Below are positions 1 to 23,238 of a stretch of 23,238 nucleotides of DNA, in pieces. Under the pieces are notes generated by a model. The model was not told where the DNA came from, made no database searches, and saw nothing but the letters and a program-made list of their open reading frames with translations. Made by a program: the position numbers and the translations under genes. The stretch lies in contig JBHHYO010000043.1 of NCBI GenBank assembly GCA_046757665.1, forward strand, positions 1 to 23,238, in the 5' to 3' direction. This DNA is from Nitrospinales bacterium. Its GTDB lineage: Bacteria; Nitrospinota; Nitrospinia; Nitrospinales; JAJDAT01. How positions within the stretch are numbered: the stretch's first letter is position 1; every line of letters starts with the position of its first letter.

Positions 1-55
1 TATGGTAATAAAACAGGTTATGGGGTTTTTAAAATCAAACAACCGGACAGCAGTG
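1..55. mobile_element. Putative IS terminus (IS4-family-like terminal inverted repeat) abutting the MBOAT coding sequence
   Basis: 41-55 AACCGGACAGCAGTG (revcomp CACTGCTGTCCGGTT) resembles, from memory, termini of IS4-family elements. The AT-rich 1-40 segment does not encode the conserved GISF(Y/F)TF..SY MBOAT motif expected immediately before 'SLDIY', which starts at 56. Confidence 0.45.
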
Positions 56-1060
56 TCGCTGGATATTTATTTTAAGAAACTGGAGCCGGTGGACGACCCC
101 ATTGCTTTTGCCCTTTACGTGGCGTTTTTCCCGCAGTTGGTTGCGGGGCCGATTGTCCGCGCCAGACAATTTCTACCCCAGCTCCTTCGTCCGACGAATT
201 TTTCCGCCGAGAACTTTTTTCATGGATTGCAGATTTTCCTCTATGGTCTCTTTCTGAAAGTCGTCATTGCCGACAACATCGCTCCCATTGTCGATCCGAT
301 CTTCAAAAACCCGCAATCCTACGACAGCCTGGCGGTGTGGGTTGCGGTGATAGGATATTCCATCCAGATATTCTGCGATTTTTGCGGATACTCGGAAATG
401 GCCATCGGCATCGCGCTCAGCATGGGGTACGAACTGCCCGTCAATTTCCGTACACCTTATCTGGCAACCGACTTGTTTGATTTTTGGCGGCGCTGGCACA
501 TTTCGCTGACTTCCTGGTTGCGGGATTATCTGTACATTCCCCTGGGAGGAAACCGTAAGGGACTGGCCCGCACTTGTATTCATGTTTTTGTGACGATGTT
601 TCTGGGAGGGTTGTGGCACGGGGCCAACGCGACCTTTGTCTTGTGGGGTTTGTATCACGGGCTGGGCCTTATGATCAACCGCGCCATGGCCGTTTTCCTG
701 GAGAAAGGCGTTGCTCCCAACCCGGCGCTGACCTTGTGCAAATGGGCGGCGACTTACCTGTTTGTCTGTCTTGGCTGGGTGCTGTTCCGTGCGCAAAATC
801 TGGAACTGGCGGGGCAGATTTACGGCAAATTGTTTTCCTGGAATCCGGGCTCCTGGGATTGGGCATTTCTTTCTCCCGCGAATCTGTTTTTCCTGCCGTG
901 CATGATCATCATTCACTGGTGGTTTCATGCGACCCGGCGGGACAGCGTCTTTTTCAAGCGGGGGACTTTCGCCGCGCATTTTTATGTTGCCTTGATGACG
1001 CTGGTGATTTTCCTTTTCGCCCCAATGGAGCATACGGGTTTTATTTATTTTCAATTTTAA
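2..1060 (+). CDS. MBOAT family O-acyltransferase (AlgI/DltB-like), 5'-truncated and possibly IS-disrupted
   Basis: Motifs FFPQLVAGPIVR, K.VIADN, QIFCDFCGYSEMA, NF.TPY, FWRRWHISL..WLRDYLYIPLGGNR, GLWHGA (catalytic His) and C-terminal FIYFQF. The N-terminal TM region of the family is missing. Confidence 0.9.
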   Translation: MVIKQVMGFLKSNNRTAVSLDIYFKKLEPVDDPIAFALYVAFFPQLVAGPIVRARQFLPQLLRPTNFSAENFFHGLQIFLYGLFLKVVIADNIAPIVDPIFKNPQSYDSLAVWVAVIGYSIQIFCDFCGYSEMAIGIALSMGYELPVNFRTPYLATDLFDFWRRWHISLTSWLRDYLYIPLGGNRKGLARTCIHVFVTMFLGGLWHGANATFVLWGLYHGLGLMINRAMAVFLEKGVAPNPALTLCKWAATYLFVCLGWVLFRAQNLELAGQIYGKLFSWNPGSWDWAFLSPANLFFLPCMIIIHWWFHATRRDSVFFKRGTFAAHFYVALMTLVIFLFAPMEHTGFIYFQF

Positions 1061-1548
1061 GAGGTTTCCTTGTCCAGGCTTCGTTTCTTAAAATATCCTG
1101 CTTGGCGATGGGGTGGAGAACGAGCAATGCTGTCTTGATAAAACGCTTAATGAAAAAATCCGGGAGACAAGGTTCGAGGTCATTAAAACACCGGCGCTTC
1201 CGGCTGGAGCGCGCTGGTATGCAATGAAACGGGATGTCTGGCCTTCAGGTTTATTCTGAGTCGGGGTAGGAAAGGGGGGCGAGGCGAGAGTGGTTTTACT
1301 TCTTGACACCTCTTGAAAGCCTATGCTTAAATAACCTCAAAATACATCAGTAGTAAATAAACCGCCGTCAGGCAATTTATTCCGAGACCAATATAAACGA
1401 TGGAGTCGAAGATTTTTCCGTCTTTGCTGGCCATGCAGGTTCACTCCCTGGTTGAAAATTCGGTAGACAATAAACAGTAGCATCCGGAATTTTGCGCTGT
1501 CAAGAATAAATTCCCATCAACTTTTCCGTTGGAGCCAAGACCGCCGTT

Positions 1549-1647
1549 ATGAATGATTTAAAAGAAAAAGCCGGACCGTTTATTTATATTGCCACCGTAG
1601 TGTTTGCGTTGTGGTTTTTTTACTGGTTTGCCTCCGTTTGGCGTTAA
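1549..1647 (+). CDS. Small 32-aa single-pass membrane protein (MNDLKEKAGPFIYIATVVFALWFFYWFASVWR)
   Basis: Manually translated ATG..TAA. Charged N-terminus followed by one aromatic-rich hydrophobic helix. Below the ORF-track cut-off. Confidence 0.55.
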   Translation: MNDLKEKAGPFIYIATVVFALWFFYWFASVWR

Positions 1648-1702
1648 GAGCCGTCTGGACATGCGGAAAAGCATCAATAACCTATTTTGACCGGGAAACG
1701 AC

Positions 1703-1882
1703 ATGGAAGAGCAAGTTCAAGAAAAAAAGAAATTCATTACGCCCAAGTCGGTTATTCATTTTATCATCGCCTTGATTGCCATGACGGCGTATTTTGTGTT
1801 TATCGACTGGGGCCTGATGAAAGTGCAGGGCCTGGATTTCTATTACCTGTGGAACGTGGGCGGAGACGCGGCCGGGCACTAG
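1703..1882 (+). CDS. Small 59-aa single-pass membrane protein (MEEQVQEKKKFITPKSVIHFIIALIAMTAYFVFIDWGLMKVQGLDFYYLWNVGGDAAGH)
   Basis: Manually translated ATG..TAG with GGGA upstream. Lys-rich N-terminus then a TM helix (positive-inside pattern). Followed by a GC hairpin and T-run near 1920-1950. Confidence 0.65.
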   Translation: MEEQVQEKKKFITPKSVIHFIIALIAMTAYFVFIDWGLMKVQGLDFYYLWNVGGDAAGH

Positions 1883-1919
1883 CTTTTAGCGTGCTCCGGA
1901 TGTTTTGACAGACCCAGGC

Positions 1920-1950
1920 AGGCCGTTTATCCGTCGCGCCGGCTTTTTTT
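1920..1950 (+). terminator. Possible Rho-independent terminator after the small membrane-protein pair
   Basis: AGGCCG...CGGCTT imperfect stem followed by a T-run. Confidence 0.35.
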
Positions 1951-2111
1951 GCGGTTTGCCGACCCGCGGGGATGCCTTTCTTCCAGGGAAAGCTTTCTTT
2001 TCCCCGCGCCTTTCCGTGCGCCCGGTGTGCTACCGGATGCCGCAACCCGGATTTCCCGGGCGCTCTCTTTAACCCTCGCTTGAAGACCGCTTCTCTCCGA
2101 GCCGGCCTATT

Positions 2112-2915
2112 ATGGAAAAACCCCTGCCCGCCGCGGATGATTTCCTGATTGAAATACGCAACGCCGATGTCTTTCTCAAAGGAACCCAAGTGTTGTCCGG
2201 CGTCAACTGGACGATGCGTTCCAACGAGAACTGGGCGCTGGTGGGCAACAACGGCTCCGGCAAAACCACGTTCCTGCGACTTCTGTTCGGCGAACTGATC
2301 CCGGCTTTCGGCGGCGCCGTTCACTGGTTTGGGTACCGCGGGTTTGCAAACCTCTGGCAGGCCCGAGCCCGCATCGGCTTTGTTTCGGCGGAGTACCAGG
2401 CCGGCTACGACAAAAATATCACCGGCGTGGAGGTGGTGCAATCCGGCCTCTTTTCCAGTATCGGGCTGTACGAAAAACCAAGCCCCGCGCAACAGCAAGC
2501 GGCGTTGCGGGAAATGGACTCCCTGGGCATTGCCCATTTGGCGGACAAAAGGTTTCACGCCATGTCCTATGGCGAAGCGCGGCGGACCCTGCTGGCCCGG
2601 GCGCTGGTCAACCGGCCCGATGCGCTGGTCCTGGATGAGCCTTGCGCCGGACTGGACATCCCCACCCGGGAACTTTTTCTTGAAACCCTCGAGGATTTGT
2701 CGCGCACAAAGGCCCGGTTGATTTACGTGACTCACCACATCGAGGAAATCATCCCCGCCATCACCCACGTGTTGTATCTCAAAGACGGGAAGGTCGCCCA
2801 TCAAGGCAAAAAGGCGGACATGCTGAAAAGCGAAACCCTGTCCGAAATCCTGGACTGCTGTGTTGGCCTGACAAAGAAGGACGGGCGTTTTTGGATAACC
2901 GGTCGAAAACGCTAA
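2112..2915 (+). CDS. ABC transporter ATP-binding protein (ModF-like, single NBD)
   Basis: Walker A GNNGSGKTT, signature MSYGE, Walker B LVLDEP, H-loop YVTHH. No cognate permease adjacent. Confidence 0.9.
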   Translation: MEKPLPAADDFLIEIRNADVFLKGTQVLSGVNWTMRSNENWALVGNNGSGKTTFLRLLFGELIPAFGGAVHWFGYRGFANLWQARARIGFVSAEYQAGYDKNITGVEVVQSGLFSSIGLYEKPSPAQQQAALREMDSLGIAHLADKRFHAMSYGEARRTLLARALVNRPDALVLDEPCAGLDIPTRELFLETLEDLSRTKARLIYVTHHIEEIIPAITHVLYLKDGKVAHQGKKADMLKSETLSEILDCCVGLTKKDGRFWITGRKR

Positions 2916-3303
2916 AATCCCCGTTCACTATCTATAAGGAAACCCGATGATGGTCCAGCCTTGCTTACTCACCATCTTTTTGCAAGGGTGAGAACCGGCG
3001 CGCCGGGCGGCGGGCGCGGCAGGAAAATTTCCAAATACCTAACATTTTCAGGGAATTTGCCGATCAATAAGGTCTCCGACAAAAATTATTTTCGCTCAAC
3101 GGGCGAATTGTCGGGACGGGCGCAAGGCAAAAAAACAAGGCATGGAACCTTTGTGGCGGATTTTATTTAATTTATTGCAAATAAAGGGTTTTTGTGTTTT
3201 TTTTTGAGCTTTTCCTGAGACGATCGTTTCCCGGATTGTCTGCTCTAACTCATTGGGGAAAAATGGATTATTCATTATATTTCGCAAAAAAACAGGTTTT
3301 GAC

Positions 3304-3331
3304 TTGACAATGACCTTTTTTCATCTAAAAT
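3304..3331 (+). promoter_or_regulatory. Sigma70-type promoter for the exported-protein pair
   Basis: TTGACA (3304-3309), 16-nt spacer, TAAAAT (3326-3331), about 140 bp upstream of ATG 3473 in AT-rich DNA. Confidence 0.65.
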
Positions 3332-3472
3332 AGCTCAGATTTGTTTTATTAAAAATCGTTAATTTTCTTTAACCAAGGAGGTGCACCGGAAGAGAAGCGG
3401 ACCCGTGGTCCAAAGATCCTGATTATTAGATATAATTTCTACTCGAGATATAATTCGAAAACATAGGAGATC

Positions 3473-4090
3473 ATGAGGATGAAAAATAAGCTGAGCATGC
3501 GATTTTTGATTTCAGTCGCGGGCATTGTTGCGCTGGCATTTAGCGCCGTCAATGCTTTCGCGGTTTCATCGGTTACAAATAAAAGTTCAGTCGTTTCCCC
3601 TTTCTGGCAGAGTGATGGTAGCGTTTATACGTTTATCGCCGTTTCCCATTCTTCCCTGACGGGGATGAACTCCGAGGTTGGTGTAAAATTGAGCGCTTTT
3701 GATGAAGACGGTACCAGCTTCAGTTCCACTTCGTTCACCGTCACTGAAAACACGACCACCAAGGTGTTTCTGGTATCGACCAACCATTCGACGATCAACT
3801 CCCTGACTGTCACGACAAACAGTAGCACCATCCTCCTTTCCGGCACCACCAATTTGGTGTCGGGTCATGTGACCGTTACTTCGGTGGCCAGCAAGCCCTT
3901 TAATTTGGCCGCAGTTCCTGGTACGGCCGCCTCAGGTCAGGCGCGTGACGCTACCATGCTGACTTATTGGGGATCGGTTGTTGTTCCGGGGAACAACACC
4001 GGGTTTGCGATGGAGTTCATCGGCGATACCCATGATTCGGCCTCTGCCATTAGCACTGTCGGTGATGTCATTCCGGTTGGTGTTAATTAA
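3473..4090 (+). CDS. Exported Ser/Thr-rich beta-strand protein of unknown function (paralog 1)
   Basis: AGGAG RBS. Sec signal peptide ending A-F-A. Shares SP(F/Y)xQxD, WG.VV and GFAMEFIGD.HDS with the next ORF. Confidence 0.85.
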   Translation: MRMKNKLSMRFLISVAGIVALAFSAVNAFAVSSVTNKSSVVSPFWQSDGSVYTFIAVSHSSLTGMNSEVGVKLSAFDEDGTSFSSTSFTVTENTTTKVFLVSTNHSTINSLTVTTNSSTILLSGTTNLVSGHVTVTSVASKPFNLAAVPGTAASGQARDATMLTYWGSVVVPGNNTGFAMEFIGDTHDSASAISTVGDVIPVGVN

Positions 4091-4161
4091 CATTAGCGAA
4101 CCAATCAACTATGACTACGAAAAAAATGCCAATTTACAGAATACAACAAGGAGAACGGCTG

Positions 4162-4785
4162 ATGAAAAAAACACGTATCATTGTGATGACGATTTTGCTG
4201 GCATTTCCGGTGGTCCTTTCCGCCCAGAATGCCATGGCTGCCAATAAAGCCAGAACCGCGCTGTCGCCTTATTTCCAGACCGACGCCGGTTCCACTTATT
4301 CCTTTGTAGGTATCGCCCACCCGTCCTTGACCAGCGCCGCGACTGAGATCGGCTTGAAGATAGAGACGATAGGGCAGGCTGGCACCGCGGGAAGCACGGA
4401 GTTCACCATCGGCGCCGGCGAAACTTACCGGGTGTTCATCGTATCCACGAATCACCCCACGGTAAATAGTAGCACCATTACCGGAAGCAAGGTATTGTTT
4501 CTCGGTTTGACCAACGGTTCGTCAACCGGCGGTAGCTTGTTGTTTACTTCCAAAGCAACCAACCCAACTGTGAAGCAACAAACTTCGAATGGGGCTTTTG
4601 CTGCCGGCTTCTCAGGTTTGAACCAGTTGGCGATTTGGGGCGCCGTTGTTCTTCCCGACACCTCTTCCGGCTTCGCCATGGAGTTTATCGGCGATGCTCA
4701 TGATTCCGCGGCATTAGCGGCAAAGGTTGCGGGTGATGTGGCGGCTCAGAAGCAAGATATAACTCGGGGCCGTGGTATCAACTAG
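4162..4785 (+). CDS. Exported Ser/Thr-rich protein of unknown function (paralog 2)
   Basis: AGGAG RBS at 4149-4153 favours ATG 4162 (MKKTRII...) over 4111. Signal peptide ending A-M-A. Same conserved motifs as 3473..4090. Confidence 0.85.
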   Translation: MKKTRIIVMTILLAFPVVLSAQNAMAANKARTALSPYFQTDAGSTYSFVGIAHPSLTSAATEIGLKIETIGQAGTAGSTEFTIGAGETYRVFIVSTNHPTVNSSTITGSKVLFLGLTNGSSTGGSLLFTSKATNPTVKQQTSNGAFAAGFSGLNQLAIWGAVVLPDTSSGFAMEFIGDAHDSAALAAKVAGDVAAQKQDITRGRGIN

Positions 4786-4802
4786 TTTTGCTTAACCGAA
4801 TG

Positions 4803-4835
4803 GGGCCGGCCACGTTGGCCGGCCCTATTTTTTTT
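4803..4835 (+). terminator. Rho-independent terminator
   Basis: GGGCCGGCCA-cgt-TGGCCGGCCC perfect 10-bp stem followed by a T-run. Confidence 0.85.
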
Positions 4836-4843
4836 GAAAAATT

Positions 4844-5695
4844 ATGACTCGCAAATTTATCCCTCTGCTTTTCCTTGGTCTGCTGTTCCTGGCTTCCTGT
4901 GCCGACGACAAAGTTGAAATCGACCCCGCCGAATCCGACTCGCATTACCGCCTGGGAATCGAGTTTGCCCAATATTCCCTGTTCCAGAACGCCATTGATG
5001 AGTTTGACCTGGCCGTGAAATATGACCCCAATAATTTCAAGGCCTATAACAAAAAGGGCCTGGTCTATTTTGGGCTCAGGGAATACGATCAAGCGGAAAA
5101 AATGTTCAAGGAAGTCATTGCGCGGCAACCCGGCTATACGCAAGCCTATGTGAATCTGGGCATGGCTTATTACATGAAAGGCAACTCCGACCAGGCGATA
5201 AAAACTTGGGAACAGGCTGTCGGTATCAGCGAAAACGACAATGACGGCAAGGCCTATAATAATATCGCCAACGTGTACAAGAAGGATAATAAACTCGACC
5301 GGGCCATCGAGTTTTACAAAAAAGCGTTAAGTGGGGATCCCGACAATTCGCTTTATTTAGGCAACCTTGCCGAGGTTTATCGCCTGAAGGGCGACCTCGC
5401 CAAGGCGCAGGAGACCCTCCAGCGCTCGCTGAAAACAAATGCAAAGGGAATGCTGACCCACTTCAACCTGGGCATGGTTTACAAGGCCCAGAAAAAAATC
5501 GACAAGTCTATCGAAGCCTTCAACCAGTCCCTGGCCGTAAACCCGACGTTCCTGGATGCTTACTATCAAATCGCCGAAATACGGCTCGGTGAAAATAAAA
5601 AGGACGCCGCCAGGCAAGCCATCGAAAAAGCCTTGTCACAGGACCCGAACAATTCCAAATACAAGGAGTTGCTGGAACGCATCCAAAAATCCTGA
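4844..5695 (+). CDS. Tetratricopeptide-repeat lipoprotein (possibly pilotin-like)
   Basis: Lipobox LASC. Multiple TPR units (AYNKKGLVY, AYVNLGMAY, AYNNIANVY, HFNLGMVY, AYYQIAEI). Confidence 0.88.
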   Translation: MTRKFIPLLFLGLLFLASCADDKVEIDPAESDSHYRLGIEFAQYSLFQNAIDEFDLAVKYDPNNFKAYNKKGLVYFGLREYDQAEKMFKEVIARQPGYTQAYVNLGMAYYMKGNSDQAIKTWEQAVGISENDNDGKAYNNIANVYKKDNKLDRAIEFYKKALSGDPDNSLYLGNLAEVYRLKGDLAKAQETLQRSLKTNAKGMLTHFNLGMVYKAQKKIDKSIEAFNQSLAVNPTFLDAYYQIAEIRLGENKKDAARQAIEKALSQDPNNSKYKELLERIQKS

Positions 5696-5857
5696 CGATT
5701 TCCCGAAAATGGATGTTGCCGCCACCGGCGGTAACACAGACCTTTTGGGAGCGGAAGGGGCGGGGATATTTTTTTTGAGACAGAGCAATTTGCTCATACC
5801 AATTTTGAAATTTATGATATTATAGGTCATGTTTTAACTTTGAGGGGGAGTTAGCTT

Positions 5858-6058
5858 ATGCCTGTTGGAACAGTAAAATGGTTTAATGACAGTAAGGGTT
5901 ATGGTTTTATCGAATCTGAGGAAGGGGAGGATGTTTTCGTTCATTTTTCCGCAATTCAAGGGGAAGGTTATAAATCGCTGAAAGAAGGTCAGGCGGTGGA
6001 ATTTGATAGGAGCATGGGTGAGAAAGGCCCTCAAGCAACCAACGTTGTCCCCAAATAG
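5858..6058 (+). CDS. csp: Cold-shock protein (CspA family)
   Basis: GTVKWFN, RNP1 KGYGFI, RNP2 VFVHFS. 66 aa. GGGGGAG RBS. Confidence 0.97.
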
Positions 6059-6077
6059 AAAACTGCTCCAATTTTCG

Positions 6078-6109
6078 CCGGCAGAGTGTATGCTCTGCCG
6101 GTTTTTTTT
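6078..6109 (+). terminator. Rho-independent terminator after csp
   Basis: CCGGCAGAG...CTCTGCCGG stem followed by T8. Confidence 0.85.
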
Positions 6110-6126
6110 GCCCGATTAGAGGTGGC

Positions 6127-6762
6127 ATGACGATGGATAGAGTGTCCCTGCCAAACCTGTGCCATGCCGTCGTCCTTTTTGTTTTCATTTCCCTGCTTCC
6201 GCCGGTACCGACGGCTTTCGCCGACCCCGGGCCTCAGGAGAAGCTGAAACTTCTCAAAACCCAGCTCATCCGGAATATCAAGGCGAAGAACCATACCGAA
6301 GTTCTCCGATTGGTGGGGGAAATCCGCAAGCTGGGCATCCCCCTGGCGGATACGGTGCCTTTTATCGAGGGTCGAGCCTTGCTCTTTTCCGGCAAGCCGG
6401 GGAAAGCCAGAGTTCTGTTGGAAACTTACATTCACCGCGCCGGGGTCAAGGGAAAATTTTACAAACAGGCGCGCCGGCTGTTGAAACGGGCAAAAACGCG
6501 GCAACGGAAATTGCGCGAAACCGCGGTTGGGAAGATGACCGAGGAGGAAAAAAAACGATTTGCCGAACAAACGGCCAAAAACAAAGCGGGCATTGCACGG
6601 TGCGACAAACAATACCGGGTGTGCGCCAGAGTGTCGCAACGCGAGTATAAAGTCGAACTGGACGCCCAGTTGTCCACCGAAACGAAAGTTAAAACCGCCG
6701 GAGAACGCATTCTGGAATGCCGGGCGGTCAGGGACCGGTGTTACGAACCTTTTGAGGACTGA
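6127..6762 (+). CDS. Hypothetical exported helical protein with two C-terminal Cx6C motifs
   Basis: GAGG RBS. Signal-peptide-like N-terminus (..PTAFA). One TPR-like hairpin. CDKQYRVC and CRAVRDRC. Confidence 0.7.
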   Translation: MTMDRVSLPNLCHAVVLFVFISLLPPVPTAFADPGPQEKLKLLKTQLIRNIKAKNHTEVLRLVGEIRKLGIPLADTVPFIEGRALLFSGKPGKARVLLETYIHRAGVKGKFYKQARRLLKRAKTRQRKLRETAVGKMTEEEKKRFAEQTAKNKAGIARCDKQYRVCARVSQREYKVELDAQLSTETKVKTAGERILECRAVRDRCYEPFED

Positions 6763-6848
6763 CCGGCGCCCGTCCACCGTCTTGCTGATGCAACCCGCGA
6801 AGACCCGCCCGGGCGGCGCAATCCGGCCCGCGCCCGCCGCCGCGCCGC

Positions 6849-7652
6849 ATGAAAAACCGTGAAAACATAGCGCCTCGCAAAGGGATTCCTATTCTCTGTT
6901 ACCATAATGTGTCCGACATCAGGCACAAGGCGCTCGCATTGTACATCCTGCCGGTAAAGCGGTTTGCACGCCAGATGCGGTGGCTCAAGAGCAGGGGGTA
7001 TCAGCCGATTTCCCTGGACACGTTATATGATTATCTGGCTCGTGGAGGCCCGATTCCGGCCAAGCCGGTGGTCATCACCTTTGACGATGGATATCGCGAG
7101 TTGAAGGATACGGCCACGCCGCTCCTGGCCGACATGGGTTTTTGCCACACCCACTTTCTAAATCCCGGCAAGCTGGGCGGCGCAACCGACTGGATTGCCG
7201 CGGCGCCGGACCTGCCTATCCTGGGCGGTGAAGAAGTCCGGGCTCTTCTTGCCGCCTATGGGAAATGGGTGGATTTCCAGGCGCACGGAAAAACCCATCT
7301 GTCCCTGAAGCATCAGGACCCGGAAACAATTCGCGCGGAAATTGGCGATAGCATTGCCGATATCGAATCCTTATTACAACGCCCCGTGACTTATTTTGCC
7401 TATCCTTACGGCGACCATGACGAGACCGCTGTCCGCACTGCCGCGGGCATGGCCCTGCGATGCGCGTTTACGGTGGAGCAGGGATTGTGCCGTCCGGGAC
7501 AAAACCTTTTTCGCTTGCCCCGCGTGGAAATCCTCGGCAACGATTTCTTCCTGGATTTCATTTGCAAGGTGCGGTTTGGATGGAGCCCCATCGCCCGTCT
7601 GCGAACGATTCTCAAGCGGATATACAAAAAAATAATGCGGCGATTTGCTTGA
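6849..7652 (+). CDS. Polysaccharide deacetylase (CE4/NodB domain)
   Basis: PILCYH, ITFDDG, H-x3-H (HGKTH), FAYPYG and LPRV motifs. Confidence 0.92.
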   Translation: MKNRENIAPRKGIPILCYHNVSDIRHKALALYILPVKRFARQMRWLKSRGYQPISLDTLYDYLARGGPIPAKPVVITFDDGYRELKDTATPLLADMGFCHTHFLNPGKLGGATDWIAAAPDLPILGGEEVRALLAAYGKWVDFQAHGKTHLSLKHQDPETIRAEIGDSIADIESLLQRPVTYFAYPYGDHDETAVRTAAGMALRCAFTVEQGLCRPGQNLFRLPRVEILGNDFFLDFICKVRFGWSPIARLRTILKRIYKKIMRRFA

Positions 7653-7970
7653 CCTGCGTTCATCGCTCCACGAATTGCAACGCGAAATCCTCACGCCGAA
7701 CCGATGACTCGTCTCTTCAAAATTGAAGCTTCACCAACCCGTCGGGAAGATTGGTGGACCCTCCAGGTGTTTTTTGTCATTGCAGGCAAAAAAACTTTGA
7801 TTTCAAAGGTTCTGTTTTTAGCTGTTTTAATCTCAAAGTAATTCTGTTCTATTGCCTTTTCAGGGCGACTTGTCTAAAATATCATCAAAGAAACAATGAG
7901 TTTTTTGTAGTAGGAGTATTAATGAAAATGGCCTAACATATTGTTTTAGGAACTTTTCTCATGGTTGGTT

Positions 7971-8438
7971 ATGCGATCCAAACCGATTTGTTTTCGAAGG
8001 CGGGAAAACGGGTTCTCCCTGATGGAAATCCTGATGGTGATTGTCATCAGCGGCCTGGTGCTGGCCGGTGCGGTCCCCATGATTTCGGCGTGGGTGGAAA
8101 ACAATCGTTTGACTGGCGCGGCGCGCAAAATTGTCAATGACCTGCATTTCTGCCGGCAGAAGGCTATTTCGAAAAACCTCTATTACATGCTTGATTTTAA
8201 TACGAACATTCCCATTACTTACGATGTCAAGTATGGATCGGTTTTGGGCACTTACACGACGGATCAAACCGTCTCGCTTCCGGAGAGTTCAAGCTTCGCT
8301 TCCATCAGCGCAACTGGGGACCCCGTTTTCAATTATCGGGGCATGGCCGTGGCCGCCGTTACCATAACCCTGACAAATGCCAACAATCGGGTCAAAACAA
8401 TTACCGTATCGCCGGGCGGAAAAATTTCGCTCAATTGA
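7971..8438 (+). CDS. Type IV minor pilin, FimT/FimU/GspH-like
   Basis: Prepilin cleavage site G|FSLME with Glu+5 and a hydrophobic helix. C-terminal F...G....I.L......K.I.VS..G.I pattern of GspH/FimT. Confidence 0.85.
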   Translation: MRSKPICFRRRENGFSLMEILMVIVISGLVLAGAVPMISAWVENNRLTGAARKIVNDLHFCRQKAISKNLYYMLDFNTNIPITYDVKYGSVLGTYTTDQTVSLPESSSFASISATGDPVFNYRGMAVAAVTITLTNANNRVKTITVSPGGKISLN

Positions 8439-8484
8439 GGGAGGAAACGATTTTTGCTTTCGCCGGGAACCACAGAACTGGAGC

Positions 8485-8850
8485 GTGGCCGATGCAAGGG
8501 GCTTGACTCTTCTCGAAGTCCTGATCACCATCACCATTCTTTCCATCGGGTTTTTGGGAACAGCGTCGCTGGTAACTACGTTCGTCCAGAAGAATGCGCA
8601 GGTCAAGCGGATCACGGCGGCGACAACCTTGATTCAAGACAAGATCGAGGCCTTCAAAAGTGCCACGTTCTCCAGTATCACCAACGGCAGTGAAACCAAT
8701 ATCGACTCGAGGGGCCAAGCCGGGGGGCCTTACAGCCGGAGCTGGGTTGTGACGACTTCAGGTCTTGTTAAAACCATTACGGTGACGGTGACGTGGTCCA
8801 TCGGCGCATCGAACAAAAGCAGATCAATGACAACGGCCATCAGCCAATAA
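8485..8850 (+). CDS. pilV: Type IV minor pilin, PilV-like (start uncertain; ORF is open from 8377)
   Basis: G|LTLLEVLITITILSIGFLG prepilin motif, AATTL.QDKIE, C-terminal ITVTVTW strand. GTG at 8485 chosen as the likely start. Confidence 0.8.
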   Translation: MADARGLTLLEVLITITILSIGFLGTASLVTTFVQKNAQVKRITAATTLIQDKIEAFKSATFSSITNGSETNIDSRGQAGGPYSRSWVVTTSGLVKTITVTVTWSIGASNKSRSMTTAISQ

Positions 8851-8876
8851 TTGCCTTGCCGGCTAACTGTTGCAAT

Positions 8877-9731
8877 ATGTTTACGTTACGAAATCATAAG
8901 ACAAAGATTCCGCGGTCAGGGGGCTTTACCCTGATCGAACTGCTGGTTTCCCTGGCCATCGGCCTCGTTGTGCTGGCGTCCCTTTACCGCCTCTTCCTCT
9001 TCCAGGATGAAGTGTTGGGCAGGCAGGAGGGGTTGATGGAAGGAAACCAGAACGCCCGCAACGCGATGGACGTCCTCACCCGCGATTTTCGCATGGCCGG
9101 CCTGGGCGTTCCCAGTTCGGTGCAGGTCATCACCGCGGCCGATTATCAATCCATCACTTTTTTGGTCGATTATTGGAATGTCTTCGCGAAATTGACCAGC
9201 CAGGCGGCCGCTACGAGTACCGTGTTGAATGTGGACAGCATCACCGGATTCAAGTCCGGTCAAACCATCTACGTTTCCGACGGATTCACTGCCGAGTCCG
9301 CGATCCTGGCCGCCGACCCCGCTGGATCCCAGATCACACTCCCCGCCGGGTTGACCAATGCTTTCCCGACGGGAAGTTCGGTGAGCGTGGTCGATACGGT
9401 AACGTTTGATTATGTCGGGATTGCCAGTGATTCCACCAAGCGGCTCAGGCGCAAATTGAATTCCGGCGCCAAGGAAGTGCTGGCCAGCGATATCGATTAC
9501 ATGCAGATAAAATATTACGATTCCACCGGCACTGAAATCTCGAGCGTGGGGAACACCTTGACCTCCGCTGAAAGAAGTAGCGTCAGGAGCCTCAAGGTCC
9601 AGATCGTGGCCCGCAGTGACAAGCAGGGCGCCGGTATCAAGACCGTCACTTATGAGGATGGATCGACCAGCACGGATGGTTATGACCGGATATACCTGGA
9701 ATCCACGGTCCGTTTGAGGAACCTGTTTTAA
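8877..9731 (+). CDS. pilW: Type IV minor pilin, PilW-like
   Basis: G|FTLIELLVSLAIG, N.R.AMD.L.RDFRMAG (PilW-typical), C-terminal VRLRN. Confidence 0.88.
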   Translation: MFTLRNHKTKIPRSGGFTLIELLVSLAIGLVVLASLYRLFLFQDEVLGRQEGLMEGNQNARNAMDVLTRDFRMAGLGVPSSVQVITAADYQSITFLVDYWNVFAKLTSQAAATSTVLNVDSITGFKSGQTIYVSDGFTAESAILAADPAGSQITLPAGLTNAFPTGSSVSVVDTVTFDYVGIASDSTKRLRRKLNSGAKEVLASDIDYMQIKYYDSTGTEISSVGNTLTSAERSSVRSLKVQIVARSDKQGAGIKTVTYEDGSTSTDGYDRIYLESTVRLRNLF

Positions 9732-9751
9732 CAACCGGCACTACTTTTTTT

Positions 9752-10819
9752 ATGAGGCCCAATTTGGCGTTGCAGTTGCAGGAGGCGGTTGAATCCGGAA
9801 AGTCCTATCTCAACAATGCTCAAGGAGTGGTATTGATCGTTGCCCTCGTGCTCCTGGCGGTCATGCTCACCCTGGGTTCGCTCATGGCGCGGAATATGGC
9901 GACGGAGATCAGCATCTCAGGAAATTACGAAACCAACACACGTTCCTTGTTTGTCGCGGAAGGCGGATTGGAAATCGCCAAGGGTGAAATCTCCGGCAAC
10001 ATCAGTGGTGGCTTTACCGCCGACGGGTATTCCTCCGGAAACAGCCAGGAGTATGAGGTGGAATACGCTTCGATCCCCATGACCACGTTGACGAATCCCG
10101 TCAATTGGCTGGGCACGAGCAGTGGATGGTCCGTGAACAAAACGGCGGCCTCGAATACCCTCATGGACACGGTGGCGAGCACGGATTTAGATTTGACCAA
10201 CGCAACCTGGCCGCTCTACAAAAAAGTCGCGATCGGCGCCGATTTTGCGGTAGTGAGCCTGGAAAGACCCGAATGGTTTTCCTCCAATCCCACCAAGGTG
10301 CGGTTCAGCATCACATCGGAAACGGACAACCTGGCCAACACCAATCTGCTGAACCGCAAGGTAACCGGGACGTTCGAAGTCAACATGGGCAACAACTTTC
10401 TGACGTTTCAGACGTTTTCGGATCCCGCGGACAACCAGACCTTTATCGACAATATCGCAAACAATTTTGTGGTGATCGGCTCCGCGGGAACTCACTACGG
10501 CGGCGCGGGAGCGGGCAACGATTATGGAATCGATGCGGCAAGCGACGCCATTGCCGGGATTTGGACCTATGACCTGCTCGATAAAATCCTGATCATACAG
10601 AAGTGTACTGGCGGCACGCCGGGCTCGTTTTCCGGTTGCGCCAAGTATGGGAAGCCGGAGTTGAATACCACCAATCGGACCTTTATGCTCGGCGGTTCCG
10701 GTCATGGTTGCCTGTTTGGCGTCGACCCCTCCGATCCCGATGCGACGGCGGCAACGATCACCGTTACCGCGGGAGAAAAATACAAGCTCAAATATGTCAC
10801 TTCAGTGACTTGCCCCTGA
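9752..10819 (+). CDS. pilX: Type IV minor pilin, PilX-like
   Basis: QG|VVLIVALVLL lacking Glu+5 (diagnostic of PilX/GspK), SLFVAEGGLE motif, position after pilW, four C-terminal Cys. Confidence 0.85.
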   Translation: MRPNLALQLQEAVESGKSYLNNAQGVVLIVALVLLAVMLTLGSLMARNMATEISISGNYETNTRSLFVAEGGLEIAKGEISGNISGGFTADGYSSGNSQEYEVEYASIPMTTLTNPVNWLGTSSGWSVNKTAASNTLMDTVASTDLDLTNATWPLYKKVAIGADFAVVSLERPEWFSSNPTKVRFSITSETDNLANTNLLNRKVTGTFEVNMGNNFLTFQTFSDPADNQTFIDNIANNFVVIGSAGTHYGGAGAGNDYGIDAASDAIAGIWTYDLLDKILIIQKCTGGTPGSFSGCAKYGKPELNTTNRTFMLGGSGHGCLFGVDPSDPDATAATITVTAGEKYKLKYVTSVTCP

Positions 10820-10865
10820 ATCGTGGGTTGGATGATTTGATTAACTTTTTAAAGGAGATTTACAA

Positions 10866-11030
10866 ATGCAGACTTTCAAAAAAAGAAACCTGAAAAGCTT
10901 TATCTTTGTGATTGCCCTGGCGGTTACCTTGACCGCGCCGATGGCCATGGCGGGAGGTAGCAACAACAACGGCGGTTCGAGTTTCGATTCTCCGGACCCT
11001 AAAATCAAGGAATTCCGGGAAACAAAGTAG
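10866..11030 (+). CDS. 54-aa secreted micro-protein, copy 1 (MQTFKKRNLKSFIFVIALAVTLTAPMAMA|GGSNNNGGSSFDSPDPKIKEFRETK)
   Basis: AAGGAG RBS, Sec signal with AxA site, 46/54 identical to copy 2. Not in the ORF track. Confidence 0.85.
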   Translation: MQTFKKRNLKSFIFVIALAVTLTAPMAMAGGSNNNGGSSFDSPDPKIKEFRETK

Positions 11031-11131
11031 ATTGCGGGGTTTGCCCGCGCATCATGACTCAGTGTTGATTCGTTGGTTTGTCCATGAATCGTGTGTTAGG
11101 TGGTTTCATTAACTTTTTAGAGGAGGTTCAC

Positions 11132-11296
11132 ATGCAGACTTTCAAAAAAAGAAACCTGAAAAGTTTCATCTTTGCGATTGCCTTGGCGGTTACCTTGACC
11201 GCGCCGATGGCTATTGCGGGAGGCAGTAACAACAACAGTGGAACGGGTTTCGATTCCCCGGATCTTAAAATCAAGGAATTCCGGGAGAAACAGTAA
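11132..11296 (+). CDS. 54-aa secreted micro-protein, copy 2 (MQTFKKRNLKSFIFAIALAVTLTAPMAIA|GGSNNNSGTGFDSPDLKIKEFREKQ)
   Basis: AGGAGG RBS before ATG 11132. Same length and frame as copy 1, with many synonymous differences. Confidence 0.85.
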   Translation: MQTFKKRNLKSFIFAIALAVTLTAPMAIAGGSNNNSGTGFDSPDLKIKEFREKQ

Positions 11297-11316
11297 GTTT
11301 TCAGGGTTCACTGACT

Positions 11317-12237
11317 ATGCGCATTTTATTTCCATTGTTGAAAAGCAACCTGGCGGCGCTTGTTTGCTTCCTGCTGCTTTCCGGATGCTTCCGGATTCCC
11401 CAGCAGGAGCTACAAGCCGCCGTGGACCCGCTGAACGACAAAAACTACCCGCTGGCCATTGAAAAACTTTCGCAACTGCTGGAACGGTATCCTAAAAACG
11501 CCCAGGTGAATTATTACCTTGCTTTTGCTCACATGAAAAACAAGGAGCATAAAAAGGCGCTTCATTTTTTGGATCAGGTGCTGGCGTTTCAGAAAGACTA
11601 TGAAGCCGTTGTCGGCGACATCAAGATGGCCAACTTTTTGGCGGGCAACAGCCAAACCACGCGGGACCCGTTTTTCCGTCTGGCGGTTCTGGAAGCGCAA
11701 AAGATCATCGAGTTGCACCCCAACACAGAAATTTCCGACCGCGTCCGGTTTCATTTGGGTCATTATTATCTTTGGAAACGGGATTATCCCGCCGCCATCC
11801 GGATTTTCAAGCAGGTGATTGACAGTCCGCCCGGCGATACCGAGTCCGACCGCAATGCGTACCTGATGCTGGGAAATGTCTTTCTGCGTTACCTGGATAA
11901 CGAGGCGGAGGGTCTGAAGTTTCATAAGGCCCTGATGGAACGTTATCCGGGGAGCGACGCCGCGGTGGAGGCCCTGTTTCAGTCCGCCGAGTACAATGAA
12001 AACAAGATGCGGGTTTACGACCAAAGATACCGCGCCCTGCGCGAGTTTGCCCAAACCTGGAGCAATGATTCCACGCTGGGGCTGGAAGCCCGGTCCGCCA
12101 GGCAACAATCGCAGAAAGACCTTCAGTTTGCCATGAAGTACCGGGAAAAAGCGGTGGCGGCGTATCGCAAGATTCTTGACGGCCGCGGCGAGGACGCATT
12201 TTACGCCCGCGCCAAAACCCGGTTGGACCGGCTTTGA
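11317..12237 (+). CDS. TPR lipoprotein (BamD/YfiO-like repeat architecture)
   Basis: Lipobox LSGC. TPR units (YYLAFAH, FHLGHYY, AYLMLGNV) and 'ERYP.S..A.EA' motifs. Overlaps the next gene by 4 bp. Confidence 0.85.
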   Translation: MRILFPLLKSNLAALVCFLLLSGCFRIPQQELQAAVDPLNDKNYPLAIEKLSQLLERYPKNAQVNYYLAFAHMKNKEHKKALHFLDQVLAFQKDYEAVVGDIKMANFLAGNSQTTRDPFFRLAVLEAQKIIELHPNTEISDRVRFHLGHYYLWKRDYPAAIRIFKQVIDSPPGDTESDRNAYLMLGNVFLRYLDNEAEGLKFHKALMERYPGSDAAVEALFQSAEYNENKMRVYDQRYRALREFAQTWSNDSTLGLEARSARQQSQKDLQFAMKYREKAVAAYRKILDGRGEDAFYARAKTRLDRL

Positions 12238-13694
12238 AAATCCGTTTTCTTGTTCCCCCGGCGATTTTTGCCGCGGCCCTCGCTTTTTTCTACCCCATTC
12301 AGTTCTCCACGCAAAACATCCCCGGTTTCGACGGCTTCTATCACATCAAGCTGGCCTCGATCATCAGCCATCAGGGAATTGTCCATGAATTCCCCTGGTT
12401 TTGGCATACGCCGGGCGGATTCATCGACATTCATTTTTTGTATCATCTCCTGCTTGTCCCGTTTACCTCGGTTGATTTGATTGAGGGCGCCAAGCTTTCC
12501 ACCGTCGTTTTTTTTTCGATATTCAGTGTCGTCTTTTATTACGCCCTGAAAACCTCGAAGGTTCCCTTGCCATGGGTCTGGCTGGCCCTTTGTTTGATTA
12601 TCTCGACCGAGTTTTTGTATCGCATGAGTCTGCCCCGCGCGCCGTTGGTGGCGCTTTCATTTTTGTTCATGGGCGCCTGCCTGGTTGCCGGCGGGAAATA
12701 CAAGGCGGTGTTTTTTCTCACATTTGCTTTTGTCTGGTTATACGGCGGATTCACGCTTTTTGTTCTGCTGGCGTGTTTTATTGTTCTGAGCCAATGGGTG
12801 GTCGAAAGGCGTGTGGATGACCGGAGCCTCGCCGCCGTTCTTTTGGGCGCCGCCGCGGGCCTGGTGGTCAATCCGTATTTCCCGGAGAATGCGTTTTTCC
12901 TGTTCGCGCAAACCTTTTCGGCGGGCGTGGACCGCATGGTGCCGGGCGGCGAGGAATGGAAGCCGTATGGCGCAGTGGCGCTACTGACGTCTCATCTGAG
13001 CCTGGTGTTTCTGTTGGCCGCTACGGCTTCGGTCTTTGCGTCCGTCAGAAAAAAACCGCGTCCGGACACCCTGGGCTGGGTTCTGTTCCTGATCCTCGTC
13101 ATCTGCCTGACCTTGCGGTCCAGACGCTTTGTGGAGTACCTCGTGCCCGTGGCGGTTATGGCGGGCGCCCTGCTGTTCCGCGACGGGTGGCGCGAGTCGC
13201 CGTTGCACAGCCGTTTCACATCGCGTGGGATTGGCCTGTTGGTTCAGGCGGCCCTGGTCGCCGCCCTGCTTTTCATCGGCGGCCGCCAGATTGACGCGGC
13301 AAAAAAAGAACTGCGCGACCCCAGAGCCACCGGGCGCTATCAACAAGCCGCGCTCTGGCTCAAAACCCATACGCCCGGCTCCACGATCTTTAATACGGAT
13401 TGGGATGATTTCCCGGAGTTGTTCTTTTACAATTCCAGAAACCGTTATGTGGCGGGCCTCGATCCCGCGTTTTTGTATTTGTACGATCAATCCCTCTATC
13501 GCAAGTGGGTCGATATCAGCCAGGGAGCGCTCGAGGGCGACCCCTATCCCGTTTTGAGAAATGACTTTAAAACACCGTACCTGTTTACCGACCTGCGCCA
13601 CGGCCGGTTTATCCGGCTTATGGAAAAGCATCCGTTGATCGAGCTTGTGTACAAGGACGCCCACGCCCACATCTACCGCCTGCGAAAAAAATAA
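12234..13694 (+). CDS. Multi-pass membrane GT-C-fold protein, STT3/AglB oligosaccharyltransferase-like
   Basis: DGFYH in the first external loop, many TM helices, RRFVEY, then a soluble domain with A..WLK..TP...IFNTDWDDFP. Confidence 0.65.
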   Translation: MKIRFLVPPAIFAAALAFFYPIQFSTQNIPGFDGFYHIKLASIISHQGIVHEFPWFWHTPGGFIDIHFLYHLLLVPFTSVDLIEGAKLSTVVFFSIFSVVFYYALKTSKVPLPWVWLALCLIISTEFLYRMSLPRAPLVALSFLFMGACLVAGGKYKAVFFLTFAFVWLYGGFTLFVLLACFIVLSQWVVERRVDDRSLAAVLLGAAAGLVVNPYFPENAFFLFAQTFSAGVDRMVPGGEEWKPYGAVALLTSHLSLVFLLAATASVFASVRKKPRPDTLGWVLFLILVICLTLRSRRFVEYLVPVAVMAGALLFRDGWRESPLHSRFTSRGIGLLVQAALVAALLFIGGRQIDAAKKELRDPRATGRYQQAALWLKTHTPGSTIFNTDWDDFPELFFYNSRNRYVAGLDPAFLYLYDQSLYRKWVDISQGALEGDPYPVLRNDFKTPYLFTDLRHGRFIRLMEKHPLIELVYKDAHAHIYRLRKK

Positions 13695-13732
13695 ATTTTT
13701 AAGATTGGACGCGCTGGCGGCGGCGCGCGGTG

Positions 13733-15769
13733 TTACGGGACAAGCCCTTTGGCCGGGGTCGCCGTCGTTTTGGCAGGGATGAGGGCTTTTCGGGGGACCA
13801 GGCCCTTGTCGCCGGCGGGTGTGATCCAGGCCGGATAGAACTCCACCGGCTTGCCGGTGTGCGGGAAAAACAGCTCCAGGGTATGCACCCCTTTTGTGAG
13901 CTGGACCGCGTATTCCCACAGGCCGTGGTGGTTGCGGAAGTCGAGCTTCCGGCTCGGTTTCTCGTCGATTTTGAATGTATGTTCATGAGGCGTGAAAATG
14001 GCGAACCGGTACCGGCCGGTTTCGGGGATGACCAGGTATCGAAACCATTCAAACCCCTTGGGCGAAATTTTCGATCCGGCTTTCGTGTTGGTCAAGTCGG
14101 GTCGATCTTTCCCCTGGGCCTCCATGGACTTGTAAATTTCCAGCAAGGGAACGCCTTCCCGTCGCACGGCGTATTCCGGGGTCAGGTAATCGGCGTAAAA
14201 CCAGTCGCGGGCCTTGAACCAGCCCTGCCGGTACTGCAACAGATAATAATCGTAATCCGTTTTCTTCTGGGAGATGGACGGGTCCAGGATTCCGATTTGC
14301 TTATAATATTTGAAGGTGTACTTCAATCCCGTCACTTCCGAAAACGCTTTGCCATGGTATTTCCGATTCATCATGGCCGCCGTTTCGAGAGTGAAGGCGT
14401 CGTTCCAGTAGGTCGATTCCAAACCCAGTTTCCGTGCGCCCTGCGGGCCGCCGACAAACAGGTTGAAATAGGAAAGCTCGAAGGGATGAATCCGCGCCAG
14501 GGACAGGCCGGAGAAAAATATCACCGCCACGGCGAGGCCGGGAGCCAGGATAGACTGGATGCTTTGGCGGGCGGCAATCCGGGCCAGATAAAACGAGCCG
14601 ATTCCCGCCAGCCCCGCCAGAAAAGGAAAGGCAGACAAAAACAAGCGCACGCCGTCGTAAATGGGAATGTTTTTAAATAACGTCAGACCCAGGGCCGACA
14701 AGGCGTTCAGGGTAAAAAACAGCCCCAGAAAATCCGCCGCCCGCCTGGAAAAATACGACCGGATTTCGCGCCAGGCGCTCATGACCAGTCCGAACAAGGA
14801 TAATATCAGCGTCAAGGGCGGCAGGGTGATCGATGTCATGAAAAACGCATAATATTTGGGAGGCGAGAAGCCGTAGTGTTCGCCCAGAAAATGCGTCGAT
14901 ACCTGTTCGTAACTTTTTTTGGTCATCATGTTGTCCAGAAAATCAACCAGGTTGTACAGCGAGTGCCAGTAGCTTGGGTTGGTCAGGTAAAGCACCAGAG
15001 GAGAAATGACCAGCAAGGCAACCAGGTTCGGCAGGATGTTTTTTCTGAAAAACAACAGCCCCCAGAAGAACAGGGGCAGGGGCGCGGCAAATCCGTGAAT
15101 TTTCGTGTTCATGGCCAGTCCGGCGGAAACGGCGAACAACACCGCCCAGCGGCGGGAATGCAGACCGTGGATAAAACAAAACGCGGTGATCAGCCACATG
15201 GAGGCGATTTGGCTGTCCAGGGCGATCAGGTGGGCGTGGCCGAATGCCGCCGGGCACAGGAGAAGGCCGAAGGATGCTACAATACCGGGCGCCCATCCGT
15301 AGTACCGGGCGACAAGGAGAAACAGCAGGGCAACCGAGATGGCGAACAAAACGGCAGGCGCCAGACGCAGTGCCCTGATCTCCCCCAGACTGCCGTGAAA
15401 CCACTTCCAGGTTATCCCGGTCAGGGTTCTGGCGAATGGAGGGTGGAAAAGGTATTGGGGTTTGAAATACTCCTTGATGAATTCCCGGGAGGTCAAATGC
15501 TCCCAGTTGCCATGCGCGACGTCTGCCAGCGCCAGTTCCAGCCAGGTGACGAATGAGATTGCCGCCTCGCGGTTGGCGTACGGTTCGTCCAGGGTGACGC
15601 CGGGGTCGTCCAGCGTGGCGAACAGGAGAAAAAACGCCGTCAGGAAAACCGCCAGGCCGATCCAGCGCCGGGCGCGCCGGGTGGTCGCGTCTTCCGGGAG
15701 AAGTACCGCGGCGACGGCATCCGGGCCGGGCGTTTGCGGCGGGCTTTGTTCGGCAATGGTTTTATTCAT
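13733..15769 (-). CDS. GT-C glycosyltransferase (ArnT/PMT, GT39/83-like) with a C-terminal soluble beta domain
   Basis: TLDEP acidic motif after TM1, HPPF, ALRL, H...LD, GLAMNTK, RLFL, LSYFN..VGG and YW motifs. Many TM segments. Confidence 0.8.
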   Translation of the reverse strand: MNKTIAEQSPPQTPGPDAVAAVLLPEDATTRRARRWIGLAVFLTAFFLLFATLDDPGVTLDEPYANREAAISFVTWLELALADVAHGNWEHLTSREFIKEYFKPQYLFHPPFARTLTGITWKWFHGSLGEIRALRLAPAVLFAISVALLFLLVARYYGWAPGIVASFGLLLCPAAFGHAHLIALDSQIASMWLITAFCFIHGLHSRRWAVLFAVSAGLAMNTKIHGFAAPLPLFFWGLLFFRKNILPNLVALLVISPLVLYLTNPSYWHSLYNLVDFLDNMMTKKSYEQVSTHFLGEHYGFSPPKYYAFFMTSITLPPLTLILSLFGLVMSAWREIRSYFSRRAADFLGLFFTLNALSALGLTLFKNIPIYDGVRLFLSAFPFLAGLAGIGSFYLARIAARQSIQSILAPGLAVAVIFFSGLSLARIHPFELSYFNLFVGGPQGARKLGLESTYWNDAFTLETAAMMNRKYHGKAFSEVTGLKYTFKYYKQIGILDPSISQKKTDYDYYLLQYRQGWFKARDWFYADYLTPEYAVRREGVPLLEIYKSMEAQGKDRPDLTNTKAGSKISPKGFEWFRYLVIPETGRYRFAIFTPHEHTFKIDEKPSRKLDFRNHHGLWEYAVQLTKGVHTLELFFPHTGKPVEFYPAWITPAGDKGLVPRKALIPAKTTATPAKGLVP

Positions 15770-15827
15770 GGCTGGCGGTTAGGTGTTTTTCCTTTTCGTC
15801 ATCCGAGTGATTTTAACAGAGTTGGAC

Positions 15828-16808
15828 ATGAAAGTACTCATTACCGGCGGTACGGGGTTCATTGGTTCGGTTTTAATTCGCCGTCTGCTCGAGCGCCGGA
15901 TGACGGTCGAGGCGCTGGTCCGCCATCCCGGCCAGGCAAACGCCCTGGAAAGCCGGGGCGTGAAGGTCTTGCGGGCGGACCTGTCCCGTCCGGAAACCTT
16001 GAAGGAGGTGGAAGGAACCTGGGACGTCGTTATCAATACAGCGGGAGTCATGGGCAAGTTCGGTATTTCGCCGGAGCAGATACGCGCCGTCAATGTTGAC
16101 GGCGTTGCCGCCTTGTATCGTTTGTGCCGGGAACGGGGCGCGCGGCAGTTTATTCATCTCAGCACGGTCGGAGTGACCGGCCCCACGCAGGGGGCGGTTT
16201 TCGACGAGTCCAGTCCCTGCCATCCGTCCACCGTTTATGAACGTTGCAAGCTGGAGGGGGAACAAGTCCTGGCCGGCCTGCATGAACCCGGCGCGGGTTC
16301 CTTGTCCATCCTGCGGCCCGGGTTCACCTACGGCCCCGGAGACAGGCATAAACTGGCCCTGTTCCGCGCCATCGACCGGGGATTTTTTTTTCTTATCGGG
16401 CCGGGAGACGGATTGTTGCAACCCATTTATGTTGACGACCTGGTGAAAGGGATCGAAAAAACCATGGACGCGCGGCCGGAGGGTTGCGAGATCATCAATC
16501 TGTGCGGCGCCCGGCCGCTGACGTGGAAAACGTTCGCCACCACTGCCGCGGCAGTCATGGGAAAAAAAATCCCCCCCGTCAACCTTCCCCTTTGGCTCTG
16601 CCGGACCGCCGCGGGTGTTTTTGAAACGGCGGGGAAATTTCTGCCTTTCGCGCCGCCGCTGACCCGATCCAGAATCGCCCTCATGACGCAAAGTTATGCC
16701 TACCGTATCGACAAAGCGGAAAGACTTTTAGGATTCAAGCCGGAAACAAGTCTTGAGGAAGGAATCGCCCGCACCGTCAATGAGTACCGCGAGCGCCGTT
16801 TACTTTAA
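15828..16808 (+). CDS. NAD-dependent epimerase/dehydratase (extended SDR)
   Basis: GGTGFIG Rossmann motif, YERCK (YxxxK), YGPGD. Start placed at MKVLITGG. Confidence 0.92.
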   Translation: MKVLITGGTGFIGSVLIRRLLERRMTVEALVRHPGQANALESRGVKVLRADLSRPETLKEVEGTWDVVINTAGVMGKFGISPEQIRAVNVDGVAALYRLCRERGARQFIHLSTVGVTGPTQGAVFDESSPCHPSTVYERCKLEGEQVLAGLHEPGAGSLSILRPGFTYGPGDRHKLALFRAIDRGFFFLIGPGDGLLQPIYVDDLVKGIEKTMDARPEGCEIINLCGARPLTWKTFATTAAAVMGKKIPPVNLPLWLCRTAAGVFETAGKFLPFAPPLTRSRIALMTQSYAYRIDKAERLLGFKPETSLEEGIARTVNEYRERRLL

Positions 16809-17940
16809 AGGGAAGCAAATGGAGCAGGACCTGGGCCAGTTTTCTGAAATCGCAAAGGATGTTCGCGTAAGACTGGTTGGCCAGGGGACAGTGGCATTTC
16901 TTCTGCTTGATAAATTTGCGAACCTCCGCCGCCCGTTCGGAACGCCAGATGTCCCAAAAGCGGAATTGCGTGTCCTTGAGATTTCCCATGGACTGAGTAT
17001 TTCCCAGAATACAGCAAGGCCAGACATTGCCGTAGGGGTCAACGTGAACGTTTGAAATTCCGCCATAACAAGGGATGACCTGTTTTTTTCTGTTTAAAAT
17101 ATCCGCGGTTAGGTCATAATAAACAAGGCGGAAAGCATCCGTTATGCGGGCCAGGCCCTTTTTCCGGCTCAACCGGGAGTGGATGGCGGTTTTGAATTCG
17201 CGCATGGCGATTTTGAATTCGTCCGGCGAAGGCGCGATGTTGTCTTCCGTGTTGAACATTTCGTCGCGGTTTTCGGCCACTTCGGAAATATAGGAATCGA
17301 CGTCCAGTTTGTCGGCGTAATCCATGATTTCCCGCAGGTGTTTGATGTTGAACCGGGATACGACAGTGCCGAGTCCGACATGCAGGTTGGTGCGCCCTTT
17401 TTGCAGTTCCTTGAGTCCCGCGACGAGCCGGAGCAGTTTGTCGAAATTGCCTTTCACGCCGCGGACCTCGTCATGCATACTGCCAACGCCGTCAAAGGAA
17501 GGCTTGATTTGCAAAGCGATGTTCGGAAAGCGCGCGTCCAGCATGGCCAGGATTTTTTTGACCGACACAATCGTTTTCTCCACCGCCAGCGCGTTGGTGG
17601 GAATATGAATGACCGAGGGGCGCAGGTATCGGCAACCCAGCTCGACGATTTCCGGCAGGTCGTTTCGCAGGAAAGGACAGCCGCCGGATACGTTGAAGAA
17701 ATAGACGTTGCCCACGGAGCGAAACATTTTTTCGATTTCATCCAGGGACAATTCTTCCTGCAACTTTTCGGGTTCTTTGCGGTACACCTCCCAGATTTTG
17801 CAGGAGAGACAGCGCGACTGGCATTTATTGGTAACCGAAAAGGTGAAGTTGATCGGCGCGGCGGCGGGCGTAACTCCCATATGAGTCAGCCGGAAGTTTA
17901 TTACTTTTTCAGCAATGTGCAGGCCTTGTTTAATTTTCAT
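16777..17940 (-). CDS. Radical SAM protein with SPASM/twitch domain
   Basis: CQSRCLSC (Cx3Cx2C), SGG, C-terminal C..G......P.G.VWPCC...GNL and CHC. Start placed at MKIKQG; the ORF is open to 18003. Confidence 0.9.
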   Translation of the reverse strand: MKIKQGLHIAEKVINFRLTHMGVTPAAAPINFTFSVTNKCQSRCLSCKIWEVYRKEPEKLQEELSLDEIEKMFRSVGNVYFFNVSGGCPFLRNDLPEIVELGCRYLRPSVIHIPTNALAVEKTIVSVKKILAMLDARFPNIALQIKPSFDGVGSMHDEVRGVKGNFDKLLRLVAGLKELQKGRTNLHVGLGTVVSRFNIKHLREIMDYADKLDVDSYISEVAENRDEMFNTEDNIAPSPDEFKIAMREFKTAIHSRLSRKKGLARITDAFRLVYYDLTADILNRKKQVIPCYGGISNVHVDPYGNVWPCCILGNTQSMGNLKDTQFRFWDIWRSERAAEVRKFIKQKKCHCPLANQSYANILCDFRKLAQVLLHLLPFKVNGARGTH

Positions 17941-17983
17941 AACACTCTCGAAAGGTGGAAGCGTTTGTTCCTTCCAATCTATC

Positions 17984-18967
17984 ATGTCTGACGGCCAACC
18001 CAAAAACTTAAACGCCGGGCCTTGCGAGCCGGTGGATTTGAGCGTGGTGATCCCGGTTTACAACGAAGAGGAAAATGTTCCGGTCATTTTTTCCAAACTG
18101 CAAGCCGTTCTCGGCTCCACGGGCAAAACCTTTGAAATTATCTTTGTTGACGACGGCAGTACGGACGCTTCCCTGCGTCGGATGCTGGATATCAAGAAGC
18201 AGGCGCCCGAAGTCCGGGTCTTCGGGTTGGGAAGAAACATGGGGAAATCCATCGCATTAGCTACAGGGTTCAAGCACGCCCTTGGGGAAAACGTGGTGAC
18301 GCTGGACGCCGACTATCAGGAGCCGCCCGAGGCGATTCCGAGTTTGATCGCCTGCCTGGACAACGGCTACGACATGGTTTCCGCCTGGCGGAAGAGAAGG
18401 CGGGACCCTCTTGAGAAAGTATGGAGTTCCAAAATCTTCAACTGGCTGGTTCACAAAATCGCGCGCACATCCATCCATGATATTAATTGTGGATTCAAAA
18501 TTTACAAGAAGGAAGTCGTCAAAAACATCCAGCTTCATGGCGGGTTGCACCGCGTGATACCCATTCTCGCGGAAAGGGCAGGCTACCGGGTCGGCGAAAT
18601 GGTCGTGGAACACCGCCCCCGGGAACACGGGGAAACCAAGTTCCGCGGAGTCTTCCGGGGACTGCATGGCATTTTCGATTTGTTGACGGTCCTGTTTCTT
18701 GCCAGTTACCACAAACGGCCCATGCATTTTTTCGGAATGGTCGGATTGATTTTGTTCCTCTTTGGCCTGGCCATCAATGCCTTTTTGACGTTTCGCTATT
18801 TTCTTGGAATCGGTTTCATCGGAGAAAGACTCCCCTTGCTGATGCTGGGCATCCTGTCGATGATCCTGGGGTTTCAGTCCTTTTGCATAGGACTGCTGGG
18901 AGAAATGTTCGTTCGCGGAACCTCGGAGGCGGCCCCCAAGGGTCAGGACGAAGAAATCCACTCATGA
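17984..18967 (+). CDS. Glycosyltransferase family 2, ArnC/GtrB/DPM1-like (polyprenyl-phosphate glycosyltransferase)
   Basis: SVVIPVYNEE, VDDGSTD, DAD, D.NCGFK and HR motifs, with two C-terminal TM helices. Confidence 0.92.
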   Translation: MSDGQPKNLNAGPCEPVDLSVVIPVYNEEENVPVIFSKLQAVLGSTGKTFEIIFVDDGSTDASLRRMLDIKKQAPEVRVFGLGRNMGKSIALATGFKHALGENVVTLDADYQEPPEAIPSLIACLDNGYDMVSAWRKRRRDPLEKVWSSKIFNWLVHKIARTSIHDINCGFKIYKKEVVKNIQLHGGLHRVIPILAERAGYRVGEMVVEHRPREHGETKFRGVFRGLHGIFDLLTVLFLASYHKRPMHFFGMVGLILFLFGLAINAFLTFRYFLGIGFIGERLPLLMLGILSMILGFQSFCIGLLGEMFVRGTSEAAPKGQDEEIHS

Positions 18968-20076
18968 AAATCGCCTTGCTCGGTTTGACGTTTCCCTACC
19001 GCGGGGGGATTTCCCACTTCACCACCACGTTGTACCATCATCTCCGGGAAAGGCACGAGGTTGAGCTTGTTTCATTTTCCCGGTTGTACCCGAAAATACT
19101 TTTCCCCGGAAAGACGCAGTTCGACTTCGGCGCAAGCGCCTTCAAGGCGCCCTCGCGCTCGAAGATCGATACCCTGAATCCCCTGACCTGGATCGAGGTT
19201 TTCCGGTTTATCAAACGATTCAACCCCCGCCTGGCGCTTTTCATGTGGTGGAGTCCGGCGTCGGCGCCGTGCTATTTTACCGTGGCCTGGCTGATGAAAA
19301 AAGCCCGCGTCGGCAAAGCCGTTTATTACTGCCACAATGTGTTCCCCCACGAGATGCACTGGCTTGCGAAAATCCTGACGCGCATGGCGCTGGCGTCGGC
19401 CGATACACTCCTGGTCCATACGGACCGCGATGTGGAGACCCTGCGCCGCCTGTTTCCCGCAACCCCGGTGCACAAGCTCTTCCACCCGTTGTATGACGTT
19501 TTTCCCAAAAAAGGAATTTCCCGGGAAGAGGCAAGAAAAACCTTGAATGTTCCTTGCCGCACACTTTTGTTTTTTGGCCATATCAGAAAGTACAAGGGCC
19601 TGCAAACCCTGATCCGGGCGATGCCTCATGTTTTGAAAGAACAGGACTGCCACCTTGTGATTGCGGGGGAATTTTACGAGTCGAGGGAAAAATATACCGA
19701 CATGATCGCGTCTGCCGGTTTAAATGAACACATAACGATTCACGACCAATACATTACCAATGACGATGTGGAGGCGTATTTCGCGTCTGCCGACATCGTG
19801 ATCCTGCCGTACGAGTCCGCTTCCCAGAGCGGCGTGGTTCAGGTGGCCTATCATTTCGACAAGCCCGTTGTCACGACAAACGTTGGCGGCTTGCCGGAAG
19901 TCGTGGAACCGGGGAAAACCGGTTATCTCGTCCCTCCGGGCGACCCCCGGGCGCTCGCCGACGCCATATTGCAATTTTATCGGGAGAAAAATACGGTCGA
20001 TTTCAAATCGAACATCCAGAACTTCAAGGCGGGGTTTTCGTGGGAGCATTTGATCCGAATGGTCGAGAAAATTTAA
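18964..20076 (+). CDS. Glycosyltransferase family 4 (GT-B)
   Basis: Starts MKIALLG with ATGA overlap on the GT2 stop. YRGGI, LFFGHIRKYKGL, PY.SASQSG and PVV.T.VGGLPE motifs. Confidence 0.92.
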   Translation: MKIALLGLTFPYRGGISHFTTTLYHHLRERHEVELVSFSRLYPKILFPGKTQFDFGASAFKAPSRSKIDTLNPLTWIEVFRFIKRFNPRLALFMWWSPASAPCYFTVAWLMKKARVGKAVYYCHNVFPHEMHWLAKILTRMALASADTLLVHTDRDVETLRRLFPATPVHKLFHPLYDVFPKKGISREEARKTLNVPCRTLLFFGHIRKYKGLQTLIRAMPHVLKEQDCHLVIAGEFYESREKYTDMIASAGLNEHITIHDQYITNDDVEAYFASADIVILPYESASQSGVVQVAYHFDKPVVTTNVGGLPEVVEPGKTGYLVPPGDPRALADAILQFYREKNTVDFKSNIQNFKAGFSWEHLIRMVEKI

Positions 20077-20175
20077 CCGATGGCGTTCGATCGACGGCGG
20101 AATGGTGGGGGCCGGATTTGACTTTGCCCGGTGACTCTGCTAAAAACCGGGGCCATCGACTTTCCGATGGTTTCT

Positions 20176-22248
20176 ATGGCAGAACTGGTTATTGAAATTG
20201 GCACGGAGGAAATCCCGTCCGGGTATGTAGAGCCGGCCTTGCAGTATCTGGAGCGGGAGTTGGCGGCATATTTTGAGAAAAACCGCGTTCAGGCGGGGTC
20301 TGCCCGCGTCATGGGCACGCCGCGCCGCTTGCTGGCGTCCTTCTCCGGCATGGAGGTTCGCCAGCGGGACGTGGTGGAAACCTGCGATGGGCCCAGCGTA
20401 AAAATCGCTTTCGACGCACAGGGCGCGCCCACCCGCGCCGCCATCGGGTTCGCCCGCGGCAAGGGCGTGGACGTCGGTTCCCTGACGCGCAAAACCACCG
20501 CCAAGGGCGAGATCGTTTGCGCGCGGGTCGAAAAAAAAGGCGAACCCACCCGGGACCTCCTGAACGCTTTCCTGTCGCGGCTCATTAGCGGCATCCCGTT
20601 TCCAAAAAAAATGCGGTGGGGAAACAAACACCTGCTTTTTGCCCGGCCGGTGCATTGGATCGCCGCCTTGTTCGACGGCCGGCCGCTCGATTTTGAACTC
20701 GACGGCCTGCACTGCGGCGATGCCTCCCGGGGGCACCGCTTCCTGAAACCCGAAGCCTTCCGATTCGACAGCCTGGAAACCTACCTCAAACAATGCGAGG
20801 CGCATTTTGTCCTCGTCGATCCGCAAGTCCGCAAACGCGAGATTTGGGACGCAATCCAGACGCTTGCCCGCGGCGTGGGCGGACTGGTGCGGGAAGAGCC
20901 GGAATTACTGCGCGAAGTGACCTACCTGGTGGAATTTCCCACGCCCCTGCTTTGCGATTTTGAAACCGAATACTTGAGCCTGCCCAAGGAACTGCTGACC
21001 ATCACCATGAAACACCATCAGAAATATTTCCCGGTGTCCCGCGACAACGGCGACCTGATGCCCCATTTCATTACCGTCAGCAACATGAAACCGGGGAGCG
21101 GCGATGTCATCAAACGCGGCAATGAACGGGTGCTGAAGGCCCGGCTGGAAGACGCCCGGTTTTTTTACAACGAAGACCGCAAGAAAAAACTGGAAGACTA
21201 TGTGGAACTTCTGAAAGGCGTCGTGTTCCAAAAAACCCTGGGAACGTCCCATGAAAAAATGACCCGGTTCCGGACGCTCGCCGGGACGCTGGCGCAAAAG
21301 GTTTGCCCGCAAGCCCTGGCCGACGTTGACCGGGCCGCCCTGCTGTGCAAGGCCGACCTGGTCACGCAGATGGTTTATGAGTTTCCCGAATTGCAGGGCG
21401 TCATGGGCAGTTATTACGCCGCTCATTCGGGAGAAAACGAGACCGTGGCCCGCGCCGTCCGGGAACATTACTGCCCGGCGTTCGCCGGAGACGCTCTGCC
21501 CTCGGACGCCGTCGGCGCCGTCGTCGCCGTCGCCGACAAAATGGACACCATCCTCGGCTGTATCGGCGTGCGGCTGATTCCGTCGGGTTCGGAAGACCCT
21601 TACGGACTGCGCCGGCATTCTCTGGGCATCATCCAGATTATCCTCGACCGGGGCTGGCGGATCTCCCTGAATGAATTGATCGACGCCGGGACGGACCTGC
21701 TTCGCGAAAAAATCAAACTTACGCGGGAGGAAATTCGCTCGCACACCCTTGATCTGTTTTTGCAAAGGCTCAAAACTTATTTCGGCGCGGCGGGTTATCC
21801 TTACGATGCCGTTGACGCCGTGCTTTCAACGGGGATCGATTTTCTTGTGGACGTTGATAAAAAGGTCGCGGCGTTTTCGGCGTTGAAACAGCAGTCCCAC
21901 TTCGAGCCCCTGGCCATCACCTTCCGGCGGGTGGTCAGTATTCTGACCGAGGAAGCGCAAGGCGCCGTGCAACCGGAATTGCTAAGCGAACCGCAGGAAA
22001 AACACCTGTACGAACATTACCTGAAAATCCGCGAGCCCGTGGAGCACATGACCCGGCAGAGCGATTTTTCCGGAGCCCTGGCGAAAATCGTCGAAATTAA
22101 AAGCTCCGTCGATGATTTTTTCGACCATGTGATGGTCATGGTCGATGACGCCGCCCTGCGAAAAAACCGTCTGTGCCTGTTGCACGACATTTCCCTGCTG
22201 TTCTCCCGGCTGGCGGACTTTTCCAGGATCGTTCTCAAAAAAAGTTGA
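20176..22248 (+). CDS. glyS: Glycine--tRNA ligase beta subunit
   Basis: EIGTEEIP, TPRRL, MRWG, GHRF, GNERVL.ARL.DA.FF, KADL.T.MV.EFPELQG, GS.DPYGLRR, FFD.VMVM and NRL motifs. Confidence 0.97.
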   Translation: MAELVIEIGTEEIPSGYVEPALQYLERELAAYFEKNRVQAGSARVMGTPRRLLASFSGMEVRQRDVVETCDGPSVKIAFDAQGAPTRAAIGFARGKGVDVGSLTRKTTAKGEIVCARVEKKGEPTRDLLNAFLSRLISGIPFPKKMRWGNKHLLFARPVHWIAALFDGRPLDFELDGLHCGDASRGHRFLKPEAFRFDSLETYLKQCEAHFVLVDPQVRKREIWDAIQTLARGVGGLVREEPELLREVTYLVEFPTPLLCDFETEYLSLPKELLTITMKHHQKYFPVSRDNGDLMPHFITVSNMKPGSGDVIKRGNERVLKARLEDARFFYNEDRKKKLEDYVELLKGVVFQKTLGTSHEKMTRFRTLAGTLAQKVCPQALADVDRAALLCKADLVTQMVYEFPELQGVMGSYYAAHSGENETVARAVREHYCPAFAGDALPSDAVGAVVAVADKMDTILGCIGVRLIPSGSEDPYGLRRHSLGIIQIILDRGWRISLNELIDAGTDLLREKIKLTREEIRSHTLDLFLQRLKTYFGAAGYPYDAVDAVLSTGIDFLVDVDKKVAAFSALKQQSHFEPLAITFRRVVSILTEEAQGAVQPELLSEPQEKHLYEHYLKIREPVEHMTRQSDFSGALAKIVEIKSSVDDFFDHVMVMVDDAALRKNRLCLLHDISLLFSRLADFSRIVLKKS

Positions 22249-22338
22249 AGCAGGAACTGTTTGCTCTTCAATCTTTTGCTTCATGCAATAACCGGGTTGG
22301 GCCGTTTCTAGGGCGGAGGAACCATAAAACCCTGATCC

Positions 22339-22383
22339 AGCCTTTTTCGCTTCGTTCGCTACGCTCACTTCGCCAAAAAGGCT
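22339..22383. repeat. Imperfect palindrome (REP-like or IS-associated hairpin)
   Basis: AGCCTTTTT (22339-22347) and AAAAAGGCT (22375-22383) flank CGCTTCGTTCGCTACGCTCACTTCGCC. Confidence 0.5.
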
Positions 22384-22632
22384 ATCGTTGCCTATTCAAC
22401 ACATAATGTCCAAGATACAAGGCTCAGCATGACATCCAAAAAAATCTTATTAAAGCGAGTTTTTCAGCAACCTGTTGGTCCCATCGGGACGGCTGAAACT
22501 TGAAGAGTCGGAAAGGGAGGTTGCCGCTCATTTTCCCCCGGATACTACGGATACCTTCTCAAAAAAGCTTGCACAACCAAGAAGAATGGATAAAGGAATT
22601 TTAACGGTCAAAGAGAGAACCCTGGATTAAAT

Positions 22633-23238
22633 ATGAATTCCAATCCAAAAACCACTCGATTTTTGACAGGAAAAAAGAAAGAGGTTGTTTTATTTCTAAT
22701 AACAGCATTTTTCACCTTATCGATTTCCATGTTTTTTGTAGAAAAGTTTTATTGGGCAAAAAATAAAAGCTATTGGGTTTGCGAAATATGCCAATTCGAT
22801 TCAACGTTGGGGTGGGTGCTCATTCCAAGCAAAACCGTCACTAACGGCAAGGTAACTTATACCACCAATTCATCAGGGTTTAGATCTCGTGAGGTTGATC
22901 CATCCAAAGACCATATTCTTGTCATTGGAGATTCGGTGGCATTCGGTGCGGGTGTCAATGACGATGAAACCTTCTCCTATTATTTGGGACATGAATTCGA
23001 TCGCTACCAGGTTTTAAATTTGGCGGTGCCTGGGTACAGTCTCGATCAATATTATTTAACCCTGAAGAAACACATCTCAAAAACCAATGTAAAATTAGTC
23101 ATAGTAATGATCTTTACTGGGAACGATTGGTTGGAAACGGCACAGGACAACATGTTTGGGATCAGCAAACCATTTTTTAAGATCAACAACGGTCAGCTGG
23201 TTTTAACTAACAAGAAGATATCGAGATATACATGCAAT
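22633..23238 (+). CDS. SGNH/GDSL hydrolase family protein with N-terminal TM anchor (3'-partial)
   Basis: Manually translated open frame running off the window: TM helix, LGW, TNSSGFR, block I ILVIGDSVAFG, block II LNLAVPGYS, block III GND. Visibly more AT-rich than upstream genes. Confidence 0.88.
   Translation, partial: MNSNPKTTRFLTGKKKEVVLFLITAFFTLSISMFFVEKFYWAKNKSYWVCEICQFDSTLGWVLIPSKTVTNGKVTYTTNSSGFRSREVDPSKDHILVIGDSVAFGAGVNDDETFSYYLGHEFDRYQVLNLAVPGYSLDQYYLTLKKHISKTNVKLVIVMIFTGNDWLETAQDNMFGISKPFFKINNGQLVLTNKKISRYTCN

Follow-up and report, generated by a model that had tools for sequence, protein, structure and literature searches.

What completes the tip complex of a type IV pilus when the gene slot behind pilX holds two tiny secreted proteins rather than a large adhesin? 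The question is raised by a 23,238-nucleotide stretch of DNA from a Nitrospinales bacterium (contig JBHHYO010000043.1), hereafter called the window. The host organism is known from a metagenome-assembled genome alone (97.6% complete). On the plus strand, the window encodes a fimT/gspH-like minor pilin (7965-8438; Pfam N_methyl, E 1e-6, and GspH, E 8e-4; prepilin motif G↓FSLME), followed by a pilV-like (8485-8850; N_methyl; alignment A6) and a pilW-like minor pilin (8877-9731; N_methyl and PilW; alignment A5) and by a pilX-like tip pilin of 355 residues (9752-10819; PilX_N; alignment A4, with 10 orthologues). The reading frames of pilV and pilW are open from 8377 and 8793, respectively, their likely starts being 8485, which yields the leader MADARG↓LTLLE, and 8877. 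A polysaccharide deacetylase gene (6849-7652, plus strand; Pfam Polysacc_deac_1, E 3e-17) lies upstream, as it does at four loci in tblastn searches (the window, L090, L023 and L075), and the genome also encodes PilM, PilO, PilP and PilQ as well as two major-pilin-like proteins. In other systems, the slot behind pilX is occupied by pilY1 or mshQ (PMC13533445). An earlier, sequence-only reading had noted that the window contains neither pilY1 nor pilE, and for PilY1 this extends beyond its borders: a search of the whole assembly, at its completeness of 97.6%, found no PilY1 domain (PF05567), and a scan of the contig revealed no further prepilin-type gene 3' of pilX.

The occupants of this slot are two plus-strand genes of 54 codons, each with a ribosome-binding site, a Sec signal with an A-x-A motif and a predicted product of 25 residues, as already evident from the sequence and the list of open reading frames. 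Copy A (10866-11030) is preceded by AGGAG (10853-10857), 8 nt 5' of its ATG, and comprises a signal peptide (10866-10952) and a mature part of 25 residues (10953-11027) that includes the tail KIKEFRE (11001-11021). Copy B (11132-11296) follows GAGGAGG (11120-11126), 5 nt 5' of its ATG, and has the same layout, with the signal peptide at 11132-11218, the 25-residue mature part at 11219-11293 and KIKEFRE at 11267-11287. By eye, both N-termini display a basic n-region, a hydrophobic h-region and an A-x-A before GGS, typical of a Sec signal, and cleavage at A-x-A is predicted to leave the 25 residues. In type IV pilins and pseudopilins (Pfam N_methyl), the prepilin leader terminates in G, and F/M/L-x-x-x-E5 and a hydrophobic alpha-1N helix come next. 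The micro-proteins appear to be of another kind, with a putative Sec signal instead of a prepilin leader; they gave no N_methyl match and were absent from the genome-wide prepilin motif scan. Searches of Pfam (E<=10) and NCBIfam (E<=1) placed them in no family. The sole library row, ETRAMP at E 0.12, was taken as a chance match.

The two copies form a tandem duplication of ~266 bp with 89% mean column identity, which includes the promoter-proximal leader. Over their 54 sense codons, they differ by 10 synonymous changes (34.7 synonymous sites; the raw count of 11 includes the stop codon) and 8 replacements (127.3 non-synonymous sites), as expected of a gene that is translated. A 32-nt repeat at both gene starts is the break point of contigs from two sequencing runs, possibly those of the source samples, and the same contigs carry a 294-nt unit that lies between the starts of copies A and B, both of which agree with a real tandem pair. 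Judging from the codon pattern between the copies and from a protein that is kept across three genera, the micro-protein genes are real. A GC-rich hairpin between the copies (GCGGG-GTTTG-CCCGC, 11034-11048, no strand assigned) was not scored as a plus-strand terminator because no T-run stands behind it on that strand.

The micro-protein family is small, comprising members from 5 of 120 Nitrospinota genomes and a few metagenome contigs. The linkage to pilX that the sequence-only reading proposed to look for was recovered among these relatives, since in all six loci with context (the window, G017, G020, G011, G014 and L090) the family gene or genes lie between orthologous pilX and TPR-lipoprotein genes. 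Twin genes were found in five of the six and are thus not universal: L090 has a single copy, of the long form. Short forms measure 48-56 residues and long forms 102-104, and the two have only the signal peptide, an N-rich patch and the tail in common. The conserved tail consists of the N-rich patch, F..P and [KRQ][IM]K[ED][FY][RH]E, then 1-3 residues, with [FY][RH]E plus 1-3 residues forming the C-terminus of 17/17 family sequences. KIKEFRE itself, once described as an invariant extreme C-terminus, is present in both window copies but is followed there by TK or KQ, and it varies within the family, although a tail of this consensus is kept across the homologues. Five of its seven residues are charged, and F or Y stands where PilC/PilY1 has W. 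The invariant N-rich patch includes a sequon (N-x-S/T) in every member except window copy A (16/17); the acidic residue at -2 of PglB-type sequons is absent from the short forms. Long forms, whose mature part measures ~75 residues, carry a two-cysteine module of ~45 residues ahead of the tail, which was modelled as a beta-beta-alpha fold (pLDDT 75-83) next to a disordered tail. Its model retrieved nothing significant in a fold search of the PDB, and its look-alikes in the Atlas are unnamed modules in secreted proteins, which at feature scores of <=0.77 serve as leads only. The notion that these peptides act without an adhesin holds only in part, given that the long forms bear this module.

Wider searches added little to this family. 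A word-index search over 5.8 billion clusters returned 11 proteins at E<=1, and an exhaustive profile scan of 1.84 billion representatives gave seven matches at E<=0.001, four of them true members. Three candidates (P0013, P0015 and P0016) were rejected as long repetitive proteins whose match is limited to the signal or the N-rich part. No longer tail-bearing protein appeared at E<=10 among proteins of 183-2000 residues, which is weak evidence. Profile scans with alignment A2 yielded two already known contigs and nothing further in the genome collection and no match in the metagenome collection; a PilX-based metagenome scan led to locus L090. Full-text searches of the literature on minor pilins, tip complexes and Nitrospinota pili turned up no earlier description of the micro-proteins in the main text of papers.

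Why so small a protein might suffice in this position is suggested by published work on tip complexes. In a study from 2026, a single terminal beta-strand licenses type IV filaments, its donor being a large tip adhesin in some systems and the tip pilin in others (PMC13533445). In PilC/PilY1, the last ~10 residues extend the PilK/PilX sheet by this strand; assembly requires them, and they are in part sufficient for it, and GspK-type proteins bear the terminal strand in cis (PMC13533445). A second paper gives the PilC/PilY1 tail motif as W, then R, E, then hydrophobic residues, the tryptophan with its hydrophobic flanks being seated in a hydrophobic pocket (PMC13711793). The premise of the earlier reading, that the C-terminal strand of PilY1 completes the PilX/PilK sheet, is in print (PMC13533445, PMC13711793). 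Compared with the PilC/PilY1 proteins described there (N. gonorrhoeae PilC, A. baylyi PilY1 and K. kingae PilC1/2; PMC13533445, PMC13711793), the micro-proteins share the position behind pilX (6/6 loci), Sec export and an extreme C-terminus in which an aromatic residue, a basic residue and Glu are followed by a few residues. However, they lack a beta-propeller, a Pfam PilY1 domain and an adhesin or von Willebrand-type N-terminal domain, their mature part measures 25 residues (~75 in long forms) instead of 1000-1500, the residues ahead of the aromatic position are charged (K-I-K-E) rather than hydrophobic (V-I-S), and the genes come as two tandem copies.

If the micro-proteins supplied the strand in trans, the associated PilX might be expected to differ from those that provide it themselves, and the C-terminal tails across the phylum show such a difference. 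PF05567 is found in 0/102 genomes of the order to which the window belongs; its detection in 11/18 genomes of other Nitrospinota orders indicates that the search is able to detect PilY1 in this phylum. In 12 other Nitrospinota genomes, pilV-pilW-pilX clusters without a micro-protein gene encode PilX-like proteins that have a W 4-6 residues from their C-terminus in 17/17 cases (e.g. VVSWNEIN, LLSWQET and TVAWKEID), all of them ending in ..[SAT]W[NQRKA][EKHR] plus 1-3 residues. The PilX of the window, by contrast, ends in ..KYKLKYVTSVTCP without the W-tail of other Nitrospinota PilX proteins, and all 10 peptide-linked PilX proteins in alignment A4 have an RYKxxYxxSVTCP-like end devoid of W, so that the cognate PilX appears from its sequence to lack a terminal strand motif of its own. 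GspK-like proteins of type II secretion systems end in ..YWNDNxxxx in 4/4 cases. Nitrospinota PilY1 homologues invariably have a W near the C-terminus (6/6), five of the six ending in ..ISW[RKE]E plus 1-2 residues and the sixth in ..YWKKVGD. The [FY][RH]E plus 1-3 residues of the micro-proteins is reminiscent of the PilY1 ends found in the phylum (..SW[RKE]E plus 1-2 residues), but it has no W, and the residues ahead of the aromatic position are charged. The idea of a trans-acting strand is thus supported by complementary tails, a W-tail being found on PilY1 and peptide-less PilX proteins and absent from the peptide-linked ones. No alternative strand donor emerged: a single one of the 577 open reading frames of >=500 residues in the genome has W[RKNQ][ED] within its last 12 residues, and this frame runs antisense to ilvD.

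A further line of support comes from structure prediction. The complex of PilV (residues 7-121), PilW (17-284), PilX (26-355) and the peptide (25-54) was modelled with ESMFold2, giving ipSAE values of 0.67, 0.65 and 0.63 over the runs, against 0.00 for the best of three controls, in which the partner was replaced twice and PilX once. The mark used for ipSAE is reached by 58/80 solved complexes and 2/110 mismatched pairs, counts that are only roughly valid here because they derive from pairs of single chains, whereas this model comprises four chains and relies on our own alignments. The runs agreed in >=77% of contacts, with a pLDDT of about 60 for the peptide. In the model, peptide residues 39-54 run antiparallel to PilX strand 202-215 (RKVTGTFEVNMGNN) at the PilX-PilW interface, so that the tail pairs in silico with an edge strand of PilX. 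Predicted contacts link peptide K46-E52 with PilX V204-N211, F40 and D41 with N215 and N214, and F50 with R281 of PilW, whose residues 69-77, 98-103, 168 and 281-284 touch the peptide. E209 of PilX, predicted to lie opposite K46 and K48, is acidic in 10/10 orthologues. The modelled site coincides with that of the PilC/PilY1 tail, a strand added to the PilX/PilK sheet in a PilW/PilJ cradle (PMC13533445). The sequence-only reading had suggested modelling the minor pilins with the mature peptide, and the beta-strand addition on PilX that it envisaged is what the prediction returned (ipSAE 0.65 versus 0.00); together with the complementary tails, this control-clean model favours its view that KIKEFRE may mimic the PilC/PilY1 strand and dock on PilX in trans. 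The PilX monomer was poorly modelled (pLDDT 63.6, pTM 0.48) and matched nothing in the PDB at E<=0.001 with Foldseek, including any solved GspK, and for these reasons cannot distinguish an open sheet from a site filled by PilX's own strand 343-349.

Taken together, these computational data make it somewhat more probable than not that the micro-protein tail provides, in trans, the last beta-strand of PilX. The two micro-proteins would be exported by the Sec pathway, and the conserved tail F-D-S-P-x-x-K-I-K-E-F-R-E-x-x would be at work in the periplasm, where it would complete the PilX sheet as its last strand in place of PilY1 or of PilX's own tail. By analogy with the literature on PilC/PilY1 and GspK, the completed sheet could enable the PilV-PilW pair to recognise PilX, and this recognition could give rise to the tip initiation complex that licenses polymerisation of a type IVa pilus. 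The few residues ahead of the tail or, in long forms, the two-cysteine module of ~45 residues would project from the pilus tip. Within the Nitrospinota, the strand may accordingly have three carriers: PilY1 in other orders, the PilX protein in most members of the window's order and a stand-alone micro-protein in a small clade. The sequon in the N-rich patch of 16/17 members counts against this reading because a bare strand donor would have no need of one, and so does the tail itself, whose charge is far higher than that of PilC/PilY1 tails and which has F or Y in place of W.

That sequon and the genes downstream raise a different possibility, namely that the micro-proteins are acceptors or tags for glycosylation. 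A TPR lipoprotein (11317-12237, plus strand; lipobox LLSGC; Pfam TPR families) is encoded 20 nt 3' of copy B with no plus-strand terminator in between, followed by a multi-pass membrane protein of 486 residues from an unnamed GT-C-like family (12234-13694, plus strand), whose gene may belong to the same operon as the micro-proteins. The latter protein matches TIGR04154 STT3 weakly (E 2.7e-6, 26 bits versus a 450-bit cut-off), its nearest named Atlas clusters are PMT_2, STT3 and Dpy19, and its structural neighbours are fused to TPR domains; it has no sequence match in the PDB. Convergent with the operon lies the gene of a 678-residue PMT_2-type GT-C glycosyltransferase (13733-15769, minus strand; Pfam PMT_2, E 2e-9; orthologues in L075 and L076), and an epimerase, GT2 and GT4 enzymes and the deacetylase are likewise encoded around the operon. 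PglB/STT3-type acceptors carry an N-x-S/T sequon near an STT3-family transferase, and PglB additionally calls for an acidic residue at -2. Both the micro-proteins and the same module in P0024, a protein of 752 residues from an MSHA-like cluster on another contig of the same genome, could be substrates of the TPR lipoprotein and the GT-C protein, the former binding the KIKEFRE-type tail while the N/S/T-rich patch is glycosylated, which would yield a glycopeptide, either secreted or periplasmic, that has nothing to do with docking on PilX. The P0024 module (NNN-4-FDSP-3-IxEFxE) lies internally, at residues 134-153 behind a K/D-rich linker, a placement that fits a strictly C-terminal buried strand poorly and suits a tag better. 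The TPR and GT-C genes also occur in the same 5/61 genomes as the peptide genes; however, pilX shares this phyletic pattern, and co-occurrence therefore cannot single out the partner of the peptide. On its own, glycosylation is a possible but rather unlikely explanation in our view: copy A of the window lacks the sequon, the peptide family is tiny whereas GT-C proteins of this family are common in other phyla (clusters of 492, 72 and 71 members), and glycosylation would explain neither why the W-tail is missing from peptide-linked PilX proteins only nor why the model with PilX and PilW is specific and clean against its controls. It could hold alongside a trans-supplied strand.

The TPR lipoprotein could also point away from the tip, with the micro-proteins acting as periplasmic accessory factors, for example by binding or plugging the secretin, or as ligands in a PilF-like pilotin role of the lipoprotein, and the tail serving as a short linear motif. 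The rest of the operon is pilus-related, and the lipoprotein matches the pilotin family type_IV_pilW below threshold (E 1.4e-7, 31 bits versus a 154-bit cut-off). Yet its NCBIfam matches to YbgF and BamD are likewise under the cut-off, a sequence search of the PDB returned generic and designed consensus TPRs and BamD but nothing more specific, nothing links the tail to a secretin, and the missing W-tail of the linked PilX is again left unexplained, which makes this role improbable in our view. Small, duplicated peptides with an invariant C-terminal motif, together with a radical SAM/SPASM enzyme encoded in the window (16777-18003, minus strand, 5.5 kb downstream of the micro-protein genes), might furthermore suggest RiPP-type precursors that this enzyme modifies, for instance at an aromatic-x-acid motif, before their export for signalling or antimicrobial action. 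We consider this highly improbable, given that the N-terminus, with its AxA site, looks like a classical Sec signal and not like a RiPP leader, no rSAM/SPASM homologue is present in the 10 kb past the epimerase at the syntenic G014 locus, genes for a dedicated transporter, protease, kinase or immunity protein are not conserved next to the peptides at the six loci, and the long forms contain a module that is predicted to fold.

A trans-supplied final strand would have parallels in several known arrangements. GspK/XcpX and the PilY1-less PilX/PilK proteins (of T2SS, of V. cholerae and Thermus competence pili, and CpaL) presumably play the same role by contributing the last strand of the sheet, and Nitrospinota relatives show the same motif layout, a W at 4-6 residues before the C-terminus or, for GspK-like proteins, YWNDN; here, by contrast, the strand would form a polypeptide of its own that carries a signal peptide, and the linked PilX ends in ..SVTCP, devoid of the motif. 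Engineered PilK-C-beta and PilX-C-beta chimeras and CpaL delta-middle, which have the strand without an adhesin body and are partly sufficient for initiation, provide a functional precedent for a strand-only donor (PMC13533445), although they are laboratory fusions in cis and the micro-protein would be natural, unfused and acting in trans. MshQ of MSHA pili is, according to the same study (PMC13533445), another non-PilY1 protein that is encoded beside a PilK homologue and predicted to donate a C-terminal strand, but it measures ~1200 residues. If the micro-proteins do act in this way, a natural stand-alone donor of 25 residues would represent a minimal form of the strand-licensing mechanism, the adhesin body would be dispensable in nature, and a clean, chemically synthesisable ligand would be available for the biochemistry and structural analysis of tip-complex assembly. 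Small open reading frames behind pilX, which usually go unannotated, would then be worth re-inspecting in other PilY1-less phyla. One phylum would harbour three interchangeable solutions (a strand given in trans by PilY1 or by a micro-protein, or carried in cis by PilX), so that ideas on how the licensing strand evolved, possibly with gene fission, could be tested directly.

It is tempting to go further and imagine that the strand was split off as a duplicated, Sec-exported and diffusible 'licence key' whose supply gates pilus initiation, with its N-terminal stub (NNN/N-x-S) glycosylated by the TPR and GT-C proteins, the glycan or a His/Cys mini-domain serving as a swappable tip and the P0024 module allowing a second cargo to use this tip, although we deem this composite scenario unlikely. 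P0024 was also considered as a Rosetta-stone fusion of the module to a PilX-type domain and rejected, given that it shows no detectable kinship to the PilX of the window (hhalign probability 0.09). Its DUF7305 solenoid does recur in the PilX-like protein encoded in the P0024 cluster.

The two micro-protein genes that follow fimT-pilV-pilW-pilX, copy A (10866-11030) and copy B (11132-11296), lie on the plus strand and appear in the ORF list with 54 codons each, preceded by ribosome-binding sites 8 nt (AGGAG, copy A) and 5 nt (GAGGAGG, copy B) 5' of the ATG. At the N-terminus of both products, a basic n-region (MQTFKKRNLK) precedes a hydrophobic core and an A-x-A motif that leads straight into GGS, an arrangement that, by eye, reads as a Sec signal. 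The predicted mature product comprises 25 residues: GGSNNN, four small residues, FDSP, two residues, KIKEFRE and two final residues. The twin genes with predicted secreted products of 25 residues, as observed in the sequence-only reading, are confirmed. Genes and leaders form a tandem duplication of ~266 bp with a mean column identity of 89%. Of the 54 sense codons, 10 differ synonymously between the copies and 8 by replacement, relative to totals of 34.7 synonymous and 127.3 non-synonymous sites, as is typical of purifying selection on a gene. In two sequencing runs, which are possible but not certain source samples, read contigs break at a 32-nt repeat common to both gene starts, and the 294-nt unit between these starts (10868-11161) has a depth of 22.1 versus ~15 in its flanks (~1.45x, run X1) or 15.6 versus ~13.5 (~1.15x, run X2). 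The contig breaks and the 294-nt unit agree with a real tandem pair; the raised depth of the unit may reflect a third copy in some cells.

Upstream of the pair are genes for a GspH/FimT-like pilin (7965-8438), a PilV-like pilin (8485-8850, within ORF 8377-8850), a PilW-like pilin (8877-9731, within ORF 8793-9731) and a 355-aa PilX_N protein (9752-10819). Promoter-like sites are found 5' of fimT (7852-7885), and no terminator-like site was found on the plus strand from pilX to the TPR lipoprotein gene (11317-12237), which starts 20 nt past copy B. It is followed by the gene for a multi-pass membrane protein of 486 aa (12234-13694, plus strand) and a convergent gene for a PMT_2 GT-C enzyme (13733-15769, minus strand), with glycan genes (MBOAT, deacetylase, epimerase, GT2, GT4) abundant in the remaining window. 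The assembly (2.97 Mb, completeness 97.6%) contains three type IV filament systems, namely pilM/O/P/Q (contig C5), a T2SS-like cluster (C2) and an MSHA-like one (C45). Contig C8 carries two major-pilin-like genes. According to a prepilin-motif scan, the set in the window is the only one of the fimT-pilVWX type in this genome.

In the accessible text of PMC13533445, the last ~10 residues of PilC/PilY1 are described as completing a small PilK/PilX sheet at the PilJ-PilK interface and as being needed, and partly sufficient, for assembly; the strand is provided in cis in T2SS GspK and in PilK homologues without PilY1, and MshQ is the predicted strand donor in MSHA pili. The corresponding text of PMC13711793 describes a conserved W in the PilC/PilY1 tail, usually followed by R, E and hydrophobic residues. 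A small stand-alone strand donor is described neither in the covered passages of these two papers nor in any paper returned by a full-text literature search. We lean towards the view that the tail of the micro-proteins donates a beta-strand in trans to PilX in the tip complex of a type IV filament. This view, which favours the earlier idea that the KIKEFRE tail docks on PilX as a PilY1-like strand, is supported by the position of the genes, the complementary distribution of the motif across the phylum, the lack of another donor and a complex model with clean controls, that is, by sequence and models throughout. On this view, the micro-proteins would be a variation on an established mechanism, in which the tip complex of type IV filaments receives a beta-strand in trans. 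They fall outside the PilY1 family, because they lack its defining propeller.

All six PilY1 homologues from other orders carry a W near their end (five ..ISW[RKE]E plus 1-2 residues, one ..YWKKVGD), and the T2SS GspK-like proteins (4/4) end in ..YWNDN plus four residues. Among the PilX-like proteins (397-495 aa) encoded in peptide-less pilV-pilW-pilX clusters of 12 genomes, 17/17 carry a W 4-6 residues before the C-terminus, next to it one of N/Q/R/K/A and then one of E/K/H/R (for example VVSWNEIN, LLSWQET, TVAWKEID, TISWKKVK). The ten peptide-linked PilX proteins all show an RYKxxYxxSVTCP-like end without W, and [FY][RH]E plus 1-3 residues terminates all 17 sequences of the peptide family. 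The motif absent from the linked PilX proteins, aromatic-basic-Glu a few residues before the C-terminus, is precisely the one found in the linked peptides. PF05567 (PilY1) was found in 11 of 18 genomes from other orders and in none of 102 from the window's order; it was not found in the window's own genome. There, W[RKNQ][ED] occurs in the last 12 residues of one of 577 ORFs of at least 500 aa, which is antisense to ilvD; no real large protein encoded there has such a tail. Compared with PilY1 C-termini, the peptide tail has a similar aromatic-basic-Glu layout, but it is highly charged, more so than known tails, and has F or Y where these have W. Among PilX-like proteins, Nitrospinota genome G019 stands out by one pilV-pilW pair that is followed by five paralogues in tandem (449-495 aa; L135, G019:C1:2584000-2598000), with a sixth elsewhere (L146), all ending in ..V[SA]WNE plus 1-3 residues; the array has the look of a cassette from which tip pilins could be exchanged.

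The proposed strand addition on PilX is supported by a model of four chains (PilV 7-121, PilW 17-284, PilX 26-355 and peptide A 25-54), with an alignment for each. The runs gave ipSAE values of 0.67, 0.65 and 0.63, versus 0.00 for the best control (partner replaced twice, PilX replaced once). According to the modelling tool, 58 of 80 solved complexes attained this mark, as did 2 of 110 mismatched pairs, figures that apply only roughly to a run with own alignments and four chains instead of pairs. The runs share at least 77% of contacts, with a partner pLDDT of ~60. Peptide residues 39-54 are predicted to run antiparallel to PilX 202-215, pairing T207 of PilX with K48/E49, N211 with D44, T205 with F50 and N215 with F40. 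The peptide would also contact PilX helix residues 66-91 and PilW residues 69-77, 98-103, 168 and 281-284, with R281 against F50, and its K46/K48 would face PilX E209, a position that is acidic in all 10 orthologues. The modelled site and geometry are those described for the PilC/PilY1 tail; the scores express the confidence of the model itself, not measured binding. The PilX monomer model is poor (pLDDT 63.6, pTM 0.48) and matched no solved structure. As a separate feature, the PilX orthologues share an N-T-T-N-x-T-F stretch (window 10664-10681, residues ~305-310; N305, N308 and F311 invariant) with two overlapping N-x-T sequons, encoded beside the GT-C genes, and the tip pilin might itself be glycosylated there.

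The peptide gene or genes lie between orthologous pilX and TPR genes at all six loci with context, in two copies at five of them. Of 61 related genomes, the same five contain orthologous PilX (E<=7e-73), TPR (E<=1e-76) and GT-C (E<=1e-159) proteins. Since the block from deacetylase to GT-C is co-inherited as a whole, co-occurrence cannot reveal which neighbour the peptide serves. Several points that do not fit strand donation keep alive the alternative that the tail is a tag for a TPR/GT-C glycosylation module. Apart from the charged tail with F/Y instead of W, these include the invariant N-rich patch, which contains N-x-S/T in 16 of 17 members (window copy A being the exception), and the neighbouring 486-aa protein. 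The latter has no Pfam family and a weak STT3 match (E 2.7e-6, far under the cut-off), but is GT-C-like: in the Atlas it falls into large unnamed GT-C-like clusters from Chloroflexota, Acidobacteriota and Planctomycetota, the nearest named clusters are PMT_2, STT3 and Dpy19, and structurally similar proteins from Myxococcota carry fused TPR domains. It also contains a conserved DWDDF stretch, reminiscent of the WWDYG motif of oligosaccharyltransferases. Moreover, a third module copy is internal, at residues 134-153 of P0024 (G000:C45:6331-8586, minus strand; L086:6328-8586), a 752-aa secreted DUF7305 protein encoded beside the MSHA-like cluster. This copy has identical spacing (NNN-4-FDSP-3-I-x-E-F-x-E) and lies between a K/D-rich linker and the DUF7305 beta-solenoid; no homologue of the first ~250 residues of P0024 was found in 120 Nitrospinota genomes. 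The points listed are also compatible with a combination of both roles, the tail serving as the peptide's anchor at the tip and the stub carrying a glycan. The radical SAM/SPASM gene 5.5 kb from the peptides (16777-18003, minus strand) raises the idea of a RiPP. This reading is weak, given the Sec signal at the N-terminus and the lack of synteny of this gene in the peptide-positive genome G014, where none was found in the 10 kb past the epimerase of the locus; the gene probably has no connection with the peptides.

Strong matches to the peptides in their own genome are limited to copies A and B. A word-index search of 5.8 billion clusters returned 11 proteins at E<=1, the window's two counted, and a profile scanned exhaustively against 1.84 billion representatives gave seven matches at E<=0.001, four of them true members (P0002, P0004, P0012, P0014). 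The other three were rejected as long repetitive proteins whose match is limited to the signal or N-rich part. Across 120 Nitrospinota genomes, the profile had strong matches (E<=7e-15) in five, with two genes each: the window's own (G000), two of one genus (G017, G020) and two of a second genus (G011, G014). The family has no match among Pfam and NCBIfam models. The window's peptides, those of G017 and G020 and several from metagenomes are of a short form of 48-56 aa; P0012 and the peptides of G011 and G014 are of a long form of 102-104 aa. The latter contains, between signal and N-rich patch, a ~45-residue module (K-V-x-I-C-H ... T-L-N-V ... G-H-I-P-N-H ... G-x-C) that AlphaFold2 models as beta-beta-alpha (pLDDT 75-83), whereas the tail of the protein is left disordered. 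Two Cys and three His/Asn/Asp positions of the module are invariant (P0012 residues 33-75; L075:6262-6573, 6615-6923), and it may bind metal; many secreted bacterial proteins contain unnamed modules that resemble it structurally. The nearest relative of the window's locus, metagenome contig L090 (PilX identity 76%), has one long-form gene whose signal peptide is nearly identical to the window's, so that the short twins probably arose by module loss and subsequent duplication. In G011, a 65-codon ORF between the two long-form genes (L076:6772-6969, minus strand) is a repeat of the TPR gene's 5' end, left over from the duplication behind the second copy.
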